Shown piece after piece: positions 1 to 64,000 of a DNA stretch of 64,000 nucleotides. Origin of the DNA: Octopus vulgaris (lineage: Eukaryota). Numbering within the stretch: position 1 is the stretch's first letter; each line of letters opens with the position of its first letter. The notes under the pieces are model-generated. The model saw only the letters and a list, made by a program, of their open reading frames with translations, did not search any database and was not told the origin of the DNA. The DNA is taken from positions 114,266,001 through 114,330,000 of the forward strand of contig OX597815.1 of the NCBI GenBank assembly GCA_951406725.2, given 5' to 3'. The translations under genes and the position numbers were made by a program.

Positions 1-200
1 GTGCCACCGGCACGGAAGCCAGTTGAGGCGGCACTGGCATCAGCCACAATTAGGATGGTGCATTTTACATGCCACCGGCACGGAAGCCAGTCGAGGCAGC
101 GCTGGCATCGGCCACGATTCGGATAGCGCTTTTTACGTACCACCAGTCCAGGGGTCCTGGCAACTGCCGGGTGCCAGTCATAGGATTGGTTCAATTTCGA
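1..200. repeat. Partial interspersed repeat with an internal ~68-bp direct repeat
   Basis: gccaccggcacggaagccagt occurs at 3-23 and 71-91, each followed by a related ...ctggcatc(a/g)gccac. GC-rich compared with the flanks. Cut by the window edge. Confidence 0.55.
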
Positions 201-384
201 TTTAAATTCATCAAAGATAAATAAAAAGAAAGCATCATCTATTAAATGTAATTATCCTCTTATGAAGATGGGATCTCTGAATTATTTAATTTCTAAGCAA
301 TTCTGCATTTTTTCTTTGCAATCAAATCTTGTATACTTAGTTATTGATTCATGCATTACTTTGATAAGTATGGGGAACTGTGTG

Positions 385-425
385 CTTTGCTGATGAGGTT
401 AGAATATGGTGAAACATGTCTGGAG
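385..425 (+). ncRNA. Degenerate type I hammerhead ribozyme motif
   Basis: CTGATGA (390-396), 14 nt, GAAA-CATG-TC (411-420) with palindromic stem III ACATGT. Stems I and II pair mostly through G.U wobbles (ctttg/tggag). Confidence 0.45.
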
Positions 426-622
426 TTGTCACACCCATATATACTAGAAAAACGAAAATGCTATAAGCCACTAACTAATATTATTTTTCCTTCGTTACAT
501 TTATTTCTTATGAGTTTTTTAAAACACCAGGCATGTAGTAACTAACTTAAGTTCACCTAGTAACAAACTAACACTTGACAATTTAGCCAAGCTGCTTCTT
601 GGTTCCTGAAGGAAACCTGATG

Positions 623-1154
623 TCAACTGTTTGAAAATCTAAAATCCAGTGAATACAAATGAGAAATAAACATAGTAGTGTTTTCATCTTTACCAAAGTT
701 TTTTTTAAAATAGATATAACAACAAAACCTTCTCTAGTTATTTCATCAATAAGAGAAAACTGGGAAGATCTTGAAGTATATCTTAACTTAAATATTTTAT
801 TGATACAAACAAGACATTAAGGACTAAAATCAAATGTGAAAAGCTGTTAATAAATATTTAAAACTAAAGCATAGTTGTATTATCAGTAATTCAAAAATTC
901 TATAAATGTTTATCTTCAATAATATGCAACATTTTCTGATATTTCAAGAAATCCCTTGCTTTAAGTACAGTGTACTCTCTGCATGTCCTTTTCAAAGGAA
1001 CTGCACACATGTATGTATATCTTTCCTGTGTATTATTTCAATTATTCATACAAAGAACTGGGCTGATTTCAAACAAAGGAAACATTAATGAAAATATGAA
1101 TATGAAAAAAGCTCAACTATTGGAATTTTGCAAACAACATTGTGTGTGCATGCA

Positions 1155-1186
<32 letters not shown>

Positions 1187-2105
1187 CACACGTGTGCCCT
1201 AGTCTATATCTATGAATGCGTTTGTGTTTGAGTGTGTATTTATGTGTGCTTGTATATATATGCATGTATGATGCTTACACACACACATAAGTGCGTGTAT
1301 ATTATGTTTGAATATATCTTGCGTTCAATGCACACACACACACATGCACACAATGCTGTTTGCAAAATTCCAACAGTTGAGCTTTTTTCATATTCATATT
1401 TTCATTAATGTTTTCTTTGTTTGAAATCAGCCCCATTCTTTGTACGAATAATTGAAATAATAATAATAATAATAATAGTAATAATAATAATAATAATTCA
1501 AAAGTGCGTATAAAGAATATGCAGTAATGTACAAATGTCTGGAAAGTGAACAGTGTATGAGTCAGATACATGCGTGTGTATGGAGGGGAGAAACTCAGGT
1601 GTAGTGTTGGCGAATCTCAGGAAGCATGGAAGTTTTGAAGGATGCAGTGCTCCGACAACTAACAACTGATGCCAGCAGTTTGTTCCATGCTTCAACAACT
1701 CTTAGAGTGAAAAAATGTTTCTGAAAGTCATGGGATCTGTGCTGTTTTCAGACTTTGTAAACATGTCCACAGGTGTTAGACAGATGGAGTTTGAAAAGGT
1801 GCTCACACATGAAAGATATACATACATGTGTGCAGGTCCTTTGAAAAGGATATGCAGAGAGTACACTGTACTTAAGGCAAAGGATTTCTTGAAATATCAG
1901 AAAATGTTGCATATTATTGAAGATAAACATTTACAGAAGGGAAGGAGCTCCCCACCCAAAGAAACTTTATACCTTCTGATAAAATTGTAGAAATAATTAC
2001 GGAAGGTTTTGTTATAACTATTTAAAATAAGATTTGGTAAAGATCATGCTGCTATGTCTTTTTCTTATACAATATCACTGGACTTTAAATTTTCAAACAG
2101 TTGAA
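623..2105. repeat. Long interrupted inverted repeat (fold-back) centred on a TG/CA microsatellite
   Basis: Reverse-complement pairs: ~903-1030 with ~1805-1933, ~1031-1160 with ~1330-1462, and ~623-750 with ~1985-2105. Mirrored ORFs 906..1088(+) and 1748..1930(-) are nearly identical. Confidence 0.9.
1460..1804 (-). mobile_element. 3' fragment of a CR1-clade LINE with (ATT)n tail, inserted in the right arm of the inverted repeat
   Basis: Minus strand reads ...TCGHVYKV*KQHRSHDFQKHFFTLRVVEAWNKL..., the CR1 ORF2 C-terminal pattern. (TAA)n tract at 1457-1497. Absent from the left arm. Confidence 0.8.
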
Positions 2106-2321
2106 ACTAAGTCTATACATTCGCCCACACGCACACACACGCACACGCACACACACACACACACAGATAAATACTTACATCAAGTATGAATGGTCGAAAA
2201 CTGGAATCTATAGTGAGATCAATGTGTATCAATTGGAAGCAATTTGGACACCTGAGAAATAAATAAAAATGGAATAAAATCAAATATTATTCTATATCTT
2301 TGAGATGAGGAATTATGTACA

Positions 2322-4479
2322 TTATTTACAATGGACATATAAGTGTCCTCACCTTGTTTGTTGTTACCACAACGTTTCAACTGATGTACTCTCCAGCCTT
2401 CATCAGGGGTTCTGATGGAATTTTGAACCCAACCCTTTATTATGTCCATACTTGAATATAATAGCTCCTTATGGAGGTAGCCATAAAGACACCAAAAGCT
2501 CAGGGAGATGAACTAAGGTGGAAAATGAGCCAGGTATTAGAGGAAGTGAAACTTCCCAAACCGAACATCACTAAGGAAGAAAAGTTCACTATCAAAACAT
2601 TACAGACTAACAGTTCCATCACAATACTTCCAGTGGACAAGGGCAAAGATACAGTGGGGATGAACAAATCTGAATACTCTGAAAAATTGGCAAGTCTCAT
2701 AAGTGATGATAGCTACAGCAAAATAAAGACCCATCTCTGAAAACAGAGAGAAAGTTGTCACAGATCTTAATCAAGAACAAGGATCACTTCATACCAATGA
2801 AGTGCAGAAAACTGACCCAACACTACAGTAAGCTGCTACACATGTATGGTCTCCCTAAGATTCATAAGGATGGTATTCCATAAGGACCTATAGTGAGCTG
2901 TAGAGGTTTGGCATGTCATCCACTGAGCTGCTTCTTTGTGAATATAATTAATCCATTAGCTGGTATGTCAACATCATATGCGAAAAATTCCACTCACTTC
3001 ACAGAATTGATCAAGGATACCCCACCTGGATCCAATCAGATGGTTAGTCTAGATGTGATAAGTCTGTTTACCGAACTCCTAACTGATGATGTACTCAATG
3101 ATTCAAGACAAATTAGCGACAGACATCTCTCTAAAAGAACATACTAGTATACCAACAGGAAACTTACTTCAGAGTAGATACTGATATATATATCGACAAG
3201 AAGAGGGTTTAGCTATGGATTCGCCATTATTACCAGTAATATATACATGGAATACTTTGAGAATTTGGCTTTAGGATCAACACCACTAAAGCCGACCTTA
3301 TGACTTTGATATGTTGATGACACTGTTATACTTTGACCCCCACCAGGAGGATGTCCAAGTGCTGCTAGATCAATAAAGCCATCCATACAGCTCACAATGG
3401 AAAAGGAGAAAGATAATCAGCTGGCATTCTTGGATGTATTAATAACACATGCTGTGTATAGGGTTCAGGACATCTGTATACCACAAGCCAATCTTCACTG
3501 GATAATACCTCAACTTCAATTCCCACCATCCATACAGTATGAAGAGAGGGATTGCTCAGTGCCTAAAACATTGAGCAAAGACTATAAGTAGTGATCTTGA
3601 TACACACCATGAAGAAATGATCAGGCTAAGAAACAATCTACTATGCATCAACTACCCAGAAAACATACTATCCACTCCAATTAAGAAGAAGAGAGAGCAT
3701 GAAACCCATAAACTGACCACAGTCTGTCTACCCTTTATCAAAGGCCTCTTGGAAAAGATACAAACGTTATGTGGTCCATATGACATGAGGACAGTAGTCA
3801 GAAGTAATACAACACTTTGCAAATATCTCCTCCAAGTAAAACCACCCATAGAAAAAAATATGACCAAAAATTGCATGTACGCCATCCCATGCAGTTGTGG
3901 TAGGTAAAAGGCAAAACATGTCATCCCCTTAAAATAAGAGTAGAGGAACATTATAAAGATGTGACATGAGGAGATATTGAAAAATTGGGTATAGCCAATC
4001 ATGTATGGAAAAACAGAAACCATCTTCCCCTGTGGGATGAAGTTAAAATAATAGACAGAGAACACCACTGGAAAATACGAAAATTAAAAGAGGCAGCACA
4101 TATGCAAGGACACAATAACCTCCTAAGCAGACCTAGTGCAGATATGGATGTAATATGGGAACTAGTATTAAGAAAAGATAAGATAATAGGTTTATGAGCC
4201 CCAAAATTCACTGTGTAGTTGCACACGGACACATAGCATAAGCTACTAACCCTCAAGTTCAATCTGAGTTCAATCCCAGGCAGGGACTTGGGAAATAATA
4301 TCAACAAAAAATAACATCAAAAAAAAAAAAAGAATACCTTTGGAATGATCACAGAGTACCCTGTTAATCAAATAAAGGGTTGGGTTCGAAATTCCACCAG
4401 AAGGCTGGAGAGTACATCAGTCAAAACATTGTGGTAACAACAAACAAGGTGAGGACACCTATCCATCCATTGTAAATAA
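2322..4479 (+). mobile_element. Decayed Penelope-like retroelement (RT + GIY-YIG endonuclease) with inverted terminal repeats
   Basis: Broken frames give KPNITKEE..ILPVDKG, MYGLPKIHKDGIP, VSLDVISLFT, GLAMDSPL, YVDD (~3310-3321), LAFLDVLI, then NCMYAIPCSCG, IANHVW, RKLKEA. 2322-2441 is the reverse complement of 4371-4479. Confidence 0.92.
2366..2412 (-). ncRNA. Hammerhead ribozyme motif in the left terminal repeat of the Penelope-like element
   Basis: Minus strand: CTGATGA-a-ggctg(gagagtacat)cagtt-GAAA-CG-TT-gtgg. Stem II pairs, stem III is the palindrome ACGT, stem I is imperfect. Confidence 0.6.
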
Positions 4480-4674
4480 AATCAAATATATGTTCAAGCA
4501 ACTTGGTGGTTGGTTTCAGCTCTTGATTTGTAATTGTAAAATCTGTAATGGGATTAGAACTGCATAGCTTTGCATACAACTCTTTTTAGAACCTCCCCTA
4601 AGAATTTACCCATTGTCCATCTTCTCTAAAAAGTGAAAAAAAGTGAACTTGGCAAGGTTTATATCTAAAGCACC

Positions 4675-4906
4675 TATTTCTTTACTACCCACAAGGGGCT
4701 AAATACAGAGAGGACAAACAAGGACAGACAAATGGATTAAATCGATTATATCGACTCCAGTGCGTAACTGGTACTTAATTTATTGACCCTGAAAGGATGA
4801 AAGGCAAAGTTGACCAAGGCGGAATTTGAACTCAGAATGTAACGGCAGGCGAAATACTGCTACACATTTCGCCCGGCGTGCAAACGATTCTGCCAGCTCG
4901 CCGCCT
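4675..4906 (-). mobile_element. tRNA-headed SINE (family with gcctttcatcctttcggggtcgataaa central domain)
   Basis: Minus strand: ggcgagctggcagaatcgtt...ctgagttcaaattcc (B-box-like)...tttgcctttcatcctttcagggtcaataaattaagtaccag. Many paralogues in the window. Confidence 0.85.
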
Positions 4907-6437
4907 TATTTATATCTAAAGTACCACTACATAAGTACATTAATGAATATATGCATATGAAATCCTTGTTAACCAAAAGGCATCTAGACAATTGCCAGAA
5001 TACTGAAATATGTTTTTATGAATGCCTTAAGAACATCTGTAATGTTTATGTTAAAAAGATTATTCTCATAAACTTACAATTCCACAATTACAAGGGGGCT
5101 TCTTGACACTCAGAAGTCTATTGTCAGGTTTGAATGTCACATCATACTTAGCTCATAGTATTCTGCTGTCTTATGCATGTCATAATGGTTTTGATGTTAA
5201 CTGTTAATGTTTCATTTAGAATATTCCACTCACAATTAGGAATAGTTACAACTGAGATATTGGATAAATTTTATTTTTCTTTTATTCCACAATGTTAAGT
5301 GACCTTTGTCAAATTCTTACAACTAAAATAAAATTAGTCATTGACTTATATTGTTTTTTTTTCCTAACCATTTAATTATTTCTAGTCAGTTTTTATTGAA
5401 TGTGTTAGCAGTAACTTAACCTTAGAAACAACCTTATTTTAAAGATTAATTGAATTACTTGAAACAATTCATAAGGACTAATTATAAAATATGTTTTGAT
5501 AGATGAAAATAATCATTTAAAAAAAATATTTGTTTTCCCAAGCTGCTAACAAATATCAAACAGGTTTTCTTTGAGGGGTTTTCTGTTGTTGTCAGTCTCT
5601 AGGGATTGAGGATGATTGTTCACAAGAATTAATTTCTGTGGGCCTGCATGTCACTATGTAGAACACAAAAATGGGTCATCTTCAGCATCAATTATACAAT
5701 GTATAGTAGCAGCAGTAGCAGAAAATGTGTTGTTCATGCAGCTGTTTTAATATTCCTGGATTGTATTATAAAGCAGCAGATGGTTTATAGCTAATTTCTT
5801 TTGGTTCAAAGTGTATGGCAATCTACTTTGGTTAATCAATGTCACATGTCATGAAGTTTCTTTGAACATTTTTTTTTCTTTTTGAGGAAACAATGTTTGG
5901 TAACTATTATTTAAAAGCAAGAACAGATAATAAAATATGACATATAGCCTGAAACATTAGATGAGATAGCATCAAGCATCAGAATATTGATTTGACATTC
6001 AAGAAGATAATGTTCAAAGAATATTGATTTCAAAATAAGTAATAGTTCACCTAAACCCATTTATTGTCTTAAAATCACACTTCCAAACATGCTTGATCTA
6101 GTTACAAGGAAAATCTTACTTCCTTTTTCACCTGTTGCCAGAACCAAATTCTCAAACTGTAATTTGGAAAATTGGTTTTAGAACACAAGATAACAATTGA
6201 TCAAAGACAAGTGGTTCTCTGAGAAACTGTTCAGAATTTACTCAAGTTTTTTCGGTTTTCTTTTTCCCCTGTTATTTTTGGCACTATCAACAGGTGTTAG
6301 CAAGTATTAGATTGACTTTTTGTCTTCAGTAAAGTCATCATTCTTTTATGAAGGATTAGATGAGGAAAGTTTAGAGAAATTACTCATGGTATACTTCAAG
6401 CAATTAACGACATCTTATCAGTTTGGACAGCTGCAAT

Positions 6438-6502
6438 TTATAAATATAAATGATTCTCTGTATACCTGATGTAGTCTTTAACATCATGCATGTACCATTT
6501 CA
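6438..6502 (-). CDS. Putative terminal coding exon of an uncharacterised minus-strand gene
   Basis: Acceptor tgtttctgcag|; reads (L)KWYMHDVKDYIRYTENHLYL*. Phase matches the 7141-7226 exon. Confidence 0.55.
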
Positions 6503-6524
6503 CTGCAGAAACACATTCAAGCAT

Positions 6525-6790
6525 GAATCATCATCATCATTATTATCATTATTATCATTTAACGTTCATTTTCCATACTGGCATGGGTTGGATGGTTTGA
6601 CCAGAGCTGGTAAGCCAGGGACTGCACCAAGCTCCGTTGTCTGTTCTGACTTGGTTTCTATAGTTAGATGCCTTTCCTAACACCAACCACTCCACAGAGT
6701 GTACTGAGTGCTTTTTGGGTGGCTCCAGCACCAATGCTTTTAATGTGGTATCTAGCACAAGTGGTTGTTATGTGGCACAGCACCAGTATC
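6525..6790 (-). mobile_element. Interspersed repeat with (TGA)n tail
   Basis: Reverse-complement paralogue of 12020-12270; both end in a GAT/TCA microsatellite. Confidence 0.7.
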
Positions 6791-7140
6791 AATTCTGCTC
6801 TGGCAGATGGGTTTTCTTGAGTACAACAATGTACCAGATATTTCAGTCCTTAGTCATTTCCTTCATGAGGCTCAGAGTCTTGAGATCAGCCTTCAGTACT
6901 TCATCCCATGTCTTCCTGGGTCTCCTTCTTCCACAAGTGAATCTTTGTGTAAAATTAAATTTTCTTTAGATTCCAGAATACATTTCTTCTTTTTTTTCAG
7001 AATTTTATCTAATACGTGCATATACAGAATTTACATTATGCTTGTTCTAAACATTTACAAAAGCAATAAAATAAGGATTCAATGCTTGTATTTGTTTGAA
7101 GTAGAAAAAATCTTGTTTGTAATTTATTAAAACTTATTAC

Positions 7141-7226
7141 AAATTCTCATAACATTTGAGATGCAGGGGAAATGCGTCAGTATATCTGGTTTCAGCAAAC
7201 TTTTTGACACTTCATAACAGACTGCA
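7141..7226 (-). CDS. Putative internal coding exon
   Basis: Acceptor tttcttaatag|, weak donor |gtaata. 86 nt, phase 2 to 1, open: AVCYEVSKSLLKPDILTHFPCISNVMRI. Confidence 0.6.
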
Positions 7227-7923
7227 CTATTAAGAAATATAACAGAAAGTGAACATAACAGCTTTGTGTGTTCTTAAATTATTGAAATTATTCTGCAATG
7301 ATGTAATTTTTTAACTCATAATGTTTTATGTCTTCGTAGTCAAGCCAAACTGTTACATTGATTTGTAGTTACTACAGAAAGTTTACAGCAAAATAGCACA
7401 GTACCTAACGAACTTATTGTTATCTGAATATTACAGCTATGCTTTTTTTTCCTTGTTTTTTTTCTGTGAATCAGACTTAGGCAGCATCTATTTCCATAAC
7501 AGATTTTCAATCATAAACTTTCAATTCATATAATGTTAAGTATACTTGCATTTTTAGAAAATACTTGTGAAAGATGTCTTCAGTATGCTCTGTCTATTTG
7601 ACTGTTTATCTGTCTGTCTCTCTCTCTCTCTCACACACACACAACAAAAATGCTGTACAGAAGTATTAAGGAACCACCACGACTGCTGCCTCTACTGCCT
7701 CCATTTCATTATCCCTGATGTGGCACTGTATTTTTTTATGTTATACTGAAGTATTTTCTAGAATTCACACCTAGAATTATTTTATCACTTCACTTTACAT
7801 AGTCACAATTAAGAAAGTTAATCTTTTTTTAGTATAACTTTAATTGTGTTTTTAAGGCAATGTCAGTTAGTCAGGATACATATAAAATTCTAATAAAATT
7901 TTTAAATTACAGAATCTACTCAC

Positions 7924-8096
7924 AGAATGTTTTTACTTTTAACTTTATTGGACTGAGTTATGAGAGTTTCAGCCAACATCAGCAAGGAGACAATCTCCAT
8001 CTTCAAGAAAGAAAGCAACTTTTCCGCTGATGATTGTCCATAACTGTTATGAATTCTCAGCAGTAAATTCCAAAGTTTCCCAGCTTTATTCGTAAT
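7924..8096 (-). CDS. Putative internal coding exon
   Basis: Acceptor ttttcacaaacag|, donor |gtgagt. 173 nt, phase 0 to 2, open: ITNKAGKLWNLLLRIHNSYGQSSAEKLLSFLKMEIVSLLMLAETLITQSNKVKSKNI(L). Confidence 0.72.
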
Positions 8097-8422
8097 CTGT
8101 TTGTGAAAATTGAAAACTATATATTAGGAATACTCAACAAAATTTTGAAGTTATTTTAGATAAATGAAAAATAATAAATGAAAATTTAATCTAGTTTAGC
8201 ATTTATTTATTTATTTATTTATTTATTTCGTCTTTCCATTAACACAAATTTTGCATTTTAATATCACTGCTTTGAAAAATCTTAACTTTGAGGTTTCTTT
8301 ACAAGAATTTTAAGAAATGTATATAAAAAATTAAGTCAGCTACATGAAAATAATTGTTTTATCTACTTATCATTTTATTCTTGATGTGAAGTTGTGTGCT
8401 GAAACAGATTTTGCCAATAATA

Positions 8423-8682
8423 AAGGGTCATTTTACCAATAATAAACTCACAAACAGGTTCTATTTCACTTCTTTTTCTTTGTTAGTCAACCAGTCAACC
8501 ATTTTAATTGATGGTTATATGATCTATTTGGTCAATTAACCAGCTAGTTTGGTCAGAGTCTTTTCACTCTTAAGACCACATTAATGACATTCCTCTCTAC
8601 TTCAGATGTGTCTGTCTCCTAGCTTACAGATTCTATATATATTTATGGGGATGCAAGTGAGAATGTCTTAGAGAGAGAGAGA

Positions 8683-8764
<82 letters not shown>

Positions 8765-9490
8765 ATGCATATTCATGTATATGTAGAATGTAAGTTCTGA
8801 GAGCAGTGTGGGTTGTTAAACATGTATTTATTTTAGAAACATTTATTTTATGATTAATATATTTTTCTTTGTGAATGGACTGAGTGTATGTTAGTATGGA
8901 CATTCAAATCTATTTGGTTTACTTATTTTGGAGAAAGCACAGATCAAATTACAATTTAATGATCCCCTTCATCTTTCATTTTAATAACTCAAGAGAAGAA
9001 GAAATTTATCTTCAAACGTACTACACTTCACACATGCATATGCAGAGCATATAAGCATACATGTAGGGTTATTAACACATTAAAGTATATTTACTATCCT
9101 AACACTCATACCAATGTATTTTTACTAACGTATGGGTTTATAAATTTTTGTTTGAAGGGGTAGTGGTGATAGGAGCAGATTAGCATGTCTGCCACGGTAT
9201 CTGATTTACACTATATTCATTGACCAATTTAATGTGAAGATGCATGTGTAAGGTGGTATGCATCAGCAACACACAGGTATGCATATACTTGTGGATTCAT
9301 AAATGATACTATATAGACCTGGAGTGGAGATGGATGCCATTGAAGAGACCAGGAATGACATCAGAAGGATTATAACAAACTTAGCTGATTGATTGACTGA
9401 ATGATTAATCAAACAAAGGATTGACTAATAATAACAAAAGAAGTGAAATATAACCTGTGCATGTGTTTATTATTGGCCCAGTGACCCTCT
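8423..9490. repeat. Old, diverged inverted repeat enclosing a (GA)n tract
   Basis: agggtca...caataataaactcacaaacaggttctatttcacttctttt...ttagtcaa (8423-8490) mirrors ttgactaa...aaaagaagtgaaatataacctgtgcatgtgtttattattg...tgaccct (9421-9488). Weaker similarity extends to ~8610/9315. Confidence 0.65.
8669..8763. repeat. (GA)n microsatellite
   Basis: Directly visible. Confidence 0.98.
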
Positions 9491-10649
9491 CACGGCACAA
9501 AGATGTATTTAGTTGCTTTATTTGAATATTATGTAAAATATTTTTATTTGATGGCAATTAGCATAAGCATTTTAAATACTGAACTTTATAAATTAGAGGT
9601 CAGCGGAACCAAACTCTCAGTTATTAAATAGTTCAACAAAGTACATTGGATTAAGTATGCAACCATAAAAGAAATTCACAATCTCTAGAACTTCTCTCCT
9701 CAGGCTGACATTTAAATGAATGTAAGATGGAAATAATAAAATAGGTCCTTAATATGATATATTTCATGTTAATTTCTAATATTAGCATCAAGAATAGAAA
9801 TTATGAGAAAATAGTAGGTCATCTCATCATTATCATCATCATCATCATCTAGTTAAACTTACTACTCTCAAAAGTACATAAGTAAAACATATTAAAAAAG
9901 AAAAATATGCTAAAGAGTAGGAAGTATTGTGGTAAAATATGAAGTCGGGAAAATAGTATTATTTTATATGTCATTCATCTCCTTCCTATGGTATAAGGTT
10001 GATAAAATAAGTAGCAGTTATTATTTTTGATTATACGTATGAATGTATGTATTTACGTATATATTTATGTACACACACACACACACACACATACACACAC
10101 ACACACACACATACACACACACATACACACACATATCTGTCCCCCATAAATTTATGGCTTTTCCGTTGATAAAATACTTTATAGTTTTGGATAAGTTACA
10201 AGGTAGATATTTCTTGCTGTAGAATCACAGATAGCCAAGAGGAAATAGTCTAGGGATCAGTGGTTCAGTTACTGTTATAAGTGATACAATAATTTGTGAC
10301 CATTGGTTGTTTTTAATGATTCAGTCAGGAGGGAAGAGTAATGTCCTTGAACTTCACAGGTTATCCAAGACTTGTGATATTGGATAAGGTTAATGTTAAA
10401 GACAGGTAAGATTGATCCAGTTGAGTTCATTTAGTCCTAAATTGGAATTACAAGCAATACAATACACAGTGTTATTGCAGTTAGCAGTAGTAACGTGAAA
10501 AATAATGAGTATTTTGGTGGCTTTAATTTTTTTGTTTTTTTTTGTTAGTGAAACAGTATTGTTTCTATCATAAGGTTTATCTCACATCCACATAACGTTA
10601 CAGATATCAGAGACAATCAATGGCCCTGAGGAATCTTGTGCTTTAAAAA

Positions 10650-11150
10650 CGTCCACCTATCCATTTTCTCAGCCCTCTATTTCTAAGAGGCTCATTGGGG
10701 GTAGAGTTGTCAGGCACCTTTTCCATAGAGTTCTATCAGAAACAACCAATATTTTCTTACTGGACTCTCAAGTGTGACCAAATGAGATTATGGATATTAT
10801 CTAACCATATCATTTTTGGTTTATCTCTAGGTCTGTTGCTAGTTGGCTCAGCTTGAAGAAACTGTCATGTGATTCCTTCCTGTTACATTTATTTTCATTG
10901 CATGTTCATAGTACAGGAACTGTGACTTCCCAGGGTGGAGAAATAGTGGCTTGACCTGAAGAGACTCTTTGATTTCTGAGCTACACACCCTGTCAAGTAA
11001 TGTTGTTCTAGAGATCATTCAAAGGAATCCTATTTTGGCCCTTTGTTTTGAAAAGAGTTTCAAGTTTTACTCATGTTAAACTACACAATGAAAACACATC
11101 TACTACATAACAATTGCAGTCTAAAATGAGCAACATGTAACCACCACTTC
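10650..11150 (-). mobile_element. Decayed RTE-clade LINE 3' fragment
   Basis: Minus strand reads TTLLDRVCSSEIKESLQVKPLFLHL and QFLQAEPTSNRPRDKPKMIWLDNI, matching the RTE ORF C-terminal DRVRS..IR / RP.GRP..RW.D pattern. Confidence 0.65.
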
Positions 11151-12019
11151 AATGGTCCTTAGCTCTAAATCTTTTAAGACGTCAAGATATTTTCAAGACA
11201 AATGCTTAACTCAGATTTTGTATTATATGAAACAGAGAAGAGATAAATATTTCCTTGGACATTATATTAATTTATTGTAAGAAACCTTTAACCACCAGAT
11301 AACCTGGGAGATTTTACCTGCAAGAGAGATTTGAAATCATGATTCGTGTGCAGGAGGTGTAAAACTTCATCTGCTCAACTGTTTCATTACTTAGATTTGT
11401 GGTAAGGTGAATTGGATCAGTGAGAATAGTGTGTCTTGGTCAGTAACACAGAAATGATGATTTCAAATAGTCAATCCTTTAGTCTTTCAGGCTAAAGTCA
11501 TTAAGATGGAAGTAGCTATGGCTGTCTATGCTGACAATCAACAGAGTCTCTATGTGGTCACTCAATATACATGAAATAACAATCAAATTGCTCTCAACTC
11601 ACACCCTACCACCCTAAAAGAAAATGTAATCTGGAAAGACAAAATGTTCATAGTTAATATAACTTTGATCAAATGTCTATAGGATCATGGTTGACCTAAC
11701 TAAACAACAACATAAACAAGTTTTTATAATTGAAAACTATAAAATGAGCTAAGGGAAATAACTCAAATGGGCCGAGGATATACATATAGATAAGTGATGT
11801 ACTGAAAAAAAGCAAACAAACTGATATTTCTCTTTTAGTAGGAAAATGAAAGGATAAACTAAATGACAATTGTTAACCCTACTTAAAGAAAAGGGAAAAT
11901 AATTTGCAAAAAATAAGTAATTTCTCAAAGTTAATTTAACTGCTTAGAAGTAGGAAAGTTTTATTTTTGTTTGCAAGGGACATCCTGATATTTTATATTC
12001 TAATTTAATGATAAAAAGC

Positions 12020-12270
12020 ATCTGTGCCAGTGCCATGTATAAAGCTCCTATGCTGGAGCCACGTAAAAATGCACCCAGTACACTCTGTAAAGTGTTTGGT
12101 TTGGGATGGGCATCCAGCTCCAGAAACCAATCCAAAACACATGACTGGAATTCAAAGCACTTTTCTAGCTTACCAGCTCTAGCCAAACTATCCAACCTAT
12201 GCCAGAATGGAAAATAGACATTAAATGATGATGATGATGATGAGGAGGAGGAGGAGGGGGATGATGATGA
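12020..12270 (+). mobile_element. Interspersed repeat with (GAT)n tail
   Basis: Paralogue of 6525-6790 in the opposite orientation. Confidence 0.7.
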
Positions 12271-12308
12271 TAGTTTGTTAGAAGAAATATGAGAACCAAA
12301 ATACTGAC

Positions 12309-12489
12309 CTTTAAATATTTCACACCATCATCTTCTTCTAATTGTAATATCTTGATATGTGTATGAAGATATGTTCTCAGAGGGTGCATTGAAGTAACAG
12401 AGATATAGACTCTGAGAAACAGTGGCTCACCATCGATTAGTAATAAATCTTTAGGAATTTCTTGGAATATGATATCGGATGAAGGTTTG
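12309..12489 (-). CDS. Putative internal coding exon
   Basis: Acceptor ctattcttcttcag|, donor aag|gtcagt. 181 nt, phase 2 to 0, open: KPSSDIIFQEIPKDLLLIDGEPLFLRVYISVTSMHPLRTYLHTHIKILQLEEDDGVKYLK. Confidence 0.75.
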
Positions 12490-12731
12490 CTGAAGAAGAA
12501 TAGTATACGCACTTATACATATATTTATATATATATATATACATAAGATATTTATTTAAAACTGAATCTGCATGATTTGCTATTCAAAATTTCTGATTCT
12601 TGATCATCAGTTAACTGAATATTGGGGACATGAAACACCAAATAGTGACTAATATAAACTCCACACTGAATTTATGTTATTCCACTCTACTTAACAGTAT
12701 TGAGTATTTTTCCCCTTTCATTGTGATTCAT

Positions 12732-12770
<39 letters not shown>

Positions 12771-13019
12771 TCATCATCATCATATATATATACACATACT
12801 TGTTTAAATAATCCATGACTAAGAAAAAACAGGTGTGCATGTATTTGTCAATAGAGTAGGTATATTAATAGAGGTTTGAAATTTTGGCTCAAGGCCAGCT
12901 ATTTTAGAGGAGGAGGCAAGTTGATTACATCGACCCCAGTGCTCAACTGGTTGCCTGGTATGCTTATGATTCTATAAGCTCACCATCTTAGTAGGTATAT
13001 TAATATTTATAAGAAACAA

Positions 13020-13216
13020 GGTGGTGAGCTGGCAGAATCATTAGCATGCTAGGCAAAATACTTTGAGGTGTTTTGTCCATCTTCACATTCTGAGTTCAAA
13101 TTCCATCAAAGCTGACTTTGCCTTTAATCATTTCAGGGTCAATAAAAGGAGTAGCAGTTGAGTTCTAGGATCAAGATAATCAACTAATTGTTGGCCTTGT
13201 GCCAAAATTTGAAACC
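13020..13216 (+). mobile_element. tRNA-headed SINE (same family as 4675-4906)
   Basis: ggtgagctggcagaatcattagc...ctgagttcaaattcc...tttgcctttaatcatttcagggtcaataaaa. Confidence 0.8.
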
Positions 13217-14982
13217 AACATTTATGTAATACAGTATTATAGATCCATTTCAGCTGATTTTGCCAATTGATTTTGTACATGAAAGTATAAGGAAACCAAT
13301 TTTGGCACTCATCAAAAGGGTTTAGTCAAGATAGGCTTTCCCTAACTCTCATGTACACAACCAATTTGTAAAATTGTCCGAAATGGATGTGTAATATTAT
13401 ATTGTATAAATATTAATTCAGATGATGATGATGATTAATTCATATACACATATGTATTAATATGCACCCCTACACATACCTACACATACACATACTCACA
13501 CATGCACATGCATATCCAACCATCCATCTATCCATCTATCTATCTATACATACACACACATATGTATGTGTGTGTGTGCATATATATATGCATATATATA
13601 CATATATATATATATAATTTACAGGATCTAATAGAATCAAGGTATTTAATAACAAAGACACCCAGGTGGAGTCTGGAATAGTGCGCCTATGCACTAGCAG
13701 AGTGTATGGACAGTCACATACTTACTGAAGTAAATATGGATTTCTCCTTCCACTTATGCGCACATTCACAAGTACTGACCAAAGCACAACTTATACATGA
13801 AGTCACATAGGAATACACTCCAGCACATATTCCACAGTCAACTGTATGCTCAAGAGCCAATGCAGGGAAGATTCTGAATGTGGTGAAGTATAAACAATAA
13901 CACAGATGGGCTGAGGTTCACTACAGGTATTTCAGATGTGTTCTACACACACACACACAGAAAGGAAGTGAAAGAAACTGCTATCAATTTTGATGAGGAT
14001 CAATTGAACTAAATTCTCACTGTGTTTGTAACTAATCGGCAGAGTGTTTCACTCTTAATGCAATCTACAGGCTGACTCAGCATGGCACAACATTCAGCAA
14101 AGTTTGTGACAAACTCAGTGCAATACAGTATTTGGTAAAACTGGACACTTGAATTACAAGTACAGTCCATGTGACAACTTCTGTTTAATTTCACTCACAA
14201 AGACTGGGTCAATCTGGGGCTATGGTAAAAAGATGCTCGCTCAAAGTGCCACAATGGAGGTCTGAATCAGGATCTCTTGCATAAAAGATGCTTGCTCAAA
14301 TTTCCTCAATGTGGGACTGGAATCATGATCTCTTGCAGAGTATAGAACTGACTAAGGAATAAGCATTGATGTTCAGAGAATACACACTCTAATATGTGCA
14401 CACACACAAGCATGCATGCACACACACACACACACGCACGCACACAAATGCACACACACTCTCTCTCTCTCTCACACACACACACATTTGATAGAGAGAG
14501 GAGAAAGAGAGTGAAAGATATTTATAAAATCAACTTGAGAGAGAGGGGGAGAAAGGTGGGAGAGAAAGAAAGAGGAGAGAGAGGGAGGAGAAAATTAGAT
14601 GTAGAATGAAAGAATGTTTGTGAGAGGAATGTATGTGATGTTGAGGAGAATCAATGGCTTCGTGAATGGTATTGAGAAAGTAATTAATTTGACAGAGGAT
14701 AGTATAAACATATACTTAAAAATACAGATACGCATTCACATGTGCAGACACAGAAGCAAAACATCAACATAAACAACCCTCCCTTACACACAACCCTCTC
14801 ACACACACGCATAAACACACACAGCAAAACACATAACGTCTCAGCCCACATATACACATGCACAGACATATGCAAACATTCATGCCCAGTACATATACAT
14901 ATACACAAATGTACATACACTTACACAACTAACCATGTGTATACATAAACACAGACACACTTACATATATACACACACAGAC

Positions 14983-15013
<31 letters not shown>

Positions 15014-16531
15014 TGTATGTATATGTGTGTGTGTGTGTGTGTGTATACGCAGACATATATACACATGCACATACACAATGTCAAAGATGAAAATTTTGCT
15101 TTGAATTAATTTCAGTTTTTCTTTTTATTGCTTTCTTTTCTGTTGTTTTGTGACTTGAAATTTCAAATGGATAAAAACATGTTTTTCATGAACTAAAACT
15201 GAGATAGTGGAGAAGAAACAAATAAAAAAAAAAACAAAAAGAAAAAACAACAACGGCAACAACAACAACAATACCTAAGTTGAAATTCAAACTTACATGG
15301 AAAACAAAATTTACCACAATAATAAAATAATGAAATAAAAATAAATTAAAACAAGACAAAACAAAAAATAATTTCGACATTTATTGAACTTTCAGTTTCA
15401 GAAGATTTTGACCTGATTTCAATTTATGAGAACATTGAGTTTGAAAATTCATAAAGCCATGCTCAATCCTAGTAAAGAAAAGCAATTAAGCAGTGTTTGA
15501 CATAATGGCTTTTCTATGTTTTGTTAAGTGATGATGATGGTGGTGCTGTTTGAAGAGATTAAACAGAATCCGGATTTAAAATCAAAGCATTATGTCAGTA
15601 TTCAGCCTGTTAAAAATATATGGTGGGTGTGTTTCTTTTGCACCCATCCTACATCAGATGTCACAACCTTCATATCCTGTTATGTCTTAAATCAGATTTT
15701 CTGATATTTACTTGAAACATTGCAATGCTCCTTTATGTTTATCATTTTCTAAGTCTTAGATTATTTACTTCAGCGTTTTGTACTAAGTTTAACGTTTTTC
15801 TTTTTTATTTTTCTTTAAAACATTTCATGTTTCTCTCGTTTCATATCGTTTCCTTCTTGCTGTTGACACTGCAGCTGGTTTGTAAATTCCAAGCTGTATG
15901 ACACAATCAAATATAATGTCATTAGATTATTGTACAAATATGCACTAGATGATGTAGTGCTTCCAATTATTTTTTGAGTGTCTAGCTGAATATACATTTG
16001 CTACATAAATCAAAGGCCTCAGAATTGCCTTCGAAACGTGAAGTAGATGAAAAAGGGACAATTGATGAAGGGGACTATTCTTTATGTTGCATGTCTCGTG
16101 TCTCTGTTTGTGTTTTTCGTTGTTCGAAAAAAAGTTCGTTTTGTATGTTTTTGTTTTTATGTTTTCATTTCTCGTTGTGTTCAACGTTTTTTTTTTTGAT
16201 GTCCTGTACCCATATATTCACGTATATATACATATATATATGTAGGTATGTATATATATGTATGTATATATGCATATATTTATATATTATTTATATTATA
16301 TATGTATGTATGTATGTATTCAGTAACTGTTTGATATTGATGTATTTTTACTAAAAAAAACCAGCGATTTAAATGATGTGGAATGGTCCTTTTGAAAGAT
16401 CAAAACTGAGCCTGAAACTCTTTGGATTTGCTGACTAAAATGTTAAGCAACATCTCAAACTCTACAAAATTTTTGACTAACATATCTAAGAAACAAAAAA
16501 AAACATATTATGCACGAGAAAAAGTTTGATT

Positions 16532-16580
<49 letters not shown>

Positions 16581-17675
16581 ATCGTGAAATACAAATTAAA
16601 ACAGAATAATATCAAGGGTGAAATCATATGCGGATAACCACAAGCCATGCAATTTATGCACTCTAGAAAGGTGAAAAATACTTTCCTAAAAATGTGATCG
16701 TAAATAAACCCCGTGAAAAAGTAAATTGCCAGCACAAAATAAAAGTAAACTTGTTTTAAATCACATATGTAGCCCCTAGGTCCTATATTTTCACCTGCTT
16801 TTATATATTTCTACTTTTTATGTGTATATATTTCTCTCTACTTTGCATATATTATGTTATTTTTATTTATATATGTATCATTCTTTGTGTAACTACTAGC
16901 AAAAACTTGAAAATGCAGATGTGCGAGTGAATAATGCTTATATGGTCAAATGAATGATTTGATCAAATCTCCAAAAGTTCTTAAATCCTGACATTTGAAA
17001 GAGTGAGAATCAAAAAATGAATGTACATATCCAGGCGTGGATGAAACGATGTGACTACAGATGCGTAGATATGAATAATTATATATCCAACTCACAAACA
17101 TTTATTATATCTTGTTGACAACATATAATCACCAAAAGGTTAAAATTTAAAACTCTGAAGTAAACAAAGCAGTTTTACAATCACTCTCCATCAAATACAA
17201 TTCATGAAAAATTGAACTCAAATACACAATACCTACTAAAATATAAATATGACTTACAAACTCAAAAGGAAATAAAAATGCGATTATTTGAATATAGAGA
17301 ATTTGAAGTGAAAGTAAATATCTCCAAATATACGAACTTTGATTCGTAACATTATGTTTAGTAATAGAAGTTTATAAAATGACCACCACACATATAACAT
17401 CTCTTGACAATATTCTCATTAATCAATAACTGTCATTTGAACCCCACTAAAAATAACTGACTAATGCTGCTTCTTGACTTTTTAAAATATGCACATCTAG
17501 ATAACAATGACAGGTATTCAACACAGTTTAATCATTATTTATACTTTGCCAAAACATCACTTCCCTTGTCCACTTACCTATAACACACATATTATAGGTA
17601 ATATTTACTGCAAACTATTTGACAGATGAGCTTGTAACAGTGAAACCAGCAGCGCTCTTGAAGCAATGAATTACT

Positions 17676-17751
<76 letters not shown>

Positions 17752-17979
17752 TACATATTAACATGCATACATTAGTTTAGTTAGTGCTAACACATTTAAT
17801 GCAGGAAGCTTCAAGATGCTGAAAATAATTATGTAGCGAGGAAAATATGATAGTATTAGACATTGATTAATATTATTTTGCTACCGCAGGAAACTCAAAC
17901 GTTTTGATTTTATGACCATCTTCAATGACTCACGGACTTTCATCATACATGTCAAAATAGTGATGTTAAATATGTATAC

Positions 17980-18829
17980 ATGCGGGTGTGCCTACACACA
18001 CACGAAGTATTCGAGTTAAATTTGACAGTTTGCATAAAAGGAAAAGAAAACTCGGTATCCCATCCTAAAAATAAAAGTATTTTAAATAAAAAAATAGCAA
18101 CTAGATTATGGATGGGGGATAACAGATTACTCAAAGTAGCTGCCCTCAGCTTCCACCACGGCTTCAAGACAGCTCAGGAACCTGACGAATGTATTTCTCA
18201 CTGTGTTCCTGGGAAGATCATCGAACATCTGGTTGATCTTGGCCGCCAGCTCGGCCTTGATGTGGCAGATAAAGCGGTTGGTGTCTTTCCCAATTGCACC
18301 ACATACGTGGTAATTCATGAAATTACATTTGGGAAAATTCGGAGGCCAGACTCTTTCTGAAAGTATGGCAAGGAGCCAAATCCAGTTATAACACGTAGTA
18401 TGGCCTTCTAGCAGCAACCCTCTCCAGCCATGGACTGATTAGACTCCAGCAGTTTCACATAACCATCTGGACTGAGCCTAAAGCCTGTTGTGTCCCTTCC
18501 TGCTGGCCATGGCTTCATAGTCTCCATTGCAGCTGTTTATGTTACGTTTTATAGCATTTACAGTGTTCACAGAACACTGAGCTCCTGTCATGATGTCGGT
18601 ATTTTGACACCTGGTGCGAATCATCATGTTACAAGTAACTCTTCTCCAATATTCAAATGGCTTCCTGTCCTCCACTTCAGCTATTTTTTTCCAAGCTACA
18701 ATTTTAATCTTTATGCTATCCAAAGCCGTTGACTGTTCACCAATACATAAAGCTGTTCCTGAAATAAGGGGACAAAAATCGAATAATTCCATGCAAAACA
18801 CGACTTCAAACTATGGAAGCAGTCCTTGT
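17980..18829 (-). mobile_element. Internally deleted Tc1/mariner-superfamily (maT/DD37D-like) transposon fossil
   Basis: ORF 18127..18417 has VWPPNFPKCNFMNYHVCG (degenerate WPPxSPDLNPxDY) and the C-terminal CLEAVVEAEGSYFE. N-terminal HTH-like remnant at 18478-18680. Termini approximate. Confidence 0.75.
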
Positions 18830-19318
18830 ATTTCAACAAATCCCAACAACATATGTAGAATGCCTTTAAGGTTTGTCATTACAACACTTCTTCATTCCTG
18901 ACAATGTCAATAGTAATCACGCTAAGCTATGTGTCTGCCATCTATATGCCAAGTATATAAAATCGATCTGGCAAAATTTATACAAGATCAATATCAGCAA
19001 AGCAATTTGTAAGAAAACAAGAAATTTTTATAAAAATGAAAAACAGTTCAAAAGTATTACGGTGTTATGTTTTGAATCAAATATACTTGACAGAAAATCA
19101 CGCACACACATTCTCCTGAAAGGAAAACGCTCTGCAGTACATTTAGCACATAATTGTAGAAATTTTCTAACAGCTCAGGGAACTTCTTTTACTTTACACT
19201 GTTAGAAATATTCAACAAAATCATTAACAACATCTAAGTTTCCTTTGCAATATAATACGCGTACTTATGTGTAAAATTTCTGTTTTAGATATCAACAGTT
19301 GAAGAAATAAAGCCCAAC

Positions 19319-19517
19319 CTTTGTAAAATAATCTTTAGTTGTTCATGTGAAACCAGTTTCACCGGATCTGTCTTTTCCTGAAGACGTTTGTCTAAATGTG
19401 TTGGTTCATATAGCCGCCACCATGTAGTGTTTTCCGATGTTAGAGGAACTTGAATGTCTTCTAGGGTTGTATCTGACAAGCAATAACATGGTTTGTAGTT
19501 GAACTTTCCTCTCCAGT
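19319..19517 (-). CDS. Putative internal coding exon
   Basis: Acceptor tttttattattccag|, donor aag|gttggg. 199 nt, phase 1 to 2, open: WRGKFNYKPCYCLSDTTLEDIQVPLTSENTTWWRLYEPTHLDKRLQEKTDPVKLVSHEQLKIILQ. Joins the 12489 exon in frame. Confidence 0.68.
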
Positions 19518-21016
19518 CTGGAATAATAAAAATATTATATTGTGTAAATTAAGAAACTTTCACAAATTAACATGATGCAAATGCAATTGACTGATTCGAT
19601 AGAGCTCGTAGTTTGAATGTGGGCCCTCTGTCACTGCCTTGTGTTCATCACCATGGCATTTGGATTAAAAGAGTTCTGTTTGAAATGATAAAGTTCACAT
19701 CTACAAGTGGCACTCACGCTTTACCTTATTTTACAAATGTTATTTAAGTCTCAAAGACCGAGTTTTCTTAACTAAAAGATATTTCATCACACATTCTGTG
19801 ACTCATCATTAACTCCCTGCCCCATGTGACAAAATGGACAGAGTCACTCACGAGGTCACAGAATGTGTGACAGATCTGAAAGAGTTTGTTGAGTATAACT
19901 GACAAGAGTGGAAAAAGCTGAGCTTTGGGGTTATAATGTCTCGACGGAGTGCCTAAGATTCTGAATTTTTCCTGAATTCTAAATATGTATAGCTTATTCT
20001 GTAACCAGTAGCAATGTTGTGAAATTACTTGTGATAGAATACGAACTGACAACTTTTCAGTCTCAGTTGTTTGTCCATTAATCTATTCAGCTCGAGCAGC
20101 AAATGACTGCACAACGATCATAGTTATTATGTCCGTCTTAGCGAAGGCGGGGAGGTATTGCTTTATCTTATGTTTTCTTTAATAATAAACTCCCACCAAG
20201 TCAAAAACGACTTTTGATGATGCTGTAGAATAAACATATGTACTACATCTACTGACTTTTTCAAGCAGGGACGAATCATTTAGATTCATGAATCCAGGAT
20301 AAACTGACGCATGTAGTCTAAATGATCACTGTAGATTAGAACTAGCGTATCCTCAACTGGATGTGGACTATCACATATTTTCTTTATCTATATTGCTGAT
20401 ATTCGTAAATCAGTACATTGCCTCACACTCACATATAAGGAGGAAAATTTTTTTCGTTATTCCTTTCCCTGGTGTTCAAGTCTCCAGACATGGAGAAATT
20501 GCATGCCCTTCCGGTTAATAAAAGGTGGTGGGGATGATATTCACAGCCGATTCAGTCGATTGTCGGATCGTCTTACACGCGCTAACAGCTGTTCGACATA
20601 TTACATGCATTATATATGTATAAAGAGTAGGTGCAACCACTGTGTAGTTTTTGACGGAATTACATACAGTTGTGTTATAATCACGTAAGAGTGACTAGCA
20701 GGTCAAATTAATTATCAACATCAAACGCGAGAATGATAAACATACGCTATTATTTTTTTTATATCGATTATTGAAAAATGTCAACTGATTAAACAAATTT
20801 GTAAGTTTATCGTTATATAATTATGCTTCAATATCCATTAGATTTAATCACACCGCTTTTTTTATGTATTACCGTTTCATGATGTATTCTACACCAGGCT
20901 GTCGATAGACGACGGTTTTAGCCGAATATCTGAAGGAAGACTGCTAGTTCTTCGTTCAACCTTTCTCTATCTCAAGAGTATTCTTCTAAGAATTTTCTTG
21001 CAATCCAAATTAACCA

Positions 21017-21217
21017 CTTCCTTCCTTCCTCCCTCCCTCCCTACCTACCTACCTACCTACCAACCTACCTACCTACCTACCTACCTACCTACCTACCTAC
21101 CTACCTACCTACCTACCTACCTACCTACCTACCTACCTACCTACCTACCTACCTACCTACCTACCTACTTACCTACCTACCTACCTACATACATACATAC
21201 ATACATACATACATACA

Positions 21218-21249
<32 letters not shown>
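21017..21249. repeat. Compound tetranucleotide microsatellite (CCTT)(CCTC)(CCTA)n(CATA)n
   Basis: Directly visible; explains the spurious [11 protein letters not shown]. Confidence 0.97.
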
Positions 21250-21975
21250 CAGGGTGGGTGGAAAGTAATTAGGCATTAGAAATTGCTTATAGAATTTTTA
21301 GTATCACTAAAGTCATGACAAAACCATTTTTAAAACAGGCAACACTAATGGGGGATTTCCCATTTTCTTATTGTCTTATTTCATATTTCTTATCTTCCAG
21401 ATAGCTCGTCGCTTGACTGTTCAGGATCGAGCTGAGATGAAGTGTGGAATTCCATTGTTTTGGGTCAGCCCGCAAAAATCAACACGTCAAGCAGCTCGTG
21501 AAAGTGGACTAACAAGACACTCAATACGTACGGTGTAGCATAAAGAATTGAATTTTCGTTCATGGAAACCCCCATTACGTGCAGGAGCTAAAAAATCTGA
21601 AGACTGTGAGTGCTGATGTCCAGAAGTCCAGAACTCCCAAGAAGTCCAGATCTCATTCTATGTGATTTTTACCTGTGGGGTCACACAAAAGAAGAGATGT
21701 ACGAGACAAAACCTCGCACACTGGAAGACTTGGAGATACGGATTCAGGAGGTTCTCAACGATATCTCAGACGACGCCCTTCAGAAAGTTGTTCATTCCAT
21801 CCCTGGCCGTTTGAGGAAACTGGTTGACGCCACCAGTGCTTACGCTGAAATATGAAGATTTACTTTCATTTTCTCACGTAATAAAGAACATGCATCATTT
21901 GTTTCAATCAATTTGTAAAAGGAATGTGGATTTTATTACCAATTTTTAATGCCTACTTACTTTTCATCCACCCTA
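21250..21975 (+). mobile_element. Internally deleted Tc1/mariner-superfamily transposon
   Basis: TIRs cagggtgggtggaaagtaattaggcatt / aatgcctacttacttttcatccaccct after TA. ORF 21610..21855 has PRSPDLILCDFYLWG..KPRTLEDL. Confidence 0.85.
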
Positions 21976-22417
21976 TGTGTGTGTATATATATATGTATGT
22001 GTGTGTATGTATATATATATATATATAGGGAGAGAGAGAGAGATAGCAATATTTAACTGGTATTTAAATTATCGACTCTGGAAGGATGAAAATTAAAGCT
22101 GACCTCAGTGGGACTAGAATTCAGATTGTAGAGCAAAGAATTATGTCCAATCTTCTAATGACCTTGAGAATTTCTCTTCTTTTCTATGAAGTGTTTTTAT
22201 ATTTATGTATCATGGTGTTGCTTATTGTATTTCCGTAACATTTGCTTTGGATCTTTATAAATTTTGCTAATCTAAAAAGTTTCACTAATTTGGACTTCTT
22301 TCAAAACATGTTACTAAATCCTAACTTAAAATTTTACTAATTTTTACATGTAATTTGCAAGTTTAGTTACAGTTGCTATGTTTTTTCCATTTATATACTA
22401 ACTGGTTTTTTCTGTTT

Positions 22418-22466
<49 letters not shown>

Positions 22467-22782
22467 ATATGGTTTACAAATTACATTTCAATTTTTTTCG
22501 TAATTATAAGGGTACTTTACTTTTAGGAATTAAACACATCCTTTGGGAATGAATTTGCAGTATCATTTTCGTATTGATGCCTTGAAATTGAACATATTTT
22601 TTAAGTTCTAAAGAAGTAACGTTCACTTCAAAGATTACTACATCTTGGCGGCATTCTTGTCAAGTTTAGTAGTTATACAACCTTAATGTTGACTAATTGT
22701 TGCCAGATAGGGCCTCTATAGGATCACTTATCATAAGACCTTTCTATGCCTAAATCTAGCACTGCTAGCTCATTTCACATAC

Positions 22783-22886
22783 AACGAGAAATATGTTTTC
22801 TCTCACTCGATATTTTGTCGGTTTCATAGGCACTTTCCTATGTTTTCTGATCGTAAGACATTCGAAGAAATCGTTCGTTGTATTAG
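22783..22886 (-). CDS. Candidate coding exon
   Basis: Acceptor tttatttttaaatttctag|, donor |gtatgt. 104 nt, phase 1 to 0, open: NTTNDFFECLTIRKHRKVPMKPTKYRVRENIFLV. No direct phase link to neighbours established. Confidence 0.35.
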
Positions 22887-23613
22887 CTAGAAATTTAAAA
22901 ATAAACAAAGGTGAAATCTGGTCTAATCATTTTAAATTATAAAGCCTGTTGTTTAATTATTAGCACAAAAAATACTACGTTTTTAATAGGAGAAAAATGA
23001 CAAAAGGAATACTTGGGTGAACTCTAAGGATTCTTTAAATTTGAACATTATTGCAAACTAGTAATTATAACATCTAGTGTTGTCAGGCAATTTACTTTTG
23101 AATATTATTATTGCTAATAATAATTTTTCTACTAAAGGTACAAGACCTCAAATTTTCTGGAGAGGCGTTAGTCAATTACATTGACAATCCATCCATTCCA
23201 AAAGAATGAAAGCCTAAGTCGATCTCGGTGGAATCTGAACTAAAGAACGTAAAGAACCAACAGAAATGATAATAAAATAAAATTAATAGCAGTAATATAT
23301 ACATACACATAAAATACAGAAACGCACACATAACAAAATGTATTTGTGTTTACATCAAACACTCCTTACCCGTAAGCTGTAAAACACTAATAAATAAACA
23401 AATAAATGAAGTTTCTATATTAATACTCCAGGCTAATGTTGAAGATTCCCATTTAATAAAAAAAGAAAAGAAGCAAAAAATCTGAATCAGTTACTTACTT
23501 TCAACTTCTCCAATTAATTTTGTGTCATGGCAGAGATGTCCTTTATTTAGAAATAAATTGATAAGACTTGGAATGTGATTGACCTGGGGGGAGAAATAGA
23601 TATAGAATATATG

Positions 23614-23696
<83 letters not shown>

Positions 23697-23698
<2 letters not shown>

Positions 23699-23843
23699 AC
23701 ATGGTTTTGTGGTGAAGATATTCGTTTTCCAACTACGTGGTTTCAGGCTCAGTCCCACTGCGTGGCACCTTGGCTAATAGACTTCTACTATAGCTTCTCC
23801 CCAACCCGCCGCCCAAAGCTTTGTGAGTGGATCTGGTAGACGG
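23697..23843 (+). mobile_element. SINE of a second family (CORE-like gtggcaccttgg...cttctactatagc domain)
   Basis: cagtcccactgcgtggcaccttgg...cttctactatagc...ttgtgagtggatctggtagacgga. Paralogues at ~45735-45890 and ~52755-52820 on the minus strand. Confidence 0.75.
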
Positions 23844-23845
23844 AT

Positions 23846-24120
23846 ATATATATTATATAAAATCGTTCTGTCTGTCTGTCTGTCTGTCTATCTTCTAGGA
23901 TCTCGGTCACCCTCCATCCAATTGCGCTCAAATTTGATATGTAGATACTGACGTTAACAGGGCGTGTATAAGTCTTGAAAAAATTCAAAAATCGATTCCA
24001 GGAGAGAATGCGATCGATAAAGCCGTGGGAACGTGCATTTGTACGCGCAAGTACATCAGCTGTTGCGATCGATACTACGCGTACACGAGAAAAATGCACG
24101 TGCAGTTTGCGCAAATAAAA
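23846..24120 (+). mobile_element. Helitron-like 5' fragment
   Basis: tatattatataaaa followed by (CTGT)n and ...ccaattgcgctcaaatttg, an arrangement typical of non-autonomous Helitron 5' ends. No 3' hairpin-CTAG found. Confidence 0.45.
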
Positions 24121-24372
24121 AGCCGGCTGGCTTGAAATAATGCCACAAAATATATTTAAGAGACCAAAAAAGTAAGATGCAAAAGAGATATTTTCTTCAA
24201 ACTTGGCATGAAGGAAGGAAAGACTATTTGGTTTCTCAAGAATTTTATTTTTTTGCCTTAACTTCGTTTAACAAAACTAAAAATTTTATTGAAATAAAGG
24301 CATGCTTAATTATTTTTTTAATGAAAAGAAAACACTGATTGCAGATATGATTCAGCACCGTCCATTGTTTTG

Positions 24373-24430
<58 letters not shown>

Positions 24431-24613
24431 CAATAAAGGGTTTAGCAACGAATTGCCTTACCACAGACCGAATTTAGAAATAGCAGTCAAAGAGTTATAG
24501 CTATTTCTTCTACTAAAAAGGAGATCTCAGTAAAAAACACAGCAATTGGAAGGCAGACACAAACAGGTAAGAGAGAATGAATTGACGGCAATCTATCATA
24601 CAATTTTAAGTTA

Positions 24614-24713
24614 TCTACGGACGCACGTTTCGAAATCAAGTTTTTAGGAAAGCATAAGAATTAAGTATCAAATAATTCTACCTTACCCAAACTTCTTTTC
24701 TCTTCAGCGTAGA
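24614..24713 (-). ncRNA. Type I hammerhead ribozyme with intact core and extended stem II
   Basis: Minus strand: tctacg-CTGAAGA-gaaa[~60 nt with aagttt/aaactt and agaatt/aattct pairings]tttc-GAAA-cgtgcg-TC-cgtaga. Perfect 6-bp stem I and GUC cleavage triplet. Confidence 0.82.
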
Positions 24714-24816
24714 ATACTATAATCATAAATGATTATATATTGAATTTTGAGATACTAGAAGGCGTATGTATGTATGTATGTATGTATGTATGTATGTATG
24801 TATGTATGTATGTATG

Positions 24817-24875
<59 letters not shown>

Positions 24876-24959
24876 AACGGTACAAATCAATGAAAAATTT
24901 CTATTTGAGAAATTTTATAAAATCAAGTAAAGCTTTTTGAAGAAGAGATATATATGATT

Positions 24960-25347
24960 TTATTCATTAATGATCTTTTTCTTCTCCAAAAAACAAATAT
25001 AGCCTAACATTTTTCTATTAAATGAATCGCAGTGTCCACTATATTGAATTTGTTTGAAATTAAATCTTTTAATTCATTTTCAATTCATGCATTAGAACGA
25101 AAAGACCAAATTTTTCCAAACACAAAATAGCATTTTCAATTGGATTTAAGAAAGGTTAATAAGGGGGTAGGCAAATTAAATTTAGATTTAGCTCGTTTAT
25201 TGCTGAGCTTAATCTACCGTAGTGATGAATTTTTGCATTATCTAGAATAAATACAGGTGTAAAAATTCCTTTATCATCACAAGATCTTTTCAACTCAGTT
25301 AAACATTCTTTAAACATTCCCATTAACAGAACAGTTGTGAATCTTAT

Positions 25348-25350
<3 letters not shown>
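24960..25350 (-). mobile_element. Tc1/IS630-like (DDxE) transposase C-terminal fossil
   Basis: VFILDNAKIHH...LPPY*PFLNPIEN matches the DNAxxH and PYSPxLNPIE motifs. Confidence 0.8.
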
Positions 25351-25395
<45 letters not shown>

Positions 25396-25605
25396 CTTAG
25401 ATTCACAACTTTTTTCATTCAAAAAATCTTTAAGTGATATAATATTGATATAGCGGTAAAATTCCTGATTATAAGGGTACATAATATAAATATTTGGGTT
25501 CAAGATATTTTATTTAGAAATATGTATAAAAAAAATTCTGAAGTTGATCAGAAATCTAATTGAACGGTACAAAACTAATATTGGTTAGTGCAAATCTAAA
25601 GCTGG

Positions 25606-25646
<41 letters not shown>

Positions 25647-25911
25647 CGTCTACAAGCTATGTGTGTGTGTGTGAGTGGCTTCGTATATTCACCGATTTTT
25701 AAACAATGGTTTCGTGGCGCTGTCATTTGTTTACAGTTCACCTCAAAAGCATATTTGGGCTGTTTGTTTTTTCAATAAACTTCGTAATTATTGCCTCACA
25801 TAAAAACAAGTGAGGGATGGAGACAGTACAGGCATCCAGCCGTAGAAAAATTTGCTCCAACGTACTTTTGTCTAACTCATTCAATAATGGAAAAGTAAAC
25901 GTCAAAGCAAT

Positions 25912-25986
<75 letters not shown>

Positions 25987-27884
25987 AAGGAGAGAAGCGG
26001 GGAATAAAGCCGAAAAGAGCATAAATAATATATCAAATGTTGCAAAAAATAGAAACTTTTAATATAGAGATAAGATAAAAAAAAATGTCGAACAATTTTA
26101 TAAATAAAAAGATAATAATTTTCTTATTTTTTATTATTATCACCAGAGCTCCTTCATACATACAATGAAAGTTTTAGTTACGAGGGTTACAAACGTCAAG
26201 TAAGGATATTTGGCAGAGTTCCAAACACCAGCTCACTGCTTAGGAATCAAACCGGAATCACGAGAGACAGGCTGCTACCAAAAGTTGGTGATATCAGCAA
26301 AAAACTGACCACTAAAATCATTAGATCCAACAGATTTTTAACTCGTTAAATCCCAATGTTGTAAAACAAGCACATTTTGGACAAACAACATATAAGATTG
26401 GCATTAACAACTTTGTTTTTGACGTCTTTTTACTTTGACAGACAACTGCTATATATAGTTTGTCTTTCTGCTAACTCACCAGTGACTGTAAAACAGCTAA
26501 GACTATCCGCTACAAGAATTTATGGCACCCGACATCGGCTACGGACCACGACGACATTGGTTATGACAGAATAAGCCAGCTAGCTGCTAGAATCGACACA
26601 ACGTTGATTACTATCATTATTTACACACATTTCATACAACATACATTTCATTCAAGCTACTGAGGTGATTCACTTGATGTATATTACCGTTTCTGTTGTT
26701 TATCATGATGGCAACATTTTGTTAACGATAAATGTTTTATATTAGAAACTTCACAGATTTCTTGTTCATCTATTTCCTAACTTGACCAAAATAATCATAT
26801 TATTACTAACGCAAATAAAGTTATGTAAACAACAAGGAATCTGAGTCACATTCGAAACACTTTCTTTTGGTGATGTATGTTTGCAAATGTTATTTCCTGT
26901 GATGTTATGATTCATACTGATAATTCTTTTTCCCTTTCCACGATTTTTTTCCCTTTTCACCATTGTTTTGTCTTATTTTTCTGTTTGGAAGGTGTTTTCA
27001 TGAGTGAGAAAGCTTCTCCGTCCCTGCCACGCCTCTCTCTTTCTGCATGTGCGTGTCTGAGCGCGTGCGGCCCCAGTGTATTGATAAACTTTCAAGTTTA
27101 AAAAACTTCCTGTATGAAATGTACGAGTTTTATTTATTCAAGATAGTGCTCAAATTTTATCATTTTTTTAAACAATTTTTTTTCCAAATTTTTATTAACT
27201 CTTTATATTTTGTTTGAAGTTATATAACATCCTTGGTTTTATTAGTGGTGTTTATTATTGTTTTAATATAAGCAGAAAATATAAAAATACTATAACTCTG
27301 TAATGATAGGTTAGTATTTGTTGAGATTAATGATATCCTTAGCGCTAGATTTAAACATTTTTACAAATAATACCAGGTTTCTTTCGGAAATCAGAAATTG
27401 GTCTCTGTTTCAGACTAGCAAGTGATATCGATACAATGTATTTTCCAATTTCTGTAACTTCCATAACTGATCTAGTTTTGTGTGTGTATGTTTTCCAATC
27501 TAGTTTTTTTTTTATGGTTTGAAGTGAAATCAAGACAATATGGTACTTGTTGTTGAAAACCTAGTTGAATAGAAAGCAAGGCACTTATATGTCTAATGTA
27601 ACGCAGTCACGAACTTCACAAATTTTGATTGTATATTGATCATCTGAAGTTTGTTCAGAAGCTTGCATGCTTGTTGTTCGTTGTTGATTGAGAGATTTAA
27701 ACATTTTTGCGGTTAAGGCCAGAATGAACGAAATAAACCGAGGTGAAAATTATTGTTTCAAGTAAAATATTGAGAAGTAGTTTATTTTTAAAATTTCAAG
27801 GAAAATCGTGCAAGTTAGTAACATGCCAAACGCTTCATTCTGTGTCGGCAACCCTGCGTTGTTTGTTTGTTTGTGTGTTCTTTT

Positions 27885-28130
27885 ATTCTGTTACTTGTTT
27901 CACTCACTAGACTGCAGCCATGCAGCAGCACCGCATCGAAAAGTTTAATCGAACAAATCAATCTCAAGTTATTCTTCTTAAATTTAGTACTTAGCGTATC
28001 ATTCTCTTTTGCCGAACTGCTAAATTACGAGGACGTAAACAATACCGGTTGTCAAGCAATTTGAGATCAAACACACACGATACACACACGCACACACATA
28101 CGACGAGCTTCCACACGATTTCTCCCTACC
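27885..28130 (-). mobile_element. SINE-type composite repeat, cut off by the adjacent palindrome
   Basis: ctgcagccatgc..gcaccgc...tttgccgaactgctaaattacg...atacgacgagctt. Paralogous to 45485-45890 and 52547-52820. Confidence 0.7.
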
Positions 28131-28669
28131 AAAGAGTTCTAAATAAGGGGAGGTAATGAGTGATTTCTTCCGGTGTAAGGGAGATAATCGTTTAAAATTT
28201 TTTCCTTTCCTTGGTGGGAATTTCTCTGTATCAGTATGTTGGGATGGTTAAGTCTGGGCTTGTACTTTTCAATGAAGAATGTTTCCTTGTTTAGTCTAAT
28301 TTATGTTGATGATCCGATAGCACATTGGTAAAATGGAAAGATTAAAAATTGTGGTAGTAGTTGCTTTGCGCATTTCTCAATGTGCTCACTAAAAGAATGA
28401 TACCTTTTAGTGAGCACATTGAGAAATGCGCAAAGCAACTACTACCACAATTTTTAATCTTTCCATTTTATCAATGTGCTATCGGATCATCAACACAAAT
28501 TAGACTAAACAAGGAAATATTCTTCATTGAAAAGTACAAGCCCAGACTTAACCATCCCAACATACTGATACAGAGAAATTCACACCAAGGGAAAGGAAAA
28601 ATTTTTAAACGATTATCTCCCTTACACCGGAAGAAATCACTCATTACCTCCCCTTATTTAGAACTCTTT
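28131..28669. mobile_element. Near-perfect ~265-bp-arm palindrome made from a PLE 3' end (GIY-YIG C-terminus)
   Basis: 28131-28395 is the reverse complement of 28404-28669 with few mismatches and an 8-nt loop. The right arm encodes FSEHIEKC...IRLNKEIFFIEKYKPRLN, the GIY-YIG R..KE..FI....P.LN signature. Confidence 0.88.
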
Positions 28670-28717
28670 TGAACATAAACATAACGATAACTCTATTCAA
28701 CATAAACATAACGTCGT

Positions 28718-28756
28718 AAGAAATTTGAAAAGCTAAATGCGAAACCGGTCTTTCTT
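28718..28756 (+). ncRNA. Hammerhead motif with mutated core downstream of the GIY-YIG palindrome
   Basis: aagaaa-tttgaaaa-gc(taaat)gc-GAAA-CCGG-TC-tttctt. Perfect 6-bp stem I, palindromic stem III, CTGANGA box decayed. Confidence 0.55.
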
Positions 28757-28893
28757 CTAAATTATGTCATTATAAGAGAAAAAAATTTTTCTAATATTCT
28801 TCAAAAATATTTCTAATATTCTTCAGACATATTGACGCAAATATATATTTTTTAACATTTAAGCCTTCTGTAGTTTTTTCACTTTTTACTATT

Positions 28894-29500
<607 letters not shown>

Positions 29501-29504
29501 TTTT

Positions 29505-30303
29505 TTTAATTTTATTTTATCTAGTTTCAACTCACGAGCTGTGGCCATGCTTGGGCACCGCCATTTGGTGTTGCTACATGATTTTACTTCACGAATGCTT
29601 TTTAGCAATTGCCATTTGGTGCATGAGAGTGTTCGATGCAGCTGCCCTCATCTGCACCTCCTGCCGTGAAGTTGGTTCATCTGGGACACCTGACAAGAAG
29701 AGATCCAGTTTTATTTTAAAGACATCTGCATCCACCCCATGCAGGTCTCTTAGGTTCTTTGGGAGGATATTGAAGAGCTGTGGGCCTCGGAAGCCCAGGC
29801 TATCACAGTATCTTGTCCTACATCTTGATGGCAAATTTGGAGTCCTTGGCACTATGCAGTGGCGCCCAGTTCTGGCGTTTGTGTAACTCTCGATGCCAAA
29901 GTTTGGGACAAGTCCTTCTAGGATCTTCCAGATGTATATTATGGCATATCTTTCTCGCCTACGCTCTAAGGAATAGAGTCTCAATCTCTTGAGTCTTTCC
30001 CAATAGCTTATATGCTGCACAGAGGCTATCTTCTTTGTGTAGCTTCGTTGGATCGCCTCAAGTTCTGTGATTAACTTGACACTGGATGGTGACCATAGCT
30101 GAGAGCAATAGTCAAAGTGGCTTATGACAAGTGTCCTCCAGAGGACCATCATCGTTTCCTGGTCTCTTGTTCTAAAGGTTCTAAGAATCCATCCGGTCAG
30201 CCGCCTACATTTCATTGCCAATTTAGCAACATGCACATGAAAGGTTGCATCATCACTCATTTAAATACCCAGGTCTCGCACTGATTGTGCCTCTGGGATT
30301 GCA
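29505..30303 (-). mobile_element. 5'-truncated CR1/L2-group LINE; uninterrupted ORF2 C-terminal region
   Basis: ORF 29589..30260 has HFDYCSQLWSP, LEAIQR, SYWERLKRLRLYSLERRRER and QLFNILP, preceded by VRDLG. Short 3'UTR ending in (TAAAA)n. Confidence 0.9.
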
Positions 30304-30365
30304 ATATAAATATATTTTAATCTGAAGCCAAGGAAAATGAATAATTCCTGTCCGTCCATCAAATT

Positions 30366-30508
30366 CAGCATGGGCGAACTGCGGCTCGCGGGACTTTCTG
30401 AATAGCACGCCAACGAAAAATTACCTTGAATTTTTAGTAGTGAGGCCCGCCCTCATGATGAGCTATGCCTCATGCGACCCGCTTCTCGTGAAAAGTTGCC
30501 CATGCCGG
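30366..30508. mobile_element. Short hAT-like MITE
   Basis: TIRs gcatgggcgaact / agttgcccatgc with subterminal gcggctcgcggg and gcgacccgc motifs. TSD not resolved. Confidence 0.6.
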
Positions 30509-30844
30509 ATATAATAATAAAAATTAAATGCATCTCATTAGTATAGGCTGTGGGACCTGTATAATTACAGGGCATTTCGTTAACTGTCATAAGCCAAGAG
30601 AAAGCAATAGGAAAACTAAATGAGTACATTACTCCACCAACACAACCACAGCGTCTTGAAATCTGTTAGATCAAGAGCTCAACCCATCCGCCATAATATT
30701 TATACAAAGCTGTCCTGTTAAAGGTAGATCTATATTACAGCCGTCATTTGCAAATGAGTATGAAATTGTCGCACGTTGCAATACGTTCGCTAATTGTTTT
30801 ATGTGTCTATGCAGTCACAAGCATAGTTCACTTCTCGACCCTTG

Positions 30845-31043
30845 TACTCTCGACTTGCTGGAATGTGATGGCTACAGAGGACAGATAATTGTACTAACAT
30901 TAAGGTAGTACTCGTTTTTCAATCGAGTAGCAGCAATGTGAAATGAAGTGCTCTGCTCAAGGATACAACATGCTGCCTGTTCCGAGAATGGAAACCAAAA
31001 TATGACGATCATGAGCCCAATTTCGTAACCGCTAGGCCACGCC
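30845..31043 (-). mobile_element. tRNA-headed SINE (third family)
   Basis: Minus strand: cgtggcctagcggtta (A-box)...ggtttccattc (B-box-like)...gtatccttgagcagagcacttcatttcac. Paralogue at ~39850-39985. Confidence 0.7.
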
Positions 31044-31206
31044 CAATCATAGTTTATTTTGACAAAGGTAGAAAATAAATCATGTATCTCCAGCTAATAG
31101 AAATCTCGATAATCCCTTTTGTCATGTTTTTTCAAACATAAAAACATGCCAAGAAAAAGAACATATAAAAACAATCATATGAAAAAAAAAAAATAGTCCT
31201 CAATAC

Positions 31207-31358
31207 CTTTTGAAAATCTCGTAATCCTTTCTTCTGAAGAATCTCCAGAGTGTCAGGTGAAACGGGTCCCGGTTTGAAATAGAGGAAAAGCGTCCAGTTA
31301 TCAAACACATGGTGATGATAGTAATACAGCTGGGGTGATAACTCTGAAGAAAGGCTTA
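31207..31358 (-). CDS. Candidate coding exon
   Basis: Acceptor cttttatacttcgttacag|, donor aag|gtattg. 152 nt, phase 1 to 0, open: SLSSELSPQLYYYHHHVFDNWTLFLYFKPGPVSPDTLEILQKKGLRDFQK. Confidence 0.55.
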
Positions 31359-32025
31359 CTGTAACGAAGTATAAAAGATATATGACTTAAATCTTCAGTT
31401 GGGTTAATGCAATGCAATCCTAAATTATCAAAAATAATTAACACGATTCTAATAACAAATACAAAAACTCTATAAGCGAGAAGAGACATTATAGTCAATG
31501 AAATGTGTTCAGTGAATTTAAAAAAAAATTCAGACGCTGGGTTCTACATTAAGAAAACTTCAAAAAGCTTCATAGAAAATATTTCCTTTTCTTTTGTAAC
31601 CTATGACGAATAGAATATTAACTTTTTGCCTATCATGTGCATCACATGTGATACACAGGACACACTTTCCTGGCGTCCATGCATCATATATGATACACAT
31701 TCCCAATTATTTTCAGTCAGCAGAGTAACTTGGAACTTATGAAAAGAAAGCATGACGTTGATCAGAATGTATGAAACAATGGCAAACAAGAAGTCTGAAA
31801 ACAAGTATAGACTTTTTGAACAGACTTATAAAAATGATGTGAACAGGCAAAAGGTTAAGTTGAAAGGTCTTTTCATGCATACAAGCACGCACAAATAGTC
31901 TTTGAATTTGTTTTACAGGTTTCTTGGTGTGAAATTGTGTCTTTAATCGATGTTGTATTTAAAGAAGGTTTTTCTACCACTAAAATACATTCAGAAATTC
32001 ACTTATCATTTCATGTCCATCAGAA

Positions 32026-32210
32026 GACGGCGAGCTGGCAGAAAAGTTAGCATGCCGGGTGAAATACTTAGGAGTTCAAATTCCGCGAGTTCAACTTTGT
32101 CTTTCATTCTTTCGGGGTCGATAAATTAAGTACCATTTGCGTATCGGGGTAGATCTGGTCGACTGATACCCTCCCCCACAAAAATTTCGGGCCTTGTGCC
32201 TAGAGTAGAA
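32026..32210 (+). mobile_element. tRNA-headed SINE (same family as 4675-4906)
   Basis: ggcgagctggcagaa...gagttcaaattccg...ctttcggggtcgataaattaagtacc. Confidence 0.85.
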
Positions 32211-33459
32211 GAGAAAAGTTAACACCTCTGAGGAAACACCTGACAATACTTCTTTAAATTATTTTTTCTGTTCTAAATTCAAATCTTGCTGCAGTCAACT
32301 TTGTCTCTTATCCCTTTGTGGTTGATAAAATAAAGTAGCTTATGTGTGTGTAGTTTGTGTGTTTATTTTGGCATTGCGTTGCAATATGATTAAGGCTCCA
32401 TGATTAATCTTCTATTTTTGTGAGGAATTTTATAGAATATCTAAGTATTATCCTCTGGTAATTTTGTTTTGTGGTGTGGCATAACGTTTTACGATAGCTT
32501 CTTGCTGTAAACGAGAGCCTACGAGAGAGAGTTGTACTAATATGTCTGATGTAAAAGCTAGAGTCTTGAAGTTTGCAGCTTTCAGTTTTACAGTCAAACT
32601 GATCCAAACATTTATCGTTAGTAAGTTGTTCTCGGGTTTACTGGTTTGTAGTGTCTTACCGATAAGGAGAGTTTGTTTGGCTTTGGTGCCTTTGTAGTAC
32701 ATGATCAAAAAGTTAACAAGCAGTAATTGGCATGAAAGCCTAATTGTCAAAAGTTTGACCGCTGCTGATGTATGTGCCTAAGACTAAAAAAAACTTTGGC
32801 TGGAAAAGTCTATATGAATTCAAACAGCATAAGACAATAGAGGCGTCAAGTAAATTCATTTCATGAAATGCGACAGCAATGGTTTGGAAAAGTCGAATAC
32901 TATTTTAAGAACTTTATTACGAAATACGAAAACTCTAAAATAGGGAAGATAAAATATGAACATAGTCGTGTATTTAATGAAACATGTATACAAGAAAAAA
33001 ACTGTTATTCCCCATACGTGCATGGACACATGCATACATATATGCATGCATATATACATACATATAGGTTAATACCTGTAATTATTGGAGCCCTGGCATT
33101 TGTAACACTACCTAAATACCAATCTCGAGAAATTAGACTTCTCAAAACCAGAAAGGAGAAAGATGATTCGAAGAGTACAGATCCAATCCATCATTGGAAC
33201 GGTAAAAATCTGTAAAACTTTCCAGAAGTTTATAATTTAAATATATATGAGCATGTCTAGATATGCAACTATATGCATGAGAATACCCACATAAAACAAA
33301 ACATAGAAATCTGCACATATACATACATACATACATACATACATACATACCCTGTTGTTGATGTTGAAATTCCAATGAAGGAGCCTTGGATCTAGGGTAG
33401 AAACCGGTTCTTTTTCTATTGGCAAGAAATCTTGAAATAAGACTTGACAATAACATACA

Positions 33460-33492
<33 letters not shown>

Positions 33493-35272
33493 GCGTGTAT
33501 TTGTTTGTACACACGTGGGTGCTTTCGACATCTTATATGAAACAGTCTTATAAGAACGCAAAACAGAGCCTTAGATGATTGAGTTACGAGTTTACCATTC
33601 TACTGATTTAAGGGATAAAATTTCGAATCTCTGAAAAATGCTTATATCTATATATCCACAATTCGTTTAATTAAACAAGGAAAAAAATCTTGAAAGGGAA
33701 CGAACAGTTTGCGTAGTAAACAGTAGGAGAATTGCAGAGGTTTTTCGTTAACCGGCAGTTCTGTTTTCAAAGTCTATTGCAATCATTGCTGCTATCAGAC
33801 TGCAAAAACCTTATTTATTTTGTGGCTTATTGAACATTAGAGAACTGGCTAGCGACAGACCGACTGTTTTAGAGAGCATCTTTTAGACGTCCGACTTATT
33901 AACAAATTACTTCGACCTGGGATTCATCTCTTCAGTTATTCTATCTATAACCACCTGTACCTCTGTGTAATGCCATTTTACACCTTGGGACAAACCACCT
34001 CTCGTTTGCACAGTGAACAACAGCTTCCTTCAATGCACAAATCTGCAAATCGTAATTAATAGTAATCTTCTTTTCTTGAAGTAACACATGCTCGTTTCTA
34101 ACATTACCCCACACAGTAAAAATAAAAAATTCCTATTTTCATAAAAAAACCCATGCCTATTTTCATAAACGTACGATTAGCACACGTATGAATACATACA
34201 CACACACATACAATTTTGCCCCAGTCTACACAGTTATACATATACACACTCATACAACATGATTCACTCATTCTACCCTCCATTCGAAAGTACACTTTCC
34301 TGCACGCTGATATGCATGCATACAGAAGTTATCGTATTTTCTTTTCTTTTCTTTTCTTTGACAGGACAAAACTAAAATACACGAACACAAACACAAAACC
34401 CACCATATATACTTTCACACACACATACACACATACACACACATACACATACACGTACGCACGCATGCATAAATGGTTTCACATTACCCTCATGGACAAA
34501 AAAATAACAATAGAAATAAAACACTTCGTTCATTCGCCATGTTTTTGTTGTACTTTTTTCACCGTAAACTACTATTCCAGCAGACATGTTTCCCCATTTT
34601 TCTGCTTTTTCATGAAAAAGAACACCGTAATAAACATTGAACCCACCTTTATTTATTCCCCACGGCGCAAAATTAATTACTTTGTGTTCATGTATTGTTT
34701 TTATTTCTAAAACCTTTGAAATATCATCGCTATAAGATAATGAAGATCTACCGCTGGATTTGCCTGATTTTTTCCCGACTAAAGATTCTTAGACAACTGT
34801 ATACACACCCACCTGCATACAAATATATGTACATATAAATATAATATATAGACATAAATATATACACATACAATTATATATGTATATATACACTCGATTA
34901 CATATACATACACACACGACTCGCGTGTACGCATAGACAAATAAACATATTTATACACATATGTATTCATACTTACATCCACATATACGTATAGACATTC
35001 ACATACACTTACCTTTGTCATTTAAATAATTCTGTTTCATTTTCACATGTAGCCCTAGACTCTTCAGGTTCGAACTGTACAAATCGGCTTCTTCTATTGA
35101 GTCTTTATTATCTAACCATAACACAGCTGTATTTGCTGAACGGCGCTCGCCAAATATAGTTTCCTGTAACTGATTAAAATAAATGTATATATATATACCA
35201 TAAGATTCACCACTGTGCTGTTAATGGGAAGAACTTCAAAGAATGTTTAACTGAGTTGAAAAGATCTTGTGA

Positions 35273-35339
<67 letters not shown>

Positions 35340-35344
35340 AATAT

Positions 35345-36480
35345 ATTAGGTTGAAAAGAAAGTCCTCTCGCATTTTTGATAATTAACTTTTTTAATACTT
35401 ACAAAAAGGAGAGTCCGCTCCACAAAAAGGACCGCACTCGAAAAACTTTTACTCTATGTTTGGTAGGATATGAAAGGTGTCATATATCATGAAATAGCAT
35501 TAATTTCTGCGTTCTAATATTCTCATTTCTTTCTTTACGTCATAGTGGTTAAATTCGAATCCATTTTACCTTGTATGAATTCAAAAAAGGGCTTTTCACC
35601 AATGGAACCGGCAAGAAATATTAGTTCTGTCTATGGATATGAGGATTTAAGTTCCGGAAACGCCAACGATGGTTTGGCGACTTGCACTTGGGAAATTCTC
35701 TCGTAGATTCCCTCTCGTATCGGACAACGAAATTCTATCAATATTTAGCATCTGAAAAACTGTAGTTGAGGAGAATCCAAAGCAAACTGTTCGAGAATTA
35801 GCAAAACAGTTTGCACGCACACATTCGATCATAAAACATCTTTATGAAAAGTGTTTAAATTTGATAGGTTGGTCCCTCATTATGGAATAGGTTCTCAGCT
35901 TAATGAAAGAGTTGCCTCTGTTTGTCATTGAAGAGTAGACTTGATTCAGAAGCTTCCCAGGGTAGAATTATCACAAGTGATGCAAAGTCGGTTTTATTTA
36001 ATCATATCCAACGAAAACGACAACGGTTGATAACTAATGAAAAAGGAGAGTCCACTCCACAACAAGGACTGCACTCAAAAAAGTTTTACTCTATGTTTGG
36101 TGTCATATATCATGAAGTATTAGACGAAACCGAAACAGTTAATGCAGAGTAGTATTGTCACCCTTTGGAAGCATTGCACAACAATTTGGAAAAAAAAAGC
36201 TCCCATCATCGAACCATCGTAAAGGGATGTTTCTCTAACGCGATAATGCAAGGCGATATATTGCCCAATTACTCGGGTAAAGATTATGACACTAAATATG
36301 AAAATTTTGCATCATCCTTCTGATTTTCTTGACAATTAACTTCTCAAATAATTGCAACGTTATTTAGAGACAAAACAGTTTAACGAAGAGGTTTTAAACG
36401 AGAGTTCTTTGATCTTTTCATTTTCGTGGCACGCTGGAGTTCATAATAATAAAAAAAAAACACATTCTCATAGGAAGATT
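35345..36480 (+). mobile_element. Heavily decayed mariner transposon
   Basis: Left TIR-like ttaggttgaaaagaaagt. Remnants WSLIM (WVPHEL position), IITSDAKSVLF, GLHSKK, YHEVL..ETVNAE*YC, DNARRY. Confidence 0.75.
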
Positions 36481-38473
36481 TAAAAGAAAAACAAAAACAT
36501 GATTTAAAGTGGAGAATTTAAAAAATAATATTCAAAACCTAACATTTTACCTTGTTTTGTTAATCATACTTTTGAGTAACAAAAATTATATTTGATATCG
36601 TAAATGGAGGTTCAAATATTAATATCATTCAACCCACACCGCCCCATATAAAATATATTCGTGTTCCGTACTTTTACACACTGGTGGCCATCAAATGCAA
36701 TTTGATTTACTTCTCTACCATAATTTAATTATCACTCGGCAGATGGATAGTAGAAATACAGAGAGCGCTGGTACATTAGTGACAGAAAGGTATAGATAGG
36801 TAACTATGTGTCAACCAGAGTATATTGGAGGGAAACAATTTCTCAGCGGAGGCCACTGCAGTTGGTATAGAGTCTAAAAATTGTTAGTCAACATTTCTGG
36901 AGACTGTCCTTTAAAGGAGTTTGTAATATTGAACTCAGTACACTGCCTCATGAAGATCACAGTTAGATGTCACTGCGCACGCAACCGTATGTTGCCATCA
37001 GTTGGTGCGCTACAGAATTTGCTCGGGAACTTTTTGATACCACTTCGTATGCTGCTAGAGTGTGTGCCGCCCGGTATAACTCTTGAGCTTGCCGCTCCCA
37101 CCCCCTAACCAAAAAAAACCCAACATATACAGCAAACCCAAAAGTGCTACCTCCCTAAAAGAGCCACCAGGGGCGGACTTCCCCTTAGCTACGTTAATGT
37201 TTGTTGTTCTCCACTTAGTAACCAGGTGCACAATAAACAAACACTGTTTTGTCCAGCTAGGTCACGAGTGTCCGACAGAGTTTGATATAATGACCGGCCT
37301 CAGCTCATGAACCTTGATTATCACTTTCTTTTTCTCTAACAAAAGCATCAACAAATGAGCCAGTGTGGTTGTTTATCCTGCTAGATATAGTAGCCAGATC
37401 TTTCTCATATTGTCTTTAAAACTATCGCTGAAAAACTGTTAACAAATATATATTTAATTCTCTACTAACTGTTTAAGCAACACCTTGTATCCAGTATTTT
37501 ACACTGTATTTCCGGGGAATAATGTATGGTTTCTAATTTAGGTCCAAGGTAAGCGAATTTTGAAGGTTTGGGATTAGTCGATACTATAGACCCCAAGGGG
37601 ATGAGAGGCAAAGCTGATATCGGCGGGATTTGAACTCAGAACAGGGCAGGCTGAAAGAACTAACGCAAAGCATTTTCTGATTCTAATGATTCTGCTAATT
37701 CACAATATATAACACACTTTTAAGGTGAATTTGATATTAGCATAATTTCATCATTTCTTCTGCATTGCATACTCTTTATTCATTGAAATTTGAATGAAGA
37801 TTATATTGTATATAGGATAGGTTACAATGAGGCTCATACAACCCATACATCGAAATCCGACACATAATTTGCTATTTGATATGAAAACTTGCCAATAACA
37901 AATGACAATATCAACACTTAGCTGAACTCTGACCATCACTGCCTGGGGTTTATGCATCTAAATACATGCTGCATTAGTAACAAGATATATTCATATCTAA
38001 CTGACATCTTGTACATAAGACTTGAGATCAATATATGGACATATTAAATTTATTTTTGTTTTTCTTCTTAGACAAGTAACCCATCGGTTGTATGCCGTGT
38101 GGCATCGAGCGGATATCTGTAAACTCCTTGAAGCTGATGAACGGGAGTTTCTTAAGTTCCGTGTTATCATCTATCAAACTAAAGTTAATTCTTTCTTTTA
38201 TTTTTGTTATGCATTTAAAATCGAACATTCAGTTCGAGTCAAAGCAGATAACAATAGGCGAATCTGAATTTTCAACAATTTGATATTTGATAGAAATGGT
38301 CGGGTCATTTTAAGCACATATAAATATACGCATGCACGCAAATACATACACACACAGACATACAAATACATACACTCACATTCGGACGAACACGGATCGA
38401 TGTAAGAAAACATGTTCATACACACTCTCATATAAACTATATATATATAAAGAGATACGCACACACGTCTCTG

Positions 38474-38515
<42 letters not shown>

Positions 38516-38566
38516 CATTTCTAAATATCTCAGAGAGATATAAGCAGTAGTGGTACGATAGAGTAG

Positions 38567-38888
38567 TTGTATACTGTCAACTTAATGTGACAGTCCTATG
38601 AAGGGAATCACACCACTGCTATTTAGCCATAGGAAGCATCAACGCTTCCTGTCGGCCTTGACACATTTCCTGTGTCCTTATGCTACTCCAGACTGATGAC
38701 GAGCAAAGACTCAGAAACTAGTCTCTGGATGCAGGCTTAGCTGGGTGGCGGTGCTTGTCTCCCTCTTGTAAACATAAGGACACAGGAAATGTGTCAAGAC
38801 CGGCAGGAAGCGTTGATGCTTCCTAGGGCTAAATAGTAGTGGTGTGATTCCCTTCATGGGACTGTCACATTAAGTTGACAGTATACAA
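38567..38888. mobile_element. Fold-back element: ~116-bp inverted arms around a 90-nt spacer containing a hammerhead
   Basis: 38567-38682 is the reverse complement of 38773-38888 with about five differences. Flanked by (TA)n tracts. No ORF. Confidence 0.88.
38687..38729 (+). ncRNA. Minimal type I hammerhead ribozyme
   Basis: tccaga-CTGATGA-cgag(caaaga)ctca-GAAA-CTAG-TC-tctgga. Perfect 6-bp stem I, 3-bp stem II with a C.A closing mismatch, palindromic stem III ACTAGT, GUC triplet. Confidence 0.82.
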
Positions 38889-38917
38889 GTATTATATATA
38901 TATATATATATGTATAT

Positions 38918-39135
<218 letters not shown>

Positions 39136-39395
39136 CAAGGTAAGAGAGAGAGAGAGAGAGATGGACCAATCCTGATACATAAACCGGTGCTACGATAGAA
39201 ATGACATCAAAAACACTAGAATAAATGAAAATGTAGATAGCCTCGTTGCTGATAGGAAAAGAAAACGAAAACATTAACGATAGAATTCTGAAAATTGTAC
39301 TGTTTGACCAACATATCTCTGTACTTATCAACAATATTTGGGTAATAAAGCTTACATATCAACCATAGATGCTAACGATAATCGTAGCAAGTGTT

Positions 39396-39440
<45 letters not shown>

Positions 39441-41999
39441 TGAACAGTTTATTTTTATCTCACAACTTCCGGCTAAGACAGGCTGAAAAAGAAAGCTAAC
39501 AAAACTGTACAATGAAATTCCACATAAAACTCATTCTAATGAGTTAACGAAGGAATCTCTAATCTCTCAACGAGCTAAAAATAACAGCTAAACTCTCTCT
39601 CTCTCTCTCTCTAAAAACAACAAAAACGAATGACATATTGAATAATATAGACCAAGGTAAATTTTCACTCTTTCTGTGGTTCCAGTGTGTTAGCTATGGC
39701 TCTACTGGGACATCACTATTAAAAGTGTCTTAAGCCGACTGGCTTATGTCAATTCCGAGTTTCCAGGGCATATAAACGAAAATACAGGACTCCTTCCCCT
39801 TTACTTTGGATGGGGCTTCAGTCTGGTACAAGGCTACCCTGTCCCCAGTTAATGCTGGTACTAATTTTCAGTTGAGTGGTTGGTAACAATATGAAATATG
39901 CCTTGTTGAAGGACACAACGCGTCATCCGGTCCAGGAATGAAACCCACGCCCTTACGATCGTGAATCAAACACCCCAATCACTGGAATGCCCAGGCTTGC
40001 TCGTTCAGAGTTGACTTGGGACTAAATATCAGTTTACCGTAAGATCAATTATAGTAACCGAATAGTAAATACGAAAATGCACCGGAAAACCAGCCGAAAG
40101 ATCGGTGGTTCATGCCTCGTCAATGGAACTGGATTGTGCTCGTGATCGAATTCTATGTAGATGCTGCGAAAGGCCTCTGGAAGTGATTACGTCTCTTGGA
40201 CTGATAACGTGTCCTTGACATAAGCCTTCGAAACTGAAAAATGGTGGCAGTATGGCCAATGTAATAAGTGATTCATTGTTGTTTTGTTGCACCAAGTTCA
40301 TTTACTCCGCCTGGAAAAGCTATCACGCTCTAAAGGCTTTACTCTAGTTGACACAGCTATCACATAACCAACACATTGTTGGATTGCAGTACTTACTCAG
40401 AGAACTATAACAACAACACCTCGTGGCTCGAGCTAATGAGGAAGAGAGATGATCTCCAAGTAGTCGTTAATATGCTAAAAATAGCCGCCTAAATGACCAT
40501 GGGACTGCACCAAGAAAGTTCTCCTTCGAGCACTCCAGGGTACACTATGTTTGCAAGCATGATGGAATGGTAACAGCTGGAACGCCTTTGAACATAGGTC
40601 TGATCGATCAAAACTCACCCAAGGCTAATCAATAACAACGGCAATGAGCCTTTTTTATAAACACACCAAAACCAAAACAAACTTGTAACAGTTTTACTTA
40701 TGTCTGAAAATATACGAACGTCAGAACTTCTCAATCTCGTTGCTCAGTAGGTTCAATGACATAAACAAGAGTTGTCTTCCTAGTCACACAAACACCAAGC
40801 TCCTAATAAATACTTAAAACATTTGTAATATTGAACATTGATATATACATGTGCGCTACACACATTTAAGAAAGGTTAATAAAGAAAACTAATACAATTT
40901 TTATTTACTTAAAAAAGAAGTATGCTGTGCATTTTTGTCTCTCATTTGTACAATCTTTTGGTATTCGTATCCACTCATTAATCTGTTTGCTTCTTCCATT
41001 TCTGAGCATCTTTTTTCAGTGAAAACGGCAGATTTCTCTAAAAACTAATAAGCCTCAGACAAACCTTTAACTATAAAAGTTCAGAGTGTCATACGATCAT
41101 TGGCAACCTCGAATCGTAGTGCAGATTTTCTTGTTTAGGAACGTACCTTCATTTTGACATTCATTTTTAAAACAAGCTTGTCTCATATACCGTAAAAATT
41201 GACTGCAGCGTGTATCCCCAAGCATCAACAACGTTTTTCAATAAAGCTGAAAAAGCAGTTTTAGATTCTTCTTCGACTTTTGCAGGTTTTTCTGTTAGTA
41301 CGTTATGCAATTTCGAATGAAACTCTCAAACTAACCACGAAATTTTTTCACTTTTGGGGCGTCCTATGGGACAACCAAGACGAGATTTTTTCATTTTTAG
41401 CCCAGAAACAATTTTTTTAGGTAATCGAATAAATTTTAAGGTTCTATGACAAAAAACGAATATGGAGAGTTAATCTGATGCAAGCCCTCTATTTATGTGC
41501 CTTAAAATTTTGCATTTTTCTGCTATGCTGCTTATTCCTGCGAAACTTTGCTGTTGCTAAAGATTTTGAGCACAAAGTTTAATTTTTTGGTATTCTAATG
41601 AAGTATTCGCTTAGCTCTTGATCACTGACCAAAAGTTCTTCCAGTATCAACAGTTCATTGTCCATAGTTGAATCTCCGTAACACTTCTAATTTAGTTTTT
41701 ATACACATGTTTCTGGTGGTTTTCTTTTTTTACTAACAGGCAGATTGCAGTGGTGCAGAACGCGCATTTGACTGTCATTGCAACAGAGATAAATCAAGAA
41801 ATAAATATTTGCATTGCAAACATTGTAAGGAGTTCAAAACCACTCAGTTCAAAACCAAACAATAGTGAAAACTAGCTAGTTTTAAAAATGGAAGGCTTCG
41901 TAGTTTGCCATTCGACCGCGAGGCTTTAATTTGTAAACTTCCCCTTTCTAAACCTATTTATCTATTTGTCCTAATTTATTATAATTTTCATTAAAAGCC

Positions 42000-42110
42000 A
42001 TGTCTAAAAGGCCAGTAGAAAAGCAACTTGTTCGTGGGAAACCGAAGAGGCAACATTTTGTACTCAGTACGACGCAGAAAAAGTTACTTATGAAAATTTT
42101 AAGTGGATTA
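42000..42110 (+). mobile_element. Possible pogo/Tigger transposase N-terminal remnant
   Basis: MSKRPVEKQLVRGKPKRQHFVLSTTQK resembles the KRK..LS..QK start of CENP-B/Tigger HTH domains; the frame then breaks. Confidence 0.4.
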
Positions 42111-43672
42111 TTATAGATGAAACAAACCCTGCTTTAGAAGTGCCGTAATTTGTATTTTTTAAATGCGATTTCACACTCTACTTTTCGTTGTTTATTTTGT
42201 ATTTTAAGTATTGTCGCATCTTAAAGGAGTTGAATCTCCATGAAGCCGACATTAAGATTTTATCTTTGGTGGCGGTCGTGAATAAAGAAATTGAATAATT
42301 AGTATATTTATCAAGGTTTTGTTTATATTCCAGTGAATTACAAACCGTATCCGGTTATAATAAATAAACAGATAAATAAATAAATGGAAAATAAAATCAA
42401 ACAACAAGATTTCAGTGTGAAAGACGTACACTTTATGAGTTTTTATTGTGCAGTATTTGGTTTTGTTTTTATTTCTCATAACGTTGTAACGAAACAACGT
42501 TAAACAAAAGATGTTATAACAACTTAGAGGATAGACTGCCAGTAACTCCCAAGAGTCGATAGAAAAAAGTTATTGTAACGTAGAAATATAAACACAGTTG
42601 ATCACACTTTTCTCATAAAAAAGTTATCATTATACCCAAGGGAGGAAGAAAAATAAAAATCAATAACTTTTAGTTTAATCGTACACATTCGTTAAAAAAA
42701 GCTAAAAAATTGTCACACTGATTCGAATTTATGAATTCTTATGTTGGTAGAAATGGGAAATGTGCAATATCTTTTCTATTTATGGGTTTTGAAATCGTAT
42801 GTTATTACAATCATGATTGTTGTTTAGTTCCAAGTCAGTCCTTATAAAACACTATGGTTTATCCACCAACTCCTTCCTTTTTTTTTTAATTAATTCGGTT
42901 GCAGGTAATTAGAAAGAAATTTGATTGCTATTTTAAGTGGATCGAATGATCACATAGAGACTCCTTTGTTAGCTTGTTACAAATATAGTTTTATACCAAG
43001 GCAAATATCTTAACTGTCAATGTCCTGGTTTGTATCAGAGACATAAGCTAATAGGTGCATAATTCTATAATTATCTACCTTTTCCTCTGTCTTAACTTTT
43101 TGAGGACGTTGAGTGATAACATTAATAACATTAAGGTTAAGCTTAAGGTTAAGTGTAATGTAAAAGTAACCATCCTTTGTACGTTATTAAAACATGGGAA
43201 GGTAGGTAGTGACTTGGGATGGGAGATAAGCTACTGGCTAATCGATTTCTTATTGAAACCATTTCATTTCTCTTACGAGGAGAACTTGCGCAAATACCTA
43301 GGAACACATTCAGCATGAAAAACAAATGACAAGGTTGGTTCTAACATACTACTTGAAGACATTTTCATTGATCTTACATCTGTAATGAGTAGAAATTTAT
43401 TAGAGTAAATAGTCAGTTCTGATCAAAAGGGAGACCACTTCGAAAAGTTAATTAAAGGCAGAACGTGTGCAATACAATAGGAAGTGAGTCCGATCACGAC
43501 AGTACAAAAACGACTCGACGTCCCAAGAAATAATACAGTCCTCTAGAATTCCTTTTTACTCACGTTTCATGAATTTGTCGACCTGCAGATGTTGAGACTC
43601 AACATCAGCCGCTTCAGTCTCACTTGTTTGACTTAGTAGGCAAGGGTCACAGGTATAGTTCGTTGTTCTATA

Positions 43673-44853
43673 TATTGGGTCATCCATAAATATTGCGGTT
43701 TTTCCAATTGTAAGAGCCAAAAGTCGGAGGGGAACGAGATAAACTACCTACGTCAACTTGTTATAAAAGCAGGTAGTCATTTTACCTTGTAATTATGTTT
43801 AGTGCAAGTGTTGAAGAGTGCAGTTCGATTTTAACAGTTATTTTTTCAAAGCTATAATAGAAGTGAGAAAGGAGCGTATTCGGCATACTTTGCTTTATGT
43901 GTTCAATAAAGGCAACAATGCAACGGAAAGTGCGAGGAATATTAATGCAGTATATGGGGATCGGACAATAAGCGTAAGCCAGTGTCACCGGTGGTTCCAG
44001 AAATTCTGAGCCGGAAACTATAGCCTAGAAGATGAGCCTCGTCCTGGAAGATCTGTAGAGCTCGACGAAGACGTCCTGCGAACCTCGGTGAAACAAAACC
44101 CCATCGTAACTGTTGAGAAACTAGCAGAGAAGCTTGGATTTGATCGTTCAACCGTTCATCAAATTGGGTCAGTGGGTTCCTTACAAACTTTCCGAGTCTA
44201 ATCGCACGAAGAGAGTGACGAACCTTTTTTTAACTGAACAGTAACTAGTGACGAGAAATGGGTTCTGTATAAAAATGTCAAGTGCCAAAGACAGTGGGTA
44301 CGGAAAGGAGAAACAGCGGCACCCCAGGCTAAAGAAGGTCTTCACCCACGTAAGGTATTGTTATATGTTTGGAGGGATATGAAAGGTTTAGTCCACGTTG
44401 AACTTTTAAACCCAAACCAAACAATAACAAAGGAGATCTACTGCGAGCATCTTGAGTGGCTTAAGTCGGCGCTAGAAGAAAAATGACCATCTTTGGTTTC
44501 AAGACAAAAGGTGTTCTTCCATCAGGATAATGCTCGGCCACATACAGCGAGGATGACATTCTAAAGGTTGGAGAATTTGAATGGGAAACGATGCCTCAAC
44601 CAGCATATCATTTATTCTGCAGTCTTCAAAATCGTTTGCACAGAAACAGTATGAATTCTGTAGACGAGGTCAGAAGAGTACTGGAGAATTTTTCGACACA
44701 AGTGAATTTTGGAAGAGGGGTTTTGCAAGTTAGATAGATGTAGAAAATGAATGAGAATATATTTTAGATTATAAAAGAACTTAGTTTATCTTAATTTTGA
44801 AAACTATAAGAATTATAAATTAAACCCCGCATTATTTATGGGATGAACCAATA
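43673..44853 (+). mobile_element. Near full-length mariner transposon with pseudogenised transposase
   Basis: TIRs tattgggtcatccataaatattgcgg / ccgcattatttatgggatgaaccaata with TA flanks. Motifs IRHTLLYVFNKG, RWFQKF, LEDEPRPGR, WVPYKL, TSDEKWVLY, LHPRKVLL, HQDNARPH. Stops and frameshifts present. Confidence 0.93.
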
Positions 44854-44885
44854 TATTTATATGTGTGTGCGTGTGCGTGTAAATG

Positions 44886-45410
44886 AATAGAGGTCACTAA
44901 AATGACTAGCACCGCTTTTGCTATATATAAGAGCTAAACTAACTCAAAGCCACAACGCACTCTTATAAGTGACTGACAAAAGGAAGTAAGTCCCCAGCGT
45001 ACATAGCCGGATCGCGATTTCAGATTTTGATGTAAACCATCTTAATTCTCATAAGCGGCTCTGAACGCCAAGGGTTAAACTCGACTACTTCAGTCAGTCT
45101 TATAAGAAAAACTGTTGAAAACGTGTGCTAATTTCCCAAACGGTAAAAGTGTAGACAACAAATTAAAAAGGATGGCTTATTAGCAATTAGAACGTAAATG
45201 CACAAAAGCACTGAGAATTAAGATGGTCTACATCAAAATCCGAAAGCGTGATCCGGCTATGTACACTGGGGACTTACCTCCCATTGTCAGTTACTTAAAA
45301 TAGTGCGCTTGTGGCTTCGTGATAGTTTAACTCCTATCTCTAACAAAACCTCTAGTTTTAGTGACCTCTATTAATTTTGCCTGTAGGTTCTAATTGCTAA
45401 TCAGCCACAC
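44886..45410. mobile_element. Fold-back element with ~165-bp inverted arms and a permuted tail
   Basis: 44886-45051 mirrors 45212-45372. The tail gttctaattgctaatcagcca (~45386-45406) mirrors spacer tggcttattagcaattagaac (~45173-45193). Confidence 0.82.
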
Positions 45411-45426
45411 TTATTAATTTCTTTAT

Positions 45427-45460
<34 letters not shown>

Positions 45461-45484
45461 TATATATATATATATATATATATA

Positions 45485-45890
45485 CTTTATCTTTTGTTTC
45501 AGTCATTTTGACTGCAGTCATGCTGGAGCACCATCTTTTGTCGAACAAATCGACCCCAGGACTTATTATTTGTAAGCCTAGTACTTATTCTATCGGTGAC
45601 TTTTGCCGAACCACTAGGTTACAGGTACGTAAACACACCAACATCGGTTGTCGAGCGATGGTGGGGGGACAAACGCAGACACACACACACATGCACACAC
45701 ACACACACACACACACACGCATATATATATTCGACGAGCGTCTTTCGGTTTCCCTCTGCCAAATCCATTAACATGGCTTTGGTTGGCCGAGGCTATAGCA
45801 GAAGACACCTATCCAAAGTACCACGCAGTGGAACATTACCCGGAACCATGTGGTAGAGAAGCAAGTTTCTTACCACATGTCCACGCCTGC
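45485..45890 (-). mobile_element. SINE-type composite repeat with internal (CA)n
   Basis: tcagtcattttgactgcagtcatgctggagcacc...ggctatagcagaagacac...cccggaaccatgtgg. Confidence 0.8.
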
Positions 45891-45902
45891 GTATATTATA
45901 TA

Positions 45903-47140
45903 AACTTGGGGGTGTCCACCACAACACCTCACTCTTTTGAGATTTTTTTCTTCCTCTACAAAGAATTATTTTTCTCTTCAGAATGCCGCTTCTTTCCTTT
46001 TTTTCTTCCTATTCACCACCGTATACTCCTCCTCCACCTTCTCTGGACACTTCTCACATACTGGGTTCGTCGCTTCGGCATTTTGCTCCTGCTCGTCATC
46101 CTACTGTTGTTGTTCCTTTTCACCTTTATCGTCGTTCTGGGGACACATTGCTCTCCTATGTCCCTCTTACGCCACACTGGCAACAGGTTGGAGGTCTTCT
46201 CTCTACCACTACTCTCAGTTTCACGTCCTCTGGTAGTATTACCTCCTCCGCTATCTTACGCAAGTCTTGTAAACTAACTTGGATGGCCACTTCGAGGCCG
46301 TAACCCCATCAGTTTACCTCTTTCGTCCTCGTCACTTTCAACACTTTCACGTCCTCCATATTATACAGGATGGCTGCCACCAGTCACGCCTCCTCAATCT
46401 CCGGGGGTACTCTGCCAATCCTTACCCTGGCCACTCGTTTGCAACAGTAAGTCGGCAGAAGTACCCATTCTTGTGTCCTTTGCTTCTTGATCACTAGCGT
46501 ACCTTACCTCCACTGTGCCGTATTTCCTCCTTCTCGTGTAAAATGTTGTGAGGCTTTTTACCCCCTTTAAGCATTTCTCTATAGCCTCTACTATGGCTAT
46601 TTCTATTTTTTTCAATGCCGTGGACAGCGTTCTATACACCACTGTCCGTTTCATCACGCTCGCTGTTAAATTTTCTGGCGGTGCTAACCTCAAACTGGTT
46701 CCATCTTTCTCTGTGAGTCTGTTGAACTCCTTCAACTTCCTCTGCTCCATCTTTATCTCTCATACCTGCAACACGTCAGCCATCAAACTTCTGCCAGTGG
46801 CTGAAGCATAGCTGCCGGCTGGAACTGGTTCGCACTCCATCCTCTTCTTCTTGTCTACTTCACCCGTGACTGGGGAAGAAAACAATTGTAATTTCACAGA
46901 TAAAAACAGCAACAACAATTCAACAGGTTAACAATGCTATTCAACAAGTAAGTTCGCCCTTACGGGAGTCCTTCAACAAGTATATAACAATTTAACTCGA
47001 AGGGATCAAAAATGATTTTAAAAAACATCAAAAATACCTCGCGGACTGACACTGCTTACTGTGTCTATCCACTATTTATCAGTAATGGAACAGCCCCCTT
47101 CTCACTCAGGTGTGTTCGCCGCATCAGAAACCGTGTAGAA
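45903..47140 (-). mobile_element. Non-LTR retroelement 5'UTR + ORF1 (gag-like, CCHC zinc knuckle) remnant
   Basis: Minus strand ~46135-46202 reads RRPPTCCQCGVRGHRRAMCPQ (CX2CX4HX4C). Upstream ORF 46394..46750; downstream acidic/basic low-complexity segment. No endonuclease or RT follows. Confidence 0.75.
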
Positions 47141-48476
47141 ATCAGTCATCTATGTGTGTGTGTGTGTGGGGGGTTATGTTTACATCAATATAAACGAATG
47201 TTGTTTATGTTGTATCCGCACCTTAGCAGTTCGAAAAACTAGGGAACAGTAAATTATACACCTGACTGAAATAAGTACTGGTGCCAAAATGTAATGTCAC
47301 AGCTTCATTGAAATTCAATTTCTGAAATAAGTAATGCACCATGCGTGTAACAGAGTGAGGGTCGATTCAACAAACTATAACTTATTCTCCTATAAATGTA
47401 TGGCCTTGTGCAAATGGAAGAGAAGTCATTATTACAAAGAAGTTACTTTTTACACCCAGGTCGGTTCGAAATTCCACCCATGACAATCCTTTTCAGGTTT
47501 CACATATTTAATATTACGATGTCTAGAGAGGTTTCAGATATTTCTAAGACTGTAGGGAAATTTGTTTGCCATTTCTAGCAGATCAAGTGACAACGTAGAG
47601 GCTCTTCTGGAGGTAAGAGGCAATCTAATGTCGTGACCTACTTTAGTTTTTTGCTGTATTCCTTCTTCTTCCGCTGTCTTTCTCAAGGGTGTTGATGAAG
47701 ACATAAATGTCACGCAATACATTCGCCTCCACCTTATAAATTTGTGGTTTTATGTCTGAGAAATCATGATTAAAAAGTAGTGAGAAGCAAAATGAAAATT
47801 TTATGAAGCAAAGCAGAAAGAAACTTAACCAGTAAATCTGTTGGAAATGTTTCAACACCTTCAAAGTTTCTCAACGCAGACAAAAGCGCTGAAGGTGGCA
47901 GCCATACTGGTTAATCAGTGTTCTCACAAACCAAGACTCTGTCAATTGTAGTAGTTCAACGAACGATCCTCGAGAGAATAGAATGGACATTTTTTTGTAG
48001 ACAGTAAGATGTAAAACAATAAAACTACACTATAGCTAGGGAGAAAACTAATTAACAAACGGAAGATGGAGGGAAGGAGAGAGAAAACAGAAAGAGAGGA
48101 CAGTGAAAGAAAACAATTATTTTCTACGCCATTTAATTACTTTTCTATTTTGAGCCTGTTTTGAATTGTCATTTTTTCCCCCTTTTCCAAGTTTTTAATG
48201 TGTCGCTAAACAGGAGTCTGTCGTTTGTAAATAATTTACTTCAATAACTGCTCTCACCGCTGCTGCCAAAAATAAGTTAAGTAAACAATAGTTAAATCTG
48301 CCGTAGTTTCATAATGATTACTCAAGAAATGATGTCAGGAGACGCCCAACGGAGTAACTGACGAAGTAATCGAAAGATATAATTTATTTGGAAGTTAGTT
48401 TTGTACAGCTATCATTCTGCACTTTATTTTAAATAAAGAACAAGTAACTAAAAAAAAAAAAAACGAAAAAGAAAAA

Positions 48477-48795
48477 GGTCGACTTTGCCTTTCATCCTTT
48501 CCGGTTCGATAAATTAAGTACCAGTTACGCACTGGGGTCCATATAATCGATTTAATCCGTTTGTCTGTCCTTGTTTGTCCTCTCTGTGTTTAGCCCCTTG
48601 TGGGTAGTAAAGAAATAGGTATTTCGTCTGTCGTTACGTTCTGAGTTCAAATTCCGCTAAGGTCGACTTTGCCTTTCATCCTTTCGGGGTCAATAAAGAA
48701 AGTACCAGTTTCGCACTGGGGTCGATGTAATCGACTTAATCCCTTTGTCTGTCCTTGTTTGTCCCATGTTTAGCCCCTTGTGGGCAATAAAGAAA
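48477..48795 (+). mobile_element. Two tandem 5'-truncated SINE copies
   Basis: ggtcgactttgcctttcatccttt...agccccttgtggg.a.taaagaaata occurs twice (48477-48617 and 48661-48796). Confidence 0.88.
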
Positions 48796-50027
48796 TATAT
48801 ATATATTCCTAACTCCAAATGGCATTTTATTTTGCTGTAGCGATGGGACAAAATAGAGCGTTAAAACAAAATACAGATACTTATCTTAAACATATGAGAA
48901 AGACAAGTAATGAATTTCGACGTAAAAGAGATACAGAGCATCAAACTAGATACCGTGAAACATTTAATGTAACTGTCATTTATACTACAGATATTGTCTT
49001 TAAAATACTATGGATAGGAAAGCTGATAAAAAATCAATTAATTTCATTTTTATATATAGTTTTAAAGTATTACGCACGCACACACGCACTCAATCCTAAC
49101 CGCTTAAACGACTTAGAAACCAAGATAAACTCTGACCCTATGAAGCTTGTGGTATGTGTGTATACGTGTGTGTATATACACACCAGCAATATATAAATAT
49201 CACATAATACGCAAGTGCCTTACCAAGTGTGATAGAATTGTTGAGCACAGAATATAAAAATCAGGTCGTATGCAGTGATCATCTGTCGAATAGATTTCAT
49301 CCACAATTTGTGAGAAAGAGCATTTATGCATAACTTTTTAGAAATCCTCTTATCTATTCAGATTATAAAATTCACAATTTGCATCGAGAATTACTGCTGC
49401 TATTTGTTACATTAACAAGCACTCAAGAAATAACCTAGAAAATATTTGTATTTCTGGTAGAGAAATTAACCATATAATTTGTATTCTGAAAATCTTTAAG
49501 TGAAATATTAAAAATATGCAAGGTTGAAGGTTTGTGTATTTGTTAGAAACCATCACATTTTGTAAGAGAATTTAAAAGGATAAAAAAGAAGAAGCCATTC
49601 ACTTAACCAAAATAGCGATGATACAATATCGTTAAAGCAACATGATATGGACTGGGCCTGAATAAAACTGGACTGAAATTCTTGAAGAAAGAACTTAGTT
49701 CTTTAATTTATACGGTCAGACGATTATCTTATCTGGGGAGCTAAACATCTGTAAGATCTTAAAATTTAGGTGTTGCATAAAAGATGTCAAACTGAACAAC
49801 ACAACCTTATTTTTTACTACAGTGTCGCTGAGAGTACGAACAGTCAAAATGCTCACTCAGTATCCGCCCAGGAAGAGAACATATATAACTTAAAATTCAC
49901 ATCTGTTCTCAAGACTAAAGTTTGCTTCATGACAAAGCAATGTAATTAAACGATAAAAAGGAACAACTATTCTCCAAACATCTCATTGATCTAATTAAAA
50001 GAAACGAAAGCAGAAGGTCATACTTAC

Positions 50028-50333
50028 TTTTAAAAGTGTTGTCAAAATCTGCGACGGTTTTTTGGAATGTGAAAGACCTTTGTAAGTACGAATATGAGAT
50101 TTCTTTTCTGGAAGTTTTCGTAGATAATCCTTGTAAGAATTATTTTTGAGTTCTTTGTGTAAGTCTCGAAGAGGAAGCTTCCATTGTATTTTCAATATTT
50201 TGTTTTCTACCCAAGGGGTATATCTTATTGTTTCGTAGATCGTGATAAATGTTGATACCATGATTAGTAATATAATATAAAGAAATACGTCTTTTATGGA
50301 ACGGCAACTCAAGCGATAAGATTTTGTCTTCAT
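50028..50333 (-). CDS. Candidate first coding exon of a type II membrane (signal-anchor) protein
   Basis: ATG 26 nt after acceptor atactttcag| (50359). Basic N-tail MKTKSYRLSCRSIKD, hydrophobic VFLYIILLIMVSTFITIY, polar stem. 102 codons ending at consensus donor aaa|gtaagt. Confidence 0.55.
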
Positions 50334-50499
50334 TCTTTAAGTTTTATTGAGCAAATTACCTGAAAGTATTAAAATATAAACATCACTTTTTAAATATAAT
50401 TTAATTAATTAGATTGTTTAAACAATGGAGAGGGTTCAAAAGAAATAAGGTTAACTGACATTTAAGATCTTTGAATAAAACTATCTCTCTCATATATAT

Positions 50500-50907
50500 A
50501 TCTCTTATTATAAAAGGCAGATTTTATCTGCCTCCCTTTGTCTCTTATAGAAATCTACAATATAGGATTTCTTCAATTACAATTTACCTAGCATTTTTAA
50601 GAGTAGAATGCATCGGGTCTTGCCAGGTCCACTTTTTAAAATTTCAACCCCAATTAAGCAAAATTTAGAGAAAACTCACATTGTGGTGTATAAGTCAAAT
50701 GCTTCTCTTAGTGTGGGATACAGCACACGCAAACGCACACACACAGTGTGCAACGAATAAAGTGAAAGTAATTCACTTTTTGTAGTGAGTGACTCTTTCA
50801 CTCTACATTCCCACTTCCTATTTACACACATAGACACGCAAATATATAAATAAAATTGTAAGCTAACGTGTGTGTGTGTGAGTGTGTGTGCGTGTGCGTG
50901 TGTGAGG

Positions 50908-50945
<38 letters not shown>

Positions 50946-51993
50946 GCGTGAGTGTGTGACAGGAAAGTTTTTTAGGACGAATATAAGACCTATATCCAAG
51001 TAGCAGAAACATCGCCCAAAAGTGTATATAGATATTTAAATGTATTTATATATTCATCTATACACAGATGTATGTATAATGTGTGTGTATATATTTCCAT
51101 AGACGTAACCATTCACTCTGGACAAAGTTTTTAGGACGAAAATAAGATCTAAAGTTATCTCTAAGTAGCACAAAGATCGCCCAAAAGTGTATATAGATAT
51201 ATAAATGTATTTATATATTCATCTATGCACACATGTATGTATAACGTGTGTGTATATATTTCCATAGAGGTAACCATTCACTCCATACAAAGTTTTTTAG
51301 GACGAAAATAAGATCTAAAGTTATCTCTAAGTAGCACAAAGATCGCCCAAAAGTGTATATAGATATTTAAATGTATTTATATATTCATCTATACACACAT
51401 GTATGTATAATGTGCGTGTATATATTTCCATAGAGGTAACCATTCAATCTATACAAAGTTTTTTAGGACGAAAATATCTCTATATATAAAACTGTAATTG
51501 TGTGAGTGTCTGTCCCCTTCGATTTAGATTCCTAACTACTCTCACATTTTGCGGTGCAGTTTAACCAAATTCGGGTATCTTATAGTCGTGATTCATATCG
51601 AGCCCGTCTGAGTATTAGCGCGCGTCTACGATGAGTCTACGATTTTAAAAATAATTTAACATCATTTTTTATTCCATTTTAATGCATAATTTTTCGTGTG
51701 TCGATGGCGGCGGAGTTGGCGTCCACGCTCAAACACCTGCACCTGTGTTTGCTTCTCCCCCTTCTTCCCTCCCTCGTGAAGCTGTGGGGAAGGGAGTTTA
51801 AGGAAATCAACGTCGTAATGCGTTGTCAAGGAGACCAGCGTTCTTTTAGAACAACGACTTCATGGCTTGAAGACACCAAAACAGAAATGGCTAAGAAAGC
51901 CCGAATTGGCATCTATAAGGGAAGTAACTCTCTAAAAATGCTTATATAGTTATTTCCCTTACAAACCCGAGCAACGCCGGGCGATACTGCTAG
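50500..51993 (+). mobile_element. Non-autonomous Helitron-like element(s), two 5' ends and one 3' end
   Basis: 5' tctcttattataaaa (~50501) and tctctatatataaaa (~51477). 3' GC-rich hairpin cccgagcaacgccggg followed 9 nt later by CTAG|T (51990-51993). Confidence 0.75.
50964..51475. repeat. ~160-166-bp tandem repeat, about 3.1 copies
   Basis: aaagttttt(t)aggacgaa recurs at ~50964, 51124, 51289 and 51455 with near-identical units. Confidence 0.92.
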
Positions 51994-52546
51994 TATATAT
52001 ATATATATATATAACAACCACGTGTGTATATATAAACAAATTTACATTTGTTTTTATTGAAGCGTCGAATGTGTATTGTAAAATACAAAGAAGAAGAGAA
52101 GATCATATTTTTTTCTTCGAATGCAGTGTTGCCGTTAAAACAGCAGAAATAATGGGTAATATTACCCTTCCAAGGTGGAAAAAAGTTGTCAGCAAATAAC
52201 CATGAGAGTCGAACCCACAACCCTAAAAGACTCTGGCTGAGTGATTATTATAATGCAACATCAATCGTAGTGTTATGAATCTGGATTTGTAACTGATGTC
52301 TTTGTGCAGACACGACTAGATAACGAAGTTGTTTTAATATTTTAATATTACTTCACATCTGACGTGTAACACCATGCACCTGTACAGGCAATGTTGATTT
52401 GATATAGGAAGTGAGCTTATAAACAGTATAAATATTTCATTACTATAAACAAATCATCTGTGCAGGTTGTGCTGCTAGAAATTGCAGGACCGTCATCTGT
52501 CGTCTTCGACAAGAGAGATCATGATACGTTATATATATTTATACGC

Positions 52547-52820
52547 TTTTACTCTTTTATTTGTTTCAGTCATTTCACTGCGGCCATGCTGAAGCACTGC
52601 ATTTAATCGAACAAATCAACCTTACAACTCATTCTTTGTAAGCCTAGTATTTATTCTATCGGTCTCTTTTGCCGAACCGCTAAGTTAAGGGGACGGGAAT
52701 AAACCAGCATCGGTTGTCAAGCGATGATGGGGGGACAAACACTGACACACAAACAGGCTGTAGTAGAAGACACTTGCTAACCCAGAACCATGTGGTTGGT
52801 AAGCAAGCTACTTAACACAC
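52547..52820 (-). mobile_element. SINE-type composite repeat
   Basis: Paralogue of 45485-45890 with an internal deletion. Confidence 0.8.
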
Positions 52821-53761
52821 AGTGGTCAGTGGTATGAAGTGAAATTCTTGATTTATTTAATAATTTTCACATTGAGATAGGGTAAACATAACAAAGCAGC
52901 AACAGATTCCAAGTAGGATGGGGCGATAATTTGAACGAATGAACACTCAATCACCTGAATTTACATGGATTAAGGGGAAGACAAATCAGTTTTTTTTATG
53001 GCAACAAGAGGACAGCTATGAACTGGTGTTTCTCTATCAATAAGCGTCATCAGTGCATCCTTATTGTTGAAAATCCACGGTTATTTTGAAAACCATATAA
53101 GTAGAAAATTATGAAATACACATTTTCTTTTGAAACTATGTTTTCTGAACTGTTTGATACTGCACATTTGAAAATTATACTTTTTTGTTTTACAGTAGCA
53201 CCTCTTTTACTTTGATAACTGTCATCTGTTATTTTCCTTTTTATGCCAAGACGAGAACGCTGCTTAGAAAAAGTGACACACAGTAATCAATGATTAAAAT
53301 TATCGAACATATTTTGAAAGGAGCTTTAGACAGTTTTAACTAAAAAAAAATGAAAAAAAATGAATGCGTCTATATAAAATATTCTGCTGCCATACGACTA
53401 CGTTGTATCATGCTGTTGATAATGGTTACCTGCAACTGAAGACGTGCAAAATATAGAAATCATAATTTAGCAATTCCGTCATCACTACCGGACACTTTTC
53501 ATGTGCTACTGATATCTCTGTGCTTTTAGCACTATAGCTTCTAAATGATAAGCTTTTTCAATACGAAAAGGCTTTCTATCTACGTTAAGATTTTCAGAAT
53601 CATATATATATATATATAAATATTTCAATACGGAGCAAATATTTAAGGAGAAAATATTTGCGAAGATATTATTGACTATTATTATCTAGTGTAACAATTA
53701 AAAATGATAATAACAGAATCAATAGTATAGGCGATTGCAGCCCCCCCCCCCCCAAAGCAGA

Positions 53762-54164
53762 AGGATTAAAATTCATCAAAGGACATACTAAATATGCCTA
53801 CCTGCTGGAAATAACAGTTAAAACTCTTACTTAAATCGCCGAAAAACACTGATAATAGCTACAGAAATCAACCGTCTGCGAGCAAACGAGTTAGGACAAT
53901 CTTTCGATATACATTCAAGTATTTGGACTCACGTGGACCGGTTTCTGGACTGGCATTATTGCCTCACGTGTTAACAGGTAGGTGAAGCTATAATGCCAGT
54001 CCAGAAACCGGTTCACGTGAGTCCAAATACTTGAATGTATGCTGAAAGATTGTTGATTTCTGTAGTTATTATCAGTGTTTTTTTCGACGATTTAAATAAG
54101 AGTTTTGACTGTTATTTCCAGCAGGTAGCCATATTTAGTAAGTCCTATGATTAATTTTAATCCT
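53762..54164. mobile_element. Fold-back element (~175-200-bp arms, ~30-nt loop) carrying hammerhead 3' halves
   Basis: 53762-53959 mirrors 53990-54164; the left arm has a ~24-nt extra segment. Both arms contain GAAA-CCGG-T(C/T)-cacgtgag. Confidence 0.85.
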
Positions 54165-54981
54165 GCAGCTATTTAATATATATATAAGGAAGATAGCTAG
54201 TAGTAAAATCTCAAAAAGAGACCAGAGTAGTAACTATACTAACAAGTAAAGTTAATCGCCTCATCAAAGTGGCTGTTCCATGTTACCACTCTTTAACCCT
54301 AGGCATAACTTCCGCCAGCTGGTTAGCAGTGCGGCGTTGCACCCTGTATATACAAATATAATTGCTAGCAGGGGAGCGAACCCATACCATCCTCAAGCAT
54401 TATATATATATATCGATTATACTATTTTAAGTAATTCTGTATCCCCAAAGAACATTTAGTCCATATAGATAAGTTCTTGGTATACTTTTCAAACTAATAC
54501 AATATTTAGCTCGGGAAAGTATAAACCGATGGTAGTGATGAGGTAAAAATACAAAAAAAAAAAAACCTGATTTTCTTTAACCAGACACAGAAGCATCATA
54601 TTCTTCGGTTTTCAGAGAAATATACGATTGAGATGCTCCTAAACTTTTGTAGCGAGCATTAACATTTTAAACTAAGTAAACCAAATAGTTACAATCAGAA
54701 ACTAGAACTGCATCATGACTTTAGCAAGTCGGTTCTATGTTAATCGCCACGCCTACCACCAATAAATTCACTGTTAATTATACTTTTGTTGAGTGGTCAT
54801 ATATCGACGGTGGGAGGGTCAAAATCTCGTCAGAAGTTAAGGAAAGCAATGACATCTGGACAGGATGTGCCTAACTACGAAAAATAAAAAGCAAAAAGAA
54901 AAAAAAACAAATAAAGCTATATATTTTATTTGTCCACCTGTGACAAGCTTTTTCTATTTTATTTGTTGCTAGAGAGAGAGA

Positions 54982-55042
<61 letters not shown>

Positions 55043-55657
55043 GGGGATGTGTATGCGCCTGCGTGCGTACGGTAACGTTTGGCTCTTCTTTACATGTGAT
55101 TTAGATATCCGCCCATTTATGTCAGAAATGATTGGGCTAGTGGATTTGCTCTTGTTCGAACTCAGAAAGCATCAATCAACAGTGGTAGGGTTGCCGCTCC
55201 AACACGCCTTGTTAAAATCAATCATAAGACTCAGTTGTTTGTTTTGTACTTTTCTTTTTAAACATCTAGTTATCTATCTTCTCTTCCTTCCCGCAATCTG
55301 CATGACTTACAACCAGCTCTCTGTCGACCTAATTTAAAATAACATCCAACCTTCAATTCGTTTTTCTATACTTTGTCATTTTGTTTTTCCTGGTCTTTAT
55401 TTCATAGGTTTCTTCTCAGAATCTCTTCTGATTTTACTCTACCCTTTCGTTCTCCATGTTTTACTTTACTTCAGGCTTCCGTTTCCCTTCCTTTTTCTAA
55501 CAAATAATCCACGTATTTTTCAACAAATTCCTAATATTTTACTCTTTTTATCGTACAACTGAATATACATACATTCACTTTCAAAGTAAACGCGTCTCCA
55601 TTTATAATTAACAAAATATAAAACAAACAATATAGATACACAAGCATGTGTACATGA

Positions 55658-56071
55658 GGATCTTTTCGATTTGAACGGCAGTTTTTTTCTAGCGGTGTCA
55701 TATGAAATTGTCACCCATAATTATAACCCTAGTATCGATCTATTGCATTTCAATCTGGGTTAGGGTTAGTTAGGGTTAGGGGTGGGGGAAAGGGTATCTT
55801 TTTTTCTTCACAAATGTAAATAAACCCAATCTGTTTCTTAAACGAGGGACATACGGCACAGAATGTTGTTTACCTCAATGGACGTCAGTGATTGGTTGAA
55901 ATTGCAGAAATTGAAGAAAAAGCAACAAATATCTTACAAAGTATAGAATTTTCTCAATAAAGCCAAGAGAAAAAGATGTTTTATAAACACATTCTACCAG
56001 TATACGAAGTTTAAAATTTTTTAGTTACCTAGAAATTATGTTAAAAACTACCGTTCAAACCGAAAAGATCC
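55658..56071. mobile_element. MITE with GGATC-starting ~29-bp TIRs and 8-bp TSD (Merlin-like)
   Basis: TIRs ggatcttttcgatttgaacggcagttttt / aaaaactaccgttcaaaccgaaaagatcc. TSD gtacatga at 55650-55657 and 56072-56079. Internal TTAGGG copies. Confidence 0.9.
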
Positions 56072-56804
56072 GTACATGATATATTCAAACTGAAAATAAT
56101 AATGCATACATATATCTATGTAAATGTAATATCTATAAATTAAATTGGAAACAAAAAAAAAAAAATTGAGCCAAATATATAAAAAAAATTAAGCTAAATG
56201 ACTTCTTCAGTTTTATTCCAAGAAAAATAAGTCGGGTTTTTATAATAATAATGAAAACCTAATGGATGTAAAGTGCTGAGGCATCAGACCAGAAGAGACT
56301 CTTCAGGAAAGCTGGTATCTTACTGTTTTTAAAAGAGAAAAAAGTATCATTATATTCAGTTGAGTTGACGCAATCAAATTATGTTGTACGGTTCTTAAAT
56401 GGCTAGAAACTGTGAAGAGATTATATCTGAAGATAAAGAGTTTTTTTAATGTCAACGGTTTCTGTCCGGTATTTGTTTATTTATTTATTTCAACGAAACG
56501 AAACAACAATATAAGAGAGGGACGCCACAAAAATTTGAAACTCAAAATCTTTCAAGATAACGAGAAAGTTTCTATACGATCGCCCGAGCCAACGAGCGAG
56601 CGTCTACGTAACTGCTCAACTAGCAAGAAATTGCAGTCGAATCTACCTCAAATGATACCCTATCGTCCAATTCACACGCACACATACACACACAAAGTGA
56701 CATGATACTTAGGGTAATACGTTATCGAAAAAAAAAAAATAATAAATAAAAGACAAGGTGCTCGCAATTGAAGTACTTCAATCGTGACCACCTTGTCTTT
56801 TATT

Positions 56805-57420
56805 GGATCTTTACCTTTTGACCGACAGATTTAAAAAATAATTTTTTGTAACTGAACACTTTCAAACTTCGGACACTGGTAGAATGTGTCAAATAAAACA
56901 TCTTTTACTCATAGCATTTTTGAGAAAAGCTTATATTTAGGAAGTTATTTCACGTTAAAGTTGTAGTATTTTGGTAATTTCAACCAATCAATGACGTATA
57001 TTCAGCTGAATAAAATTACTGCTGTTGTTTGTCAACAAGAACTTCTGGCGGGTATATTTCATTTGTCACTGTTATTTATGACAGCTCTAACCCTAACCCT
57101 AAAACCTCATAGCTAAAACCAGTACAAACGCACGAACGATGTCATAAATAACAGTGACAAACGAAAAATACACATCCGATGGTTGTTGTTGACAAACAAC
57201 GGCAGTAATTTTATTCAGCTGAATACACGTCATTGATTGGTTGAAATTACCGAAATAGGATAACTTAAACGTGAAATAATTTCATAAATATAAGTTTTTC
57301 TCAAAAATATTAAGAGTAAAAGCTGTTTTATATGACACATTCTACCAGTGTCCGAAGTTTGAAAGTGTTTAGTTACAAAAATGTTATTTTTATAATCTGT
57401 CGGTCAAAAGGTAAAGATCC
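56805..57420. mobile_element. Fold-back MITE with ~278-bp TIRs, GGATC ends and 8-bp TSD (Merlin-like)
   Basis: 56805-57082 mirrors 57140-57420. TSD cttttatt at 56797-56804 and 57421-57428. Central ctaaccctaacccta. Confidence 0.92.
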
Positions 57421-57671
57421 CTTTTATTTATTCATGGCCAAAAGTACTTTTGATCACAAGTCTGCACAATCAGAAGAGAATTAGAGCTAAACAACAATAC
57501 TAACTCAACAGTTTTTGACTAGTCAGCGAGAATGTGTCAATGTAACAATTTTTTTGTGGAACAGGGCATCACATTACTATATTTAGGGGAAGAAGAAAGG
57601 AGATATTTGTGGGACGCTGTGTTATTCATCCTGTCTCTCTCTAAAGGCATCAGAGGAACGAAATGAAATTA

Positions 57672-58148
57672 CAGTGATCCCTCGCTACTTCACGGTTCAA
57701 CTATCGCGGATTTTAAATATATATATAACTCCTAAAATTTTTCATTAAATCCATTAAAATATTAATAATAAATATTATTTCATAGTCTAGGAACAACAAA
57801 ACAAGCGTAAAATAGCAAAAAAGCATATACAGGGGTATTTGAACTTAAGACGGGCTGTGATTGGTGCAATGGAGAGAGACGACGAATCACAGCTTTCTAT
57901 TTTGTAATCTGGCCTGTGTAACAGTAACAATCTTTATTTTTTTAAAATCTAAAGTGTCATTGCTTAACATTTGTCCTTTTTATTAATAGACTACCGTAAT
58001 TGGTGGGTTGTTAACAGTACAGAGAGGGTTTTAAAAGTCCAAATACACGTTAAATAAATACTGTAAATATGGTGTCCCTACTTCGCGGAAATTCAGTTAT
58101 TGCGGGCGGCCTCGGAACCAATCTACCGCGATAAACGAGGATTCACTG
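57672..58148. mobile_element. pogo/Tigger-type MITE with TA TSD
   Basis: ta|cagtgatccctcgct...atcgcgg and ccgcgataaacgaggattcactg|ta. Confidence 0.8.
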
Positions 58149-59133
58149 TAATTCGAATCGAAACAGAATCACATCTCAACTAGTTAGTTTAGCTTTCTTC
58201 ACCACAGCGCTCGATTAACAAGTATAGTTGAATGGAAATTAATATTAAAAAAATACAGGATGAATGATGTGGTGATGATCATGTCTTTCTGAGAGACCTT
58301 ACATACATATTAATGTAGGTGAAATAGAATGGCTAAAACTGAAAATCAAACTTGTCTCATGTACGTTTATTTCACAACTGCGTGATTCATGAAGACGCGT
58401 AGCATCTATATTATATAATAAAGTGCTATTTATGATTTGAAGACAGCTATTATGTAACGGAAACGGTAAAGCAAATCTTTATTAAACCAATGTATTTTAG
58501 CTACGAACCTATGAATTGAATTATCGCCAGCTTCGACTTTTTTTTTGAGGGGAGGAAAATAGTCGATTAAATCGACATCAGTATATGACTGATACTTTAT
58601 TGGCCCCATGGAAAGATAAAAGACAAAGTTGGTTCTGGCAAGATTTGAACTCACAAAGTAAAGAAAAAAGAGAAATACCGAAAGACGTGTAGTTTACCGC
58701 TATTACAATTAAGTCAGCTTATACAACTTACCAAAATTAGTAACCAAATCTTCCTAAAATCATACTGTACAGTCTTTATTTTTAATAACACATTAGTTAA
58801 TGTAACAATAAATATCCTGTTTCTGAATAAATGGCGAGATATCAAGACAAGTACTTTTGGTCATAGTTCTACTCTATCAGGAATGACTTGGGGCCAGGCA
58901 ACCACAATCTAAATAATAATCCGTACTAATTAACTCGCCCACCCCTGCTTCAAAAAAGCAATTTTCTGAAATTCCAGCCCTGCCCATATATTTCCTGCAG
59001 ACATTGCCGTCAAACTAATGTTTAAGCTGATCATCAAAATCCTTGCAGTGAGGGAAGGCCTACGAATCTCTTATTACCCGACCAAATAGATATCTGCCTA
59101 GACTACTCGCTTTTTCAAATACACACACATGTA

Positions 59134-59346
59134 AGGCGGTGAGCTGGCAGAATTGTTGGCATACACAGGACAAAATGTTTAGTAGTGTTTTGTCCGTACT
59201 TACATTCTGAGTTCAAATTCCACCGTGGTTGGTTTTCATCCTTTCGTGGTCGATAAGGTAAGTACCAGTTGAGAACTGGGGTCGATGTAATCGACTTAAT
59301 CCTTTCCCGCCGAACTTGCCGGCCTTGTGCCAAAATTTGAAACCAA
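59134..59346 (+). mobile_element. tRNA-headed SINE (same family as 4675-4906)
   Basis: ggcggtgagctggcagaat...ctgagttcaaattcc...tttcatcctttcgtggtcgataa...ggccttgtgccaaaatttgaaacc. Confidence 0.85.
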
Positions 59347-59349
59347 TAA

Positions 59350-59385
<36 letters not shown>

Positions 59386-60739
59386 GAAAGGAAGCATAAA
59401 TTGAAGAATATCTTTTTAGTCTTTTACTAGCTTCAGTCATTGAATTGCAATTTATATTCAATTAAATATTAAATTAAAAAAGTCGTTTGTTGAGTTTTTA
59501 TTTTATTCGGGGAAATATTTTCTTATGAGATTAAAACAAATTATTTCTTTCTTATGACAGAATTCGGTCGAATGTTTGTAGCGTGGCACTGTGTGTATGT
59601 GTGTGTGTGTGTGTGGGGGGGACATAGTGAAAGCAGAACCAGGGAAGAGGAGAGAGAGAAGTTTTTATAAAGTGTGCGTGCGCGTGGATTGATCGGGGGC
59701 TATGGTGGCAGAAAGTATGCGAAAAGTAATGAAATGTTTATCGAAATCTTTCAAAATGTTTATTTTTCGTGAAAGAAATATGCCCAAAATAATCAAAGTA
59801 ACAAGTATTGGAATGGCAAATAGCGAAAAGGAATTCTATAAATTTATTAAACCCATTTTACCAGAAATAATCGTGCATTTCACACTCCTGTATTCACCTT
59901 TTTCTTTTCATATAGAAATCGAAAATAAATATTTAAAAATCTTAGAAACGATTCCCATTCGTACTCTTTATTTCACACACACTTAAATGGGGATGGTGAC
60001 CTAAACAAAGTACAAACAATCGAGATAAACAATCTTGTGCCTCACCCTTCATAACTATTATCTCAGCAAGACTATAATGGATTATCACATACATGGTTTT
60101 CAATGTCTGCTTATTCAGAGCCAGACAGACTTCTGCAAAATCTATTATGGCGAACTAACAGATGATATGTGAAGATACAGCACAATATAAAATGAATGCG
60201 AGTTAGATTTGATGTTCGGCAGAGCAATCGAGATTCCGTTTGGCGGATAAATTCAAAAAGGGACAGAGAATTTATTCAGAAGATAAACTATGAAGTAGAA
60301 AAAAACAATAAGACAAATCGAATTAATTACTCTAATAAGTTACGGGGCTTGAAGCTATAGTTACATATAGGAACGGTTTTAATTGCAAGATAGAATGTTC
60401 TTGATTTTGAGGTTTCGATAAATCTATCTATGACAGTGAATAAAATGCCAATGAGCTTTTGAAGAATTTTCACGTTCGTTACTGAATTTTCGATCAGTGA
60501 ATTTTTTTATCTGCGTTTATATATTTGGATGTTCTTTTTATATTGTGTTGCTCTTTGGGGAAAATAATGAAATTATAACTATAATTAAGGCAGTAAATAA
60601 GTGAAGTGTCCAATCTTCTTGATTTAATTACTGCTAGAATTCTGTTTGCCTTTCATCCTTTCGGGGATAAAATAAATGCCAATTAGATATTGGTGTGGAA
60701 ATAAATCTACTGTTCCTTCCAAAATGTGGCCTTCATTGA

Positions 60740-61060
60740 GAATACAAGACAGAAAGCCCAGTTGTTAAACATGTGGCAGTAAAGGCTACTTCAAGGCTTC
60801 TCTGTCCAGAAGACCTGGAAAACACAAAAGAAGCCTAGTGTCGAGAGACTGCTGTTCCAGAAGCACCACCAGTCGTAACACCAGTTGCAGCTTCGAGGAG
60901 GACTGAAACTCCACTACATTTTCTGTCTCAGTAACAAAGAATATCAAGGCACCGTCTGACAGTCTAGAGTTGGTACTAGAGGTCACTTCGTGTTGGGTAT
61001 TAGAAGCAGACAATAGAGAAGTGTCCCTCCTAAAGCTAAACAGAAAAGATCTTGGAGATT
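60740..61060 (+). mobile_element. Decayed ORF1 zinc-knuckle remnant
   Basis: DRKPSC*TCGSKGYFKAS/CPE aligns with the R.P.CxxCGxxGHxxAxCP knuckle at 46.2 and 63.9 kb. Confidence 0.5.
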
Positions 61061-61066
61061 TATTGT

Positions 61067-61260
61067 AGCGAGCTGGCAGAATCGTTACCACGCCGGTTAA
61101 AATGCTTTACGGCATTTCTTCCAACTTGGCGTTCTGAGTTCAAATTCAATCGAGGTTGATTCTGCCTTTCATCCTCTCTGGTTTGTTGGACACTGGGGTC
61201 GATGTAATCGACTTATCCTCTCCCATAAAATTTCAATCCTTGTGCCTGTAGTAGAAACGA
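61067..61260 (+). mobile_element. tRNA-headed SINE (same family as 4675-4906)
   Basis: gcgagctggcagaatcgtta...ctgagttcaaattc...gcctttcatcct...ggggtcgatgtaatcgactta. Confidence 0.85.
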
Positions 61261-63182
61261 TTAGTAGGAGAGTTTTTAATGCAGTTCGTGTAATTTCAAT
61301 AGGTTCATATAGACGCAAGTTGATACGAAAAGTAGGTTTCCTTGAATTTCTCCCAACGATGAAGCGCCATTCCTTGGGGCATATAAGAAATCTGAATTCT
61401 ATTTTGTTTTAAATATGGAGAAAATAAACACTTAAAGAAAAATTTTTAATTTCTTTTCTTATAGCAATTATTGATACGTCTACAGAGAAATCAATTTTAT
61501 CCAAAAGTAGACATAACATAGAAATAAAGAATATAAACGGGTTTACTCGAAGTCATAAATGCATGGCTTGTTAGGGGTATAATCCAGTGTCTGTATCTTG
61601 TAAACTCTTCCACATTGTCTTCAAAGAATTTTTCTCTTATGCTATCTTCTGCATAACTAAAGAATTAGCAAACAAGAAAAAAAAAACAACCTTAAGTACA
61701 ATTACTACTGAAGGGCAGAAATTTTAGATTGAGTTACATAGAAAACATTTATAATTGGTTTTGAAGTATCTTTTTCACTGCGTTTTTGTTTGCATTCAAT
61801 AATGGATAAAATGAAAACTAACCAAGTGAAAGAAGTGGGGAAAACGTTATTTTTTATGACTTAATCAAAGATACATGAATTGCGCCTATAATTTTCGCAA
61901 AGTCTTTGAGAATGCAAAGGAAAAGAAAATAGAAACCACAACTTATCAGGTTCAGTTCATCCTACAGGCTTTCACAGTTTCCGTCAATCCAAACCTTTTG
62001 AATGAACTCTAGCTTACAATATTCTCCTCATATAACTGTTTTCAGTCTGTGGTTTATTGTCTGATTTTTCATTTCTGCTGATGTACGAAACTATTCTGGA
62101 CATTCCATTACTGCTGCCAGTGTATCAACAAGAATGATGCAGTGTTTTAGAAGGATTACAATATGCATAGAGAATCTAGGGCGCGCCCAGTGGGATCCGG
62201 TCCCGAACCACGTATTTGTGAAGCAAGATTCTTAACCACATGGACATGCTTGTGTTCACCTATTGTTTACGAATTAACTTTAAAATTTATATTTCTTGAG
62301 GAATACATTACAAACGATTGATAGGGGATAACAACTATGTTAGTGTACAAAACATTTCATCAAAGTAGGAGGAAATGTTAAAGATTTATTTATCCTTAAC
62401 ATAAGTTGACGTTTCACCTCCATTCGACGTAAGTACTGCTTAAAAAGTAAAGACATCTTTTGCCGACAGCATAAAATTTATTTCACCGTTTAAGCAATTT
62501 ATATTGCTTTTTCCCGATATAGAACATCACTAGTTTTGTTGGATTCTACTGATATGGTTATTTTCTGGCTATGTTTTGTTATCTGATTTACCAACTTATT
62601 CTGGGCATTTCGGAACTACAACCAATCTCATCACAAAATGTCAAGAAGGAGCGAATACTTCAGAAAGCTTACAGTAAATCTAGAGAGTGTAAAGGAATAA
62701 AACGTGCATTGGTTCAATAATGCGACGAGTAATTTAGAAAACTGCCAAATCTATGCAGAGATTAACGCTCGAGTAATGTTGCTAATAATGAAAACTATTG
62801 GATATTATCATTGATTAGATCATTTAATAAATCTGATTGCTCAAATGTGGTTGATATAAAAGATGCAATGTTGACTCATCAATAACTTAGATATTTCATA
62901 TATTAGCTGATTTGCATGAAAGAATATTCTTTCACACATACTAGCTTTTGTCAGACTGCGGCCATTTTGGAGCATCACCTTGAAGGGCTTTAGCTAACCA
63001 TATTATATACAATCTTGTACTTATTTTATCGATTTCTGTTTATAGAATGGTTTAGATAACTTTTGAGGTGAAGGGTGAAATTCGACGTTTTCTTTTTGTT
63101 ACACCTGTTTACTCACTTTGTGGAACCAAGGTTCCAAGCAATGGAACTAAACTGTTTTTGGCTACAGTAGAAGACTATCTTC

Positions 63183-64000
63183 CTTTATTATAGACATAAA
63201 GCCTTAATATTGACGGGACAACACAAAACGTGGGGCACATACAAACATATAATGAATGAATTATGGAAATAATGAAATTGAAATGGCTTTCCTAACCTAA
63301 AAAGTTCCATTTTACTGTTTTTAAAATTAGTAATTATTTGTATCGCGTTTACATCATAAAGTCTATTAACTCCTCGAATTCTATCACTGATGGTAATCCG
63401 CCTTATATCAATCGTAATGCTGTTATCTCTATCCTGTCTCCGAATATTTCTCTCAATCTTTCTGCTCTCTCTCATCTTCCAGCAGCACTGCTTTCTGATT
63501 CCGGTTCTGCTCCTTGTCGGTCAGCTTAATCCTTATCACGCCTTTCATCTTGGAAATTCTTTTCTCTATTTCCACACTCTTTTCGTACTGAACCATCACA
63601 CTTTCATATTTCCCCTTCGGTGGCTCTCTCGGTTGTATCACTTCACTCTCTGCCCATGTTGCTAGTGTTTCCATCTCTATTTGTTGCTCCTTCTCATTTT
63701 CTAGTCTCTTCTTCTGTCGTTCCTCCTCCTTGCTTGTTGAAGGCTCTGGTCTTTGCTTTCGTTCTCCCGTTGATACCTCATTTTTCTTTTTCTGTTCTTA
63801 TTTTCCTCCGCCTTTCTTTTCTTTTTAGGTGGAGATTCGATGTCTTTTCCCTTCCTTTCTACCACTGTAAACTCCTCTTCCTCCTTTGCCGTTACAATTG
63901 CTTCTTCCTGACTCTCCTCCACCTCCTCCTGTTCGTGTTTCTGGGGACACTTGGCTTTTCATGCAAAACATATTGGAGGTCTACCTTCCACAATAATTCT
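63183..64000 (-). mobile_element. ORF1-like retroelement 3' part (broken zinc knuckle, charged tail, 3'UTR with AATAAA)
   Basis: Minus strand: RIIVEGRPPICFA..KAKCPQKH, then EEEEFTVVERKGK..SPPKKKRK. AATAAA at 63184-63189 (minus). Runs off the window. Confidence 0.65.

What the first reader, a model, noticed from the sequence alone, without database searches (positions are those of the whole stretch)
38567..38888. 322-bp stem-loop element with a minimal hammerhead presented in its loop
Seen: ~116-bp arms enclose a 90-nt spacer that begins with a complete 43-nt type I HHR, 4 nt from the left arm. There is no coding sequence, and the element sits between (TA)n tracts. A plus-strand transcript would be a long dsRNA rod capped by a self-cleaving loop. 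It is the clearest candidate here for a retrozyme-like or mini-PLE unit (inference).
Basis: partly seen in the sequence, partly recalled or inferred. Interest (0 to 1): 0.75.

Follow-up and report, generated by a model that had tools for sequence, protein, structure and literature searches.

The report
Inverted insertion of hammerhead mini-retroelement
This hairpin is one old copy of a roughly thousand-copy family of short, protein-free jumping repeats that carry a hammerhead-type RNA motif, and the hairpin is likely just the scar left when a Penelope-type enzyme pasted two pieces back to back from two fixed start points, not a working self-cutting RNA rod.

Summary
The inverted repeat and the hammerhead (HHR) motif are real, but the unit is mis-drawn. 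The element spans about 38504-38897: a forward copy (positions 5-222) of a 351-nt non-coding monomer, joined head-to-head to an inverted copy (98-276). The arms are only where the two overlap. The family has about 1,000 segments in this genome. Copies are 5'-truncated, end at two fixed points about 56 nt apart, and often carry 7-15-bp target duplications; arm and loop lengths vary, so it is not a MITE. In 45 of 49 scorable inverted insertions each side uses a different end point; an autonomous Penelope-like element (PLE) in this genome does the same at 19 of 19 loci. This fits priming of both cut strands at the two internal start sites known for PLE reverse transcriptase (inferred). The HHR is dimer-type (palindromic helix III); in this copy it is single and predicted misfolded (+10 kcal/mol), so a self-cleaving loop is unlikely. 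No autonomous partner, cleavage, expression or circle was shown. Known kind (non-LTR retrozyme / non-autonomous PLE derivative). The scan reported the same footprint earlier for other HHR families of this genome.

The parts
38504..38682 (-). Inverted, 5'-truncated copy of the monomer (positions 98-276); outer end at the second fixed end point E2 (exact base blurred by the TA tract, 38504-38512)
   Evidence: 97.8% to the subfamily A consensus over 179 nt
38504..38557 (-).
   Evidence: sequence
38680..38682 (.). Head-to-head junction with a 3-nt overlap (microhomology)
   Evidence: (gap -3); 41 of 64 two-piece inverted loci show an overlap
38680..38897 (+). Forward, 5'-truncated copy of the monomer (positions 5-222); outer end at the first fixed end point E1 (38888-38897, blurred by the TA tract)
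   Evidence: 96.3% to the subfamily A consensus over 218 nt
38687..38729 (+). Minimal type I hammerhead motif: helix I 38687-92/38724-29; core 38693-99; C38700.A38713 mismatch; stem II 38701-03/38710-12; GAAA 38714-17; palindromic helix III 38717-22; predicted cut after C38723
   Evidence: all 12 core positions match the family; no Rfam hit; predicted misfolded in this copy
38558..38897 (.). Resulting hairpin: 125-bp arms (38558-38682 / 38773-38897) = overlap of the two copies, 90-nt loop
38480..38511 (.). Left (TA)n tract, likely the insertion target; target duplication not resolvable
   Evidence: 49 of 197 scored E1/E2 ends abut (TA)n against 96 of 2394 background windows
38893..39135 (.). 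Right (TA)n / (TATG) tract

Best explanation
The locus is a 5'-inverted insertion of a 351-nt, protein-free, hammerhead-bearing repeat that was likely copied into a TA tract by a Penelope-like (PLE) reverse transcriptase/endonuclease acting in trans, and the hairpin is likely a by-product of that integration. Shown: family, monomer, two fixed 3' end points (E1 about 220, E2 about 276), variable 5' truncation, target duplications, and the rule that the two outer ends of an inverted insertion differ. Inferred: tandem source loci are transcribed to a structured multimer (or a circle after dimeric HHR cleavage and ligation); a PLE protein, probably a dimer, nicks both target strands about 7-15 bp apart and primes one cDNA at E1 and the other at E2 on the same RNA source; both stop early and are joined at their 3' ends by microhomology. 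When only one cDNA is kept, a simple truncated copy results. The HHR would cut only with a second copy (tandem or in trans); this copy is likely a dead end.
For: Copy number: 170 exact HHR-core matches and 378 exact matches to a 24-mer, controls 0; about 970 segments by scaling. Architecture of 161 non-redundant loci: 92 simple, 69 with an inverted piece; right outer end at E1 87, E2 56, other 18. Outer ends differ in 45 of 49 inverted loci with both ends at E1/E2, 23 one way and 22 the other, p = 8e-10. Control: autonomous 778-aa PLE of this genome, 20 of 20 scorable head-to-head rows, 19 distinct places (PLE homology). Target duplications of 7-15 bp at 32 of 148 loci against 2.9 in shuffles. 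Both arms of a locus are of one subfamily in 46 of 53 (19.8 shuffled) and share 48 private changes against 15.5 in controls. HHR core: 13 substitutions in 444 against 27.5 expected, permutation p = 0.02, in loci not picked by the HHR; helix III is ACTAGT in 116 and ACATGT in 22 of 154 units, both palindromes. The minimum-energy fold of natural dimer L047 contains a hybrid hammerhead with a shared 6-bp helix III. Literature: inverted 5'-truncated copy and one-sided tail are PLE hallmarks (PMC8557442, PMC3846280); the tail lies between two internal RT start sites, and both strands are cut and extended in vitro (PMC11167929); metazoan PLE HHRs have palindromic helix III and do not cut as monomers (PMC4209133).
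Against: No autonomous partner found: none of four PLE families examined shares sequence with the monomer. 20 of 69 inverted loci have at least one end away from E1/E2 and were not scored; 4 of 49 are same-ended. 7 of 53 arm pairs were assigned to different subfamilies. Shared arm changes could also come from conversion between arms after insertion. No pile-up of 5' ends at the cleavage site (3 of 88), so cleavage is not shown. Only 4 of 161 loci, and 0 of 72 unbiased loci, have two intact cores in tandem by a strict pattern. Of 20 predicted pairs that change between subfamilies, 10 keep pairing and 10 break; paired sites are not more conserved than unpaired (0.065 against 0.058). The shared helix III costs +5 and +8 kcal/mol in two other multimer loci. 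The C.A mismatch at the base of stem II departs from the G10.1-C11.1 next to GAAA described in PMC4209133.
Confidence: 0.8

Rival explanations
1. Same family and enzyme, but the inversion arises by self-priming / fold-back of a single nucleic-acid strand (the model proposed in PMC3846280 with an antisense template), and the tail by endonuclease resolution of the intermediate.
For: Junction overlaps in 41 of 64 loci; a short palindrome lies just upstream of the HHR in the monomer; arms share private changes, as expected if one is copied from the other.
Against: In 23 of 45 loci, this one included, each arm holds sequence that the other lacks (left: 223-276; right: 5-97), so neither can be a fold-back copy of the other; both orientations are equally common; junction points are scattered.
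Confidence: 0.1
2. The unit is the solo pseudo-LTR of an autonomous PLE not yet found, so copies are 5'-truncated PLE insertions and the tandem units are secondary.
For: Most genomic PLE HHRs are solo truncated ends (PMC4209133); only the best 150 candidates were scored in each protein search.
Against: Upstream of the HHR every copy that extends runs into the monomer's own 3' part (280-351) and then into another unit, up to about 2.9 units; no locus continues into a shared ORF.
Confidence: 0.05
3. The hairpin is a selected RNA: a long dsRNA rod with a self-cleaving cap, or an exapted small-RNA or editing substrate.
For: Very stable fold; 40 of 58 two-piece inverted loci hold the HHR wholly in the loop (a sample enriched by my queries).
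Against: Arms differ from each other at 5 sites and from the consensus at 2 and 3, none shared, as for neutral decay; HHR fold costs +10.3 kcal/mol; arm length is arbitrary across copies; no A>G excess in subfamily A (71 of 5100 against T>C 65 of 5557).
Confidence: 0.03
4. A DNA-transposon MITE with terminal inverted repeats.
For: The locus alone looks like a fold-back element in a TA target.
Against: 49 of 72 unbiased loci have no inverted piece; arms 5-255 bp; the two ends are different sequences; target duplications vary from 7 to 15 bp; tandem units exist.
Confidence: 0.01

Closest known systems
Metazoan non-LTR retrozymes (Cervera and de la Pena 2020, PMC7229834; Li, Clavereau and Pollet 2026, bioRxiv 10.64898/2026.07.22.740005)
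   Same: Non-coding monomer of about 350 nt (mussel 350-390 bp), GC 43%, one type I HHR per unit, dimers and trimers present, many monomeric derivatives, strongly folding circle (z -8 to -12).
   Different: Mostly dispersed sub-monomer copies rather than arrays; minimal dimer-type HHR with a C.A mismatch; expression, cleavage and circles not shown; the passages read do not describe fixed ends, inversions or target duplications, which are measured here; no homologous PLE pLTR was found here, whereas 24 of 57 Xenopus families had a TE match.
EN+ Penelope-like elements: pLTR, inverted 5' copy and tail (PMC3846280, PMC8557442; PAc of Anolis, PMC11167929)
   Same: 5' truncation, partial tandems, inverted 5'-truncated copy, tail on one side, 7-15-bp target duplications, AT-rich / (TA)n targets, HHR with palindromic helix III, no 5' ends at the HHR cut site.
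   Different: No ORF; tail about 56 nt (30-40 bp in the papers); no identified parent element.
Non-autonomous Chlamys elements such as MRC1 (PMC8557442, passage)
   Same: Non-autonomous PLE derivatives forming pLTRs and head-to-tail insertions.
   Different: Those generally resemble autonomous families at the 3' end and the clade mostly lacks HHRs; this family has an HHR and no detected homologue.

Membership tests
Non-LTR retrozyme | Short non-coding repeat unit (about 150-400 nt) | tested here: met
   351-nt circularly permuted monomer; no ORF shared by loci
Non-LTR retrozyme | Type I HHR motif in each unit | tested here: met
   core intact in 28 of 39 unbiased pieces; motif only, Rfam no hit
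Non-LTR retrozyme | [quoted passage not shown] | tested here: met
   Met by the family (4 of 161 loci by strict pattern; dimers and trimers); not met by the window locus
Non-LTR retrozyme | Self-cleavage in vitro | not testable with these tools
   Folding only
Non-LTR retrozyme | Monomeric linear and circular RNA in vivo | tested here: inconclusive
   Only contigs of runs guessed to be RNA were available
PLE-mobilised element | Fixed 3' ends with optional tail, variable 5' truncation | tested here: met
   143 of 161 right ends at E1 or E2; 5' ends scattered from -209 to 183
PLE-mobilised element | Partial tandem and inverted 5'-truncated copy, tail on one side | tested here: met
   69 of 161 inverted; 45 of 49 with different ends; same in autonomous PLE
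PLE-mobilised element | Variable short target duplication, AT-rich or microsatellite targets | tested here: met
   32 of 148 loci, 7-15 bp; 49 of 197 ends at (TA)n; not resolvable at the window locus
PLE-mobilised element | Sequence shared with the pLTR of an autonomous partner | tested here: inconclusive
   None in four families examined; searches scored only the best 150 candidates each
Autonomous PLE | RT plus GIY-YIG ORF | tested here: not met
   No ORF in the monomer or shared flank
MITE (DNA transposon) | Identical fixed terminal inverted repeats on all copies and fixed-length target duplication | tested here: not met
Canonical monomeric type I hammerhead | Stable helix III and G10.1-C11.1 adjacent to the core; Rfam match | tested here: not met
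   2-bp helix III with 2-nt loop, C.A mismatch; no Rfam hit

The most novel reading that the evidence does not exclude
An orphan RNA parasite: a 351-nt circular RNA with no sequence kinship to any autonomous PLE recruits a PLE protein dimer by structure alone; the two subunits sit on two fixed stem-loops 56 nt apart and prime the two cut DNA strands at once, one site per strand (twin priming as the normal PLE reaction), while a variant dimer-only hammerhead with a free mismatch at the base of stem II is kept by selection to cut multimers.
Probability: 0.3. Interest if true: 0.7.

Novelty: new member of a known kind. Interest (0 to 1): 0.45.

Why it matters
The locus itself is an ordinary dead insertion. 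The family matters in two ways. It gives insertion-level evidence that an animal retrozyme-type repeat is copied by PLE machinery, a route that PMC7229834 proposes and the 2026 preprint supports by co-occurrence and phylogeny. And the one-end-each rule turns a known qualitative PLE oddity (tail on one side) into a count that discriminates between models of how PLE inverted structures form, which PMC8557442 lists as open; it can be tested in the existing PAc in vitro assay. I found no paper stating this rule in three searches; the scan's own notes report it for other families of this genome.

Tried and rejected
Rfam scan of the window and of the loop: no hammerhead hit. Partner search: 781-aa Neptune-like family, 778-aa family (54, 57, 60, 79), 883-aa family (62, 64, 65, 77), old Poseidon-like family (63, 65, 66) and 20 loci with other HHR variants (49, 52): no homology with the monomer apart from nested family or sister-family copies; clade names are recalled from motifs, not tested by a tree. 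PLE fragments beside L034 and L054 are neighbours or targets, not a shared ORF. 5' ends at the cleavage site: 3 of 88, no pile-up; the apparent excess of starts just upstream of the HHR in early samples was selection by my queries. Editing footprint: the T>C excess overall comes from recurrent subfamily sites; none in subfamily A. Expression: no RNA holder listed; contigs of four guessed-RNA runs cover the family but show no strand, ends or locus. A candidate exon at 38073-38186 found no relatives, so whether the element lies in an intron is open. The primary paper on dimeric cleavage of short-stem-III variants was not held; I used a review instead (PMC6765202, passages). Supplements were not read; those of PMC4209133 and PMC8557442 may list cephalopod HHR variants or families, and the preprint's are closed.

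Full report
Observation. The inverted repeat is there: 116-bp arms at the stated coordinates with 5 mismatches, 125 bp when extended, and a fold far beyond shuffles (z -29.7). The loop holds a hammerhead motif at 38687-38729 with a 6-bp helix I, the CUGAUGA and GAAA boxes and GUC at the cut site. It departs from the canonical form: helix III is two base pairs closed by two bases (palindrome ACUAGU), and a C.A mismatch sits under a 3-bp stem II. Rfam has no hammerhead hit.

The family. The genome (2.8 Gb, 227 contigs) holds 170 exact matches to the HHR core pattern and 378 to a 24-mer near the 3' end, with reversed controls at 0. Scaling by the share of sampled pieces that keep the 24-mer (44 of 113) gives about 970 segments, a rough lower bound. 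Tandem loci define a 351-nt monomer, GC 43%. I mapped 180 fetched stretches, 161 after removing duplicates; they were picked by four different queries, and only 72 were picked without regard to HHR or architecture. Pieces fall into four subfamilies, 4.4-7.2% from their own consensus. The window element is a forward copy of monomer 5-222 (38680-38897, 96.3%) joined with a 3-nt overlap to an inverted copy of 98-276 (38682-38504, 97.8%).

Insertion footprint. Of 161 loci, 92 are simple and 69 have an inverted piece; in the unbiased set 49 and 23. Right outer ends fall at E1 (205-228) in 87, E2 (262-285) in 56, elsewhere in 18. 5' ends are scattered. Arm overlaps run from 5 to 255 bp. Target duplications of 7-15 bp were found at 32 of 148 loci against 2.9 in shuffles (11 of 24 against 2.3 in the stricter test). 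(TA)n abuts 49 of 197 ends against 96 of 2394 background windows. This rules out a MITE and matches what is described for PLEs: partial tandems, an inverted 5'-truncated copy, a tail at one end, short duplications (PMC8557442 and PMC3846280, passages).

The two-end rule. In 49 of the 69 inverted loci both outer ends lie at E1 or E2; 45 have one of each (23 with the tail on the shorter piece, 22 on the longer), 4 have the same end (p = 8e-10). As a control I took a young autonomous PLE of this genome (778 aa; homologous to the RT/GIY-YIG ORF, E 1e-5): 42 stretches, 22 head-to-head, 2 cut by the stretch edge, 20 of 20 scorable rows with one end of each kind, 19 distinct places; 7 of these stretches were chosen because they looked head-to-head. 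The arms of a locus come from one source: same subfamily in 46 of 53 (19.8 shuffled) and 48 shared private changes against 15.5, although conversion between arms could add to this. In vitro, an Anolis PLE protein cuts and extends both strands and starts reverse transcription at two internal sites that bound the tail (PMC11167929, parts 1-2 of 4 read). The simplest reading is that each cut strand is primed at one of the two sites and the two truncated cDNAs are joined by microhomology (overlap at 41 of 64 junctions). Fold-back of one strand cannot make loci such as this one, where each arm has sequence the other lacks. This step is inference.

The ribozyme. In loci not picked by the HHR, the 12 core positions carry 13 substitutions in 444 against 27.5 expected (permutation p = 0.02), a modest sign of selection on source RNAs. 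Helix III is ACTAGT in 116 and ACATGT in 22 of 154 units, with no single-step intermediate in that set; this is probably one inherited event, and one family copy with ACTTGT appears in the listing. The double change keeps the palindrome needed for a shared helix in a dimer (PMC4209133, parts 1-2 of 4; PMC6765202, passages). The minimum-energy fold of natural dimer L047 contains such a hybrid hammerhead; in two other multimers it costs 5 and 8 kcal/mol. The monomer folds strongly as a circle (z -8 to -12) with the HHR on a long stem between 63-101 and 314-351; support from subfamily changes is mixed, 10 pairs kept and 10 broken. The window copy has lost 314-351, so the freed strand pairs with the core, and the hammerhead fold costs +10.3 kcal/mol. 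42 of 88 pieces begin upstream of the cut site and only 3 begin near it: the template was uncut or re-ligated, as reported for the Anolis element. Cleavage, expression and circles are not shown.

Partner. Four autonomous PLE families and 20 loci with other HHR variants were examined; none shares sequence with the monomer beyond nested copies. Each protein search scored only 150 candidates, so a partner is not excluded.

Comparison and novelty. The family meets the sequence criteria of a non-LTR retrozyme (PMC7229834, passages and Discussion; bioRxiv 10.64898/2026.07.22.740005, parts 1-3 of 5) and the insertion criteria of a PLE-mobilised element; the RNA criteria are untested. It is a new member of a known kind. 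The tail on one side is in print; I found no paper giving the one-end-each rule or a twin-priming reading for PLEs (search listings). I reached that reading; notes of this scan seen later report it for other HHR families of this genome, which they call cephalopod (not checked here), and none matched this sequence. Those notes are unchecked and are not counted as support. They prompted two checks: an editing footprint, not found, and a LINE landing upstream of the ribozyme, seen once.

Verdict. Real feature, correctly sensed as retrozyme or mini-PLE, but the hairpin is an integration by-product and the loop is unlikely to self-cleave. Interest 0.45: low for the locus, moderate for the mechanism the family exposes.

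Noticed in passing
L072:1652-1700 and L033:1400-1500 (G000:C1 about 85,807,300-85,809,010): A 1.7-kb insert with a CCHC zinc-knuckle ORF interrupts a family copy just upstream of the HHR, with a duplicated target of about 12 bp and a further copy of that target inside its own 5' end. One locus only; earlier notes report a LINE homing at such a site in other families.
   Followed up: partly
window 28131-28669: Near-perfect 540-bp palindrome made of two head-to-head 3' fragments of a Neptune-like PLE (endonuclease C-terminus on both strands): the same inversion process acting on an autonomous family.
   Followed up: partly
window 2561-3688: Decayed Poseidon-like PLE reverse transcriptase fragments (clade recalled from motifs).
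   Followed up: no
G000, genome-wide: 2,177 matches to a relaxed HHR pattern with ACWWGT helix III against 70 for the control; many carry one extra base on each side of stem II (C.A, T.T, A-T), so the mismatch variant is common here.
   Followed up: partly
L235, L236, L239, L247, L248: Sister families at 71-83% identity to the monomer with different stem II; L236 is a hairpin with an HHR in both arms.
   Followed up: no
L289:3900-4608; L353:502 and 6666: Young intact autonomous PLE families carry variant cores: the 778-aa family has a CCGAAGA-type motif and a tail of about 150 nt, the 883-aa family a CCGACGA minimal motif with a 6.16-kb tandem period.
   Followed up: partly
runs X17-X20 laid on window 38500-38895: Family-like contigs are abundant in runs labelled as four organisms; in X20 the ACATGT helix III makes up about three quarters of the depth, the two changes together.
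   Followed up: partly
window 38073-38186: Single-copy 38-codon frame between an AG and a GT, a possible plus-strand exon about 320 bp upstream of the element; no relatives found.
   Followed up: partly
window 1031-1462, 53756-54170, 56805-57420, 50964-51476: Further fold-back or tandem repeats without an HHR motif.
   Followed up: no
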